Origin: Candidatus Heimdallarchaeota archaeon | GTDB taxonomy: Archaea; Asgardarchaeota; Heimdallarchaeia; JABLTI01 | Assembly (NCBI GenBank): GCA_018238155.1 | Contig: JABCTZ010000022.1 | Location: forward strand, 1 to 64,000 | Length of the DNA: 64,000 nt | Direction of reading: 5' to 3' | Shown: positions 1 to 64,000 of the stretch, one piece after another | Layout: each line of letters starts with the position of its first letter | Position numbering within the stretch: the stretch's first letter is position 1 | Made by a program: the position numbers and the translations under genes | Notes under the pieces: generated by a model | Told to the model about the DNA's origin: nothing | The model's database searches: none | What the model saw: the letters and a program-made list of their open reading frames with translations, nothing else

Positions 1-138
1 ATCAGTGGGATCAGTTTGATGTGTGTTCACTTCAGCACCATCGAGAAGACCATCGGCATCTGTATCTAAATCAGTGGGATCAGTTTGATATGTGTTCACT
101 TCAGCACCATCAAGAAGACCATCGGCATCGGTATCTGG
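1..138. repeat. 69-bp (23-aa) coding tandem repeat, two near-identical units, continuing degenerately to ~350
   Basis: atcagtgggatcagtttgat...gtatct starts at 1 and again at 70. Confidence 0.85.
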
Positions 139-2304
139 ATCGTTTGGGTCACAACCATTTGTGTACTCAGCGCCATCTAATAATGCATCGTTGTCAGAGT
201 CATCATCATTTGGATCGGTTATATATCCATCATCACCAGTTACAACTTCTTCGCCATCAAGGAGACCATCATCATCCGAGTCAGAGTCATTGGGGTCAGT
301 TTCAAAAAGTACTTTCTCATAATAATCCGATATTAAATCATCATCCGTATCAAAATCAAAAATCTCCAATCCATCACTACCATCTGCAACATAAGAAAGA
401 TTATTGCTTATTATAACATCTTGAGCTAATCCGTGGTCAAATATCGCACCAATAATAGATGGAGCTGTCACATCCGAGATATTTATACTAATTAATCCAT
501 CTGAGCTGGCTGCAACATATGCGTATTTTCCACTAATTGCAATACTCTCACAATTACTAATCGTAGAAATTGAAGATATTTTCTGGGGGTTTGTTTTATC
601 TGATACATTAATTATGTTAAATCCCAAACCATTTAGAGCATCACCAAGAAAAGCATAATCTCCAACCACTTGTATATTTTCAGCTTTTAAAGACGTCAAA
701 TTCCATTGACCTACTTCAATTGGACTTTGAATATTTGTTATGTTGATGATTTCTAATCCATCAGCATTGTCAGCAATAAATGCAAAATCATCTTCAATGC
801 ATATGTCAAATGCGTTCCCACCATCAAATAATTTTACCACCTCAAAAGGAGCAGTTTTATCAGTAATATTTAAAATAACAAGACCATTTAGACCTGCTGC
901 AGCAAAAACGAAATCATCTTTTATAGCAATATTGTATATGTTTTCTCCATTATTATAAGTAGCAATTTCTTCAGGATTTGAACTATTGGTAATATCTACA
1001 ATTTTAATGCCATTATTTAAGCAACTAAGATATGCATAATTTCCTTCGATACAAACTGCTAAAACATTGAAATCACCAGAAAATCGCCCAAGAATAGAAG
1101 GATTCGCTTTGTCACTTGAATCTATAACAATTAAACCATCAAATCCATTGGCTATGTATGTAATATCACTAACTACAGCAACACCTTTGGCGTCTCCTCC
1201 TTCAGATAATTTGCTTATCATAAAAGGACTTCCTTTATTTGAGATGTCCACAAGCTCTAAACCCATGTCAGCATCCGATAAATAAGTAACATTGTTGACC
1301 ATATCAAAAGCAACAATGGACCCCCCATTATCAAAATGCCCAACACGATTTGGTTCTATTTTGCTAGTAATATTGATAATATGCAAACCATCACTCATTG
1401 AAGTTGCAAAGGTATGATTACCTACCACCTTAACATTTGTGAGTGTTTTTGATTCGTTAAACAAGCCAATTTTGTTAAGGGTGTAATCATTTGATCTATT
1501 ATAGATATTTAAACCAATATTATTAGAGACTACAAAGACAAAATAATCTTGAACTGTTGAACTATAGACGTGTCCTCCAGTAAGGACTGTGCGTACAATT
1601 TTTGGAACCGCTTTATCAGAGATATTAAGAACAACTAAACCATTATCACCATCTGCTAATAGAGCATAATCGCCATCGATAGTTATACTATTTGAATTTC
1701 CACCATAAAAAGCTTCAAATACTTGAACTGGGTTCGAATTATCTGAGACATCAATAATCCTCAAGCCCTCATCTAAAAGAGTTACATAGAGAAGATCATC
1801 GACTTTTGTTATACTGGTTGTATGACCAGCTAAATTTATGGACTGAATAGGATATGGATTTGTTTTCTCTGCGATATTAATTATCCATAAATTTTCATCA
1901 CTACATCCAAGATAAGCATATTCATCATCTACAACCACTTTTAAAGCATCTGTATTGTCAGATAGTTGACTTAGAAGATTTGGTGAAGATGAATTTTCTA
2001 CATCAACAATTACTAAACCTCCTCCATCCAAAAATGTTAGATAAGCAAATCCATCAACTACAGCAACATCATTTATTTTCCCATAATTCATATCATATTG
2101 ACCTATTTCAACTGAGAAATCACCTACAGATTTTGTACTGAATGGATCAGTAATAAATGGCTGTTCCATTGTTATTTCCATTTCACAAGAAGATATCTTT
2201 GATAGAGGAAAATTATTTTGACTATAGTTGGAAATACAAAAGAGAGTAATTAATCCAATTGAGAAGAAAATTAGCTTAGAGTGTTTAATCGCTTTGTTTA
2301 ACAT
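1..2304 (-). CDS. Secreted/surface LVIVD-repeat beta-propeller protein with C-terminal Asp-rich Ca-binding (TSP3-like, D-x-D-x-D-G-L-x-D-G-x-E) repeats; runs off the window start
   Basis: Not in the ORF track because it has no stop in the window. My reading: ATG at 2304 gives MLNKAIKHSKLIFFSIGLITLF (signal-like), then repeated YAY(L/V)A...GL.I(I/V)D(I/V)S units, then DTDADGLLDGAEVNTHQTDPTD units in frame to base 1. Confidence 0.85.
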   Translation of the reverse strand, partial: MLNKAIKHSKLIFFSIGLITLFCISNYSQNNFPLSKISSCEMEITMEQPFITDPFSTKSVGDFSVEIGQYDMNYGKINDVAVVDGFAYLTFLDGGGLVIVDVENSSSPNLLSQLSDNTDALKVVVDDEYAYLGCSDENLWIINIAEKTNPYPIQSINLAGHTTSITKVDDLLYVTLLDEGLRIIDVSDNSNPVQVFEAFYGGNSNSITIDGDYALLADGDNGLVVLNISDKAVPKIVRTVLTGGHVYSSTVQDYFVFVVSNNIGLNIYNRSNDYTLNKIGLFNESKTLTNVKVVGNHTFATSMSDGLHIINITSKIEPNRVGHFDNGGSIVAFDMVNNVTYLSDADMGLELVDISNKGSPFMISKLSEGGDAKGVAVVSDITYIANGFDGLIVIDSSDKANPSILGRFSGDFNVLAVCIEGNYAYLSCLNNGIKIVDITNSSNPEEIATYNNGENIYNIAIKDDFVFAAAGLNGLVILNITDKTAPFEVVKLFDGGNAFDICIEDDFAFIADNADGLEIINITNIQSPIEVGQWNLTSLKAENIQVVGDYAFLGDALNGLGFNIINVSDKTNPQKISSISTISNCESIAISGKYAYVAASSDGLISINISDVTAPSIIGAIFDHGLAQDVIISNNLSYVADGSDGLEIFDFDTDDDLISDYYEKVLFETDPNDSDSDDDGLLDGEEVVTGDDGYITDPNDDDSDNDALLDGAEYTNGCDPNDPDTDADGLLDGAEVNTYQTDPTDLDTDADGLLDGAEVNTHQTDPTD

Positions 2305-2488
2305 TATTTGTAACCTCTCAGAAAGTTTGAAGATGTTGATAACTAATTTAGTAACTTTAAGTTATTTAATACTTACTAGATTGTTATGGTATTTTCTTCC
2401 AAAATTGTCAAAAGGAGAGATAATTGAAAAACAGAAAGTCTACTTGATTACTCTTTTCATAATAGAATGGTTTTTTTATCTTAAATTT

Positions 2489-2836
2489 CTAAAACAAGTT
2501 CTCTCGAAATTTCTCAATCGCTTTATCAATGAAAATTTCTTCGACATCTAAACTAGTAATCTTTTTTGTTTTCAATAGGAATTCTAAAACGTAATTGAAA
2601 GCATCTAAAAGCAAACTTTTAACTTCTCTTTGGGAAACTTTGGCATCATGCATAGTTAATAGAAATGATTTCCATAGCTCTTGTTCAATTTCAAGAACGG
2701 TAGGATTATACGAGAGAATATATGAAGTTGTTTTTTGCCAAACATATCGTAGATTAGAACGAATTTCGCGTTCTATTCTCGTAGTTTCCTCATGTGAAAC
2801 GTGAAATATATTTGTTGGTTTTTTATCCTTGACCAT
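2489..2836 (-). CDS. Hypothetical protein
   Basis: 115-aa ORF with GAGG upstream of the ATG; no motif recognised. Confidence 0.6.
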   Translation of the reverse strand: MVKDKKPTNIFHVSHEETTRIEREIRSNLRYVWQKTTSYILSYNPTVLEIEQELWKSFLLTMHDAKVSQREVKSLLLDAFNYVLEFLLKTKKITSLDVEEIFIDKAIEKFRENLF

Positions 2837-2953
2837 AGTTCAACCTCTTACAAAACAATCTATTCAAATATTGATAAGAAGTAGAAAAAAGGATATTTAA
2901 ACCTAGAAGGATTAAATGAATTAACGGTTAAGATTATCTTTTTTAATAGAAAA

Positions 2954-4042
2954 TCACTTGCTTCGGCTCTCAAGATAATTTGAGAGTGCAACTAATTTCA
3001 TTTTTGCCTCTTCAATAAAAGGTGGTTCTGCAGTTTCTAACGAAGCAATTGCTTCATCAGTTGATTTCTTAACTAAATTCTTTGAACTTTCTAAGGCACC
3101 AGTTTCTCGATAGATATTCTTGACATCCTTTAGCTCATCCTCAGAGATATTTTCTTTACCCATTAATTTTGTAAGGCATTTCCTTTGTTTTGGGGTTGCG
3201 TTCTTCATTGCAAATATACGCAAAATTGTTTGCTTGTTTTCACGAATATCCCCACCAACAGGTTTGCCTAACTTCTCTACATCACCAAAAATGCCAAGTA
3301 TGTCATCTTGAATTTGAAATGCTTTGCCAATACCTACACAATACCCTATTAGGGCATTTGTTTGGGATTCTGTACCCTTTCCAAGAATAGCTCCAATTTC
3401 AACTGCTTTTCTGATCAAAGCACCGGTTTTCAAATAAACCATTTTCTCATAGTCTTTCTCGGTGCTTTCAGAGAGAATTGTATCACCAGTTTCAATGATT
3501 ACCCCATCAATAACATCTCGAAACGCTTCGGAGAAAGCGTGAAGGGCTTTAATAGAATATTCCGCAGGAAATCCACTTTGGATAATACTCTCAATTGCAA
3601 ATGGAAAGCATAAATCTCCTGCAAATATGGAGATAGCTTCTCCAAAATCTTGTGCTTTTATTGGAGAATTGCTTTTCTTCTCTTTGTAGAGATTTCTAAA
3701 AATTACGTGGTAAGATGGTTTTCCTCTACGTGTTTCATCTTTATCGATAACATCATCATGTAAAAGGGAACCATTATGAAGTAGCTCAATTGCTAGTGAA
3801 GCTCGAATAATATTTCCATCAGCAGGATTACCTCCTACAGCATCAAATGCGGTTGTAACTAGAAAAGACCGAATCCTTTTCCCGCCATTATTCAAATAAT
3901 CAACAAATTCCCGATAGAAAACATCCCCAAAAGCTCCTAAATCTATTTTATTCACACCTTGTTCTTTAAACATTGCTTGAAGCTCATCATCGACTTTCTG
4001 AATGTTTTCCAAAAGGGCAAGTTTTATATCCATCAAAATCAC
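2954..4042 (-). CDS. Polyprenyl synthetase (geranylgeranyl diphosphate synthase-like)
   Basis: GGKRIR, LLHDDVIDKDETRRG (FARM), KTG, FQIQDDILG (SARM). Confidence 0.93.
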   Translation of the reverse strand: MILMDIKLALLENIQKVDDELQAMFKEQGVNKIDLGAFGDVFYREFVDYLNNGGKRIRSFLVTTAFDAVGGNPADGNIIRASLAIELLHNGSLLHDDVIDKDETRRGKPSYHVIFRNLYKEKKSNSPIKAQDFGEAISIFAGDLCFPFAIESIIQSGFPAEYSIKALHAFSEAFRDVIDGVIIETGDTILSESTEKDYEKMVYLKTGALIRKAVEIGAILGKGTESQTNALIGYCVGIGKAFQIQDDILGIFGDVEKLGKPVGGDIRENKQTILRIFAMKNATPKQRKCLTKLMGKENISEDELKDVKNIYRETGALESSKNLVKKSTDEAIASLETAEPPFIEEAKMKLVALSNYLESRSK

Positions 4043-4155
4043 AAAAGGAAGTTCTAACTTTAATCTAATTCCAAGATTTACTCATTACTTTTAACAATTA
4101 CGATAGGAAAAGAATAAATGAAGGAAAGTAAAGTAAAAGGATTAGGTGAACCGGT

Positions 4156-4848
4156 TTGAGCTATCCATTGATCTTTGCACACAGAGGAGCATCAAAAAGA
4201 GCACCAGAAAACACTTTGAAAGCTTTTAATCAGGGGATTAAAGAAGGAGCTAATGGAATAGAGCTTGATATTAGAATAACTTCAGATAAAGAAATTGTAG
4301 TTATCCATGATGAAACAATAGACCGAACATCAAATAGCTCAGGGAAAGTGAATGCTTTAACTTTGCAAGAACTACTAAAATATGATTTTGGTGAAGGAGA
4401 GAAAATACCAACACTAAAACAAGTATTGAAAAAATTTGGCAATAGATGTTGGTTGAATATAGAAATAAAAGAAGAAGGGTTCGAACAAATTTTAGTAGAG
4501 TTGTTAAAAGAACAACAAATAATAGAAAAAATCGTTATTTCTTCATTCTTAATTCCAACATTGATTAAAATAAAAGAACTTGCTCCGGAAATCCAAACAG
4601 GTTATCTCTATAATTTTAATCTTGATGATTTAGATGGTTTATTGGAAGAAGTAATTATTAATGGAATTCACCCGGAAAAGGGAACAATAACAAAAAAGAC
4701 CATTCAAGATGCTCATCGGAAAGATCTAGTCATACGAGCATGGACAGTAGATGACCCAAAAATAGCTAAAAAATTAGCCGAAAGCGGAATAGATGGAATA
4801 ATTACCAATGATCCAAAAAGAATTATTACTGCTTTATCCAAAAAGTAG
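4156..4848 (+). CDS. Glycerophosphodiester phosphodiesterase
   Basis: AHRGAS..APENTL, IELDI, HDETIDRT, WTVD, GIITNDP. Confidence 0.95.
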   Translation: MSYPLIFAHRGASKRAPENTLKAFNQGIKEGANGIELDIRITSDKEIVVIHDETIDRTSNSSGKVNALTLQELLKYDFGEGEKIPTLKQVLKKFGNRCWLNIEIKEEGFEQILVELLKEQQIIEKIVISSFLIPTLIKIKELAPEIQTGYLYNFNLDDLDGLLEEVIINGIHPEKGTITKKTIQDAHRKDLVIRAWTVDDPKIAKKLAESGIDGIITNDPKRIITALSKK

Positions 4849-4955
4849 TTAAGAAATGAATGCTTAAGGGAAAGATAAAAATGCAAAAAGATTGTATTTA
4901 AGTGTAACAGTAAAATAAATAACAGTAAACATCAATTTGTTAGCTGGGTTAAAAA

Positions 4956-5414
4956 ATGGAAGATATAGAATCAATTCTTTCGGACTTCTCACAATCAACA
5001 GGCGTAAATACCATTGTGGTAGCTTCAAGATCAGGAATTCCTATTCAAACATTTACCGCTGAAGAATCAGAAGATGTAGAAGAAGCACTAAGTGCAGCTG
5101 CATCAGGTATCATTCATATTTCGGAATATGTTTCGGATTTGCTCAATTTTGGAGGAGTAAGAGACATCCAAATCAATGTCCCTGGAGATAAACACATCGT
5201 AGCTGTGAGTGCAGGAAAAAATGCTTTAGTAATGGCGGTATTGGAAGGAGAAGCATATGTTTCACAAGCAATAACTTTAGTATTTATTGCACAAAAAATA
5301 GAACGAATTTTAGCTAAAAATCCAAATCTCCTACCACCTGGTGATAAATACATACCAGACTATGAAGAAGAGTTTGATGAAAATCTTGAAATCCCGGATA
5401 TCCCCGAAGATTAA
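4956..5414 (+). CDS. Roadblock/LC7 domain protein with acidic tail
   Basis: Helix, VVASRSGIPI, EALSAAASGI, then a beta-meander: typical roadblock pattern. Confidence 0.8.
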   Translation: MEDIESILSDFSQSTGVNTIVVASRSGIPIQTFTAEESEDVEEALSAAASGIIHISEYVSDLLNFGGVRDIQINVPGDKHIVAVSAGKNALVMAVLEGEAYVSQAITLVFIAQKIERILAKNPNLLPPGDKYIPDYEEEFDENLEIPDIPED

Positions 5415-5459
5415 GAAAAAAATGCTTTGGTTAATTTAGTATGCATCTCGATCAGACAA

Positions 5460-5726
5460 TCATTTCTTTATAGGTAAACCAGTTTGAGGGAAAATCTCTA
5501 CAAATTCTTCAAACTCACAAGACTCACAATAAACCAATGCTTCACATTGCACATTACATTTTTCTGAGCAAATTTCAGGATTGACAATGTTTCCTTCCCC
5601 AAAGGGGCAATCTAAATAGAAACTTAAACTAGCTTTACATTTAGGGCATGGAGAAAGGTTCAGCAAAACTTTAGCTTGTACCGTTTCAATTTTTACTTTT
5701 TGAATTATTCGTCTGTTCATCTGCAT
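5460..5726 (-). CDS. Small Cys-rich (zinc-ribbon-like) protein
   Basis: CPKC...C...CSEKC...C...CESC. Confidence 0.6.
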   Translation of the reverse strand: MQMNRRIIQKVKIETVQAKVLLNLSPCPKCKASLSFYLDCPFGEGNIVNPEICSEKCNVQCEALVYCESCEFEEFVEIFPQTGLPIKK

Positions 5727-5963
5727 ACATACACGTTCCCTAGTAAAGATACTAGTAAAAGGTTATATAAAAAGTCGAGACTGATTGCTGAAAGTATTAG
5801 CAATCCACTCTTTTCAAGTAAGTTTAATAGGACAATGTTCAACTAGGGTTCACTGAAAGTATTATCATACTTAATTTAAATAGAAAAAGCAACAATTTTC
5901 AACAAATTAAGATTAATTATTTAAATGGTAATATTGTCTAAGTAAGTTGAAGAAGGTCTAATA

Positions 5964-6617
5964 TTGAACACAAAAAAATTCGAAGACTCAATGCAAAAAA
6001 TTAAAACGGTTTTAGAAGAAGAAAATAGGGCAAGGGAAGCAGTAATACAAAAACAAAGAAAAACGATTAGAATTTGTAGTGAAGCGATCAAATCAATACA
6101 CAGAAAAGAATTTGAGAAAGCAGATGAAAAAATAGCTGAAGCAAGAACAATGCTTAACGAAATGTTAACTCAAGTAAGTGGGATAAAAAGCCTTGAATGC
6201 TGGAGAGGGCTGACAGATGCAAAACAAGAACTCGGAGAAGCGATGTTTATTAGCTCTATTGTTCGAAATGATACCATACCATCAGTTGAAGAATGTGACA
6301 TCAATTTCTCAAGCTATATGCTAGCAGCAAGTGATACAATAGGGGAACTAAGAAGATATTTAATGGATTCATTAAGAACAAGAGATTTTGAGAATGCACA
6401 AAGAGCATTTGACTACATGGATTATCTGTATTCAGAGCTAATGACTGTTGATTATACAAAAATGTTGGTTGGACCACTAAGACCAAAAGTAGATACTGCA
6501 CGAAATTTAGTAAATAGAAGTAGAAATGATCTAATTAATGCAATGCAAGCATATGAATTATCGCAGTCAATGACAAAACTAGCAGAGAAATTAGATGACT
6601 TTAAGAAAAAAACTTAA
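5964..6617 (+). CDS. Translin family RNA-binding protein
   Basis: RE...R.C..AI..IH, QELGEA, Y....SDTIGELRR, LRPKVD.AR. Confidence 0.9.
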   Translation: MNTKKFEDSMQKIKTVLEEENRAREAVIQKQRKTIRICSEAIKSIHRKEFEKADEKIAEARTMLNEMLTQVSGIKSLECWRGLTDAKQELGEAMFISSIVRNDTIPSVEECDINFSSYMLAASDTIGELRRYLMDSLRTRDFENAQRAFDYMDYLYSELMTVDYTKMLVGPLRPKVDTARNLVNRSRNDLINAMQAYELSQSMTKLAEKLDDFKKKT

Positions 6618-6789
6618 CTATTTCTGAACGTCAAACAATTTATTTCATTCTTTTTTTTTGAGGAAATTAGAGCTTGGAATAAAAAGCAACTCAAAACATC
6701 TATCTAAGAGAATTACATATATACTTCAAATATATGTACAGTAGTAATTTTCATTATATAGAACAAACTGTATAGGAGAGGTTTCAAAT

Positions 6790-8124
6790 ATGAGTGAAAA
6801 CATAGACTGCAACCTTAGTATTGGTGTAACAGATGCAGGAAGTCTTGGACAAGATATACAAGTTGGTATGTTATCAATCGAAAAAGAGAATGAAATCAGT
6901 TTATTGGTTAATAATCTTCTTTTTTCGGATCACATAATAAGTGTATGCCCTCCAACAAACTTAAATGATAATAAACCTGAAATGAAGAAAGAAATATCAC
7001 AAAAATATCTCTCAAAAATGATTAGAAACAGAGCAGCAAAAATAGCTCTTTTCCAAATTCAGCCTTTAGAACAATTTAAGCTGTTGCAAGAGATATCAGT
7101 TTTAGAAGGACAAAGATTGCATGAAATTGGAAAGGCAATTGATTCGTCAAATTATAATTATATTGGTAAATCGCTACAACTACGATATCAATATCCAAAG
7201 GCATACGTTGATACGTTAATAAAATCGGTTTTACAATATATGGCCTTAAATTGGTTCATAAAAGAAAATAACTGTGGTTATGCACAATTATTCAAAGAAA
7301 ACATTAACAATGAAAGAAAAATGGCTATGCATATCATTGTAAATGGTGGAGCACATAATAGTTCGTATCAAGATTTACTAAATGATAATTTGAAGAATTT
7401 GTGGACAGCAATAAAAACAAAGGAATCATCAAAATTTTACTGGAATTTGATGGTAGCAACTCATGGAATTCAAAATGCATGCAACTATTATCCAGTAGTA
7501 TCCAGTATTGATTATATGGCAAAGAAGATTAATTCAAACTTAGATAATTTCATCTATTCAAGTGATACCTTCAAAGAGGTAACTGCAGAAGAAATCATCG
7601 AACAAAAAGACCATGTAGGTAAATCGCTATTGGAAGTTTTACACGAATCATATCTGAATAGAACAGGGTCAACGTTCAGACCGCCAAAATTATGGCGAAT
7701 AGGCGACTTTAGCGACCTAGGAGAATATGAACTCACTTTACCATATCTCATGTTACAAAAATCGATCCAGGAGAAAAAAATAACTGCAAGAGAAGTAGAG
7801 GATAACGTAGAAAATATTCAACGATTTTACTCGTACAATAATCCACTAGAAAGAGATGCTTTTCTTGTTGGAAAGATAGAAAAGAAAGACAAAGAAAAAA
7901 TCAATGCTCTGAAAGAGGTTGGTATACAAGGTCTAACTATTATTGATGAAGACTTAGTAGAGGAATACCGACTACTATTGAACAATATTGCAAATTATGT
8001 GCAACAAGATGAATGTATCATTACAAATGAAGACCAAAAAACAGTGCTAGAGAAAATAGCTGCAATAGAGAAAAAAGATTTCAAAAAAATAACCAAAATA
8101 AAAATGCCAAGCAATATACTCTAA
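6790..8124 (+). CDS. Hypothetical protein (444 aa)
   Basis: Long ORF with GGAG/GAGG upstream; no family confidently recognised. Confidence 0.75.
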   Translation: MSENIDCNLSIGVTDAGSLGQDIQVGMLSIEKENEISLLVNNLLFSDHIISVCPPTNLNDNKPEMKKEISQKYLSKMIRNRAAKIALFQIQPLEQFKLLQEISVLEGQRLHEIGKAIDSSNYNYIGKSLQLRYQYPKAYVDTLIKSVLQYMALNWFIKENNCGYAQLFKENINNERKMAMHIIVNGGAHNSSYQDLLNDNLKNLWTAIKTKESSKFYWNLMVATHGIQNACNYYPVVSSIDYMAKKINSNLDNFIYSSDTFKEVTAEEIIEQKDHVGKSLLEVLHESYLNRTGSTFRPPKLWRIGDFSDLGEYELTLPYLMLQKSIQEKKITAREVEDNVENIQRFYSYNNPLERDAFLVGKIEKKDKEKINALKEVGIQGLTIIDEDLVEEYRLLLNNIANYVQQDECIITNEDQKTVLEKIAAIEKKDFKKITKIKMPSNIL

Positions 8125-8176
8125 ACAGAGGAAATGAGAAAGCTACAAGAACAAGTAGAGAAGTGATTCTTTGTAG

Positions 8177-8710
8177 CTATTTATTATTTTTATCAGTAAC
8201 CATTTCTAAAACTTTATTGCGAACTTCAGAGGAGCTAATTAGATCACCACTCTCGAATTTTGGCAAACGGCACAATTGAATGTTTAAATTGTTTTCTTTA
8301 ATGAAATTTTGAAGCGGCTGGTCATTTTTGACTTGATCGTAACCAAGGACAATATAATCAGGATTTATATCAAGAATAACATCGAAGTGCTTGCTCCCTT
8401 CATTACCTAACCGAGCAAAATCAACGACGCGAAGACCACTGAGAAGACGCAATCGCTCAAGTTCATGAAAAATGGGCTTATGACCTTTGATGCGCTCAAT
8501 AGAACTATCGCAAGCAAGAACAACAACAAGCTGACATTCAGGGCAATTGGCGGTCTTACGAGCTTCCAATAAGAAACGTAAATGAGCAGGATGAATAATA
8601 TCAAAGGTACCAAAAACTAATACTCGCTTCTGATTCTTTTGAAGAGGAGGTGGAGAAACAAAATACTGTCCTTCATCGAAAGAATCATTATCATCATTAC
8701 AAGTCGTCGT
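8177..8710 (-). CDS. ribL: FAD synthase (archaeal cytidylyltransferase-like); start probably non-canonical
   Basis: The frame extends upstream of the tracked TTG at 8569 and contains RVLVFGTFDIIHPAHLRFL. Also VVVLACD, ER, PDYIVLGYDQ and ISSS. Confidence 0.85.
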   Translation of the reverse strand, partial: TTTCNDDNDSFDEGQYFVSPPPLQKNQKRVLVFGTFDIIHPAHLRFLLEARKTANCPECQLVVVLACDSSIERIKGHKPIFHELERLRLLSGLRVVDFARLGNEGSKHFDVILDINPDYIVLGYDQVKNDQPLQNFIKENNLNIQLCRLPKFESGDLISSSEVRNKVLEMVTDKNNK

Positions 8711-8807
8711 TAGTACCTCCGTTATTAAATTTCATAACGATATCTAAAACAATATCACTTTTATTTCTATTGTTAGAAAATAGGGCAGAAAAATAAAAGA
8801 GAGAAGT

Positions 8808-8833
8808 GAAATGAGGCCGTAGGGGAATTTGAA
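8808..8833 (-). repeat. Degenerate copy 5 (most distal) of the tRNA-Lys 3' end
   Basis: gaaatgaggccgtaggggaatttgaa versus gaaaatgagggcgtagggggatttgaa at 14016. Confidence 0.75.
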
Positions 8834-9025
8834 GTAGGATAAATAAAAAAATAGAAAAAAAAATTGGTGAAAGGATTGGAAACGAGAAGAGTGACCTTCC
8901 TACACCAGACTTCTAAACCTTTATGAAGAAGTGTGTACCTAAACTTCTATTTTTATTCATAATTTTTGTTCTAAACAGATTTATTACCTAGAAAATAAAT
9001 AGTAAATGAAAAGAATTAGAGCTAA

Positions 9026-9325
9026 GTGGATAGTATGAAACAATCAATAGAAGAAATCAAAAGAAGGATTTTACCAACATTACAACAATACGATGTTGTG
9101 AAAGCATCAGTCTTTGGCTCTCAAGTTAGAGGTGAGGTAGGTGCAAAAAGTGATCTTGATCTATTAGTAGAGTTCTCAGGTAAGAAAAGTTTGTTCGATT
9201 TAGTTAATTTGAAATTTGCTTTAGAAGATTTACTACAATGCAATGTTGATGTTCTAACATACAATTCCATTCATCCATTAATTAAGGATACAATTCTCAG
9301 TGAAGAAGTGGTTATTTATGGTTAA
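9026..9325 (+). CDS. Minimal nucleotidyltransferase antitoxin (MntA-like)
   Basis: VFGSQVRGE...SDLDLLVEF...VDVLT. Confidence 0.93.
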   Translation: MDSMKQSIEEIKRRILPTLQQYDVVKASVFGSQVRGEVGAKSDLDLLVEFSGKKSLFDLVNLKFALEDLLQCNVDVLTYNSIHPLIKDTILSEEVVIYG

Positions 9326-9662
9326 ACAACCAAAAATTTTCATTCAACACATGCTTGATTCCATTAATCTAATTGAGAAATACCTCAAGGGAAAAAACAA
9401 AGAAGCATTTCTTTCCTCTGAACAACTACAAGATGCGGTTATTCGAAGGCTTGAGATCATCGGTGAAGCTGTGAAAAATCTTCCTGACTCTATCATCAAA
9501 GAGTACTCTGACTTACCATGGAAGCAGATCGCGGGCATGCGTGATATTCTAATACATCAATACTTCGGAGTTGACCTTGACCTTACTTGGGAAGTTATTC
9601 AAGTTGAGTTGCCCAGTTTAAAGGCAAAATTAGACCTTCTGATTAAATCTATTAAAGATTAA
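9318..9662 (+). CDS. HEPN RNase toxin (HepT/DUF86)
   Basis: DAVIRRLEIIGEA, PWKQIAGMRDILIHQYFGVD (R-x4-H). ATG at 9318 overlaps the MNT end. Confidence 0.93.
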   Translation: MVKQPKIFIQHMLDSINLIEKYLKGKNKEAFLSSEQLQDAVIRRLEIIGEAVKNLPDSIIKEYSDLPWKQIAGMRDILIHQYFGVDLDLTWEVIQVELPSLKAKLDLLIKSIKD

Positions 9663-9782
9663 AATAAGTCATAAGCCTAAACTATCATTCTTTTACCTAA
9701 AGAAGAAGTGAGCGCATGAGCTTTAATCTATAATTAATTTAGAAAACTAATTGATGAATTTCAGCATTCTTAAAAGGAAATA

Positions 9783-9815
9783 GAAAATGAGAGCGTAGGG
9801 GGATTTGAACCCCCG
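9783..9815 (-). repeat. Copy 4 of the tRNA-Lys 3' end
   Basis: gaaaatgagagcgtagggggatttgaacccccg: 33 nt, 1 mismatch. Confidence 0.92.
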
Positions 9816-9853
9816 CATTTGTATTTCTCTATCAATTTTCATTAATAGAATAT

Positions 9854-9881
9854 CACTCGAAATATTTAATAATTTCGAGTG
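9854..9881. promoter_or_regulatory. Inverted repeat around a TATA-like box; candidate TA autorepression operator
   Basis: CACTCGAAAT-atttaata-ATTTCGAGTG, 20 bp upstream of the antitoxin ATG. Confidence 0.6.
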
Positions 9882-9901
9882 GCACAATCATACTGAGAAC
9901 A

Positions 9902-10150
9902 ATGGCAACTATAAAAGAACACGTCATAAAAATAGGCTCAAAAGGAGAAATCTTTCCACCAAAAGAAATTAGAGAGATGCTTGGATTGGTGAAAGATCAA
10001 CAAATTATCTTAACAGTTCAAAATGATCTATTAATAATAAGGAAAGTATATACAGTGGAAGAGCTTTTAGCTAAACCAGCAAAAGTGAAGATAAGTATGC
10101 ATGCATGGAAGCAATTTAGAAAACAATTAGCAAAGGATGCAGAAAAATGA
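9902..10150 (+). CDS. AbrB/MazE-type antitoxin (VapB-like)
   Basis: KIGSKGEIFPPKEIREMLGL. Confidence 0.88.
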   Translation: MATIKEHVIKIGSKGEIFPPKEIREMLGLVKDQQIILTVQNDLLIIRKVYTVEELLAKPAKVKISMHAWKQFRKQLAKDAEK

Positions 10151-10650
10151 AGAAACTGCTTCTGGATACAACATACTTCCTGCCGTTGATAGGGGTTGAG
10201 ATCGAAGGAGTTAATTCAAATTTAGTTCAAGAAATACTAAATGCAGGGGAATATACAATTTCCTTATCGGAGATTTCATTATTTGAATTAGCAGCAAAAG
10301 GAGCAAAAATAGCCAGAAAGATGGAACTGACATACCAAGATGTCCTAAGAGGAATAGATACAATAAGACTTGATAAGGAGATTAGGATAGAGAGTTGGAC
10401 ACAGAGCCCAGCAATACTTGAAACGAGTTTTAACATACGTGCATTACATTCAGATTATGCAGATTGTATCATAGTGGCAACAGCAATATGTTCAAATGAC
10501 ATTCTAGCAACATACGATAAAACGTTAATAGAAAAAATAGCAAAAGATGAAGAAATAATCGCTGAGATAGAAAAAATAAATCCGGAATTCAGAATCTGGT
10601 TAGGGGATTTGAAGAAGAAAAGTTTAGGGATAGAAGAATTAAAGAAGTGA
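10147..10650 (+). CDS. PIN-domain toxin (VapC-like)
   Basis: LLDTTY, SLFEL, DYADCIIVATA, LATYD. ATGA overlap with the antitoxin. Confidence 0.92.
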   Translation: MKKLLLDTTYFLPLIGVEIEGVNSNLVQEILNAGEYTISLSEISLFELAAKGAKIARKMELTYQDVLRGIDTIRLDKEIRIESWTQSPAILETSFNIRALHSDYADCIIVATAICSNDILATYDKTLIEKIAKDEEIIAEIEKINPEFRIWLGDLKKKSLGIEELKK

Positions 10651-10684
10651 GAAAATGAGGGCATAGGGGGACATGAACCCCCGA
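10651..10684 (-). repeat. Copy 3 of the tRNA-Lys 3' end
   Basis: gaaaatgagggcatagggggacatgaacccccga: 34 nt, 3 mismatches. Begins immediately after the PIN gene stop. Confidence 0.9.
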
Positions 10685-10712
10685 GTAACTAATACACAAA
10701 ATAAATTATTCA

Positions 10713-11102
10713 TTAGGAAAGAAATTTATTCTCTTTAAGATAATTTTTCATTGTTATAATATAGTCTTCATCTACCTTGAGTTGTTCTTCAGCATCCGCT
10801 TTTGTTAAAACCAATCCCACACTATAATCACCCTCTAACCATCTATCATATGCTTCATTCAATGCTTTACCAAATCCCTTGTCTAACTCACCAGTTTTTA
10901 TAAAATGTTGTCCGAAAAAACTGATCGTCCCTTTATGGGAGGAAGCAGTGATATTCTTAGTTAAGAGAATGGCTTCAGTGATGACAAACATAGAATAATA
11001 ACATCTGGAAACACAGCTTGCATAATCTCCATCCTCAAGGACTAGCTTTGCAGTTCTAAGAAATCTTTCAGCTTTAGTGATGAAATCAGACAAATCAAAC
11101 AA
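10713..11102 (-). CDS. HEPN domain protein (UPF0332-like)
   Basis: KAERFLRTA...SRCYYSMF...SHKG...R..GDY. Probable start is the TTG at 11102, overlapping the MNT end. Confidence 0.88.
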   Translation of the reverse strand: MFDLSDFITKAERFLRTAKLVLEDGDYASCVSRCYYSMFVITEAILLTKNITASSHKGTISFFGQHFIKTGELDKGFGKALNEAYDRWLEGDYSVGLVLTKADAEEQLKVDEDYIITMKNYLKENKFLS

Positions 11103-11418
11103 GAGAGATACCTTCCTCTTTAACAGTGAGGATAAAGGGAGAATGATAATCGTTATAGAAGGATTCAGGAACAACGATAACAGAAACTAGCTCATCATTG
11201 TCCATAAGAATCTGCCATAAAATATCACTAAGACTATTGCGAACAGTAATTCGATTAAGGTCATCAGTGATAACAACAAGGAGATCAATATCAGAATTCT
11301 TGGTAGATTCACCACGAGCTTGGGAACCATATAATAAAATTTCTTTGACCTTTAAACCATAATTTTCAAGTAAGAAAATTTTAACCGGCTCAAGGATTTT
11401 TGCTAGATGGGCATCCAA
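11095..11418 (-). CDS. Minimal nucleotidyltransferase (MNT)
   Basis: LYGSQARGE...SDIDLLVV...VKEEGI. Confidence 0.92.
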   Translation of the reverse strand: MDAHLAKILEPVKIFLLENYGLKVKEILLYGSQARGESTKNSDIDLLVVITDDLNRITVRNSLSDILWQILMDNDELVSVIVVPESFYNDYHSPFILTVKEEGISLV

Positions 11419-11514
11419 GATATATCACTCCAACAACACTCAATAATAAATAATACACAATTACTGTTTATAAAAACATTCACAAAAAATACTAAGGAAA
11501 AAAGGAAAGAGAAT

Positions 11515-11553
11515 GAAAATGAGGGCGTAGGGGGATTTGAACCCCCGACCTTT
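11515..11553 (-). repeat. Copy 2 of the tRNA-Lys 3' end (perfect, 39 nt)
   Basis: Identical to 14016-14054. Confidence 0.96.
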
Positions 11554-11601
11554 TATTCATTCATAAAGTATTCTAAAAAGAAAATGGAAGAACTTTTTTA
11601 C

Positions 11602-12105
11602 CTATTTTTGAATCTTAAAAGTACTCTTCAATTTGGCGAAAGAGTTCAAAGTAGAAAAAATCAATAAACCTTCCTTTTTCATCAGAACAGTATCTAATCG
11701 TTTAAAGTGATAATCATCAACTAAAATAACTTCACAATTAAGATTAAGGGCAGTTGCAAGATGTAACGCGTCAGAAGCGTACATATTATAATCCTTTATT
11801 ATTCGTTTTGCTAATTGAAGGTTTTCAACAGTAACCTGCTCAAGTATAAGTTTCTTTTTATTTTCGAGCCTTTTAAGATCGGTGTCAATAAATAATTGTA
11901 ATTGTTCAGCTTCAACAGCGCTTAATTCGTCTTGATTCACCCGCTTCTTTATTCCGCGAGTAATTTCCAGATGACTCCAATGAGAGCTAATACATTGAAA
12001 TTGAGTGTGAGTGAGACAGGATTCAACTAAAGAACTACCAACTTCATTATAGAACAAGTTCCAGAGAGCAGAGCTCTCTAAGTAACAATCAATCTTCCTC
12101 ATCAT
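11602..12105 (-). CDS. PIN-domain toxin (VapC-like)
   Basis: YLESSAL...E.GS...LEI...SDALHLATA...VDD. Start trimmed to the ATG at 12105/12102. Confidence 0.88.
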   Translation of the reverse strand: MMRKIDCYLESSALWNLFYNEVGSSLVESCLTHTQFQCISSHWSHLEITRGIKKRVNQDELSAVEAEQLQLFIDTDLKRLENKKKLILEQVTVENLQLAKRIIKDYNMYASDALHLATALNLNCEVILVDDYHFKRLDTVLMKKEGLLIFSTLNSFAKLKSTFKIQK

Positions 12106-12325
12106 GAAGAGCCTCAAGACCTTGCAGCTTTTGTTGCTTTTTCGAAAAATAAGCTCGTACCTCGGATCGAGTTTTCCAGGGTAAGGATTTGAGCTTTTCC
12201 TCTTGCATGAGCTCATAAAGACCAGCTTTAAGAGCATCACTAATTGAAGAGTAGCGACCTTTCGCTATCAATGTTTCAAGGAATTTCTTCTCCTCATCAT
12301 TTAATCGGACTGAAGCAACCTCCAT
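12089..12325 (-). CDS. Ribbon-helix-helix antitoxin
   Basis: SVRLNDEEKKFLETLIAKGRYSSISDALKAGL. Confidence 0.88.
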   Translation of the reverse strand: MEVASVRLNDEEKKFLETLIAKGRYSSISDALKAGLYELMQEEKLKSLPWKTRSEVRAYFSKKQQKLQGLEALHDEED

Positions 12326-12436
12326 AGCATCACAACAAAAGAATAAACAGTACTGTATACTAAATACATAGCTGTAAACAAATAAATTCTTTTCGTTCGT
12401 TCTATATTTAATAAAGAAAAAATACTAAGAGAAATA

Positions 12437-12473
12437 GAAAATGAGTGCGTAGGGGGATTTGAACCCCCGACCT
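12437..12473 (-). repeat. Copy 1 of the tRNA-Lys 3' end
   Basis: gaaaatgagtgcgtagggggatttgaacccccgacct: 37 nt, 1 mismatch. Confidence 0.94.
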
Positions 12474-12917
12474 AAGATAAAAATTTGTGATAGTTGTTTT
12501 TTTTTTAAATTTAGATTATTAATCCCCATTCATCATCATAGAAAGATATTATTTTAAAAACTCATTTTAAATTGACAGTGAAGGACAGCTAAATTCAGGG
12601 GAAGTGAATAATGAAAGAAAGAATAGTAACGAAAGGAAACAGCCACTTGCCAAAAATAAAAAAAAGGATACAAGCTAATTATAAATCATACACATCCACA
12701 CCGTTTTCACTGTCATTTGCTGCTTTTGCACAGAGCTCTTTCACAGTTCTCATAGAAAAATATATGAGTTTGCTAGAGCTCCAATCATTCTTGTGGTGAA
12801 AGCTTTTTAATCATATTTAGTTTTAACCAAATTAAGTAGAGAAGATTATTATCAAAGTGGATTTACTTCACAAAAGTTTGAAAAACGGTATTTGTATATC
12901 GAGAGAAGGAATACAGG

Positions 12918-13886
12918 ATGAAAAAGCGAAGAAAAATAATAGAACTATTTTCCTTGTTTGTAATTCTCATATTACTTTTTGGGTTTCCAACTTACGTTCT
13001 CATTACTAATAATTCAGAAGACATCAAACATGAGACCAACAGATGGGCAATAATTGAGGATTACGATGGAAATCAGTTAGCAATTGACGCATTCAATAGT
13101 AGTATTTGGAATGAGTTACGAAAAGATTGGAAAGAGTTACGAAAGGATTCTGGAACGAATCTCAGTGCTCCAATGTTTATATTTGGACTTGTTGTATCTT
13201 ATGATAACTCGTGGCAGTTTCGATTTGAACCTTCAACAGTGTCTTCTACTATAGGGTATATTAAAGAACCCTCATATACAATTATCGAAATTGCAAATAA
13301 CTTGGAATGGCATTTATCTCAAAGGATTCCTATTGAAATAGAGTCTATTCGATTTTTTAATTTTCAAAATGCTGGAATGGTTATACTAATTATTGATGTG
13401 ATAGTATCCATTGTATCAATAATAACGTTCAGTTTGTATTTATTTTCAAAAAGAGAGAGAAGAAGATATAAAACGATAAAAGAAGCACTATTGGTTGCTA
13501 AGGAAACTCCAGAAGAAATCTCTTTTGCCTTGCTCTCACAAAAAGTAGATTTGAAACAAAAACAAATAGAGCACTTGATAAAAAAGAAAAATCTGAAAGA
13601 AGACCTGGGTTTACAAATCAACGATGACCGTATTCAATTTAAGGATTTGATTTATTCAAAAAGTATCTCCCAGATAGAAGAACAGTTGAGTAATTTCCTT
13701 CAAGTATCAATTAATCAACTTACACTTGAACACTATAGTAAGCTCTTTCAGTTTAAAAATGAGTTACAGGAAGCGTTAGCATATTTTGAAGAGTCTTTCA
13801 ATATAGAAAAACAAAAGCAAATTGAAACAAAAATCGAAGTGATAACGAATCTTCTGGAAAGTATCACATTAGATGATTTTAAATGA
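12918..13886 (+). CDS. Hypothetical two-TM membrane protein with an extracellular domain and a helical cytoplasmic domain
   Basis: Hydrophobic stretches at aa ~8-30 and ~153-176. Confidence 0.75.
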   Translation: MKKRRKIIELFSLFVILILLFGFPTYVLITNNSEDIKHETNRWAIIEDYDGNQLAIDAFNSSIWNELRKDWKELRKDSGTNLSAPMFIFGLVVSYDNSWQFRFEPSTVSSTIGYIKEPSYTIIEIANNLEWHLSQRIPIEIESIRFFNFQNAGMVILIIDVIVSIVSIITFSLYLFSKRERRRYKTIKEALLVAKETPEEISFALLSQKVDLKQKQIEHLIKKKNLKEDLGLQINDDRIQFKDLIYSKSISQIEEQLSNFLQVSINQLTLEHYSKLFQFKNELQEALAYFEESFNIEKQKQIETKIEVITNLLESITLDDFK

Positions 13887-14022
13887 AGAGTTGAATAAGC
13901 CACACACACGCACCATTCTACGATATGGAAAATGGAGTGTTCATAGTAGTAAATGGAGAGGACAGAAATGAGCCAATAAAAATGAAAAGATGGATGAATA
14001 AAGAAAAGAAAAAAGGAAAATG

Positions 14023-14158
14023 AGGGCGTAGGGGGATTTGAACCCCCGACCTTTATCCGATAAGAGAGTACTTCTCTTTCTCTAAGGATGTTTCCGATTG
14101 GAGATTTCTTCTCTTTTTCTTAAGAGTCCTCCGCTCTGCCTGTCTGAGCCATACGCCC
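14023..14158 (-). tRNA. tRNA-Lys(CTT) with two 31-nt introns (37/38: 14090-14120; 43/44: 14053-14083)
   Basis: Acceptor GGGCGTA/TACGCCC, D arm GCTC/GAGC, anticodon arm GAGGA-CT-CTT-A|A-TCCTT, variable loop AGGTC, T arm GGGGG-TTCAAAT-CCCCC. Both introns have BHB-like junctions. Confidence 0.92.
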
Positions 14159-14411
14159 GTGTTTTTTTCTGTATTTCTTTTGCTGTTTCTTTTATTTTTT
14201 AAATGTTCCCTTTGTTAGTATTTTTCTTTTTTTGTTTCCTTTTCTTCCATCTATCTCCTCATTTTTATTTAGTCTTCTCTCTCTTCACTATCTAATACAC
14301 TGAATTTTCCTTAATTTATTTAATAATAAGCTGTCAATTATTGACAAGATTAATACTTCCATTCCAAGAGTTTTTTTAAGTAAAAAACGAATAGTATTAC
14401 TGTGAGGATAT

Positions 14412-14603
14412 ATGACTGTAAAAGTTAAAGATTTGACAGTAGAAGAGCTACAAAAATTAATTTCTCAAACGATGAGTGATGTTGTAGAAGATTTATTGTA
14501 AGATACAGCTTGTCTGTCAAGCGAAGAATATGTACAATCAATAGAAGAAGCTAGAAAAGATTACAAGAGAGGCAAATTAACGAAACTAGAGGATTTGCCT
14601 TAA
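14412..14603 (+). pseudogene. Small antitoxin-like gene interrupted by an in-frame TAA (14499-14501); no cognate toxin follows
   Basis: MTVKVKDLTVEELQKLISQTMSDVVEDLL*DTACLSSEEYVQSIEEARKDYKRGKLTKLEDLP, with GAGG upstream. Confidence 0.6.
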
Positions 14604-14673
14604 CTTGCGAAATTGTATTGTAGTATGATTAGTTTAGTGGTTGTCCATTTATTTCCAGCGAGTAATGCGCTAT

Positions 14674-15171
14674 TTACCACAATTTAAACTTATGACCCAG
14701 AATTGTTGCGGCTTCTGAGTAATGCGCATTTGGCAGAAGATCTTTAGAGCCTTGTAAGTTTTCTAGCATTATCAATGCACCAACGAACTCTTGTTGTTTG
14801 TATAATTTTTCTTCTGTTTTCCACTTTTGTAATCGTTCCAGATGGTTTTTCATAATATCATCTGTTTTAGGTCCTGAGAAGCTTGTTAGAATAATTGAAC
14901 TGTTTCTTATTATTCTCTCCAAATCGAATTTTGTTATTAATTGAAATCTGTCCATAAACTCTCTTGAAAGTTTGATCATTTTTCCTGTAGAGGCTGTTAT
15001 TGTGTATGGTTTTGGTAGTAACTCTTTTTCTTTATTTTCAAAAGCAAACCCAGCTTTTGCTTGTATAAACTCGGTTTTCCCACCAGGGGGCATTTTAATA
15101 AACACCCACAGACCATATTTTTTCAGATATTTTGTTCCAATTTTGTATTCTTTCCATGGATTTTTTGACAT
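14674..15171 (-). CDS. Hypothetical protein
   Basis: 165-aa ORF; no motif recognised. Confidence 0.6.
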   Translation of the reverse strand: MSKNPWKEYKIGTKYLKKYGLWVFIKMPPGGKTEFIQAKAGFAFENKEKELLPKPYTITASTGKMIKLSREFMDRFQLITKFDLERIIRNSSIILTSFSGPKTDDIMKNHLERLQKWKTEEKLYKQQEFVGALIMLENLQGSKDLLPNAHYSEAATILGHKFKLW

Positions 15172-15507
15172 AATACATAGTAATTGCTTTCAGACTCATA
15201 TACCTTTTTCAAAATAGGTCGAACATTTTTTGAAATATAACACTAATTTTAACAATAGACTTTTTTTTGATAGGCAAATGATAGGTTTTATCAAAAATTT
15301 TTGCTTCATTCGTTTGCTCGAAAACTATTTATTAACTCAAAAACACTCTTACTTTATAGTTAAATCAATTAATTTATTGGTAAAATTAAAACTTAGGGAA
15401 GATAGTCAGTTATTGGGAGATTTTAGATTTTACTCTGAAATGCAACCGTACTAAATTCTTCTAGACAATTTTTAACCAATCTAAAAAAATAGCATAGGTT
15501 TACAAAC

Positions 15508-16515
15508 ATGAATTTAAAAGTAATGAAAAAGAATTATTTTATATTATTTTTAATTTTGTTGGTATTTTTTTCACCGCTCTTGCTTAATGACTATTCACAA
15601 GCAATTATAGACGATGGAAATACTACCACCGATCTTGAACCTACTGCTGCTCCACAATTTATCCTTGAAGAAGTGGGATAACTCGATGATTCTGGAAATC
15701 CAGAAGACGTTTTTATCTCAGGGAAGTATGCTTATGTTGCTTCGAGTTGGCAGGGATTAAAAATAATTGATATTAGTTGCATCAATAATCCTGTTGAGGT
15801 GGGTTAGTTTGTTGATGGTGGTTCTGCACGTAGTGTTTCCGTATCAGGAGGATATGCCTTTGTTGCGGATAGTACTGATGGTCTTGAAATCATAGACGTT
15901 AGCGATCCTTCAACACTTACGGAAGTGGGTCAGACAATTGATGGTGGGAATGCTTTAGACGTTGTTATTTCGGGTGATTTTGTATTTATTGCTGATGAAA
16001 CTGAAGGACTAAAGATCGTAGACATTAGTGATCCAAGCAATCCTGTTAAGGTAGGGCAAGTCGCAGACGGAGGTTCCGCTCAAGGAGTATATGTTACCGG
16101 GGATTATGCCTTTGTGGCAGATTATTCGGATGGTTTGGAAATCTTCAGAGCTGGATATAATGGAGATGACTTGACAGATTTTGAAGAAATTCATCAATAT
16201 TTCACAGATCCAAGTGATGACGATAGCGATGATGACAATTTGATAGATGGGGATGAAGTGTTTACTTATTTGACTGATCCTCTCGATGTTGATTCTGATT
16301 CGGATGGATTTTCCGATTATGAAGAGATACTCAATAACACCAATCCTACAGACCCAAATGATTATCCAGTTACACCTCCACCAGTTACCATTACTCTCCC
16401 GCTTGAAACAACAACTGTTACCGAATCTTCAGGTAAAGTACTTATTTCAGTACTTGGTATTTCATTTGCAGCACTATTTGCAGTGGTTGTTTTGTTCCGT
16501 AAAAAGACAACCTAA
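15508..16515 (+). pseudogene. LVIVD-repeat + Asp-rich Ca-binding repeat surface protein with C-terminal TM anchor, interrupted by an in-frame TAG (15805-15807)
   Basis: Signal peptide from ATG 15508/15523. The repeat reads PVEVG*F where sister repeats read VGQ. Same frame as the tracked ORF 15925-16515. Confidence 0.8.
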
Positions 16516-16989
16516 CTTTTCTTTTCTCCCTAGTAACTCTATACTAGGTATTTTCTCTCTTTTTTCTAATTTTACTTTAAACGAAATACTCAACCGGTTA
16601 GCACCCTAACATTTGGATTATAATTAATTAGCAGGAATTTTCCCAAAACGGAATCTTTTTTTAATAGAAAACTAAAAGCAATTTGATTGTGATTTGAATG
16701 AGTGATTTAGATAACATTGAACGAGAAATTGAAGGTTTACAAAGAACCATCTCTGAAGTTCAGAGAACTTTAGAATACTTATCAAGGAATTTAGAAAGTT
16801 ATCTTGAACGTATTGCACGTTCACTTGAGAAAATTGCTGACAAGTAATTTGAAAAGCAATTATTTTATTAAACAATGGCTTTTTTTTCATAAAAAATTCA
16901 GTTCATTTTTTCTATGTTTAAAAACAGAAAAAGATTGAATTGTTTTTTCTTTTCTTTTCAATGGATAAATACAAATGAATTAGAAAAAA

Positions 16990-17013
16990 TTCAACTGTCC
17001 TTTTGCAGTTGAA
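16990..17013 (-). terminator. Hairpin directly after the stop codon, followed by a T-tract on the minus strand
   Basis: TTCAACTG-n8-CAGTTGAA. Confidence 0.5.
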
Positions 17014-18093
17014 CTACGTTGTTTTTTTCACGGGAACACCATATGGTAAATAATCATCTATTAGTTTTGAAATTTCTTCGTGCTCCATGTCAGGTTTATA
17101 ATTAGACATTACTTGGTCCAAACCTCGATGAATTAGGCTTGTAGGATACTTACAAGCAATAAATCCAGCATATTTTCCGCGTTTATCTAGGATAAGCGAA
17201 TATTCTCCTAGGTCAATTGCCCGTGGAAAAACTTCTTCACCGACTAGCTCTGAAGCAAAAGTAGCAATAGCGGTTGCAACACCTGAGATAAGATGTTCAT
17301 TCATTTTATGAGGTGTTTCGAAGATTCCTTGGTAGAGATTAAGACCTATATCATTGTAGATATTAATAGAGATAACTTGTGAGGAACCATAAAGAGCGGT
17401 TTTTCCTCCAATAATCATACCTGCGGTAATCAAAGCTGTTCCAACACTAGTAGTTATTAATTCAGAGTGGAGAAGTACTTTCTGTAAATCTACAAATATA
17501 AATCTTAAAGCATAAACTAAGATACTAGCATAAAAAGCTACAATAACTCCAGCAATCAAGAAGTTAATACCTCTTTTATATTTCTTATTTACAATCGATC
17601 TCTGACGAATAAGATGCCATAAGAAGAATGTCCCTGCAAGAACTACACCACCAGCTAGACAAATAATCCAAATAATATTGGTTGAAGATTTTGCAACATC
17701 CAAAGTGCTATCATATTCTACCTTAAATACACCTTGAGAGAAAGTGATACCAAAAACTCCACCAAAAAGAAGAAAAACAATGTAAAGTGCAACCTGTTTT
17801 ATAGGTTTTAAGCCACTCAAAGAACTAGCGAAAAGAACACTGCAAATCATCGCAAAACCATTAGCAATTATACCTATTTGAACAAAAATTAAAGTCAAAC
17901 TATTATCTGAGGGATTACTAAAGATTATCTGTAAAATACCGGCAATGACCCAAATGGCAATAAATATTTCTAAGCTAAGAAAATAGTACACAGCACTTGA
18001 TTTCAAACTCCACTGTTTCACAATAATCGTTATTATTCCAAAGAGCATTATTACTAAAGAAATTGAACTGTAAATAAGGGAAAGAATGTTCAT
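17014..18093 (-). CDS. Seven-TM membrane protein with a C-terminal longin-like domain
   Basis: About 7 hydrophobic helices, then SINIYNDIGLNLY...LISGVATAIATFASELVG...IDLGEYSLIL. Confidence 0.7.
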   Translation of the reverse strand: MNILSLIYSSISLVIMLFGIITIIVKQWSLKSSAVYYFLSLEIFIAIWVIAGILQIIFSNPSDNSLTLIFVQIGIIANGFAMICSVLFASSLSGLKPIKQVALYIVFLLFGGVFGITFSQGVFKVEYDSTLDVAKSSTNIIWIICLAGGVVLAGTFFLWHLIRQRSIVNKKYKRGINFLIAGVIVAFYASILVYALRFIFVDLQKVLLHSELITTSVGTALITAGMIIGGKTALYGSSQVISINIYNDIGLNLYQGIFETPHKMNEHLISGVATAIATFASELVGEEVFPRAIDLGEYSLILDKRGKYAGFIACKYPTSLIHRGLDQVMSNYKPDMEHEEISKLIDDYLPYGVPVKKTT

Positions 18094-18149
18094 AAACAGT
18101 AATTATACTACCTAATTATATAATTTCCTTTCTCGGAAAATGACTGTTA

Positions 18150-18517
18150 AAAGAAAAAAAGAAGAGAGAAAAGACTCACAAAAGAGTCTTTAGAGATATA
18201 ATTTAAGAGCACCATTGTTGATAACTGAATGCGCAGCTGCTAATCGAGCAATGGGAACTCTGAGAAGAACAACTGACATAATCCAAACCAGTGCGATAAC
18301 AGAAGCCAATGGATTTAGGTTCTCCACCTTGCTCACCACAGATACCTATCTCGATATCATTTTTGCCTTTGTGGCCTTCTTCGACCATTATCTCCATTAA
18401 CTTACCAATGCCATTTTGTTCAATAGAAACAAAAGGATCAGCATCAAGGATGCCAAGATCTAAATAGAGATTGATGAATTTGCCAGCATCATCTCGAGAG
18501 AAGCCAAGACCCATTTG
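18150..18517 (-). pseudogene. ppdK 3'-end fragment 1 (2-nt frameshift near its end) plus the ppdK downstream hairpin
   Basis: QMGLGFSRDDAGKFI...GICGEQGGEPKSI...LDYVSCS. The flank aaagactcacaaaagagtcttta is also found at 38368-38390. Confidence 0.92.
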
Positions 18518-18570
18518 TGGAGGATTACAAAATTTAATATTAAAAAAGAAAAAACTAAAAAATACTGAAG

Positions 18571-20157
18571 CTATTTCCGTTTCTTATAAAAAATGAGTAC
18601 GACGAGTAGCATGACAAATATGAATGCTAGGAACCCGTATAAGAATTTATATTGAGCAGAGGAGGGTTGGAGGGGCTCAATAAATACCGTAACAAAACCT
18701 TCACTCATTACATACCTATTGTCAAAAGCATTTTGTTTAGGGAAATCAGTTGAACGTGTTGTGCCCGTGACATAACAATACCCATATTCTGTAACTGCAA
18801 TACCAGACCCTTCATCTGAAAGAATTCCGCCAAGATAGGTGCTCCAAAGTAGAAAACCGTCAGAAGAGTATTTAGTAACAAAAGCGTCGTACTCACCACT
18901 TTTGGAACTATCATAAGTGTTCTTCGTGGGAAAATTGGTGGAACAAGTCTCACCTGTCACATAGCAACTGCCATCACTGGTCGCAGCAATAGCAAAACCA
19001 CGATCAACACCATTCCCGCCAAGAAAAGTACTCCAGAGAAGAGAGCCATCAGTAGCAAACTTGACAACAAACGCATCACCCCATATATCAAGAGTATTAT
19101 TATAAGCATTCAGGGAGGGAAAATCGATTGAACCAGTAAAGCCTGTCACATAACAACTGCCATCCCTTACAACAGTAATACCACAAGCTTCATCCCACCA
19201 AACCCCGCCAAGATAGGTGCTCCAGAGAAGAGACCCTTGTGTAGAAAACTTAGTAATAAAGGCATCCAAATCACCATTTGATGTACTATCATAAGCGTTT
19301 TGTGTAGGAAAATCAGTTGAACCAGTAATACCCGCGACATAACAGATCCCATCCTCAGTAACAGCAATACCTTGCCCATGATCCACTCCACTGCCTCCAA
19401 GGTAGGTGCTCCAGAGAAGAGCACCAGCAGCAGAGAACTTGGTAACAAAGCCATCAAGAGACCCACCATTAAAAGTACTATCGTACGCATTCTTGGTGGT
19501 AGGAAAATTATTTGAATTAGTATATCCCGATACATAGCAACTACCATCGCCAGCAATAGCAATACCATACGGATCTTCATTACTACTCCCGCCAAGGTAA
19601 GTACTCCAGAGAAGTGAGCAATTTGATGAGAATTTAGCAACAAAAATATCTTCCTTACCGCTGAAGGTGCTATTAAAGGCATGCAGGGTGGGGAAATCGC
19701 AGGAATTAGTAAAACCTATGACATAACAACTGCCATCAGCAGCAACAGTAACATCATACCCATAATCCCAGTTATTCCCACCGAAGTAGGTACTCCACAG
19801 AAGTGAACCATTAGCAGCAAACTTCATCAGAAAGGCGTCTGTATCACCATTATAAGTGCTATCAAAAGCACTCTTAGTAGAGAAATCACTCGATTCAGTT
19901 AATCCTGTGACATAACAACTGCCATCATCAGTGACAGCAACACCTTTCCCACTATCCTTTGCACTGCCTCCAAGGAAAGTACTAAAATGTAACGTGAGAT
20001 TGGTTGCAGATACAGCAGCACTTGAAACGGGGAGATTAAAGCCGGTAAAAGGAAAGACCTGTCGAGGGATTGAAAAAAATAACACACTTATGAGAAGGGC
20101 AATGTTTAAACAATTTGCTACCAAACGCACTTTTTTTTCCAAGATGAATGACACCAA
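18571..20157 (-). CDS. SBBP-repeat beta-propeller surface protein with C-terminal TM anchor
   Basis: About 7 repeats of WSTYLGG...D.G.GIA...DGSCYVTG.T.S.DFP...A.D...DAFV.KF. Confidence 0.9.
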   Translation of the reverse strand: MVSFILEKKVRLVANCLNIALLISVLFFSIPRQVFPFTGFNLPVSSAAVSATNLTLHFSTFLGGSAKDSGKGVAVTDDGSCYVTGLTESSDFSTKSAFDSTYNGDTDAFLMKFAANGSLLWSTYFGGNNWDYGYDVTVAADGSCYVIGFTNSCDFPTLHAFNSTFSGKEDIFVAKFSSNCSLLWSTYLGGSSNEDPYGIAIAGDGSCYVSGYTNSNNFPTTKNAYDSTFNGGSLDGFVTKFSAAGALLWSTYLGGSGVDHGQGIAVTEDGICYVAGITGSTDFPTQNAYDSTSNGDLDAFITKFSTQGSLLWSTYLGGVWWDEACGITVVRDGSCYVTGFTGSIDFPSLNAYNNTLDIWGDAFVVKFATDGSLLWSTFLGGNGVDRGFAIAATSDGSCYVTGETCSTNFPTKNTYDSSKSGEYDAFVTKYSSDGFLLWSTYLGGILSDEGSGIAVTEYGYCYVTGTTRSTDFPKQNAFDNRYVMSEGFVTVFIEPLQPSSAQYKFLYGFLAFIFVMLLVVLIFYKKRK

Positions 20158-20348
20158 AGAAATGATTATCCATATTTCTTAAAAGATTTGTGACTATTAT
20201 TTTACATGCTGTTTTGTAACTCAAAAAATACTATTTATTATAAATAGCCTGATTGTGTTTAAAATGGTACAATTTTCAAACAGATGAATAATATAAGAAA
20301 AAGTAAAAAAAAGGATGTTAAAAACATTTATTTCCTTTCTTTATCCTA

Positions 20349-41803: not shown

Positions 41804-44605
41804 TCACATTTCTAGTGCGAATTTTGTTTTCGTTGGAGGGGTTACTATGGCAATTGGATCAAATATTGGTCCATTTGATAATGGTGTTAAAATATTAGTA
41901 TCCATATCAACAACCAATTTATCTACACTACCATCAAACAAACCAGAATGATATACATCTGAACCATTTGTGAATCTGAAGTAATAGTTGTATGTACTAA
42001 GAACACCATTGAATTGAGCATAGCCAGTACTATTCGTCAGAGCACTCAACCCTGAGTAGGACCCTCCTTCTCTATACAGATAAACTAGAATCCCGGAATC
42101 GGGGACACCGTCATCATTAACGAAGCAGAATACTCTTGCACCAATATTGATATCGTGAGTATATTCTGGCAATGCACCATTGAATTCAGTTGACCAGAAT
42201 TGTCCACCAGCATAATCCACTCTGAATTTGTATTGCGTAGTAGATAAGACACCATTGAATTGTGCATGACCAGTCACATTTGTTCTGACACTAAATCCAG
42301 AGTAAGAACCACTAGCTGTAAAGAGGTAAACTCTAACATTATTTAGAGGGTTATCTTCTACTCCATAGACAACATGAGCATAGACAATACCACCAATATT
42401 GGTCTCAACAACACTTTCAGGTTGTGTTCCATTAAATTCTGTGGACCAGAAGCGTCCAGCGGCATAATCAACTCTGAATTTGTATTGTGTAGTTGCTAGG
42501 ACTCCGTTGAATTGTGCATAGCCTGTTGAATTGGTTCGTGTGCTAATACCTGAGTAAGAACCACTTGCAGTAAAGAGATACACTCGAACATTGTTGAGGG
42601 GAGCATCATCAGGACCATAGACAACATGGGCGTAAACAACACCACCAATATTAATTTCTACAACAAAGTCATCGATACTTCCATTGAATTCTGTGGACCA
42701 GAAGCGTCCGGCGGCATAGTCAACTCTGAATTTATATTGTGTAGTTGCTAGGACTCCATCAAATCGAGCATAACCTGTACTATTAGTTCGTGCGCTTATA
42801 CCTGAGTAGGAGCCACTTGCAGTAAAGAGATACGCTCTGACATTGCTTAATGGTAAATTGCCGGCACCATAAGTAACATGTGCATAAACCGTTCCGCCAA
42901 TATTAATATCAACAACAATAAATGATGCTGAACCATTGAAAACATCAGACCAGAAGCGACCACCAGCAAAGTCAACTCTAAATTTGTAATCGGTGCTCTT
43001 TAAGACTCCATTGAATCGTGCATAGCCGGTTGAATTTGTTCTCGCAGATATTCCTGAATAGGAACCACTTGCAGTAAAGAGATATACTCTAACATTGCTC
43101 AATGGATTTCCTTCTGAACCATAGATTACATGTGCATAGGCTTCTGCACCAACATTAATTTCAACGATCAATACTGCTTGGGAGCCATTGAATTCACCAC
43201 TCCATTCTCGACCGCCTGCGTAATCCACTCTGAATTTAAACATAGAATCTTTCTCAATTGGGCTAAACAGAACATAGCCTGTTGAATTTGTTCTTGCACT
43301 CCTACCCGTATAGGAGCCACTTGCAGTAAAGAGATACACTCGAACATTATTGAGTGGTAGTTCATCTGGACCGTAAATTACATGACCGTATACTTTTCCA
43401 CCAATATAAATTGTAATTACTGCTCCATCTGAAGCACCAAATACATCACTCCAAGTTCTGGCTGCGCCATAATCAACTCTAAATTTGTAGGCACCAGCAG
43501 AAAGTGCGAAAGCAGCATAACCAGTTGAATTAGTTCGTGTACTTACTCCTAAATAGGATCCAGTGCTACTGAATAGATAAACTCGTAAATTATTTTGACC
43601 AATTTCATCAGCATCAACAACATGAGCATAAACAACTCCACCACCAATATCGATGGTAGTTTCACTCACTGTTGGATAGTTAACTTGTGGACTTGAATAG
43701 TTCAATCCTAAGTAGAATACTTTGAAGACATATACACCTGGACTTATAGTTAGGAAAGCATCGCCTTCACTATTGGTGACTGCATATTCGCCATTGTAGC
43801 GACCTAAACTATCGAAACTAAATACAGTTAAACCGTTAATTCCACCTGCTTGGTTTTGAACGTGAACTTTCATTAAATCGCCAGTTGCACCTACTTGAAC
43901 TGTAACCGAAGATACTGAAGGATGATAGAATGCTTCTGACCAGTAGATCTGACCTAAGTAACTTACTCGAGCTTTGTACTCACCGATTCTCAAAAATTGT
44001 TCTACTTTTCCTGAGGACGCGGTTGTTTGTGTTGGGACACCTGTGAAAGCATCATTTGAATGATAAAAATCAACATTTGCTCCACTTACGGGATCTGAAT
44101 CCTGATCAATAACATTTACAGTAAATAGTGAGCCAAAAGTAGTACCACTTGGTGTAAAAGCTTTCGTTTCTACGGAAGCTCCAAATGACACTGTTAATGT
44201 ATAGGATGTTCCTTCTTCAAGTTGCCCTACGAGACTTGTTGCAGAAAGAATAACATTTCCCGCTTTTCCGTCTAGTATTTGAGAGGCACCTGCTTGTGTA
44301 TGAGCCCAATCATAGCTATTGGTTCCATCAGTGATTGCATAAGAAAATTCAGTCATGTTTGCAATTCCAACACCATTCGTTGTTACAATAATGATGTTAA
44401 CCTTAATTGCATCAATAGAACCATCGTGATCATAATCTTTGAATTCAGATACAGTGCTAATTCCAAAAGTTATTTCTGTCTCTTGATTAAGAAGAGGGAC
44501 AACAACAAAGTAAACGACTGCAGCAGCTGAAACAGTTAAAGCTATTAGTAAAATGGTTGCTATCACCGGACTAACTGCTCTCTTGTTTCTAAATATATTT
44601 CTCAT
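41804..44605 (-). CDS. Giant archaeal type IV pilin-like adhesin with tandem 84-aa beta-sandwich repeats
   Basis: Class III signal NKRA|VSPVIATILLIALTV; repeats with 252-bp period. Alternative GTG start at 44620. Confidence 0.85.
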   Translation of the reverse strand: MRNIFRNKRAVSPVIATILLIALTVSAAAVVYFVVVPLLNQETEITFGISTVSEFKDYDHDGSIDAIKVNIIIVTTNGVGIANMTEFSYAITDGTNSYDWAHTQAGASQILDGKAGNVILSATSLVGQLEEGTSYTLTVSFGASVETKAFTPSGTTFGSLFTVNVIDQDSDPVSGANVDFYHSNDAFTGVPTQTTASSGKVEQFLRIGEYKARVSYLGQIYWSEAFYHPSVSSVTVQVGATGDLMKVHVQNQAGGINGLTVFSFDSLGRYNGEYAVTNSEGDAFLTISPGVYVFKVFYLGLNYSSPQVNYPTVSETTIDIGGGVVYAHVVDADEIGQNNLRVYLFSSTGSYLGVSTRTNSTGYAAFALSAGAYKFRVDYGAARTWSDVFGASDGAVITIYIGGKVYGHVIYGPDELPLNNVRVYLFTASGSYTGRSARTNSTGYVLFSPIEKDSMFKFRVDYAGGREWSGEFNGSQAVLIVEINVGAEAYAHVIYGSEGNPLSNVRVYLFTASGSYSGISARTNSTGYARFNGVLKSTDYKFRVDFAGGRFWSDVFNGSASFIVVDINIGGTVYAHVTYGAGNLPLSNVRAYLFTASGSYSGISARTNSTGYARFDGVLATTQYKFRVDYAAGRFWSTEFNGSIDDFVVEINIGGVVYAHVVYGPDDAPLNNVRVYLFTASGSYSGISTRTNSTGYAQFNGVLATTQYKFRVDYAAGRFWSTEFNGTQPESVVETNIGGIVYAHVVYGVEDNPLNNVRVYLFTASGSYSGFSVRTNVTGHAQFNGVLSTTQYKFRVDYAGGQFWSTEFNGALPEYTHDINIGARVFCFVNDDGVPDSGILVYLYREGGSYSGLSALTNSTGYAQFNGVLSTYNYYFRFTNGSDVYHSGLFDGSVDKLVVDMDTNILTPLSNGPIFDPIAIVTPPTKTKFALEM

Positions 44606-44836
44606 TGTATTTCGTTCCACCAGAATATAGATAATAAAATAATAATTGATAGATTAAACATAAATTAGTGATAATCAATAACTACAAAGATAAAATATAA
44701 GTATTAGGAAATAGGCATCCGCGTTTATAGTAGGGTTATCCGCAGATAAATGAATCAAAATTCATTAAGAAAAGTAAAAAAATAGAAAATGACAGCAATT
44801 TTCAATGAAAACTACTGTTTTAGTAAACACTTTGAT

Positions 44837-46072
44837 TTAAATAATATCCAGATTTTTGGCATGTTTTGTGATAATTTCAACTGCCTCATCAATTGTTTCA
44901 AAATCAAATGATGATTGACATGAAGTACGTAACAATTCTCTACCAACGGGTGTTGCTGGAGTTCTTACTGGATTTGTATAAACACTTCTTGGTGTTTCTG
45001 CAAGTAAATCCTTGAACATCTGGAAAGTTTTCATTTCATCACATATTAGCAATGGAATAATTGGTGATGCAGAATGACCAATATCGAAACCGGCATCTAA
45101 ATATCCTTTCTTTAATCGCTTAGCATTTGCCCATAATTTTTGGCGATGAGAGTCATCTTTTTCAATTATGTCAAGTACTGCTAGTACTGTAGCAACAGCT
45201 GAGGGAGGGGAACTTGCACTGAAAATCATGCTTCTTGCTCTGTGTTTAACCCATTTACAGACTGATTCTGAGGCAGCAATATAACCACCAATAGAAGCGA
45301 AGCTTTTAGAGAATGTGCCCATAACAATATCTACTTTGTCTTGAACGCCAAAATGAGCTGCAGTTCCACGTCCATTTGGACCCAAAACACCTACAGCATG
45401 AGCATCATCAACATAAACTCCTGCACCATAAGTTTCAGCAAGTTCTGTTATCTCATCTAGCTTTGCGATATCGCCTTCCATTGAGAATATTCCGTCAGTC
45501 ACAATAAGAGCATACTCACCTTTAGGAATCTTTTTCAAAGATTTTTCTAATGAGTCCATATCGTTGTGTTTGTAGATGATCTTATTCTTTTTATCAAGAC
45601 TGCTTAATCGAATGCCATCTATAATTGATGCATGATTCTGTTCATCTGAAACAACCCAATCACCTTTTCTTAGAAAACATGAAAGAGTTCCTAGATTCGC
45701 TTGCATACCTGTTGAGAAGATTACAGCGCTTTCTGTCCCTATGAATTCTGCGAGTCGATTCTCTAATCTTGTATGGATATCCATTGTACCATTCAATAAT
45801 CTTGAGCCGGTAGAGCCAGTACCGTACTCTTCAATTGCATTACATGCAGCTTCTTTGACTTTTGGATTGGTTGTCATTGAAAGGTAATTATTGCTTCCAA
45901 ACATAATTGTTTCTCGATCGCCGAATTTCACTATTGGACCTTGTTCGCTGGAAAGTTCCATAAAATATGGGTATAAACCTAGTTGTTTGGCAAAATCCAT
46001 TTGATCAAATAACTCTGCTTGTGCCCGTTCCTCATATTTTTGGAAAAATGTCATAGTAACAACTTCATTCAT
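44837..46072 (-). CDS. Alpha-oxoamine synthase family PLP enzyme (serine palmitoyltransferase/BioF/Kbl-like)
   Basis: GSNNYL, GSRLLNGT, NHASIIDG, DGIFSMEGD, DDAH, TFSKS. Confidence 0.92.
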   Translation of the reverse strand: MNEVVTMTFFQKYEERAQAELFDQMDFAKQLGLYPYFMELSSEQGPIVKFGDRETIMFGSNNYLSMTTNPKVKEAACNAIEEYGTGSTGSRLLNGTMDIHTRLENRLAEFIGTESAVIFSTGMQANLGTLSCFLRKGDWVVSDEQNHASIIDGIRLSSLDKKNKIIYKHNDMDSLEKSLKKIPKGEYALIVTDGIFSMEGDIAKLDEITELAETYGAGVYVDDAHAVGVLGPNGRGTAAHFGVQDKVDIVMGTFSKSFASIGGYIAASESVCKWVKHRARSMIFSASSPPSAVATVLAVLDIIEKDDSHRQKLWANAKRLKKGYLDAGFDIGHSASPIIPLLICDEMKTFQMFKDLLAETPRSVYTNPVRTPATPVGRELLRTSCQSSFDFETIDEAVEIITKHAKNLDII

Positions 46073-46223
46073 TGACGTTCATTATGTGTTTTTAAAATTT
46101 ACTTGAATACTCATTATCAATTGCCTTTAATAAGTAACCACATTTTATCGAGAAAAGTTAAAGTAAGAAAAACAATGTTTAGTTTCTAGTGGGAAACACT
46201 ACTAAAGAAATGATTGATTTAAA

Positions 46224-46844
46224 ATGTCGAAAATTGTCATCAAAAAATGTACAGAAAAACATCTTTACAGCTATACCAAAATAATGGTGCAAGCATTTAA
46301 TGACAAATATCCACATTTTTTCTCAGGAGTTCCCGAAAAGGAATATATTGAAATTTTACAACAACTCAATTTATTAGAACTCCAATCAAATAAGTTCATT
46401 GGAAAATATGTTATAATTTATAATGAGAGCGTAGCAGGTGCAATTAATTTCTACATCAGCAGACAAAAAATACTCCTAGCTGAGTTTTATAAGATCCTAG
46501 GGAAAAATATTGGTTATCTTAAAGCAATTAAAGTAGGAATTATGCTCTTAGGGTTTGGTCCACCTTTCAATTTTCCCATGAATACTCTATATATAGATCA
46601 AATAGGTATAAGTGCTGATTTCAGAAGAAAGGGCCTCGGAAAAAAATTAATGCATTTTGCTGTTAAAAAAGCAATGAAAACAGGTTGCAAAAAAGTTAAG
46701 CTGGATGTTATAGCTAAAAATGAAGGAGCTATTGCACTTTACAATAAGCTAGGGTTTGTTATAACCAAAACCAATGAAACATCACTGGGTGAAGTTTTTC
46801 TTGGTATAAGAAAATACTATTCGATGGAGAAAAAATTATCGTAA
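46224..46844 (+). CDS. GNAT family N-acetyltransferase
   Basis: FRRKGLGKKL, NEGAIALYNKLGF. Confidence 0.92.
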   Translation: MSKIVIKKCTEKHLYSYTKIMVQAFNDKYPHFFSGVPEKEYIEILQQLNLLELQSNKFIGKYVIIYNESVAGAINFYISRQKILLAEFYKILGKNIGYLKAIKVGIMLLGFGPPFNFPMNTLYIDQIGISADFRRKGLGKKLMHFAVKKAMKTGCKKVKLDVIAKNEGAIALYNKLGFVITKTNETSLGEVFLGIRKYYSMEKKLS

Positions 46845-46935
46845 TTAGTCCTTTTTCTTATCTGTATGTGGTATCAGAATGCTTATCAAACTTTTTTGTC
46901 TATTATGATAAGAGATACTTGGATGAAATACTATA

Positions 46936-47316
46936 ATGACTCGAGAGAAAGCAATATTGGTTATGGATGATGATGATTCTTTTCAGAAAGTCATGAAAGA
47001 GGTTCTAGATTGTTTAGGATATTCAAGTTTTTTTGTTAAAAATGGCGAGGAAGCATTTTTTTTGTATAAAAAAGCTAAAGAATCAAACAAACCTTTCGAT
47101 GCTGTTATTCTGGATTTACATATTGAAGAAGGAATAAATGGTGAAGAAGGGACAAAGCTTTTGCTTACTTACGATCCCAAAGTCAAAATAATCATTTCAA
47201 GTGGAATGGGTAATCATCCTATGATGGATAAACCTCAAGATTATGGGTTACAAGGAACTTTGCTAAAACCATTTGGTATGCCTACTTTGAAAGCACTATT
47301 GGAAAAATTATTGTGA
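46936..47316 (+). CDS. Stand-alone response regulator receiver (CheY-like)
   Basis: LVMDDD, VILDL, SSG, KPF. Confidence 0.92.
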   Translation: MTREKAILVMDDDDSFQKVMKEVLDCLGYSSFFVKNGEEAFFLYKKAKESNKPFDAVILDLHIEEGINGEEGTKLLLTYDPKVKIIISSGMGNHPMMDKPQDYGLQGTLLKPFGMPTLKALLEKLL

Positions 47317-47380
47317 AAATAATTTATTGATTCATTTCTATTTCCGAAAGAGTCTAAAGTTCTATCATCCAATTATCGTT

Positions 47381-48130
47381 ATGAATAAAAAAATCATCTC
47401 AGTAGAGGGCAAACTCTACTATGGTCGATTTGTTGATAGACCAAATCGCTTTTTAGTCAATATTAAATTGGAGGGAACAGATGAAATCCACGCTGCATTT
47501 CTACATGACCCTGGTAGAATGAAGGAATTACTGTTACCAGATGTACGATTACTAATTAGAAAACCTTTGAAAATGAGTGACAGGAAAACTAATTGGGATG
47601 TTTTAGCAGTTTATCATAACAATTTCTGGATTACGATTAAATCTAGCTTGCCAAATTTAGTTGCAAAAACAGCATTAAGTAATGGTTGGATATCGGAATT
47701 AGTAGAATATCCTAATCTGAAACCAGAAATTAAATACGGTCACAGTCGCTTAGACTTTCTTCTAACAAATGGATCAAGTGAATGTTATGTTGAGGTAAAA
47801 GGTGTTACTCTTGTTGAGAGTGGAGTTGCTTTGTTTCCAGATGCACCTACTTCACGAGGAACACGACATCTACAGGAATTAATTAAATTAAAAGCCGAAG
47901 GAAAGAGAGCAGTAGTACTTTTTATTTGTATGAGAAATGACCCTGAAGCTTTTTCACCAAATTGGATAACTGATCCTGTGTTCAGTAAACAATTAGAAAC
48001 AGCAGTAAATGAGGGAGTAGAAGTTTTGGTGTATAAGGTACAACCCGCAGTTAAAAATAACAAATTGGTTCTTTTTTTCACTGAAAACATTGAAAACATA
48101 ATTATAGAAGAAACTAAATCCTTTCAATAA
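47381..48130 (+). CDS. sfsA: DNA/RNA nuclease SfsA
   Basis: RPNRF, PGRMKELL, SRLDFLL, VEVKGVTL, FPDAPTSRG.RHL.EL. Confidence 0.95.
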   Translation: MNKKIISVEGKLYYGRFVDRPNRFLVNIKLEGTDEIHAAFLHDPGRMKELLLPDVRLLIRKPLKMSDRKTNWDVLAVYHNNFWITIKSSLPNLVAKTALSNGWISELVEYPNLKPEIKYGHSRLDFLLTNGSSECYVEVKGVTLVESGVALFPDAPTSRGTRHLQELIKLKAEGKRAVVLFICMRNDPEAFSPNWITDPVFSKQLETAVNEGVEVLVYKVQPAVKNNKLVLFFTENIENIIIEETKSFQ

Positions 48131-48153
48131 AGACTTCTTTTCATCACGATTTT

Positions 48154-48441
48154 GTGGGAATAACCTTGGAAGAATTAAAACTCGTTGGGAAAATTGCTGC
48201 GGATAAAGAAAGTAAGAAATTAGGAAGAATAATAAAAATCGAAAATATTGAAGATCAGAAAACAAAGATACCAAAACCGAATGTTCTTGTTTTAGTAAGC
48301 AAACCATTCAGAAAAGATATTGTAATTTTAATTGAAGTTTCAAAATTATTAAGAGAAGAAGCTGAATATGTTTGGTTTGATATTTTCAAGAAGGATTTCG
48401 ACCAAGAAGTAAGAGAAACCAGAGCTTTGATTAATTTATAA
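48154..48441 (+). CDS. PRC-barrel-like protein
   Basis: LVGK...D...KKLGRI..I. Confidence 0.55.
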   Translation: MGITLEELKLVGKIAADKESKKLGRIIKIENIEDQKTKIPKPNVLVLVSKPFRKDIVILIEVSKLLREEAEYVWFDIFKKDFDQEVRETRALINL

Positions 48442-48570
48442 GATTTTAGAATTTCTTTGAAAAATAGACTCAATAGAAATAACCAGCTATTTTTGTTCAT
48501 ATAATGAGTATGAGAGCTATATTTAAATTCAAGTCTATTGATTGAAAATTGGCATTCAGAGGAATTCATT

Positions 48571-49554
48571 ATGAGCTTTCTAGTGGAATATGGTTGGTTA
48601 GCTATAGTAATAATAATTGTACTAGCATTCCTTTGCGAATTTATGGACGCATCTCTAGGAATGGGTTATGGTACAACTTTGACACCTGTATTACTTTTCT
48701 TTGTAGATGATATTGCAATGATAGTTCCAGCCGTGCTTTTATCTGAATTCATTACAGGTTTGGTCTCTGCGACGTTTCATATAATTTTCAAAAATGTTAA
48801 ATTAGGACAAAAAGATAAAGTCAACAATTCCTTAGGTGAATTAAGTCCAAATATTATTGATACACAAACAGCTAGTGCTATTTCAATCCCTATTAGTAAC
48901 AATTTAAAAATCACTGAAAACGGAAATGGATTTACTGAATCTATTGGGAATTTGACTCGTGATACGAAAATTGTCATGATTCTCGCTTTCTTTGGAATAT
49001 TAGGAGCAATTTGCTCTTCAGTTATTTCAGTTATTTGTCATTCAAATGAGGTATTTAATTTTGGTGCAAAAATCTACATAGGACTAATGGTTATTGCTAT
49101 GGGGATTGTTATTATCGTTTTACGAAATAAGGTGCAAAAGTTCTCTTACAAGAAAATAGTATCCTTGGGTGTATTGGCAGGCTTTAATAAAGGGCTATCA
49201 GGAGGAGGATATGGCCCAATTACTGTTTCAGGTCAAATTCTAGCAGGACGGGAAGGGAAAAGCGCTATTGCATCAACTTCAGTTTCTGAAACACTTGTCT
49301 GCTTTGTTGGAGTAGCAGCTTATATTATTACGAACTTAATAATTATGAATCGTGGGGATTTAGATATTAGTTGGGAATATCTTGAGTATGCACCATATTT
49401 GATAGCTGGTGCGGTTGTCTCTGCACCGTTAGCTGCATTAACAACAAAAAAGGTTAAAGCAAAATGGTTGAAAATAGCAGTGGGATGGGGAACAATTGTA
49501 CTCGGTGTGTTCAGTATTATTAGATATACCTTGCATTTTGCAGGCATTTGGTAA
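48571..49554 (+). CDS. TauE/SafE family (sulfite exporter-like) membrane protein
   Basis: DASLGMGYGTTLTP, GLSGGGYGP. Confidence 0.88.
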   Translation: MSFLVEYGWLAIVIIIVLAFLCEFMDASLGMGYGTTLTPVLLFFVDDIAMIVPAVLLSEFITGLVSATFHIIFKNVKLGQKDKVNNSLGELSPNIIDTQTASAISIPISNNLKITENGNGFTESIGNLTRDTKIVMILAFFGILGAICSSVISVICHSNEVFNFGAKIYIGLMVIAMGIVIIVLRNKVQKFSYKKIVSLGVLAGFNKGLSGGGYGPITVSGQILAGREGKSAIASTSVSETLVCFVGVAAYIITNLIIMNRGDLDISWEYLEYAPYLIAGAVVSAPLAALTTKKVKAKWLKIAVGWGTIVLGVFSIIRYTLHFAGIW

Positions 49555-49686
49555 TTCAAGAAATAAATTAAATTCTAAGCAAAAATTCTCTGATTATCAT
49601 TTGAAAAACTTATATGTTTGATACCCATAATTAATTTGGCATAATTACATGTTAATGAAAAATAATCTAAACTAGGAGTGTAGAAT

Positions 49687-50010
49687 TTGAGCTCGGAAAA
49701 AAAATTCACTGTTCTTGAGATGATTGGAAAAGCAGCCTTTGCAAATAATGAAGATACCAGTATTGGAAGAGTAACAAAGATAATTGATCAGAAAGATAGC
49801 GATGAGGATAATGAATGTCTCCTTGGAGACATAAAATCAGATTTATTCCAAATTGTTGTTAAAATTGATTCGAAGAAATTTGCAATGTTATCAGAACCAA
49901 CAGAAATATTATTTTCAAGTCAAACTATTGAAAGTGTTTCAAAAAGAGGGTTTAAACTTCTTTTAACAAAAGAAGCTATTGAATCATATTTAGAAAAAGA
50001 CCTTCATTAA
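49687..50010 (+). CDS. Hypothetical, PRC-barrel-like protein
   Basis: MIGK.......IGRVTKI, with GGAG upstream. Confidence 0.55.
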   Translation: MSSEKKFTVLEMIGKAAFANNEDTSIGRVTKIIDQKDSDEDNECLLGDIKSDLFQIVVKIDSKKFAMLSEPTEILFSSQTIESVSKRGFKLLLTKEAIESYLEKDLH

Positions 50011-51068
50011 ATTCCAAGTGGTCTTTCAATCTCAATTATCTCACCATTTTCTTGAATGAAATAATTTATTTCCGTTGTTACATTATAGTGATAATGAGCA
50101 AGTTGAAAGCTTTTTTCAGCAGCTCTGATTGGTGCTGTCCAAGAAATTATCCATATGCTGTCTTCTTCAAAAGGATTTTCTTGATAAGCAACCCCTGTTA
50201 AAAATGGATACTTTTGACGTAAACGTAAATAGTGACCATCTTGTTTTGTTATATTAAGTAAATAATACCCTAAATCTTTGTCTCCAGAAGAGGATATTAT
50301 TACTAATTCCGGGATAATTCTTTCTTCTAGAAATTCCTTCTTCATACCATCTATAATTGCAAGAATTAGAGTTCGGTTGTCTGCTTTAGATCCTTCAATT
50401 ATTTTATAATTGATATTATGAGTAAATATAAACTCATTACTTGAGTAGGCTCCAGAACCATATTTTTCATTAAATAGATTAGTTGCTCTTATATTGGTAA
50501 CAATTCTAATCGTTGCAAATAAGGAGAAAACTATCATGAAAAAAGCTAAGCTTGTTGTTTTTCTTCGTTTATCCCATTTCAATGGCCAGACTGTTGTTAC
50601 AAACATTAATGCTGCTATTGTATGAATATTATTTGAAGAAAGTAATTTTATTCCATACCATTTTAAGCTGATTGGAAAGAAGATCATCATTCCTGTTGGG
50701 ACGATAATATCAACTGAGAAATGGAGCAGTGTTCCAATATAGAGAGAGAGAATGCCCCCAACAGACCAGAAATTAAGATCAGAATATTTCTCATGTTTCC
50801 ATATTTTATCCTTCAATTTTGGTATGTTAAGAATAGCAGCAAAAATAACTACAAAAGGAATTATCCCCAATAAACTATGAGTAATCGCTCTATGTTCTAA
50901 CCAAAACAACTTCGGAAAGAAATAAACTATAAAATTAAACAGCATATCAATATCAGGTAAAATAGACCCAATGATAATTGGAACAACAAATTTAGTAGGT
51001 ACTTTCTTGATTTTGTCAACCCAAAATATCAGAGAATAAGCAACTAAAGCATGTGTTATCGGATCCAA
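50007..51068 (-). CDS. Membrane-bound metal-dependent hydrolase (YdjM-like)
   Basis: MDPITH, LPDID, HRAITHS, LH...D. Confidence 0.9.
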   Translation of the reverse strand: MDPITHALVAYSLIFWVDKIKKVPTKFVVPIIIGSILPDIDMLFNFIVYFFPKLFWLEHRAITHSLLGIIPFVVIFAAILNIPKLKDKIWKHEKYSDLNFWSVGGILSLYIGTLLHFSVDIIVPTGMMIFFPISLKWYGIKLLSSNNIHTIAALMFVTTVWPLKWDKRRKTTSLAFFMIVFSLFATIRIVTNIRATNLFNEKYGSGAYSSNEFIFTHNINYKIIEGSKADNRTLILAIIDGMKKEFLEERIIPELVIISSSGDKDLGYYLLNITKQDGHYLRLRQKYPFLTGVAYQENPFEEDSIWIISWTAPIRAAEKSFQLAHYHYNVTTEINYFIQENGEIIEIERPLGI

Positions 51069-51152
51069 TTATACATCCCTCCGGGATGAACTTTTGCAGA
51101 TACTTCTATTTTACTAAGAAGTTCTTTTTCCATAAGTGTTTTCTTGTTCATG

Positions 51153-51914
51153 CTATTTCTTCTCTAATTTTTGTAGTTGATTGATTGCTGTACCAGGCCT
51201 AACTCCTTTAGGGCAAACAGCATTACATGCAAATAGTTTCTCACAAGCAGGAGCAGCATCGTTCTTTTGTACTCTATTCAGAATTTCATTCCGATGAGAA
51301 TCGGATACTCGAGTGTCATCTATAAAGCGATATGCTTTTGCTAAGGCAGAAGGACCTAAATAGTTTTTATTTTTACCAGATACAGGGCAAGTCCAACAAA
51401 CACCACACAAAATACAATAAACCAATCGTTCAATTCTACGAGCATCCTCAAAAGCTTGAGAAGATTCAGGAGAAACATCTGTAATTTCCCGGTCAAAATA
51501 TGGTTGTATTTCTCGATAGAATTTCCAGAATGGTTCCATATCAACAATTAAATCTTTTATTACAGCCATATTAGGTAATGGTTCTATTAGAATTTCGTTT
51601 TCTTGATTCCAATTTGAAACATCACCAAATATTAGTTCTGGTACTTGCCGATGTTTCTTGATTTCTATAGGGTGTACTTGTGTTTTACAAGCTAACTGGG
51701 GGAACTTGTTGATTGTCAGACCACATGATCCACAAATTGCTCCTCTACATGAATATCGGAATGCAAGAGTTGAATCATAATGATCTTGTATATAGAATAG
51801 CGCTTCTAAAATTGTCATTCCAGGTTTAAGAGGAACTTGATATCGTTCATATCTCGGATCTTCATTTGGTCCGGCTTGTCTGAAAATGAGAAATGTTTGT
51901 TCGTTTTCAACCAT
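51153..51914 (-). CDS. sdhB: Succinate dehydrogenase/fumarate reductase Fe-S subunit
   Basis: SCRGAICGSC, LAC, CILCGVC..CP, C.....C...CPK. Confidence 0.93.
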   Translation of the reverse strand: MVENEQTFLIFRQAGPNEDPRYERYQVPLKPGMTILEALFYIQDHYDSTLAFRYSCRGAICGSCGLTINKFPQLACKTQVHPIEIKKHRQVPELIFGDVSNWNQENEILIEPLPNMAVIKDLIVDMEPFWKFYREIQPYFDREITDVSPESSQAFEDARRIERLVYCILCGVCWTCPVSGKNKNYLGPSALAKAYRFIDDTRVSDSHRNEILNRVQKNDAAPACEKLFACNAVCPKGVRPGTAINQLQKLEKK

Positions 51915-53627
51915 TTAGTATGCACGCTCCTTAAGCTCGAAGAGACCTAGTGTTACAGGCTTTGTCTTCATTACTAGATTCTCTTTGTCTCGAGAGACCA
52001 GAGAATGTACAAGATACTTTTCATCATTTCTTTTAGGAAAATCTGTTCGATAGTGTGCCCCTCTGCTTTCTTCTCGCCAAAGAGCACTAAAAGCTGTTAC
52101 CTCTGCTATATCGATCATATTTCGTAATTCAAGCAATCGTATTAAGCCAAAGTTGAATACTCTATCATCTGTATCAAATTGCACGGATTTGAATTCTTTT
52201 TGTAATTTTTGGAGAGTGGTAACTGCATATTGCAATTTACTCACCTCTCTATACACGCCCACATTTTTATCCAATGTTTCTTTCATAACCAATCGAATCT
52301 CAACTGGTTTATTTCCGGTATTCTCTTTCCATTGCTTGAACAGGTTTTCTACCATATCCAAGGTTTGTTCTTCAGCTTTTAAGACAACTTCAGAAGATAA
52401 TTTCTTTTTCTTACCTCCTTTCAAAATAACTCTGGAAACGTATCGCCCAAAAACAACTGTTTCCAAAAGGGAGTTTCCTCCCAATCTATTTGCTCCATGT
52501 ACTGAAATACAGGAAGTTTCACCAATTGAATATAACCCATTCATTGGAGTTTCACCAAAATCTCCTTTGTATTTAGAAGCTATACCACCCATTGAATAGT
52601 GTTGAGCGGGTTGAACAGGAATTGGTTTTTCAATGGGGTCAACACCGGCAAAAAACATCGATATTTCTCTAATACCTGGCAACCGTTCCATGATTTTCTC
52701 TTTTCCAAGGCGAGTAAGATCAAGATGAACATAACCATCTTCAAATGCTCTACCTTCTATTATTTCAGTTTCAATTGCTCGTGAAACAATATCTCTTGGT
52801 GCTAATTCCATTGCTTTAGCAGCAACTTTACTCATGAAGCGTTCTCCATCCTTATTGAAGAGCAAACCACCTTCACCTCGGGCACCTTCAGTCATTAGAA
52901 TATTTGTTCCTAAGAGTGTTGTTGGATGAAATTGAACAAACTCACAATCTTGCATTGGAATTCCTGCACGAAAAGCAGCACCTAACCCATCACCAGTATT
53001 TATAATTGCATTTGTTGATCGTTTGTAAATGCGACCAAAACCACCAGTAGCTAAAACAACAATCTCGGATCTAAAAATAACCAATTCACCAGTAGCCATA
53101 TTCATTGTAATTATACCGGCAATTTGATTATCGACTTTAATAAGATCAATCAAAAAAAACTCATCGTAAAATTTTACTTCCTTACGAACACATTGTTCGT
53201 ATAAAGTATGTAATAAAACATGACCTGTTCGATCTCCTGCATAACAAGTCCTTGGAAAACCCGCCCCACCAAATGGACGCTGTGCAATAAGTCCGGAATC
53301 TAATCTAGAAAACGGTGCACCCATACTTTCAAGCTCGATGACAATTTTCGGAGCTTCTTCTGCGAGAAACATTGCAGCATCTTGGTCAGCTAAGTAGTCC
53401 GAACCGTAAACAGTATCATAAGCATGACGTTTTGGCTCATCATCTTTACCTGTAGGAGTATTAGCTAATGCAGCATTTATCCCCCCTTGAGCCGCTCCAG
53501 AATGACTTCTTAGTGGATGAACCTTGCTGATAACAGCTGCATTCCACTTGCCTGCTAGCTCAAAGGCAACTCTCAAACCGCTAAGACCACCTCCAACGAT
53601 TACAACATCAAATTCTTGTACATTCAA
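51915..53627 (-). CDS. sdhA: Succinate dehydrogenase/fumarate reductase flavoprotein
   Basis: [44 protein letters not shown]. Confidence 0.96.
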
Positions 53628-53760
53628 GTATTTAACCTTCCTTCAAAACTTCAGACCTAGTAAAATATTGTCAAACATAGATATAGGTTTACTCTCTCAA
53701 AAAGTAAAGTGTACTAATAACTATGAGTAATTTATTATTTAATTACTGTTCATCTCGAGT

Positions 53761-54015
53761 GTGATTAAATTGTCCAAAGAAATTATTTTTATTTCAGCGC
53801 CATTATGTGCAAAATGCATTCGAATAAAACGTTGGCTAAAAGAAGTCAAAGAAAATCACCCAGAAATTGAAATCACCAAACTCAATATTGCTTTCAAAGC
53901 TAAGGAAGTGAAAAAATATAACATTAAAACTATTCCAACAGTCATTGTTGGTAAAACAATGCTTGGTGGTTGGATTAAAGAAGAAGAATTTAAAGCTGCC
54001 TTAGAAAAAATGTGA
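53761..54015 (+). CDS. Thioredoxin/glutaredoxin-like protein
   Basis: CAKC and IPT. Confidence 0.8.
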   Translation: MIKLSKEIIFISAPLCAKCIRIKRWLKEVKENHPEIEITKLNIAFKAKEVKKYNIKTIPTVIVGKTMLGGWIKEEEFKAALEKM

Positions 54016-54038
54016 ATAAAAATAAAGAAGAGAAAGTA

Positions 54039-55004
54039 TCAGTATCTATCAGCAGATCCTAAAACTTCTTTGTTTTTATAGATTAATAATTTTTTAAGCT
54101 CTTCTCTTGCTGGTCCGAGATATTTTCTGGGGTCAAATACTCCTGGTGTTTCAGCGAGAACTTTTCTTATCATTGCAGTAATCACTAAGCGACCATCTGA
54201 GTCAATGTTTATTTTACAAACATTCTTTGCAGCAGCTTTTCGTAATTGTTCTTCTGGAACGCCTACTGCACCTGCTAAATCACCTCCAAATTGGTTTACC
54301 ATTTCTACATATTCTTGTGGTACAGATGAGCTGCCATGTAGAACAATTGGGAATCCTGGTAGTCTCTTCTGAATTTCATCGAGAATATCAAATCTAAGAG
54401 GAGGAATTGGTTTTCCAGGTTTGAATTTGAAGGCACCATGTGATGTACCAATAGAAATTGCCAAACTATCACAACCAGTTCGATTAACGAAGTCTTCAAC
54501 TTCCTCTGGTTTCGTATAGTGAGACACTTCAGATGAAACATGTTCTTCTATACCCGCAAGAACACCTAATTCAGCTTCAACAGTAACATCGAATTTCTTG
54601 GCATATTCAACAACTTGTTTAGTAATCTTGATGTTCTCTTCAAATGGATGGTGAGAACCGTCGTACATTACTGATGAGAAGCCCATATCAATACAAGATT
54701 TTGCTATCTCAAAGGAATCTCCGTGATCTAAATGAAGCGCCATTGGAATTTTTCCCCCGAGTTCTTTCATATATTCAACAGCACCTTCAGCCATAAACCT
54801 CAGGAGAGTTTGATTTGCATATTTTCTTGCTCCTTTTGAGACTTGTAGGATCACTGGTGAACGAGATTCAACACACGCCATAACAATTGCTTGTAATTGT
54901 TCCATATTATTGAAATTATAGGCTGGAATAGCATAGCTGTTTTCCATTGCATGCTTAAACATTTCTCGGGTATTAACAAAACCCAATTCTTTGTAATTGA
55001 CCAT
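54039..55004 (-). CDS. fba: Class II fructose-bisphosphate aldolase
   Basis: HLDHG, SVMYDGS, EAELG, GTSHG, VLHG, KINIDSD. Confidence 0.95.
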   Translation of the reverse strand: MVNYKELGFVNTREMFKHAMENSYAIPAYNFNNMEQLQAIVMACVESRSPVILQVSKGARKYANQTLLRFMAEGAVEYMKELGGKIPMALHLDHGDSFEIAKSCIDMGFSSVMYDGSHHPFEENIKITKQVVEYAKKFDVTVEAELGVLAGIEEHVSSEVSHYTKPEEVEDFVNRTGCDSLAISIGTSHGAFKFKPGKPIPPLRFDILDEIQKRLPGFPIVLHGSSSVPQEYVEMVNQFGGDLAGAVGVPEEQLRKAAAKNVCKINIDSDGRLVITAMIRKVLAETPGVFDPRKYLGPAREELKKLLIYKNKEVLGSADRY

Positions 55005-55020
55005 TTTTTTCCTTCCTATC

Positions 55021-56847
55021 TTAATCTACTGTGAGTGTTTTAGAAAGGTTTCTAGGATAATCAGGATTTATCCCTCTTTCAATTGACATATATAACGCAA
55101 GTAGCTGTAGTGGTATAACAGCTAAGATTGGAGATATTAATTGTGAAGATTTAGGTATCTCGAAGTAATCTTCTTCTTGAACATATTTATCTAATCCATC
55201 TATATGTTCAGCAATAACAATTGGTCTTCCTTCACGACATTCCACTTCGGAAATATGTGAAATAACATAGTACTTGTCATTGGGTGCAACAACATAAATT
55301 ACAGGATAACCATCACTTACAATACTTAAAGGACCATGTTTAAATTCAGATGAATACATTGCTTCTGCAGCAATATAATTTATTTCTCTAATTTTCAGTG
55401 CTCCTTCTAAAGCAACACCATGTGTAACACCATAGCCAAGGAGAGACATAGCATTTATTTTACTGAGCTCCTTAGCAATTTTCTTTGCGCGTTCATCACT
55501 GTTTTTCACTGTCACCTCAACCAATTTAGAGAGATTATGGATTTCATCCTTAAGTGATTCAAAATCCTTATCAGATAATTTCCCTTTGGCATGTCCAACT
55601 CTTGCTGCAAGTATCAGAAAGAGTAATACTTGATTTGTATAGGTTTTTGTTGCAGGAACACTTCGTTCAATTCCGGCACCAATATAAGCATAAGCTTCTG
55701 ACATTCTTTCTACAGTTGAACCTGGAACGTTAACCATTCCAAGAATGTGATATCCTTTTGGTTTAGCAAAATTAATAGTATTAATGATGTCCTTAGTTTC
55801 CCCACTTTGGGAGACGCAAAGCATTGCAGTTGTATCTCCTGGGTCATAGTCTTTGTATTCTTCAAAGAACCGTCCCCCAATTACAGGGATAGCTAAAACA
55901 CCTGCTACGTTATTCAAATAATAAGAACCAACATTGCAAGCATTCAAACTTGACCCACAACCAATTAGAAAGACTTTATCAGCTTTAGCTAACTTCTCTA
56001 CTAAACTATCCAAAACATCACTTTCTAAACCATAAGCAAGTTTCTCTGTTGCATCTACTTGTTCATATATTTCTTTTGTAAGAAAATAGTCGAAATCTCC
56101 TTTGACAGCATCCTCTGCAGATAAGTCAGAAATTCTTGATTCTCTTGTTATTTCTGAGCCGTCTTTTACACTAAAAATTCTGTAAGAATCTGCTGTTAGC
56201 TCAACGATTTCGCCATCATTCAAAGGTACGAATTTCTTAGTTAGAGGTAATATTGAAGGTAAATCTGAGGCAATATATGTTTCCTCTTCACCCAAACCAA
56301 TAACTAATGAAGAACCCATTTTCACTGCGTATAATTTCTCAGGACTGTCTTTATGATAAGTAACAAAAGCGAATGCACCCTCCATTTCAGCTATTCCCCC
56401 AATAATTGCTTTTATCATGTCTTGTTCTTTATCATAATGTTTCTCTATGGCATGAACACAAATTTCCCCATCATTCTGGCTAATGATATTGTGTCCTTCT
56501 TTTTCGAGATTTTCTTTGGTTTCATAATAGCTAATGATATTCCCGTTGTGAGCTCCGATCATATCTCCATCGCAATCAAAGTGTGGTTGAGCATTTATTT
56601 TGCTTGGCTTGCCAAAAGTTGACCAACGCAATTGACCGATACCAATATTTCCTTTCATTTCTGCTAGCTTTAATGATTCAATCACATAATCGATTGTTCC
56701 AACATCTTTTCTGAGATCGATCACTCCATCCTTATAAACTGCTAAACCGGCGCTATCATACCCACGATAGGCTAATCGTTTACCAATAATCAAAAGCTTC
56801 TTTGCAACATCACTTTTTTTTGCTATTATACCAAAAATACCACACAC
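55021..56847 (-). CDS. glmS: Glutamine-fructose-6-phosphate transaminase (isomerizing)
   Basis: MCGI, YRGYDSAG, SQSGET, ATKTY, PRNLSKTLTV. Confidence 0.96.
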   Translation of the reverse strand: MCGIFGIIAKKSDVAKKLLIIGKRLAYRGYDSAGLAVYKDGVIDLRKDVGTIDYVIESLKLAEMKGNIGIGQLRWSTFGKPSKINAQPHFDCDGDMIGAHNGNIISYYETKENLEKEGHNIISQNDGEICVHAIEKHYDKEQDMIKAIIGGIAEMEGAFAFVTYHKDSPEKLYAVKMGSSLVIGLGEEETYIASDLPSILPLTKKFVPLNDGEIVELTADSYRIFSVKDGSEITRESRISDLSAEDAVKGDFDYFLTKEIYEQVDATEKLAYGLESDVLDSLVEKLAKADKVFLIGCGSSLNACNVGSYYLNNVAGVLAIPVIGGRFFEEYKDYDPGDTTAMLCVSQSGETKDIINTINFAKPKGYHILGMVNVPGSTVERMSEAYAYIGAGIERSVPATKTYTNQVLLFLILAARVGHAKGKLSDKDFESLKDEIHNLSKLVEVTVKNSDERAKKIAKELSKINAMSLLGYGVTHGVALEGALKIREINYIAAEAMYSSEFKHGPLSIVSDGYPVIYVVAPNDKYYVISHISEVECREGRPIVIAEHIDGLDKYVQEEDYFEIPKSSQLISPILAVIPLQLLALYMSIERGINPDYPRNLSKTLTVD

Positions 56848-57372
56848 TTTCTATATACCATCCTTAAATTGAGCCAAAAGTACAGATAATTCAACATCTA
56901 ACTGTAAATTCAAGTTTGGGAAAAATCTACCTAAATTTAATTTTTAGCTTAGTTTTGTAATCTCGTGCAAATAAACACCTCAATATTTGCTTACGGATTT
57001 AAAATTGTGGTTGTATTCTTCTTTAGTGCTTTTGTTTTTTTTCTTTTTGTTTTATTTTTATTCTAATCCTGTTCGTTTCTTCTTGTTGATTGTCTTTGCT
57101 TTCTTGTAGTTCTTGTGGTAATTTTTGCCCATAAGTTTCTTGATTCTTAGACCGATAATGAGTGCTAATTATTGAAAGTTCATTCTACCAATGTTAGTAC
57201 TTACTTAGGTTAAGAGTCTTGGAGAATGCTTAACATTGTGTCAATGGTCACCTTAATAGAATTATTTCTTTCCACAATCTTCTTTCCTCGTATCTACCAA
57301 CAACTCAACCACACTTTCGAAGAATTTAGTTTAAAAAGAGTTAAAAAAAAGGAATATTATTTGTACACTCTT

Positions 57373-58059
57373 TTAAACTTCATCAACAAAAGCACCAAAT
57401 CCTCCACCATATGTTCCTTGGAGGATGAACGCTAAAATGAGTAAAAGAAGGCCGTTTACAATTAAAATTGAAAAAATACCTCCTCTAAATATTAGAGACT
57501 TCATTTTATAGTATTTGTCTTCAGAGTCCTCCTCATCATCCAATTCATACACATATTCATCAATTTCATCAGCTTCACTAATGTCTTCTTCAAATTCAAC
57601 TTCATCGTCGTCTTCATCTTCTTCATATTGGTATTCATCATCATCTAAATACTCATGTTTAGTTGATCGATCTTTTTTCTGTTGCTTGTCCTTGATGATT
57701 TCTTTGTATATTTTAGACTTCGTATTTTCTCTTCTAACCATTTTATAAACGAAGAAATTTCGATAAGCCATATCACCAAGTACAGCAAAACCAAAAAACA
57801 CCATACCAACAAGACCAATAACTGCTACTGGATTGACATTTTCAGGGAAGCCAACATAATAATCTATGAGAATAATCGTTCCGGCAATAAGAAAGGATGG
57901 AATGGTCATTAACAGAATTAGAGCCCACTTTGGTAATTTAATTTCAGGTAATTTGAATTTTCTGTTTTCTTGTTCAAAATCATTTTCAACAAGAATATCA
58001 TCATCATTTTCAATTGCAGTTTCCTCTATAATTTCGTTTTCCGCAGACACTAAAATCAC
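57373..58059 (-). CDS. Hypothetical three-TM protein with an acidic loop
   Basis: Hydrophobic segments and a D/E-rich tract. Confidence 0.7.
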   Translation of the reverse strand: MILVSAENEIIEETAIENDDDILVENDFEQENRKFKLPEIKLPKWALILLMTIPSFLIAGTIILIDYYVGFPENVNPVAVIGLVGMVFFGFAVLGDMAYRNFFVYKMVRRENTKSKIYKEIIKDKQQKKDRSTKHEYLDDDEYQYEEDEDDDEVEFEEDISEADEIDEYVYELDDEEDSEDKYYKMKSLIFRGGIFSILIVNGLLLLILAFILQGTYGGGFGAFVDEV

Positions 58060-58253
58060 CTGTTAATAGGATTAATAATAATAATTTATTCTAAAAGGAT
58101 TGTCAATAGTTTGTATAATACTATTTCACAATTGTTAGAGCTACAATCGCATTTATGACACAAAAAGAATATTTATGAAGTGGTATCATTTTACCATAAT
58201 ACGAACTTAAACTCAGACCAATTATTATAGTTAAATTTGTCGGTGCATACTTA

Positions 58254-59264
58254 ATGTTTACTATCGGATTTGTAGGAATTGATAATGCCGGAAAAACAAC
58301 TATTATTGATATTTTTTCCAAGCAAAAATTATCACAAACTATTCCTACAGTTGGAGTAAATCTTGAACAAATCGGTTTTTCTGAAATAGATTTTGAAGTA
58401 AATATTTTGGATATGGGCGGTCAAAAGCACTTTAGGTTATTATGGGTTGATTATCTCAATACTGTTGATGCAATTATCTACGTTATAGATTCTGGCGATC
58501 ACGAACGTTTAGATGAAACTTTAAACGAATTCAGAAAAATGCTTGTTTTAACTGAAGTTAATGCTGTTCCAATTTTGGTTTTACTTAATAAAACGGATTT
58601 ACCCGATTCTATGAATGCTATGGATATTGGTGATAAATTATCTGTTTTCCCAGAATTAGCGAATAGAAATTGGAACATCATCGAAACAAGTGCAGTCACA
58701 ACAAAAGGGCTCATTGAGATGTTTAAGTGGACCTACTCAAAGGTCACTACAAAAACAATTGAATTTGATGTTGAATACAGAGAAAGTGATGACAAAAAAT
58801 ACTATACTCCTTGCCCTCTTTTGCTGAAACTCAATGATGGTAATTATTGTATAAATCATGACGAGTTCACTCAAATAAAATTAGTCCCGTTAGACTCACT
58901 CTTTAATTCAGAAATACTTGAAACAGAGGACATAATTAAAGATACCAAAGAAGAATTTAAGAAAACAGGGGATAAAGTTTGTTTCAATAGTATTTTTGTT
59001 TCTGATGCAGACGAAATAATCCACTGTGCAACAGACAATTCAGATATTGAAGTCGAAAGTGTCAATGCAAGTAAAGAAGAATATATTGATTCTTATAATA
59101 TGATGCATTTAACTGGTGGAGTGATTTGTTCAGAATGTTTGTATAAAATACTCTTCTCAGTGCTTAAACGTAAAATAAAAGCAGGAATTGAACTGCACAA
59201 TGATGAAATAGAAAGTGTTAAGGAAGCCGAACAAAGACGCTCTACAGATTTAAGTAAATGTTAG
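58254..59264 (+). CDS. Arf-family small GTPase with a Cys/His-containing C-terminal extension
   Basis: GIDNAGKT, PTVG, DMGGQ..FR.LW, NKTD, TSA. Confidence 0.93.
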   Translation: MFTIGFVGIDNAGKTTIIDIFSKQKLSQTIPTVGVNLEQIGFSEIDFEVNILDMGGQKHFRLLWVDYLNTVDAIIYVIDSGDHERLDETLNEFRKMLVLTEVNAVPILVLLNKTDLPDSMNAMDIGDKLSVFPELANRNWNIIETSAVTTKGLIEMFKWTYSKVTTKTIEFDVEYRESDDKKYYTPCPLLLKLNDGNYCINHDEFTQIKLVPLDSLFNSEILETEDIIKDTKEEFKKTGDKVCFNSIFVSDADEIIHCATDNSDIEVESVNASKEEYIDSYNMMHLTGGVICSECLYKILFSVLKRKIKAGIELHNDEIESVKEAEQRRSTDLSKC

Positions 59265-59270
59265 TAGTAA

Positions 59271-59462
59271 TTATTGTTTGTATTTTATAATTACAGTATC
59301 ATATACCTCTTTGCAGTCTTTGTTGATATTTCTCTGGTTAAATAATTCAGATATCTCTCTAGCTACTTGGATTGCAATAACGATATATTTTCCATCAATT
59401 GTATTAGCTATCTCATTTGAAATTTCAAAAACTATTTGATATTATTTTATTAAAGCAGACAT
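59271..59462 (-). CDS. Small hypothetical protein (63 aa)
   Basis: ATG 59462 preceded by GGTGA; open to TAA at 59271. Not in the ORF track. Confidence 0.35.
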
Positions 59463-59686
59463 GGTTTCACCACTCATTTCTGATTCATTGACAGAGGAGT
59501 CCCCTTTGTAAGCATAGATTTCTTGTTTTAAACAGAATCACTACTAGGCATATTTCTAATGGATTTGAAGTGAGTGTTATTTTTAGTTTTTTGGGATAAA
59601 ATTTTAAGGAGAATATACTAGTTTGTTCTCAATTACAAATTAAACCTTTGTAGAAATAAAAGAAAAAAATTGTTGAGGAACGCAAG

Positions 59687-61027
59687 TTGAATGGTAAAGA
59701 AATAATCCAAAAAGTTCGCCAAAAAATGAAAGATCATCATGATTTATTCGCTCGAGCTATCCCTTTGATTGCTTCTGAAAATATTACTAGTAAAGAAGTA
59801 AGAGAAGCAACATTATCTGATTTCAGTCATAGATATGCAGAAGGATGGCCTGGAGAGCGTGTTTATGCCGGATGTCAGCATCTAGATGAAGTAGAGTTTA
59901 TTTGTATGGATTTAGCCAAAGAAGTATTTGGTGCAAAATTCGCAGATGTTCGACCAATATCTGGAGTAGTAGCTAATTTAGTTCTTTATTCTGCATTCAC
60001 TAACCCAGGAGATATTAGTATGTCTATCAGCATTCCTTGTGGTGGTCATATATCAACGGGACCTTTACACACAAGTAAGGGTGCATATATGGGTGGAACT
60101 GCAGGAGCAGTTCGAGGATTAAATGTTAAATACATCCCATTCGATAGACGCGGATTAGTTATTGACGTAGAAAAAGCAGAAGAAGCAATAAAAGAATTGA
60201 AACCAAAATTACTCCATTTTGGAGCTTCAGTATTCCTATTTCCACATCCTGTTAAAGAACTCGCTCCAGTTGCTAAGGATTTAGGTGCAAAAGTTACTTA
60301 TGATGCTGCACATGTTTCAGGTTTAATTGCATGTGGGCATTTCCAAGATCCTTTAGCTGAAGGCGCAGAAGCTATGGCTTTTTCAACCCACAAAACAATG
60401 TTTGGACCACAACATGGTTGTGTAGTCTCATCAAGTGATGATGAAGAAACTACTAATAAAATTAAGAGAGCTACCTTCCCAGGTATGACCAGCAATCATC
60501 ATTTACACAATGTTGCAGGATTAGCAATTGCCCTTGCTGAAATCAAAGAATTTGGCAAAGAATATGGTGGGCAAGTTATTAAGAATTCACAAGCATTAGC
60601 AAAATACCTTGAAGCAGAAGGATTCTTCGTTTGCGCAAAAGATAAAGGCTATACTAAATCACATACCTTATTAGTCGATGTCAGTCCATTACAAGAAAAA
60701 TCAGGATTAGGAAAAGACATCGAAGAAGACCTTGAGAAAGCAGATATTATTCTCAATAGAAATTTACTACCATGGGACATGTATGAAGGAAGAAATTACC
60801 TAAACCCAGGTGGAATTAGAATGGGCACTTCTGAAATTACAAGACTAGGTATGAAAGAATCTGAAATGAAAGAAATTGCAAACTTTATGCGTAGAGTAGT
60901 CATTGATCGTGAAGAGCCTACAAAAGTTGCTAAAGATGTCAATACTTTCAGAAGCGCTTTCCAAAAACTTCACTATTGCTTCAGCTCCAATGAAGATGCT
61001 TACAAATTCATAGAGATAGTAAAATAA
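59687..61027 (+). CDS. glyA: Serine hydroxymethyltransferase (archaeal type)
   Basis: LIASEN, YAEGWPG.R.Y.G, GGH, YDAAHV.GL, STHKT, GIRMGT. Confidence 0.96.
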   Translation: MNGKEIIQKVRQKMKDHHDLFARAIPLIASENITSKEVREATLSDFSHRYAEGWPGERVYAGCQHLDEVEFICMDLAKEVFGAKFADVRPISGVVANLVLYSAFTNPGDISMSISIPCGGHISTGPLHTSKGAYMGGTAGAVRGLNVKYIPFDRRGLVIDVEKAEEAIKELKPKLLHFGASVFLFPHPVKELAPVAKDLGAKVTYDAAHVSGLIACGHFQDPLAEGAEAMAFSTHKTMFGPQHGCVVSSSDDEETTNKIKRATFPGMTSNHHLHNVAGLAIALAEIKEFGKEYGGQVIKNSQALAKYLEAEGFFVCAKDKGYTKSHTLLVDVSPLQEKSGLGKDIEEDLEKADIILNRNLLPWDMYEGRNYLNPGGIRMGTSEITRLGMKESEMKEIANFMRRVVIDREEPTKVAKDVNTFRSAFQKLHYCFSSNEDAYKFIEIVK

Positions 61028-61125
61028 CAAAATTATGCTCTATATTAGAGCTAAAAACAGCTGGAAAAGACTATAATAAACAATAGTGCTTTTCTTTTAT
61101 TTTTCTTTTTGTAAATTCAAATTAT

Positions 61126-61686
61126 TCAAGGATGTAAGTAGCCAGTTTTTCTCCTCACTTCTTTACCATCTTTATTGATATATGAATAATCAATTCTTAA
61201 ATAATATTTCTTTATATTGTATTTTTCCAACTTGCAATTCTCAAGTGTGTATGTTACTTTATCTTTTGGTGCAAGCTCAAATACTTTTGTGCCTTTAATA
61301 GATTTGATTTCATCAAAATAATTGTAACTCCATCCTACAGTTTTTAATACGTAAAATTCGATTTTATGTAAAGTAACAATTGTATCAAAATCACCCATAT
61401 TACGAACAATAAATTGTAAATTAATTATAAAATCAAATGAATAAGAGAAATATCTACGTTTTTGAGGTTTAAATGCTATTTTGATAAATTGTATTTTTGC
61501 ATCCTTTGGTATTTTTGATTCTATTTCCTTTATCCTTAATTCTTCCATTTTCTCGTCATAACGTTTTTTTCTTACAACTTCAAAAATTTTGAATATAGCT
61601 AGTATTATTCCAAAACCTAGAGAAACAATTGTTAAAATTTCCCAACCACTATCTATTGACCAATCAACTGCCATAATAAATCCCAA
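61126..61686 (-). CDS. Hypothetical single-TM protein
   Basis: N-terminal TM helix, then a beta-rich domain. Confidence 0.6.
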   Translation of the reverse strand: MGFIMAVDWSIDSGWEILTIVSLGFGIILAIFKIFEVVRKKRYDEKMEELRIKEIESKIPKDAKIQFIKIAFKPQKRRYFSYSFDFIINLQFIVRNMGDFDTIVTLHKIEFYVLKTVGWSYNYFDEIKSIKGTKVFELAPKDKVTYTLENCKLEKYNIKKYYLRIDYSYINKDGKEVRRKTGYLHP

Positions 61687-61732
61687 TTGAAATTTAACAA
61701 TGAATTATATGAATCTTTTCAATGAAGGAACA

Positions 61733-62047
61733 TCAAGCAAAATACAAAATTACTGTAACAACAATTGAAATTATTGCTAAACCTAAAGCTACAAAGGAAA
61801 TTTTATTAGCTCTACTAGCTTTTCTATTTGCTTCCTTGTTTTCTGCTAAACTATCTTGGTCATAGCGTAACTTAATTCTCACATCTGGGTTATTAACAGT
61901 AATCATTACTAACTCGAGTAATCCACCACTTTCATATTCATATTTTTCAATAACTTTACGGCTAGTAAGACCGATTATAGCTGAAGTTGCATGTTTAAGC
62001 TTTCGTTTGATTCCTTTGAGAAAAGAATAAAAACTTTTTATCTTCAT
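61733..62047 (-). CDS. Hypothetical protein with C-terminal TM helix
   Basis: 104-aa ORF; ATGA-coupled to the upstream ORF. Confidence 0.55.
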   Translation of the reverse strand: MKIKSFYSFLKGIKRKLKHATSAIIGLTSRKVIEKYEYESGGLLELVMITVNNPDVRIKLRYDQDSLAENKEANRKASRANKISFVALGLAIISIVVTVILYFA

Positions 62048-62223
62048 TTAACTCTACCCCTAATCGCTTGTAGAATCGTTCTACCAGTTCTTTGTGCTGA
62101 CATTTTTTTGAACCCGTTTTTCCTTTGTTGTATTTTGCCTTTCAAGACAGCAAAATTGTGCATAATTGACACAATCGGTTTGTCTAGTTGAAAAGTAAAA
62201 TTATCTAATATTCTTTTTTTCAT
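62044..62223 (-). CDS. Small basic hypothetical protein (59 aa)
   Basis: MKKRILDNFTFQLDK...RGRVK; ATGA overlaps with both neighbours. Confidence 0.5.
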   Translation of the reverse strand: MKKRILDNFTFQLDKPIVSIMHNFAVLKGKIQQRKNGFKKMSAQRTGRTILQAIRGRVK

Positions 62224-62564
62224 AATTCTCCCTCGATAACCATAAACAAAGTATCAACTACTTCGCTAATATCCTTACAAGCATACACTCTGTCATAACT
62301 GCTCATATCCACAAATTCATCGTGGAGAATTTTGTAATGAATTACTTCGGTAGTAAAATCATCATCAATATATGCGGTAAATCCTTCACTCTGCATTGAT
62401 CCAGCGAATGAATGGTCATATAATTCGTAATGGAATTTTACTTGTCCATTGCGAATGCTTATTTTTGCTGTATCATTGAATCGGAATTCTTCCTCAAGAC
62501 TTTGTTTAATAAAAAGCAAATTGCTTTCTTTTCTAAATCTTCTACGTTTTAATATCTGTAACAT
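62220..62564 (-). CDS. Hypothetical protein
   Basis: 114-aa ORF with GGGG upstream. Confidence 0.55.
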   Translation of the reverse strand: MLQILKRRRFRKESNLLFIKQSLEEEFRFNDTAKISIRNGQVKFHYELYDHSFAGSMQSEGFTAYIDDDFTTEVIHYKILHDEFVDMSSYDRVYACKDISEVVDTLFMVIEGEL

Positions 62565-62820
62565 TTTTTTCCCCTACCCTTTTCTTTTTTATCCATGTCC
62601 TTGACTAACATCAGCATCAATTTTATAATCACTGAAATCTGTCTTTTTCTTTTTATTTCGCCCCTTCTTTAACGGATTTTCTCCATAGGAAGAAAAATCA
62701 AAAATTATTTCTTTTTTACATCAATTTCTGTCATTTCTATTTAACCCACCCCAGATTTTTCCATCATCCCCAAAGATGTTCTCAATCTTTTACCACCTTT
62801 TTTTATGAAGTTATTATGGT

Positions 62821-63693
62821 CTATTGGTTTTGCAATAAAATCTCGATAATCTGATTGTCCTTTTGTTGCAATATATTCACTATAATCATCTTGAACTGTT
62901 TGTGAATCTCGATAAGCATCAATATCATTTTTTTTGTTGGTGGAATTGTTTGTGTATAATCTTGTTGAACTTGTGTAGCTTCTTCTGGATTGCGTCTAAG
63001 TAATCCAGTTGCTTGAATACCAAGCCAGGGTCTCGCTCTACTCTTCAATGAAAAATTTCTCATCGGTTTAACAACTAAGTTCCCGATACGAACTTTAGCA
63101 TCTATTTTTGATTTATTTGATTTGGCAATAATTTTATCGTTCAGGATCATCTCTACATGCCATTTTTCTCTGTCATCATTCTCGTATTGAAAATTAACAA
63201 TCTGTTTTGTATCAAATTGTATTTGTGTTTCAAAAGACCATTCATTTTTATCTTCTGCAGTGAATTCAACGATTTGGCTTTCATTGATTATAAAAGTATG
63301 ATTTACTCCGTTTTCTTCTTGCTTTGATTGAACGAAAACATTATCATCTCGTGCTGTGAAAATCTTTTCTATCCATTGACCGCCTTGTGGTCTAACTGAA
63401 AATGTGTAAGTTTCATCTTGGAACAAATTAGTTAATTGATATGTTTTTGCTTGAATTTTTTCCGCAATATTCAAATTGAACCCTTTTACTAGAACATCAA
63501 AACTATCAACAATATTTGATTTCCAAGTTATTAGTGCTGAATCACTTGTTGGTTTGATTTGTAGATTAGTGATTGCACTTTCTTCTTGTTGATTTTTGAA
63601 AAATCGTCCTGTAAATCTATTATTTTTTAAATTTTGAAATTTCTCTTTTTTACTCGCAACTATTTTTATTTTTGCATTTATCCTTTCTGTCAT
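62821..63693 (-). CDS. Hypothetical protein with an FN3-like domain
   Basis: ITNLQI.PTSDSALITW...YQLTNL.QDETYTFSVR; GAGG upstream. Confidence 0.6.
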   Translation of the reverse strand: MTERINAKIKIVASKKEKFQNLKNNRFTGRFFKNQQEESAITNLQIKPTSDSALITWKSNIVDSFDVLVKGFNLNIAEKIQAKTYQLTNLFQDETYTFSVRPQGGQWIEKIFTARDDNVFVQSKQEENGVNHTFIINESQIVEFTAEDKNEWSFETQIQFDTKQIVNFQYENDDREKWHVEMILNDKIIAKSNKSKIDAKVRIGNLVVKPMRNFSLKSRARPWLGIQATGLLRRNPEEATQVQQDYTQTIPPTKKMILMLIEIHKQFKMIIVNILQQKDNQIIEILLQNQ

Positions 63694-64000
63694 TTTTTGT
63701 TTTACCTCTCATATAAATTTGAAAGGGATAGAAAGAAAGCACATTTTGGAGGAATGTTTAAAAAATTATTTAAGCGAAATCTCCCTACCCCAAATCAGCA
63801 TAATTATTTAAATTGCAATATCCAACAAATGAATTGTTGCACTTTTTGGTCGCCCATCTCCAATAGCGAATGTCTTTTCCGCTTGCGTTATCTGTTTTGT
63901 ATGACCAAAATTCATTGTTCTTGTTTCGGCAATTCCTGAACGAATTTTGTTAATGATCTGACCTTGACCGATTTGCATCTGTCCAACTTGCATTCTTCTA

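What the first reader, a model, noticed from the sequence alone, without database searches (positions are those of the whole stretch)
8808..14158. tRNA-anchored cassette array: five copies of the tRNA-Lys 3' end separate single toxin-antitoxin modules
Seen: the 26-39-nt tRNA 3' segment (T arm, acceptor strand and TTTTC trailer) recurs at 12437, 11515, 10651, 9783 and 8808. Spacings from the tRNA are 1579, 922, 864, 868 and 976 bp. Each interval holds exactly one unit: a membrane protein, RHH-PIN, MNT-HEPN, AbrB-PIN, MNT-HepT. Orientations are mixed and no interval has an integrase. The most distal copy is the most decayed, and core genes resume beyond it. Inference: polarised, iterative insertion at the tRNA with target duplication, like an integron or a CRISPR array with gene-sized spacers. 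The uniform size and clean two-gene content are hard to explain as random remnants of larger islands.
Basis: partly seen in the sequence, partly recalled or inferred. Interest (0 to 1): 0.9.

Follow-up and report, generated by a model that had tools for sequence, protein, structure and literature searches.

The report
tRNA-anchored toxin-antitoxin cassette array
Downstream of a lysine tRNA gene in an Asgard-type archaeon, four small self-contained toxin-antitoxin gene pairs and one degraded island remnant sit in a row, each bounded by a copy of the tRNA's 3' end. Related genomes show that these units are cut out, lost and re-joined exactly at those copies.

Summary
tRNA-Lys(CTT) lies at 14158-14023 on the minus strand. 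Five further copies of its 3' end (T arm, acceptor strand, TCATTTTC trailer) follow at the stated spacings. Four intervals hold one intact type II TA pair each: RHH-PIN, MNT-HEPN, AbrB-PIN and MNT-HepT. The tRNA-proximal interval is not a clean unit; it holds a membrane-protein gene plus the stump of a phosphoesterase gene. No interval holds an integrase or an integrase fragment. Two other public assemblies carry the same order with 1-2 mismatches.

Four congeners have the tRNA directly beside the core genes, an empty site. Close relatives and other metagenomes differ by whole cassettes, always at a repeat. One contig carries a hybrid repeat joining cassette 5 to the start of cassette 3, the circle-type product of repeat 2 x repeat 5. 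Genome G009 has the flank pattern of the reciprocal deletion. The crossover maps to the 7-nt T loop. Cassette 5 is 98% identical between two species whose flanking core DNA is 89-91% identical.

Best reading: site-specific accretion and shuffling of integrase-less TA mini-elements at a tRNA att site. This is CIME-like and works like an integron, but it is not an integron. The recombinase is unidentified. I rate it a new variant of a known kind.

The parts
14023..14158 (-). tRNA-Lys(CTT) gene. The canonical intron lies at about 14089-14118. An extra 31-nt insert lies at 14053-14083, between the anticodon stem and the variable loop.
   Evidence: Rfam RF00005 scores 45.5 bits, with alignment. ARAGORN misses the gene. 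Contigs of run X5 lack the 31-nt insert, and contigs of X4 lack both inserts.
14016..14052 (-). att segment inside and just after the tRNA: variable loop, T arm, acceptor 3' strand and the trailer TCATTTTC. This is the reference copy of the repeat.
12474..14015 (.). Interval 1. It holds a 322-aa predicted membrane protein (12918-13886, + strand) and a remnant of the 3' end of a Metallophos gene (13895-14005, + strand). It is a degraded island remnant, not a TA cassette.
   Evidence: The 322-aa protein has no Pfam hit. tblastn with the G005 Metallophos protein hits 13895-14005. A paralogue of the 322-aa gene lies at C19:68709-69659 with 71% aa identity.
12437..12473 (-). att copy 1, with 1 mismatch in the 24-nt core.
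11552..12436 (-). Cassette 2: RHH/ParD-like antitoxin (12325-12089) and PIN toxin (12105-11602; a longer ORF starts at 12240).
   Evidence: Pfam PF03693 and PF01850. Gene calls on the twin contig. G009 has the antitoxin plus only the first 70 codons of the PIN gene.
11515..11551 (-). att copy 2, identical to the tRNA copy over the core.
10686..11514 (-). Cassette 3: MNT nucleotidyltransferase (11418-11095) and HEPN protein (11102-10713).
   Evidence: Pfam PF01909/PF18765 and PF05168. A contig of run X5 skips exactly this cassette, with the joint 10647 to 11508.
10651..10685 (-). att copy 3, with 3 mismatches.
9817..10650 (+). Cassette 4: AbrB/MazE-like antitoxin (9902-10150) and PIN toxin (10147-10650). 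A palindromic operator lies upstream.
   Evidence: Pfam PF04014 (below the curated cut-off) and PF01850. A homologous cassette in G004 sits between two identical att copies.
9783..9816 (-). att copy 4, with 1 mismatch.
8844..9782 (+). Cassette 5: MNT (9026-9325) and HepT (9300-9662). On the minus strand at 8886-8935 it also holds one copy of a second, unrelated cassette-boundary repeat.
   Evidence: Pfam PF18765 and PF01934. The second repeat aligns to copies from G005 with score 58 against a shuffle maximum of 26. The TA genes are 98.3-98.6% identical to G001, against 89-91% in the flank.
8808..8843 (-). att copy 5. Only the T loop and the 3' half match the tRNA.
6790..8569 (.). Conserved core flank: a 444-aa protein (6790-8124, + strand) and a cytidylyltransferase-like protein (8177-8569, - strand).
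   Evidence: Syntenic in all 10 congeners. In G007, G008, G002 and probably G003 the tRNA-Lys gene lies about 0.5-0.65 kb from the cytidylyltransferase gene with no cassette between.

Best explanation
The 3' end of tRNA-Lys(CTT) is an attachment site (att) for site-specific recombination.

Small non-autonomous elements, each one promoter-bearing type II TA operon plus one att, have accumulated there in tandem. They sit beside the remnant of a larger island. Each integration regenerates the tRNA 3' end and displaces the previous one as a direct repeat.

Any two repeats can recombine again. Single cassettes or blocks of cassettes are therefore excised as circles, lost, re-inserted or re-ordered.

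The crossover lies in or next to the 7-nt T loop (TTCAAAT), flanked by the inverted G5/C5 T-stem arms. That is the layout of a tyrosine-recombinase core site.

The array encodes no recombinase. It must act in trans, from the chromosome or from a passing mobile element.

The TA pairs probably persist because losing them is penalised (addiction), and they may stabilise the locus.

Shown: the repeats, the gene content, the empty sites, cassette-level polymorphism, a hybrid att with circle-type flanks, and a step in divergence at the cassette edge.

Inferred: the type and identity of the enzyme, circular intermediates, the direction of the events, TA activity and addiction.
For: 1. Anatomy. Six att copies share a constant 3' limit but differ in their 5' limit. 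This is expected if the left half of each displaced copy comes from the element's own att arm.

2. Empty sites. In G007, G008, G002 and probably G003 the tRNA lies next to the same core genes.

3. Whole-cassette differences between close relatives. G001 has cassette 5 next to the core. G009 has cassette 2 (antitoxin plus a truncated PIN gene) joined through one att to the core, and cassettes 3-5 are absent there.

4. Hybrid att. JGI contig Ga0366824_1132321 (L096) reads cassette 4, att, cassette 5, hybrid att, start of cassette 3. The left half and flank of the hybrid att are of the copy-5 type. The right half and flank are of the copy-2 type. The switch falls inside TTCAAAT. This is the circle-junction product of copy 2 x copy 5. 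The flanks of the G009 att fit the reciprocal deletion product.

5. Other metagenomes. A contig of run X1 joins the end of cassette 3 through an att to the start of cassette 2. This is either the reverse of the G000 order or a circle junction of copy 1 x copy 3. A contig of X5 skips cassette 3 exactly.

6. A second species. G004 has a 60-74% identical AbrB-PIN cassette between two att copies that are identical to each other over 25 nt and carry that species' own tRNA-Lys sequence variant. They are 856 nt apart, against 868 nt here.

7. Divergence step. Between G000 and G001, divergence falls from about 10 to about 2 differences per 100 nt just inside cassette 5, from about 8872.

8. Clean cassettes. 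Cassettes 2-5 contain no pseudogene debris and no integrase fragments.

9. Short shared runs. Copies 5 and 2 share only runs of 7-8 identical bases. That suits a site-specific enzyme better than homologous recombination.
Against: - No recombinase is linked to the array. The 90.7%-complete genome has only two tyrosine-recombinase candidates. One is a Xer-like 351-aa protein on C8. The other is a weak 524-aa hit 57 kb away on C19. Neither it nor its eight homologues lie within about 1.5 kb of a tRNA fragment. No serine recombinase and no SSV-type integrase was found.
- No free circle was observed. The circle-type junctions sit in linear contigs, and L096 continues into other genes. They could be re-inserted or tandem copies.
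- Interval 1, and the larger islands at this tRNA and at tRNA-Ala, show that decay of big elements also happens here.
- Homologues of the same TA pairs in other genera have no tRNA fragments beside them.
- All relatives are metagenome bins. Several contigs break at the array, so some orders could mix strains.
Confidence: 0.68

Rival explanations
1. Decay only. Five ordinary integrase-bearing islands integrated one after another at the tRNA. Each then shrank by deletion until only the TA pair, protected by addiction, and the two att copies were left. On this reading the small units never moved as such.
For: Interval 1 holds a gene stump and looks like such a remnant. A 14-kb island sits at the same site in G005, and islands of 3-21 kb sit at tRNA-Ala in this genome. 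The decay-then-accretion route to CIMEs is documented in bacteria (PMC5704250). No integrase is available in the array.
Against: Four of four TA intervals lack any debris. The G004 cassette has the same limits and length although its proteins differ by 26-40%, and its two att copies are identical to each other, which suggests a recent event. Cassette 5 is far less diverged than its flank. The re-ordered and hybrid junctions require recombination of the already small units.
Confidence: 0.15
2. Same array and same dynamics, but the joining is done by general homologous recombination between the roughly 40-nt repeats, including recombination with imported DNA. No dedicated site-specific recombinase is involved.
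For: No linked recombinase was found. Copies 1, 2, 4 and the tRNA share 30-40 nt of near identity. From my own knowledge, some archaea recombine on very short homology.
Against: The hybrid att in L096 joins copy 5 and copy 2, which share only runs of 7-8 identical bases. The switch is in the T loop between inverted stem arms. The left limits of the copies differ from cassette to cassette as att arms would. The first capture of a TA pair with an att is not explained.
Confidence: 0.15
3. A true integron or CALIN: an IntI-type integrase recombines folded attC sites, with the tRNA fragment acting as an attC.
For: Integrons, mostly CALINs, are reported as enriched in Asgard archaea, and TA genes are their most common annotated cargo (PMC9668308). 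The genus has other TA-rich repeat-bounded arrays, and cassette 5 carries one of their repeats. The C8 recombinase gives a weak, below-cut-off hit to the XerA/'integron integrase' model.
Against: There is no integrase or attI beside the array. The repeat is a tRNA T arm plus acceptor strand without R''/R' boxes. Cassettes have their own operators and mixed orientation.
Confidence: 0.04
4. Assembly artefact: short repeats caused unrelated TA loci to be stitched together.
For: All data are metagenome assemblies. Contigs of G001 and G009 end at or near att copies. Several strains coexist in the runs examined.
Against: Two other public assemblies give the same order over 7.7 kb and 2.0 kb with 1-2 mismatches. 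Contigs of runs X1 and X4 bridge core, copy 5 and cassette 5. L096 bridges cassette 5, copy 4 and cassette 4. The repeats are only about 40 nt, shorter than reads.
Confidence: 0.02

Closest known systems
Tandem genomic islands and CIMEs (cis-mobilisable elements) accreted at the 3' end of tRNA genes, e.g. streptococcal tRNA-Lys(CTT) IME/ICE/CIME tandems (review PMC5704250)
   Same: The target is the 3' end of a tRNA gene, in the streptococcal case also tRNA-Lys CTT. Each integration regenerates the gene and leaves a displaced fragment. Elements that lack integrase but keep both att sites persist and can be recombined together with neighbours. Excision patterns of blocks are complex.
   Different: Here the units are reduced to one TA operon of 0.86-0.98 kb and at least four follow each other. 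No helper element or integrase is identified. The host is an Asgard-type archaeon. CIMEs are described as decay products of ICEs or IMEs, whereas these units appear to spread in their minimal form.
Tycheposon islands of Prochlorococcus (10.1101/2020.12.28.424599)
   Same: Successive integrations at one tRNA push older elements further in, and elements are separated only by a partial tRNA copy. Degenerate remnants and extra partial tRNAs occur. Populations are heterogeneous for excision and for tandem junctions.
   Different: Tycheposons carry their own tyrosine recombinase and replication genes with several kb of cargo. The units here carry neither.
Integron cassette arrays and CALINs, including archaeal ones (PMC9668308)
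   Same: These are arrays of single-function cassettes separated by recombination sites. TA cassettes are prominent. Cassettes are excised as circles, re-ordered and exchanged. Arrays often lack an integrase nearby.
   Different: The boundary here is a double-strand-type tRNA att, not a folded attC. There is no attI or Pc platform. Cassettes are self-expressed and in both orientations. Membership features were tested and not met.
Archaeal tRNA-integrating viruses and plasmids with SSV-type or pNOB8-type integrases, and their remnants (PMC7253208 from its abstract in the result list, not opened; PMC3718332)
   Same: tRNA genes are the preferred targets, and remnants of many integration events persist next to tRNA genes in archaeal chromosomes.
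   Different: No split integrase halves flank the units. The units are far smaller than any described element. In Sulfolobus, vapBC mobility was attributed to flanking IS elements, not to tRNA att sites.

Membership tests
tRNA-targeted site-specific integrative elements (genomic islands with att duplication) | An intact target tRNA at one end and a displaced copy of its 3' segment, as a direct repeat, at the other end | tested here: met
   The tRNA is found by Rfam. Five direct copies lie in the same orientation.
tRNA-targeted site-specific integrative elements (genomic islands with att duplication) | An empty site, with the tRNA next to the same flank, in relatives | tested here: met
   G007, G008, G002 and probably G003.
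tRNA-targeted site-specific integrative elements (genomic islands with att duplication) | The element encodes its own integrase next to an att | tested here: not met
   No Phage_integrase, SSV-type or resolvase hit in any interval or in small ORFs over the repeats.
CIME-like non-autonomous elements (att-flanked, integrase-less, recombined by an enzyme acting from elsewhere) | Both att sites are kept while integration and transfer genes are absent | tested here: met
   Cassettes 2-5.
CIME-like non-autonomous elements (att-flanked, integrase-less, recombined by an enzyme acting from elsewhere) | Excision or co-excision by att x att recombination | tested here: inconclusive
   There is a hybrid att with circle-type flanks, a pattern that fits the reciprocal deletion in G009, and re-ordered and skipped cassettes. 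No free circle was seen and no enzyme was shown.
CIME-like non-autonomous elements (att-flanked, integrase-less, recombined by an enzyme acting from elsewhere) | A helper element or integrase of matching specificity | tested here: inconclusive
   Only two tyrosine-recombinase candidates are in the genome, and neither is linked to tRNA fragments. The genome is 90.7% complete.
Integron / CALIN | attC sites: imperfect hairpins with paired R''/R' boxes | tested here: not met
   The repeat is the tRNA T arm plus acceptor strand. Folding shows only the T-arm stem, plus a flank stem in copy 2.
Integron / CALIN | intI, attI and Pc platform at one end | tested here: not met
   A tRNA gene sits at the end of the array. 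No integrase lies within the window near the array.
Integron / CALIN | Variable array of single-function cassettes that differ between strains | tested here: met
Type II toxin-antitoxin modules (VapBC-like PIN, MNT-HEPN/HepT) | Adjacent or overlapping small genes of matching antitoxin and toxin families with intact motifs | tested here: met
   Pfam hits and motifs. The AbrB/MazE hit is just below the curated cut-off (22.3 against 24.7 bits).
Type II toxin-antitoxin modules (VapBC-like PIN, MNT-HEPN/HepT) | The toxin arrests growth and the antitoxin neutralises it | not testable with these tools
   Needs expression assays.
SSV-type integration (integrase gene split by its own att) | N- and C-terminal integrase fragments flank the element | tested here: not met
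   PF16795 gives no hit in the genome. ORFs that overlap the repeats have no family hit.

The most novel reading that the evidence does not exclude
Asgard archaea of this genus run a cassette-exchange system that needs no integron platform. The 3' end of a tRNA gene serves both as docking site and as universal cassette boundary. A recombinase acting in trans excises, shuffles and horizontally exchanges minimal self-expressed TA cassettes, singly or in blocks. It would trade cargo with a second array system bounded by a roughly 95-nt repeat in the same genomes. This would give a concrete mechanism for how TA operons move as units.
Probability: 0.3. Interest if true: 0.8.

Novelty: new variant of a known kind. 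Interest (0 to 1): 0.62.

Why it matters
TA operons are treated as mobile selfish modules, yet outside integrons the way a bare two-gene module moves is rarely visible. This locus shows minimal TA units bounded by a defined recombination site. Natural variants look like both products of one excision event, and the crossover can be placed within a 7-nt stretch. That makes the question testable with att substrates and a short list of candidate recombinases. The locus also extends tandem accretion of integrase-less elements at tRNA genes, known from bacteria, to the archaeal lineage closest to eukaryotes. It suggests that such hotspots can behave like integrons without being integrons.

Tried and rejected
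- ARAGORN with default settings found no tRNA in the window. With introns allowed it fused the tRNA 5' half to att copy 2 as a '2549-nt intron'. I rejected that in favour of the Rfam call.
- Exact 21-22-nt att searches of genome contigs, metagenome contigs and viral contigs gave only an unrelated Thermoplasmatota tRNA (L027), a phage tRNA (L080) and one relative with a canonical single-intron tRNA-Lys (L028). No plasmid or virus carrying this att was found.
- The weak 524-aa tyrosine recombinase on C19 and its eight homologues in the genus have no tRNA-like fragment within about 1.5 kb. The paralogue of the interval-1 gene two genes from it is suggestive, but no link was established.
- No serine recombinase was found, only a 22-residue Y1 transposase fragment, and no SSV-type integrase.
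- TA homologues in other genera (G007:C79, G030, G037, G049, G012, G010) have no tRNA-Lys fragment or other flanking direct repeat.
- I tested the second repeat (about 70-95 nt) as an attC. It has no Rfam hit and no fold beyond shuffles. Only a 5-bp hairpin is conserved in 25 aligned copies. I therefore do not call it an attC.
- Parts of the array without contig cover in runs X1-X5 are not evidence of absence. All runs held under 20% of the sampled words, and only assembled contigs, not raw reads, were on hand, so depth and true circles could not be assessed.
- The 89-nt unmatched tail of JABCTY010000037.1 matches nothing and was ignored as a likely chimeric contig end.
- A literature search for the accession numbers found nothing. 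The taxon was not named. The Asgard assignment rests on Roadblock/LC7 and Translin genes, intron-rich tRNAs and the neighbouring accession GCA_018238185.1, which is listed as Thorarchaeia in the supplement of PMC9668308. This is inference only.
- Complex prediction, structure prediction and the large protein searches were not used, because no claim here depends on them.

Full report
**What is there.** The window is the first 64 kb of a 120-kb contig of a 4.08-Mb, 90.7%-complete metagenome genome with 33% G+C. Genes for Roadblock/LC7 and Translin proteins and many intron-bearing tRNAs point to an Asgard-type archaeon; this assignment is inference. ARAGORN misses the tRNA. Rfam places a tRNA at 14158-14023 on the minus strand. 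Its anticodon is CTT (Lys). It has the canonical intron and a second 31-nt insert between the anticodon stem and the variable loop. That insert is a diverged copy of the intron beside it (family D3).

**The repeats.** The repeat finder returns six copies of the tRNA 3' segment in one orientation, with spacings of 976, 868, 864, 922 and 1579 nt. A 24-nt core with up to three mismatches occurs six times in the genome. Five hits are here, one is an unrelated tRNA, and the reversed control gives none. The alignment shows a common right-hand limit, the acceptor strand plus TCATTTTC followed by a T/C-rich tract. The left-hand limit varies from the anticodon-stem/variable-loop junction in copy 1 to only the T loop in copy 5.

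**Content of the intervals.** Pfam confirms four type II TA pairs: RHH-PIN, MNT-HEPN, AbrB/MazE-like-PIN and MNT-HepT. The MNT and HepT motifs are intact. Two pairs face one way and two the other. Each has 24-180 nt of non-coding DNA at its ends. No integrase domain appears in any ORF, including small ORFs that cross the repeats. Interval 1 differs from the rest. It holds a 322-aa membrane protein without family hits. Directly next to the tRNA it also holds 110 nt that translate into the C-terminal part of a Metallophos protein. That gene is intact and abuts a tRNA-Lys or an att fragment in G005 and G009. In this genome a paralogue abuts tRNA-Ala(TGC) at the end of a 25-kb stretch bounded by tRNA-Ala fragments. 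Interval 1 is therefore a decayed piece of a larger island.

**Is the assembly sound?** Two other public assemblies carry the same order. JABCTY010000037.1 (7,774 nt) has 1 mismatch across window 5911-13595. JABCUA010000488.1 has 2 mismatches across 11190-13208. They may come from the same population, so they check the assembly but are not independent biology. Contigs from unrelated runs bridge core, copy 5 and cassette 5 (X1, X4). A JGI contig bridges cassette 5, copy 4 and cassette 4.

**Relatives: empty sites.** The block polyprenyl synthase, GDPD, Roadblock, Translin, 444-aa protein and cytidylyltransferase is syntenic in all ten congeners. In G007, G008, G002 and probably G003, which share 61-69% aa identity in the 444-aa protein, tRNA-Lys(CTT) lies 0.5-0.65 kb from the cytidylyltransferase gene with nothing between. 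These are empty sites.

**Relatives: occupied sites.** G005 has a 14-kb island at the same place. It encodes a Metallophos protein, a DEAD/Cas3-like helicase, NERD and TPR proteins, and no integrase by Pfam. It lies between a tRNA-Lys-like copy and an old 3' fragment. The two nearest relatives share 92% aa identity in the 444-aa protein, and they differ from each other:
- G001 has copy 5 and cassette 5 as in G000.
- G009 has one att next to the core, preceded by the cassette 2 antitoxin and only the first 70 codons of its PIN gene. Cassettes 3-5 are absent there.

**Evidence that the small units themselves recombine.**
1. G004 carries an AbrB-PIN pair 60-74% identical to cassette 4. It sits between two att copies that are identical to each other over 25 nt and have the sequence variant of that species group's tRNA-Lys. 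They are 856 nt apart, against 868 nt here. The PIN stop codon lies next to the att, as in G000.
2. Between G000 and G001 the core flank differs at about 10 positions per 100 nt. From about 8872, just inside cassette 5, the rate drops to about 2 per 100 nt, non-coding part included. It stays low to the end of the G001 contig.
3. In run X1 a contig joins the HEPN end of cassette 3 through an att to the start of cassette 2. This is the reverse of the G000 order, or the circle junction of copy 1 x copy 3. In run X5 a contig passes from cassette 4 through an att and skips the 860 nt of cassette 3.
4. The 3.8-kb JGI contig L096 is 95.9% identical to G000 over cassettes 4 and 5. It reads cassette 4, copy 4, cassette 5, hybrid att, then the first 120 nt of cassette 3. 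In the alignment the left half and left flank of this att are those of copy 5. The right half and right flank are those of copy 2. The switch lies inside the T-loop heptamer.

Point 4 is what a circle made by copy 2 x copy 5 would carry. The att of G009, with a copy-2-type left flank and the core flank on the right, is what the chromosome would keep. The same pair of structures also fits integration of a three-cassette circle into a G009-like site. The direction is not resolved.

**Mechanism.** The pattern follows the textbook scheme for integrase-mediated insertion into a tRNA gene (named from general knowledge). The regenerated 3' end comes from the element. Each displaced copy has the element's arm on its left and the former tRNA end on its right. 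This explains why left limits differ by cassette and why copy 5 matches only from the T loop onward. It does not require in-place decay.

The inferred crossover window is a 7-nt loop between inverted 5-bp stems, the usual geometry of a tyrosine-recombinase core site. From my own knowledge, the T loop is one of the known sublocations used by tRNA-targeting integrases; I did not check this in a paper. Copies 5 and 2 share only runs of 7-8 identical bases, which argues against general homologous recombination for that event.

The enzyme is not identified. The genome has a Xer-like 351-aa recombinase on C8 and a weak 524-aa candidate 57 kb from the array. The candidate's homologues are patchy within the genus and are not next to tRNA fragments. 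No serine or SSV-type recombinase was found. A recombinase on an unbinned plasmid or virus remains possible. Retention of TA pairs by addiction is inference from the known behaviour of such modules.

**A second array system.** Homologues of cassettes 3 and 5 occur in G005 and G009 as units of about 0.86 kb between copies of a different repeat, with a 70-nt core and up to about 95 nt conserved. Those arrays also hold HicAB, a PIN-RHH pair, a short-chain dehydrogenase and DUF362. G000 has at least 18 copies of this repeat. On C33 an array holds VapBC, DUF433-DUF5615, MNT-HEPN, TumE, ParE and a GNAT acetyltransferase. Cassette 5 of the window still carries one such repeat upstream of its MNT gene.

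The repeat shows no attC-like fold, no Rfam hit, and only a 5-bp conserved hairpin. Integrons, mostly CALINs rich in TA cassettes, have been reported as enriched in Asgard archaea (PMC9668308). Whether these arrays are what that survey detected could not be settled. The point for the present finding is that the uniform 0.9-kb size is the size of a TA operon. TA units in this genus are found under two different kinds of boundary.

**Comparison with known systems.** Tandem accretion at a tRNA 3' end, with older elements pushed inward and separated by partial tRNA copies, is established. It is described for tycheposons and for streptococcal ICE/IME/CIME tandems, including at tRNA-Lys CTT. tRNA-integrating elements are also known in Asgard archaea. 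CIMEs are defined as elements that lost their integration genes but kept both att sites, and the cassettes here meet that definition. Three things differ:
- the reduction to a single TA operon
- four such units in a row
- evidence that they spread and reshuffle in that minimal form

In behaviour the array resembles an integron, but it fails the defining features (attC structure, intI/attI platform). Three literature searches for tRNA-anchored TA cassette arrays found no description. Absence from that library is not proof of novelty.

**Verdict.** I rate the finding a new variant of a known kind, with interest 0.62. The main open points are the recombinase, direct detection of circles, and how widespread such arrays are.

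Noticed in passing
window 8886-8935 (- strand); G000:C33:1-10000 (L090); G005:C38 (L066:2500-7500); G005:C35 (L065:1000-8400); G009:C102 (L070:1376-2301): A second direct repeat separates single TA pairs and single genes into units of 0.5-2.6 kb. Its core is about 70 nt and up to about 95 nt is conserved. G000 has at least 18 copies. It has no attC-like fold, no Rfam hit and no recombinase beside the arrays examined. One copy lies inside cassette 5.
   Followed up: partly
window 14053-14083 (- strand): An extra 31-nt insert lies in the tRNA-Lys gene between the anticodon stem and the variable loop. It is 79% like the adjacent canonical intron. It is absent from related contigs in run X5, and contigs of X4 lack both inserts. 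Whether it is spliced is unknown. It lies right at the left edge of the att segment.
   Followed up: partly
window 13895-14005; G000:C11:89737-90375; L022:117-809; L069:4445-4942: The 3' end of a Metallophos (calcineurin-like phosphoesterase) gene repeatedly abuts or overlaps the 3' end of a tRNA: tRNA-Lys in G005 and G009, tRNA-Ala(TGC) in G000. In G005 a DEAD/Cas3-like helicase gene follows. It sits where an island's integrase would usually sit.
   Followed up: partly
G000 contigs C11:65386 and 69369; C43:131 and 3023; C36:814 and 3927; C17:159058; C21:872: Fragments of tRNA-Ala 3' ends are scattered downstream of tRNA-Ala genes at spacings of 3-21 kb. The enclosed genes include a UvrD helicase, an ArdC-N domain protein, FtsX-like and TPR proteins. 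This suggests tRNA-Ala is a second integration hotspot, with larger islands.
   Followed up: partly
L022:14110-14172 (- strand) and 14303-14336 (+ strand); L022:53-170: In G005 a tRNA-Lys 5' half with part of its intron lies inverted about 130 nt from an old 3' fragment whose acceptor strand does not match it. A tRNA-Lys-like copy with a 31-nt insert in the T loop sits 14 kb away. G009:C41 has an att fragment with a similar T-loop insert.
   Followed up: no
L096:1-1449 and 3485-3813; L069:1204-4086: In a JGI metagenome contig, cassettes 4 and 5 lie between two FtsX-like genes instead of next to the core flank. The PIN gene of cassette 4 is cut at window position 10550 and fused to the flank found beside an att fragment in G009:C41. 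In run X1 the same flank borders an att and cassette 3.
   Followed up: partly
G000:C19:68709-72659 (L029:4706-8659), outside the window: A paralogue of the interval-1 membrane protein (71% aa identity) lies two genes from a 524-aa protein with a weak Phage_integrase domain. A 73% identical homologue in G010 is on the same contig as that genome's core flank.
   Followed up: partly
window 13106-13147: A 21-nt tandem duplication inside the 322-aa gene repeats a WxELRKD peptide.
   Followed up: no

Follow-up and report, generated by a model that had tools for sequence, protein, structure and literature searches.

To our knowledge, integrons are regarded as the sole dedicated system that stockpiles single-gene cassettes. 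The locus described here lies in a window of 64,000 nucleotides (positions 1 to 64,000 of contig JABCTZ010000022.1 of a Candidatus Heimdallarchaeota archaeon) and shares with sedentary chromosomal integrons and CALIN an organization of recombinase-less, gene-sized cassettes, each with its own site, that are rich in toxin-antitoxin (TA) modules and variable in content and order between strains. Integrons and CALIN have been reported in Asgard archaea, and most of the archaeal cases are without a nearby integrase (Ghaly et al. 2022, PMC9668308). The site in this array is, however, a tRNA 3' end plus trailer and not an attC imperfect palindrome with R''/L''/L'/R' boxes; the sole hairpin in the repeats is the 5-bp T stem and no GTTRRRY box was seen in the repeat sequence. 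The array also has no intI, attI or Pc and is anchored by a functional tRNA gene, and whereas integron cassettes are mostly promoterless and co-oriented with Pc, the cassettes here are divided between the strands, three on + and two on -. An initial annotation of this DNA, which had recorded these mixed orientations, likened the locus to an integron; with no intI, no attC-type site and genes in both orientations, that likeness does not extend to membership of the class.

Tandem elements at tRNA and tmRNA genes, including archaeal iMGEs (PMC6563490) and the ssrA islands of Dehalococcoides (PMC3146451), resemble the array in their tRNA 3' target, partial-tRNA direct repeats, site reuse, restored tRNA and empty sites in relatives. 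These elements nonetheless encode an integrase of their own and range in size from 2.6 kb to tens of kb; even the smallest in thaumarchaea (2.6 kb) has one (PMC6563490). The units here, by contrast, are integrase-less, 0.83-1.54 kb long and limited to one module. CIMEs, which accrete beside ICEs (PMC5704250), and IMEX are likewise att-flanked, recombinase-less and able to stack in tandem, with an enzyme expected elsewhere. CIMEs are decay products beside a helper, however, and no helper adjoins this array. IMEX elements use host Xer recombinases at dif, while the target here is a tRNA and the units belong to a varied set of mini-cassettes. SSV-type 'suicidal' integrase elements (PMC7253208) also integrate into archaeal tRNA genes and have tRNA-derived repeats, but their ends are marked by the split integrase gene, as Int(N) and Int(C) halves; the array has no integrase-like coding sequence, and 0.9 kb is too small to accommodate one. 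Tandem insertions beside tRNA genes are known as well for casposons and other transposons directed to tRNA 3' ends (PMC6563490). Elements of this class end in inverted repeats, duplicate a target of fixed length and encode a Cas1 or transposase of their own. The class was rejected for the present locus, as neither the array nor its cassettes end in inverted repeats, the repeats are cassette-specific with lengths of 25-39 nt, and the sole Cas1 is on another contig (C15). A CRISPR array, the other likeness drawn initially, was also rejected: the intervals are 0.83-1.54 kb of coding DNA as opposed to spacers of 25-50 nt, repeat length varies with the cassette, and no cas genes are near.

The tRNA-Lys anchor and its cassettes

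The anchor of the array, which acts as attB, was detected as a tRNA with Rfam RF00005 at 14023-14158 on the - strand (45.5 bits) and called by ARAGORN as a tRNA-Lys(CTT) with an anticodon-loop intron at 14022-14158 (-), a call that needs the intron option (-i) and fails under default settings. The att segment at the intact tRNA (14016-14054, -) is made up of the variable loop, T arm, 3' acceptor strand and 8-nt trailer TCATTTTC. It is identical to the 39-nt copy at 11515-11553 (0 mismatches); the other copies, all likewise on the - strand, lie at 12437-12473 (37 nt, one mismatch), 10651-10684 (34 nt, three mismatches), 9783-9815 (33 nt, one mismatch) and, distally, 8809-8833 (25-26 nt, two mismatches, stopping in the T loop). 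A 25-nt core allowing at most three mismatches occurs six times in the window, whereas 100 shuffles gave an expectation of 0.00. The five copies of the initial annotation are confirmed, and its spacings of 1579, 922, 864, 868 and 976 bp counted from the tRNA are exact. As in tandem tyrosine-integrase elements, the intact tRNA stands at one end of the locus and the direct repeats correspond to its 3' portion.

The extent of tRNA identity in each repeat follows the adjacent cassette, being 25-27 nt for MNT-HepT, 32-33 nt for AbrB-PIN and 38-39 nt for PIN-RHH. The distal copy had been taken for the most decayed; it is equally short beside the MNT-HepT cassette in L020, L041, L040 and L036, and its shortness is therefore attributable to the short att of that cassette and not mainly to decay. 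Because repeat extent travels with the cassette, the pattern is that expected from cassette-borne attP sites. Divergence from the tRNA shows no rise with distance.

Five cassettes of 0.83-1.54 kb occupy the intervals, each with one unit and four of them with a single TA pair, and domain searches upheld the contents first assigned to them. Cassette 5 (12474-14015), adjoining the tRNA, holds a lone gene (12918-13886, +) for a 322-aa protein with two hydrophobic, transmembrane segments by hydropathy and no match in Pfam, PADLOC or Atlas; the gene and 220 nt upstream have 82% DNA identity to C19:68692-69879. Cassette 4 (11554-12436, -) contains an RHH antitoxin (12089-12325) and a PIN toxin (11602-12105) by Pfam PIN and ParD/RHH, the longest PIN reading frame extending to 12240 (11602-12240, -). 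Cassette 3 (10685-11514, -) has Pfam matches to MNT (11095-11418) and HEPN (10713-11174, called as 10713-11102 in L039), and its MNT matches the PADLOC candidate PDC-S09. The motif AAAAAATACTAAG at the right end of cassette 3 is common to other cassettes, and a right-end motif upstream of the trailer is common to several. Cassette 2 (9816-10650, +) comprises an AbrB/MazE-like antitoxin (9902-10150) and a PIN toxin (10147-10650), and the distal cassette 1 (8834-9782, +) MNT (9026-9325) and HepT (9300-9662), again from Pfam. All eight TA genes have Pfam matches and seven pass the curated cut-off, the AbrB/MazE-like antitoxin falling below it (22.3 vs 24.7 bits). With their small toxin and antitoxin genes adjacent or overlapping, cassettes 1-4 are predicted type II/VII TA modules. 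Core genes resume beyond the distal copy, as had been noted: the conserved flank at 6790-8807 is syntenic in 11 of 11 family genomes searched and includes genes for a 444-aa protein (6790-8124, +) and a cytidylyltransferase-like protein (8177-8569, -), followed by what was natively the downstream side of the tRNA (8570-8807), a stretch with homology to the tRNA trailer in relatives whose site is empty.

A six-frame search revealed neither PF00589 nor integrase fragments inside the array, and PF00589 is absent from every interval here and in the strain contigs, in keeping with the integrase-free intervals first described. Across the whole 4.08-Mb assembly (a MAG, 90.7% complete with 5.9% estimated contamination), the same search found only two PF00589 genes, neither of them closer to the array than 57 kb. 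The first, 351 aa long, is of a type present in six genus genomes and taken to be putatively Xer-like, and the other, rare and 524 aa in length, is on the array's own contig, 57 kb away. Serine and HUH recombinases were looked for and none was found, nor do the genes flanking the tRNA contain recombinase domains. The att pattern has no occurrence on the viral, genome or metagenome contigs searched, so no donor element is known; among public sequencing runs none has more than 17% of the stretch.

A genome scan, proposed at the outset, located at least three further arrays at tRNA ends. One at tRNA-Met reads PIN, then thioredoxin (Trx) with an unknown protein and a methyltransferase (MTase), then HicAB; another, on C13, has PIN and AbrB-PIN paralogues; and tRNA-Ala-type repeats mark a third place with the array pattern. 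A second ('type-B') repeat family of about 90 nt is genus-specific, with 41 copies in this genome and members in 10 of 10 genus genomes, and bounds similar single-module cassettes. One type-B repeat lies in the leader of cassette 1 (8888-8965; nhmmer E=4.9e-5, genome-wide).

Empty sites and cassette order among strains

In G007, G008, G002 and G003 the site is empty, and some 0.6 kb separates the tRNA from the same cytidylyltransferase gene; these genus members are more distant relatives (61-69% amino acid identity in a flanking protein). The sequence at the far left of the present array (G000) has its homolog directly downstream of the tRNA in these empty-site relatives. Together with the recurring fixed boundaries, this bears out the earlier proposal of discrete insertion at the tRNA 3' end with target duplication.

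The same cassettes, with unchanged boundaries, occur on some 12 contigs from strains whose core genes are about 90% identical, but beside other neighbors and in other orders, which gives at least seven configurations among close strains. From the flank inward, MNT-HepT is followed by AbrB-PIN in G000, L020 and L041; AbrB-PIN directly follows the flank in L034; PIN-RHH, AbrB-PIN and a new PIN-MazE cassette follow it in L035; and a truncated PIN-RHH, its toxin mostly deleted, does so in G009. Elsewhere the order is FtsX-like, MNT-HepT, AbrB-PIN (L040) or MNT-HepT, PIN-RHH (L050), and the MNT cassette adjoins the tRNA in L049. Cassette content and order vary across close strains. The strict polarity initially envisaged is not borne out, given that PIN-RHH is distal to AbrB-PIN in L035, runs X1 and X2 have joints with the neighbors reversed, an FtsX-like cassette (such a cassette, of more than 3 kb, is present in some strains) is distal to MNT-HepT in L037 and L040, and repeat divergence does not grow with distance. 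Some of these permutations come from Logan k=31 contigs, in which chimeras across 33-39-nt repeats are possible, and homologous recombination between repeats, by duplication or deletion, could also permute the order.

Homology between contexts begins and ends within the repeats, and cassette boundaries do not differ from one context to another, lying about 30-450 nt from the genes to either side. Those of cassette 2 are constant in five contexts (G000, L034, L035, L040 and L041) and, by blastn, also in L049, and those of cassette 1 in L020, L040, L041 and L050; cassette 4 has the same boundaries in L035 and L019 and is partial in L050. Between strains the cassettes have 95-98% DNA identity as against 87-92% for the adjacent core genes; the cassettes are younger than the host DNA that flanks them. 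On none of some 12 strain contigs does a cassette lie in a larger integrase-bearing island, as the initial annotation had anticipated in doubting that the units were remnants of such islands; with the boundaries fixed as well, the integron analogy therefore holds for organization. Close strains combine and order the same cassettes differently, and the behavior is thus integron-cassette-like, with a tRNA attachment site and without an integrase.

Origin and significance of the array

On balance, it is probable that the array is composed of integrase-less cassettes of about 0.9 kb with their own tRNA-like att sites that undergo site-specific recombination in trans. Each cassette would be one self-contained module, mostly a type II/VII TA pair with its own promoter, plus an att site that mimics the 3' end and trailer of tRNA-Lys(CTT). 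A circular or otherwise transferred cassette would recombine at the tRNA 3' end or at a copy already in place in the array, catalyzed in trans by an enzyme encoded outside the cassette, most likely a tyrosine recombinase. Such recombination would restore a working tRNA and leave a partial copy at the far side, so that repeated events would grow the array. The TA content probably makes loss of a cassette difficult and may serve in defense.

A similar structure could arise if the intervals were leftovers of full-size integrase-bearing elements (viruses, plasmids or islands) at tRNA-Lys, deleted down to an addictive TA pair, with strain differences produced by homologous recombination between repeats. 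There is ample precedent among archaea and bacteria for integrase-bearing elements that reuse one tRNA site in tandem (PMC6563490, PMC3146451). TA modules are hard to lose, this genome has larger islands bounded by repeats at tRNA-Ala (2.9 and 10 kb) and tRNA-Pro (13 kb), and both the >3-kb FtsX-like cassette and the G009 cassette, which demonstrates that decay does happen, fit such a history. This origin is nevertheless unlikely, since a long form of any cassette is found in 0 of about 12 strain contigs, the array is free of integrase fragments, and boundaries identical everywhere at about 30-450 nt from the genes would call for five independent two-sided trimmings, itself an improbable series; moreover, the cassettes are younger than their flanks, so the short units moved regardless. 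Every junction lies inside shared repeats, as would be expected if no dedicated recombinase were at work today and the 25-39-nt repeats, whatever their origin, served as portable homology, with general homologous recombination exchanging cassettes between strains and reordering them once DNA had been taken up or cells had fused. The deletion-type variants in L034, G009 and L050 match repeat-repeat products and the search for a linked recombinase found none, but general recombination leaves unexplained why the repeats are the tRNA 3' end and trailer, the classic target of tyrosine integrases, why the extent of tRNA identity is cassette-specific and why at least three different tRNAs share the design, and entry of a new cassette into a single repeat would be geometrically awkward. 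We judge it quite improbable. An assembly artefact, in which short repeats in a metagenome bin had been collapsed or joined chimerically, is extremely improbable: although the source is a MAG with the estimated contamination given above and contigs of relatives often stop at repeats, a second assembly (GCA_018238125.1, 7.8-kb contig L039) has the identical order at 100% identity, SNP and length differences among the repeat copies make the paths unique, subsets of the order recur in independent samples and assemblers (L020, L041, L040), and repeats of at most 39 nt are below the k-mers of standard metagenome assemblers.

Beyond the reading of trans-mobilized cassettes at this locus, we entertain only tentatively that the genus runs a chromosomal cassette platform of an origin independent of bacterial integrons, in which a host-encoded recombinase would capture, excise and reshuffle integrase-less mini-cassettes, mostly of TA or defense genes, bearing either a tRNA-mimicking att for use at several tRNA genes or the ~90-nt repeat; the 524-aa tyrosine recombinase on the same contig is a candidate for this enzyme.

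Asgard archaea are the closest known prokaryotic relatives of eukaryotes, and one of them appears to reach an integron-like organization by a separate route, with tRNA-type sites and no resident integrase. If cassette mobility is true, the minimal mobile unit would be a TA pair with an att of about 40-70 nt, there would be a route for the spread of defense and TA genes between Asgard strains, and it would be worthwhile to seek a recombinase whose sites are simple and portable. The locus also offers a concrete place for asking whether the persistence of TA modules reflects addiction or independent mobility.

The tRNA-Lys array and its cassettes

The window spans 64 kb at the start of a 120-kb contig, in a metagenome-assembled genome (G000) of 4.08 Mb and 33% G+C, and members of the same 90%-identity protein clusters are named Candidatus Heimdallarchaeota archaeon. 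The anchor of the array is a tRNA-Lys(CTT) gene on the minus strand (14022-14158), detected by Rfam and by ARAGORN with introns allowed; it carries an intron in the anticodon loop and is for that reason missed by default ARAGORN. A repeat unit consisting of the final 31 nt of this tRNA and an 8-nt trailer recurs five times downstream of the tRNA 3' end, at 12437, 11515, 10651, 9783 and 8809, with start-to-start spacings, counted from the tRNA, of 1579, 922, 864, 868 and 976 bp. The 25-nt core of the repeat is matched six times in the window, as against 0.00 matches expected from shuffles, and the repeat positions and exact spacings of the initial annotation are thereby confirmed.

Each of the five intervals holds a single module. 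The interval nearest the tRNA encodes a protein of 322 aa in which two segments are hydrophobic, and it is followed, according to Pfam, by RHH-PIN, MNT-HEPN, AbrB-PIN and, most distally, MNT-HepT. Cassette orientations are mixed, and a six-frame PF00589 search revealed no integrase-like reading frame in any interval, so that one module per interval without an integrase, as first described, also holds. The cassette ends lack terminal inverted repeats, and transposon and casposon readings were rejected on that ground. In a second assembly of this organism, GCA_018238125.1, a 7.8-kb contig (L039) repeats the cassette order with 100% identity. Flanking the 11515 copy is a 7-bp inverted repeat that seemed compensatory in another strain's contig (L035), where it lies at a different offset; it is treated as chance in AT-rich DNA.

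The tRNA-Lys intron itself holds a tandem duplication (14056-14125) of a 33-nt unit whose two copies, 14056-14088 and 14093-14125, are 79% alike. A contig of sequencing run X4 skips 67 nt at this duplication, and the match in the related genome G007 omits the corresponding part of the intron. On the upstream side of the tRNA (14159-20157), 515 nt without an ORF of at least 40 aa are followed by a 165-aa ORF and, beyond it, by LVIVD/TSP3 and SBBP beta-propeller proteins. In comparisons with contigs of relatives, the upstream side gave only weak LVIVD-repeat matches (L022, L035, L038), and neither the 165-aa ORF nor the 322-aa membrane protein beside the tRNA gave a Pfam, PADLOC or Atlas lead.

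Insertion at the tRNA and the attachment sites

The left flank of the array consists of Roadblock, translin-like, 444-aa and cytidylyltransferase-like protein genes. The 444-aa protein is present in all 11 of the other family genomes searched, and the flank gene order is kept in family genomes wherever contigs extend far enough. In four members of the genus (G002, G003, G007 and G008; 61-69% amino-acid identity) the site is empty: the tRNA-Lys 3' end faces the cytidylyltransferase gene at a distance of only about 0.6 kb. To the left of the distal repeat, G000 has sequence homologous to the native tRNA trailer of these relatives, and thus 5.2 kb of cassettes separates the tRNA body from its original downstream flank. 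The empty-site tRNAs encode CCA and have the T loop TTCGAAT, whereas the G000 lineage has TTCAAAT and does not encode CCA, a difference that would fit an exchange of the tRNA 3' end for copies brought by the elements.

The extent of identity into the tRNA interior is set by the adjoining cassette, wherever that cassette sits. More specifically, MNT-HepT goes with 25-27 nt of identity, which ends in the T loop, AbrB-PIN with 32-33 nt and PIN-RHH with 38-39 nt. Such cassette-specific extents would be expected if each cassette brought its own attachment site (attP) and recombined with the tRNA site (attB) inside a common core. They would limit this core to about 26 nt or less, probably comprising the 3' half of the T loop, the T stem, the acceptor strand and the trailer. 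The motif AAAAAATACTAAG is common to several cassettes 15-25 nt outside the trailer, and at their right ends the HEPN-MNT and FtsX-like cassettes share homology over at least 70 nt. From proximal to distal, the repeats show 1, 0, 3, 1 and 2 mismatches to the tRNA, and the distal copy, initially regarded as the most decayed, mainly reflects the short site proper to MNT-HepT.

The empty sites and fixed units support the initial proposal of iterative, site-specific insertion of discrete cassettes at the tRNA. The CRISPR-like nature that accompanied it does not hold. Strictly tRNA-proximal polarity is not supported either: cassette orders are permuted, some strains have the FtsX-like cassette on the distal side of MNT-HepT, and the mismatch counts do not rise with distance from the tRNA. 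Entry at any copy, excision and re-entry, or cycles of duplication and deletion could each produce such a pattern. Some tRNA-Lys 3'-end copies in other strains carry a 31-32-nt T-loop insertion resembling a T-loop intron (L035:4671-4739; L050, about 1372-1416; and a loose end of run X2 at window position 9804). Thus, the T loop of tRNA-Lys is or was interrupted in this way in some alleles, which did not prevent integration next to them.

Other arrays, known systems and candidate recombinases

The tRNA-Lys array is not a one-off, as other arrays of the same kind are present in G000 (contigs of which are given as C numbers, and individual loci as L numbers). A tRNA-Met gene (C21:101013-101149) is followed by three 3'-end copies (whole array C21:101013-105019; L006:3014-7020), the intervals holding a PIN protein, a thioredoxin with an unknown protein and a methyltransferase, and HicA-HicB. 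This tRNA-Met carries a second intron inside the T loop; the intron is absent from all three copies, which accordingly match an intron-less allele. An empty tRNA-Met site was sought in relatives, where the two flanks of the array are not syntenic. At C13:175517-180808 (L047:5518-10808), paralogues of both PIN cassettes are bounded by five copies of a further tRNA 3' end, …GGTTCAAATCCGGGATCGCCCACCA with a T-rich trailer, and the nearest 5 kb contain no intact tRNA. One of these copies, at C13:176088, shares its 22-nt trailer with tRNA-Val(GAC) (C13:164894-165002), the 3' half of which differs. Repeats of tRNA-Ala type flank HEPN/MNT genes and larger islands.

One such island of about 10 kb, at tRNA-Ala in C43 (L007:3020-13382), encodes TPR, NERD, HEAT, LAGLIDADG/HTH and PD-(D/E)XK proteins, and a similar one in the relative G005 (C84; L024:2163-8335) encodes TPR, NERD, HEAT and LAGLIDADG/HTH. 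Next to the G005 island lies the 5' half of tRNA-Lys in inverted orientation, and at a distance of 120 nt comes the 3' half of another tRNA. No recognisable integrase was found in either island.

A second repeat family, type B, comprises 41 copies of about 90 nt on low-G+C contigs, with a conserved core near GGTCTTCTAGACCTTCAAGAAGAAGCGAGGG. These occur on C33 (97-28704), C28, C31, C35, C9, C5, C2 and C10, and one copy lies inside the MNT-HepT cassette of the window (8888-8965). On C33 they are spaced at 0.6-1.4 kb and bound single modules, including PIN, DUF5615-DUF433, HEPN-MNT, GNAT, TumE and a RING protein, and the closest paralogues of the HEPN-MNT cassette are found in type-B arrays. All 10 genus genomes contain the family, as against none of the 30 genomes searched outside the genus. 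Type-B repeats matched no Rfam family and their single-strand fold is no better than that of shuffles; they are not called attC.

Asgard metagenome-assembled genomes are reported to contain integrons and attC arrays; there, toxin-antitoxin genes are the commonest annotated function of the cassettes and integrases are rarely found (PMC9668308). The type-B arrays may be these 'archaeal integron' arrays of the literature, or something else. Integrase-bearing elements arrayed at one tRNA or tmRNA gene are also well known (PMC6563490, PMC3146451), and an integrase gene is present even in the smallest thaumarchaeal integrated element, of 2.6 kb (PMC6563490). The tRNA-Lys locus works like both systems. 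However, it differs from integrons in having neither intI nor attC, and from tandem tRNA integration in having no integrase in each element, and it belongs to neither class. Toxin-antitoxin cassette arrays at tRNAs are not described in papers on Heimdallarchaeum and Atabeyarchaeia mobile elements or on the Asgard defensome, and a full-text literature search returned no report of them.

Integrase-less cassettes would depend on an enzyme encoded elsewhere. The G000 assembly, which is 90.7% complete, contains two tyrosine recombinase genes. One type, of 351 aa (C8:49852-50907), is found in six genus genomes and we take it to be putatively Xer-like. The other (C19:71085-72659) encodes 524 aa, matches PF00589 weakly and is 57 kb distant from the array. 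The contig of the relative G010 that corresponds to C19 carries a 73% orthologue, and just four homologues turned up among 5.8 billion proteins. The membrane-protein cassette gene has an 82% DNA-identical paralogue, including 220 nt upstream, 1.4 kb from the 524-aa gene (C19:68692-72659; L043:4692-8659), which can at most hint at a link to the array. The 524-aa gene lacks flanking att-like direct repeats, and neither a tRNA nor an att repeat lies near it or its genus homologues. Serine and HUH recombinases (PF00239, PF01797) were not found in G000, and its single Cas1 sits at a CRISPR locus. Collections of viral, species-genome and metagenome contigs were scanned for exact occurrences of the att-plus-trailer pattern and gave no match, and no donor virus or plasmid was found. 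The catalysing enzyme may be either of the two tyrosine recombinases, may be encoded in the unassembled part of the genome, or may derive from a virus or plasmid.

A second membrane-protein paralogue (53%) at C10:34093 adjoins a type-B repeat. A CRISPR-like 36-nt repeat occurs in pairs about 1 kb apart (C15:363577-364617 and C12:7830-9006), the C15 pair being 1.3 kb from the only cas1 of G000 (C15:365909-366790).

Reassortment of cassettes between strains

The 90%-identity cluster of the 444-aa protein has ten members on different contigs, and these were compared together with the contigs of cassette proteins. Read in window orientation, G000 and L039 run from the flank through MNT-HepT, AbrB-PIN, HEPN-MNT, PIN-RHH and the membrane protein to the tRNA, and G001 (L020) and L041 through MNT-HepT and AbrB-PIN to the contig end. 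In L034 the flank is followed by AbrB-PIN and a different following cassette, in L035 by PIN-RHH, AbrB-PIN and a new PIN-MazE cassette, and in G009 (L019) by PIN-RHH with the toxin gene mostly deleted. An FtsX-like cassette lies between the flank and MNT-HepT in L037 and L040, while MNT-HepT leads directly to PIN-RHH in L050. L049 has AbrB-PIN, a chimeric MazE-like unit and an MNT cassette end abutting the tRNA, and L038 has two other genes. Two neighbour pairs are reversed (PIN-RHH then HEPN-MNT; AbrB-PIN then MNT-HepT) on contigs from four unrelated studies, assembled at k=31 with chimerism across repeats possible. All public-run sequences are Logan contigs, and each run holds at most 17% of the sampled words of 8600-14200.

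When the same cassette is aligned across contexts, homology begins and stops inside the repeats and the neighbours are unrelated. Between G000 and other strains, the adjacent core genes share 87-92% DNA identity and the cassettes, including their non-coding parts, 95-98%. The simplest reading of these identities is that the cassettes are younger than their hosts, and that lineages swapped cassettes after their chromosomes had diverged.

What the first reader, a model, noticed from the sequence alone, without database searches (positions are those of the whole stretch)
14053..14120. Twin 31-nt tRNA introns, 24/31 identical, separated by a 6-nt exon
Seen (minus strand): intron 1 AGAAAAAGAGAAGAAATCTCCAATCGGAAAC at canonical 37/38 and intron 2 AGAGAAAGAGAAGTACTCTCTTATCGGATAA at 43/44, flanking the exon ATCCTT. 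Intron 2 ends in GGAT, which pairs with ATCC to form its own BHB central helix. Established: multi-intron tRNAs and intron transposition are known mainly from Thermoproteales. Inference: intron copying within one gene, probably with ordered splicing because the two motifs overlap.
Basis: partly seen in the sequence, partly recalled or inferred. Interest (0 to 1): 0.72.

Follow-up and report, generated by a model that had tools for sequence, protein, structure and literature searches.

The report
Twin copied introns in tRNA-Lys gene
The only lysine tRNA(CUU) gene of this Heimdall-group Asgard archaeon carries two 31-base tRNA-type introns six bases apart, and the second is a diverged copy of the first: a rare case where both donor and copy of such an intron are visible, in a lineage where the way these introns arrive is unknown.

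Summary
Observation confirmed. Window 14023-14158 (minus strand) is a tRNA-Lys(CUU) gene. It has a 31-nt insert at 37/38 (I1, 14090-14120), a 6-nt exon (14084-14089) and a 31-nt insert at 43/44 (I2, 14053-14083).

- **Similarity:** I1 and I2 match at 24/31 without gaps. No other of 8.16 million genome positions matches I2 at 23 or more.
- **Source family:** after I1, I2's best matches are the canonical Lys(CUU) introns of congeners. No other intron of this genome comes close.
- **Relatives:** congeners have the same gene with one intron (G007, G002, G008) or none (G004). I2 is an exact 31-nt gap in all of them.
- **Splicing motif:** I2 sits in a relaxed bulge-helix-bulge motif with a perfect 4-bp central helix. 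I1's motif has 3 of 4 pairs.
- **Enzymes:** the genome encodes an alpha/beta EndA pair with the crenarchaeal-type L1 loop, and RtcB.
- **Landing site:** of 63 possible sites, 43/44 best mimics the canonical 5' splice-site context.

The two motifs share exon-2 bases, so they exclude each other. Folding does not settle the splicing order. Splicing itself is untested.

Multi-intron Asgard tRNAs and intron transposition in Thermoproteales are already published. Copying within one gene in Asgard was not found in the literature I searched. This scan earlier noted twin tRNA-type introns in a TBP gene of another Asgard genome; I did not check that note.

The parts
14023..14158 (-). tRNA-Lys(CUU) gene with two introns (136 nt); single copy in the assembly
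   Evidence: Rfam RF00005 45.5 bits. ARAGORN calls Lys(ctt) cleanly once both inserts are removed. There is no second 5' half in the genome.
14121..14158 (-). Exon 1: acceptor 5' strand, D arm, anticodon-stem 5' strand and anticodon loop up to position 37
14090..14120 (-). Intron 1 (31 nt) at the canonical 37/38 site. It is orthologous to the intron of congeners. Its hBHBh' motif has 3 of 4 central pairs (one G-U, and a C32 x A mismatch).
   Evidence: Alignment A1, intron alignment, pair listing
14084..14089 (-). Exon 2 (ATCCTT, tRNA positions 38-43). It is the 3' strand of the anticodon stem. Its first four bases are also the 5' strand of intron 2's central helix.
14053..14083 (-). Intron 2 (31 nt) at 43/44, a diverged copy of intron 1 (24/31). 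Relaxed HBh' motif: GGAT (14058-14055) pairs perfectly with ATCC (14089-14086), with 3-nt bulges at both junctions, a 2-bp h' helix and a 5-bp hairpin.
14023..14052 (-). Exon 3: variable loop, T arm, acceptor 3' strand and discriminator U. CCA is not encoded.
14195..14213 (-). Conserved purine-rich box plus a TTTAAAAAA box about 45 nt upstream of the mature 5' end; likely BRE/TATA promoter
   Evidence: Conserved upstream of the Lys(CUU) genes of G000, G004, G005 (both copies), G007 and G011 (alignment A2). That it is a promoter is inferred.
14001..14020 (-). T-rich trailer, a likely archaeal terminator
   Evidence: Read; function inferred

Best explanation
The gene is a functional tRNA-Lys(CUU) gene interrupted by two paralogous bulge-helix-bulge introns. 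I1 is the ancestral canonical intron at 37/38. I2 is a copy of that intron, or of its immediate ancestor, placed exactly between positions 43 and 44, six bases downstream. The copy was spliceable on arrival. The exon bases 3 to 6 nt upstream of the new site (ATCC) pair with the intron's own 3' segment (GGAA, now GGAT), just as the anticodon-loop bases do at the old site. One later A-to-T change made the new central helix perfect. Both introns are predicted to be cut by the genome's alpha/beta EndA, which carries the L1 loop linked to broad substrate range. The exons would then be joined by RtcB. Exon 2 serves both I1's outer helix (the anticodon stem) and I2's central helix, so the two motifs cannot form at once and removal must be sequential. 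Shown: the gene structure, the paralogy, the motifs, the enzymes and the I2-free alleles in relatives. Inferred: actual splicing, the order of removal and the copying route.
For: Gene and boundaries. I2 is an exact 31-nt gap in seven related sequences; G004 has no intron, and G007, G002 and G008 have only the 37/38 intron. Paralogy: 24/31 identity, 0 of 200,000 shuffles reach it, and it is unique among 8.16 million genome positions. I2's local alignment score is 18 with I1, 12-16 with the canonical Lys(CUU) introns of congeners G003, G005, G002 and G008 (11 for G007), and 8 or less with every other intron of this genome. Structure is preserved: of the 7 differences only one lies in a paired segment, and it turns A38 x A into A38-U; another extends the hairpin (hypergeometric P = 0.033). 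Site logic: 43/44 is the single best of 63 sites (5 of 6 pairs) for I1's 3' segment in helix / 3-nt bulge / helix geometry. Enzymes: a catalytic EndA alpha with the GKP...KP loop shared with S. tokodaii and A. pernix EndA, a His-less beta paralogue, and RtcB. The role of this loop in cutting relaxed motifs, and its presence in Asgard, are from PMC5829648. Need and expression: the only Lys(CUU) gene found, with a conserved promoter-like box. Other multi-intron tRNAs occur in the same genome.
Against: There are no RNA data, so splicing of either intron is unproven. I2 lacks the outer helix h (relaxed HBh'). I1's central helix has only 3 pairs, and ViennaRNA gives it a probability of about 0.001, because a competing GGAGG/UCUCC helix dominates. 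I2 shares T21 and T22 with the introns of G002 and G003 rather than with I1. The donor may therefore have been an ancestral or foreign allele rather than today's I1. The closest relative that carries an I1-like intron (G005) has a truncated gene, so the age of I2 cannot be bracketed. This is a single assembly from a MAG (90.7% complete, 5.9% contamination).
Confidence: 0.78

Rival explanations
1. DNA-level origin. A small tandem duplication or template switch copied the intron together with exon 2, using the short TTAG-like microhomology at both junctions. A later deletion removed the duplicated exon copy, leaving what looks like a precise intron insertion.
For: The two copies are head to tail, 37 nt apart and on the same strand. 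Both 5' junctions read pyrimidine-T-(T/A) | A-G. An earlier, unchecked note of this scan (e1-5394245) reports a D-loop intron that looks born by tandem duplication in another Asgard genome. The 2026 census found reverse-transcriptase genes rare in Asgard (bioRxiv 10.64898/2026.10.13.758758).
Against: A tandem duplication of intron plus exon 2 predicts a second ATCCTT, and none is present. The similarity starts and stops exactly at the splice junctions and both copies are exactly 31 nt. The intermediate with a duplicated exon 2 would be a non-functional form of the only Lys(CUU) gene.
Confidence: 0.15
2. The gene is decaying or is not processed as proposed. Segment 2 is not removed, being either an oversized variable arm or a dead insert, and the tRNA is non-functional or is replaced by wobble reading through tRNA-Lys(UUU).
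For: Nothing shows expression or splicing. I2's motif lacks the outer helix. A tRNA-Lys(UUU) gene exists on contig C11. The encoded 3' end lacks CCA, unlike several relatives.
Against: It is the only Lys(CUU) gene found. All stems of the spliced tRNA are intact and the promoter-like box is conserved. Substitutions between I1 and I2 avoid paired positions, and one improves the new helix, which argues for continued selection for splicing. A 36-nt variable arm is unknown for a class I tRNA (general knowledge).
Confidence: 0.05
3. The resemblance of I1 and I2 is chance or convergence. It would be produced by A/G-rich low-complexity composition plus shared BHB constraints.
For: Both introns are purine-rich in a 33% GC genome. 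One unrelated genomic site also reaches 24/31 against I1.
Against: That is 1-2 chance hits in 8.16 million positions, against a hit 37 nt away, in register with the splice sites and of equal length. No other intron of this genome resembles them. No other multi-intron tRNA gene here shows internal repeats above the shuffled level.
Confidence: 0.02

Closest known systems
Transposed BHB introns of Thermoproteales tRNA genes (Fujishima et al. 2010, Mol Biol Evol 27:2233; summarised in PMC4090602 and PMC4033280)
   Same: [quoted passage not shown] They are taken as evidence that an intron was copied to a new site able to form the splicing motif. The host has an alpha/beta EndA with the specific loop.
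   Different: There the copies lie in different tRNA genes and isoacceptors of Crenarchaeota. Here donor and copy sit 6 nt apart in one gene of a Heimdall-group Asgard archaeon, with overlapping motifs. I could not read the primary paper, so I cannot exclude that it lists a within-gene pair.
Multi-intron tRNA genes of Asgard archaea (Kaneta et al. 2018, PMC5829648; Valentin-Alvarado et al. 2024, PMC11291895; Goswami et al. 2026, bioRxiv 10.64898/2026.10.13.758758)
   Same: Asgard tRNA genes carry several short introns, many at non-canonical sites including the variable region. The introns sit at BHB motifs, and an alpha/beta EndA with the L1 loop is present. Gains are frequent and lineage-specific.
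   Different: [quoted passage not shown] It found almost none in Asgard (1.5% against 28.3% in Thermoproteales) and called the arrival route open. A within-gene pair falls outside that test. Heimdallarchaeia were described there as having a low burden.
Canonical 37/38 intron of tRNA-Lys(CUU) in congeners (G002, G003, G007, G008 and the G005 fragment)
   Same: Same gene, same length class (29-32 nt), same 5' AGA start and same hairpin; the TCGGA-type 3' segment is shared with G003 only and differs in G002, G008 and G007. The C32 x A mismatch next to the 3' bulge recurs in G003 and G007 (my reading of the sequences); the G002/G008 intron would pair C32-G there.
   Different: None of them has a second copy at 43/44. 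Their extra introns, where present, are unrelated in sequence and lie in the D loop (G003) or T loop (G011, G005).
Multi-intron nuclear tRNA genes of Cyanidioschyzon merolae (PMC3728597, PMC9602550)
   Same: Several BHB-type introns occur in one pre-tRNA, which raises the question of the order of removal.
   Different: It is a eukaryote, the introns are not reported as copies of each other, and there is no relatedness to this locus.

Membership tests
Archaeal BHB (bulge-helix-bulge) tRNA intron | Removing the insert restores a standard cloverleaf tRNA | tested here: met
   ARAGORN gives a 75-nt tRNA-Lys(ctt) with all stems intact after removal of both inserts. Rfam treats both as insertions. 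The intron-free G004 allele aligns exon for exon.
Archaeal BHB (bulge-helix-bulge) tRNA intron | Both splice sites lie in 3-nt bulges separated by a 4-bp helix | tested here: met
   I2 has four Watson-Crick pairs (ATCC/GGAT) between bulges TT|A and AA|A. I1 has three of four pairs (U-A, C-G, U-G, plus C32 x A), so it is relaxed.
Archaeal BHB (bulge-helix-bulge) tRNA intron | Flanking helices h and h' (strict hBHBh' form) | tested here: not met
   This fails for I2: h' is only 2 bp plus a hairpin, and the outer helix h is absent (at most 1 bp). I2 is therefore the relaxed HBh' form. I1 has h (the anticodon stem, 5 bp) and a 2-bp h'. Relaxed forms are accepted substrates of loop-bearing alpha/beta EndA (PMC5829648).
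Archaeal BHB (bulge-helix-bulge) tRNA intron | The host encodes a splicing endonuclease able to cut non-canonical motifs, and an RtcB ligase | tested here: met
   There are two PF01974 paralogues. The alpha paralogue has Tyr/His/Lys and the GKP..KP loop, aligned to 2CV8 and 3P1Z_B. The beta paralogue lacks the His. RtcB scores 572 bits. Activity was not assayed.
Archaeal BHB (bulge-helix-bulge) tRNA intron | The intron is actually excised from the transcript | not testable with these tools
Transposed (paralogous) BHB introns in the sense of Fujishima 2010 | Significant sequence similarity between introns at different tRNA positions in one genome | tested here: met
   24/31 identity. The empirical rate of such a match is about 1-2 per 8 million positions; shuffles give 0 of 200,000.
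Transposed (paralogous) BHB introns in the sense of Fujishima 2010 | The copies lie in different tRNA genes or isoacceptors | tested here: not met
   Both copies are in the same gene. No other tRNA intron of the genome resembles them (score 8 or less for I2 and 12 or less for I1, against 18 for the I1/I2 pair).
Transposed (paralogous) BHB introns in the sense of Fujishima 2010 | Close relatives have the recipient site empty (a recent gain) | tested here: met
   The 43/44 site is uninterrupted in G002, G003, G004, G007, G008 and G011 and in the intact G005 gene. No other 37/38 + 43/44 allele turned up in the genome or metagenome collections.

The most novel reading that the evidence does not exclude
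The excised canonical intron acted in trans as its own guide. Its 3' segment (TCGGAA) pairs with tRNA positions 38-41 and 45-46 and loops out 42-44 as a 3-nt bulge, a mimic of the canonical 5' splice site. EndA then cut the tRNA at 43/44, RtcB ligated the intron in (reverse splicing), and the product was fixed in DNA. This locus would then be a footprint of an RNA-level, self-targeting route of BHB intron gain in the archaeal lineage closest to eukaryotes.
Probability: 0.15. Interest if true: 0.8.

Novelty: new variant of a known kind. Interest (0 to 1): 0.5.

Why it matters
How protein-spliced (BHB) introns reach new sites is unsolved. Copying between genes was inferred for Thermoproteales. 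A 2026 census of Asgard tRNA genes found no general arrival route.

At this locus the donor family, the copy, the empty site in relatives and the pairing that makes the new site spliceable can all be read at once. It shows that an intron can spread within its own gene to the site that best imitates its original splice-site context. It also gives a small, well-defined substrate (136 nt, two overlapping motifs) for testing three things with Asgard EndA and RtcB: the order of splicing, the risk of exon skipping, and reverse splicing.

It is a single case and computational only, so it is a lead rather than a rule.

Tried and rejected
- **ARAGORN defaults:** it finds no tRNA in the window. With introns allowed it merges both inserts into one 56-nt 'intron', so it cannot define the boundaries. 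I used relatives instead.
- **Other twin-intron alleles:** a gapped pattern search of genome contigs and metagenome contigs gave 0 hits. A second pattern found only G005 and one chance coding hit.
- **3' half of the G005 fragment:** two patterns found nothing. G005 instead has a separate intact gene, so it cannot date I2.
- **Family-wide tRNA listing:** the Rfam search was truncated before the low-scoring multi-intron genes. I therefore ran no systematic survey for within-gene intron pairs in relatives.
- **Thermodynamic ordering:** the I2 motif conformer lies 1.5 kcal/mol above the MFE and the I1 motif 4.5 above it. I2's helix has a probability of 0.09 in the full precursor and 0.99 after I1 removal. 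I1's central helix stays near 0.001. No order can be read from this.
- **Rejected readings:** I2 as a variable arm, I2 derived from the integrated cassettes (they lack any intron sequence), I1 as a copy of I2 (I1 is orthologous to congeners' introns), and assembly duplication (the copies are only 77% identical).
- **Literature gaps:** the primary papers Fujishima 2010 and Sugahara 2007 were not held.

Full report
**What is there**

Rfam's tRNA model matches window 14023-14158 on the minus strand at 45.5 bits, over the 29-bit threshold. It leaves two inserts unaligned, one after the anticodon and one in the variable region. The minus strand reads as follows:
- exon 1: 14158-14121
- I1: 14120-14090, 31 nt
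- exon 2: ATCCTT, 14089-14084, tRNA positions 38-43
- I2: 14083-14053, 31 nt
- exon 3: 14052-14023

With both inserts removed, ARAGORN draws a standard 75-nt tRNA-Lys(CUU) with every stem intact. With either insert left in, it finds nothing unless introns are allowed.

The host is a 4.08-Mb, 33% GC assembly of 46 contigs. A congener carries the record title Candidatus Heimdallarchaeota.

**Is the similarity real?**

I1 and I2 agree at 24 of 31 positions with no gap.
- None of 200,000 shuffles of I1 reached 24; the maximum was 21.
- I scanned all 8.16 million positions of the genome on both strands. I1 is the only site matching I2 at 23 or more. With I1 as query, I2 and one unrelated site reach 24.
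- The partner lies 37 nt away, on the same strand, has the same length and is in register with the splice junctions. Chance is therefore excluded for practical purposes.
- No other intron of this genome resembles either copy: local alignment scores are 8 or less for I2 and 12 or less for I1, against 18 for the pair.
- None of six other multi-intron tRNA genes tested here has an internal repeat above the shuffled level.

**Boundaries from relatives, independent of any motif**

A search of 40 related genomes and alignment A1 show the same gene in several forms:
- G004: no intron.
- G007, G002, G008: only the 37/38 intron.
- G003: a D-loop intron plus the 37/38 intron.
- G011 (another genus): the 37/38 intron plus a T-loop intron.
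- G005: an intact copy with a T-loop intron only.

I2 is an exact 31-nt gap between T43 and position 44 in all of them. Alignment alone allows three registers, because I2 and exon 3 both start with AG. The motif described below selects 43/44. Pattern scans of the genome and metagenome collections found no other allele with inserts at both 37/38 and 43/44.

**Where I2 comes from**

After I1, I2's best matches are the canonical Lys(CUU) introns of congeners. Scores are 16 for G003, 14 for G005 and G002, 12 for G008 and 11 for G007. Identities are 21/31 with G003 and 18/31 with G002. I2 is thus a member of this gene's own canonical intron family.

The pattern of shared bases is mosaic. I2 shares its 5' half with I1 and the G005 fragment, but T21 and T22 with G002 and G003. 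I1 shares CCAATC with the G005 fragment. The I1/I2 identity (77%) equals that between the orthologous introns of G002 and G003. The copy is therefore not recent. The donor was probably an ancestor of today's I1, although an allele from another strain cannot be excluded.

**Splicing motifs**

- **I2:** intron positions -6 to -3 (GGAT) form four Watson-Crick pairs with exon-2 ATCC. The junctions lie in the bulges TT|A and AA|A. Inside, a 2-bp h' helix closes a 5-bp hairpin. An outer helix is missing, so this is the relaxed HBh' form.
- **I1:** the anticodon stem is the outer helix. The central helix has U-A, C-G and U-G pairs plus a C32 x A mismatch. By my reading of the sequences, the introns of G003 and G007 show the same mismatch, whereas the G002/G008 intron would pair C32 with G.
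- **Differences between I1 and I2:** they fall at intron positions 4, 14, 16, 21, 22, 29 and 31. Only position 29 lies in a paired segment, and there A-to-T converts A38 x A into A38-U. Position 21 adds a pair to the hairpin. Finding at most one of seven changes among the 16 paired positions has P = 0.033. This fits selection to keep both copies spliceable.

**Enzymes and need**

The genome has two EndA paralogues.
- One (197 aa) aligns with the catalytic subunits of S. tokodaii and A. pernix EndA. It includes the catalytic Tyr, His and Lys and the GKP...KP loop.
- The other lacks the His.

Kaneta et al. (PMC5829648) report that Asgard archaea have the alpha/beta type with the L1 loop, the feature tied to cleavage of relaxed motifs. 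RtcB is also present.

This is the only Lys(CUU) gene found. A Lys(UUU) gene with two non-canonical introns lies on contig C11. A purine-rich box plus TTTAAAAAA box about 45 nt upstream is conserved across six related genes.

**Why 43/44?**

I asked where in the mature tRNA the 3' segment of I1 (TCGGAA) could pair in the helix / 3-nt bulge / helix geometry of a 5' splice site. Of 63 sites, 43/44 is the single best, with 5 of 6 pairs. The exon context ATCC-TTA-GG imitates the canonical CTCT-TAA-GA. An unchanged I1 copy at 43/44 would have three Watson-Crick central pairs, better than at its home site.

This fits either of two readings: selection (only spliceable insertions survive), or targeting (the intron RNA guides its own reinsertion). 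The data cannot tell these apart.

A tandem duplication of intron plus exon 2 is less likely. No second ATCCTT exists, and the similarity ends exactly at the junctions.

**Order of splicing**

Exon-2 bases 39-41 belong both to the anticodon stem (I1's outer helix) and to I2's central helix, so the two full motifs exclude each other. Folding gives the following:

| Quantity | Value |
|---|---|
| Minimum free energy (MFE) of the full precursor | -44.9 kcal/mol |
| Conformer with the I2 motif | -43.4 kcal/mol |
| Conformer with the I1 motif | -40.4 kcal/mol |
| I2 central helix probability, full precursor | 0.09 |
| I2 central helix probability, after I1 removal | 0.99 |
| Anticodon stem probability while I2 is present | 0.05 or less |
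| I1 central helix probability | about 0.001 |

The I1 helix stays that low because GGAGG pairs with UCUCC inside I1. No order follows from this, and only RNA data can decide.

The 5' site of I1 and the 3' site of I2 could also pair with each other as well as I1's own sites do. That combination predicts an exon-2-skipped by-product, which is worth looking for.

**Comparison with what is known**

- Multi-intron tRNA genes and non-canonical introns are published for Asgard archaea (PMC5829648, PMC11291895, bioRxiv 10.64898/2026.10.13.758758).
- Copying of BHB introns between tRNA genes is published for Thermoproteales (Fujishima 2010, as summarised in PMC4090602 and PMC4033280).
- The 2026 census found almost no intron families shared between tRNA types in Asgard and left the arrival route open. 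Its test could not see a pair within one gene.

This locus is therefore a new variant of a known kind: a within-gene copy in a Heimdall-group genome, with donor family, copy, empty site and site logic all visible. An unchecked note of this scan reports twin tRNA-type introns in a TBP gene of another Asgard genome. If that holds, copying of such introns to look-alike sites may recur.

**Limits**

- The evidence comes from one MAG.
- There are no RNA data.
- The primary Thermoproteales papers could not be read.
- No systematic survey of relatives was possible, because the listing was truncated.

Noticed in passing
window 12437-12473, 11515-11553, about 10651-10684, 9783-9815 (minus strand): Copies of the tRNA 3' part (from position 44 to the trailer CATTTTC) recur downstream of the gene, as expected for att repeats of serially integrated cassettes. 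The identity starts at or within 2 nt of the I2 insertion site. The copy at 12473 is preceded by ATCTT, which resembles exon 2 read across an I2-free junction. That element's att arm may therefore derive from an allele without I2; with only 5 nt, this could be chance.
   Followed up: partly
L002 (G005 contig C84, about 14112-14172, minus) and L040:53-170: The congener G005 (Ca. Heimdallarchaeota MAG 12F4_9) has a 5' half of tRNA-Lys(CUU) plus the first 24 nt of an I1-like intron, followed by unrelated coding DNA. About 14 kb away on the opposite strand lies an intact Lys(CUU) gene with only a T-loop intron and the same downstream flank as in this window. It is either a truncated remnant or a rearrangement. 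No matching 3' half was found.
   Followed up: partly
Alignment A1 (loci L003-L008, L040): Intron content of one orthologous tRNA gene turns over fast within a genus: none (G004), 37/38 only (G007, G002, G008), D loop + 37/38 (G003), T loop only (G005), 37/38 + 43/44 (this genome), and 37/38 + T loop in the sister genus (G011).
   Followed up: partly
G000 contigs: C11 about 52,800-53,000 (minus); C15:176704-176874; C27:544-676; C17:19555-19699; C41:241560-241698: Further multi-intron tRNA genes occur in the same genome, several missed by the Rfam search and by ARAGORN. Examples are Lys(UUU) with D-loop and T-arm inserts, Phe(GAA) with D-loop and 37/38 inserts, and a 172-nt gene with probably three inserts. 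None shows similarity between its own introns.
   Followed up: partly
window 14021-14030 (minus): This gene ends ...GCCC-T-CA followed by a T run and has no encoded CCA. G004, G005, G007 and G011 do encode CCA. The ending is identical to that of the downstream att copies, so the present 3' end may have been supplied by an integrating element.
   Followed up: no
window 14100-14132 (minus): Inside I1 a UCUCC stretch pairs with GGAGG of the anticodon-stem 5' strand, and an AAGAG stretch pairs with the anticodon loop CUCUU. This competitor structure dominates the predicted ensemble (probability about 0.9) and would hide the I1 splicing motif. Its role, if any, is unknown.
   Followed up: partly
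window 14053-14125 (minus): Both introns share their 5' AGA and 3' ATCGGA segments. The 5' bulge of I1 could therefore pair with the 3' segment of I2 as well as with its own, which would excise exon 2 along with both introns. This is a predicted fidelity problem for the twin arrangement.
   Followed up: no
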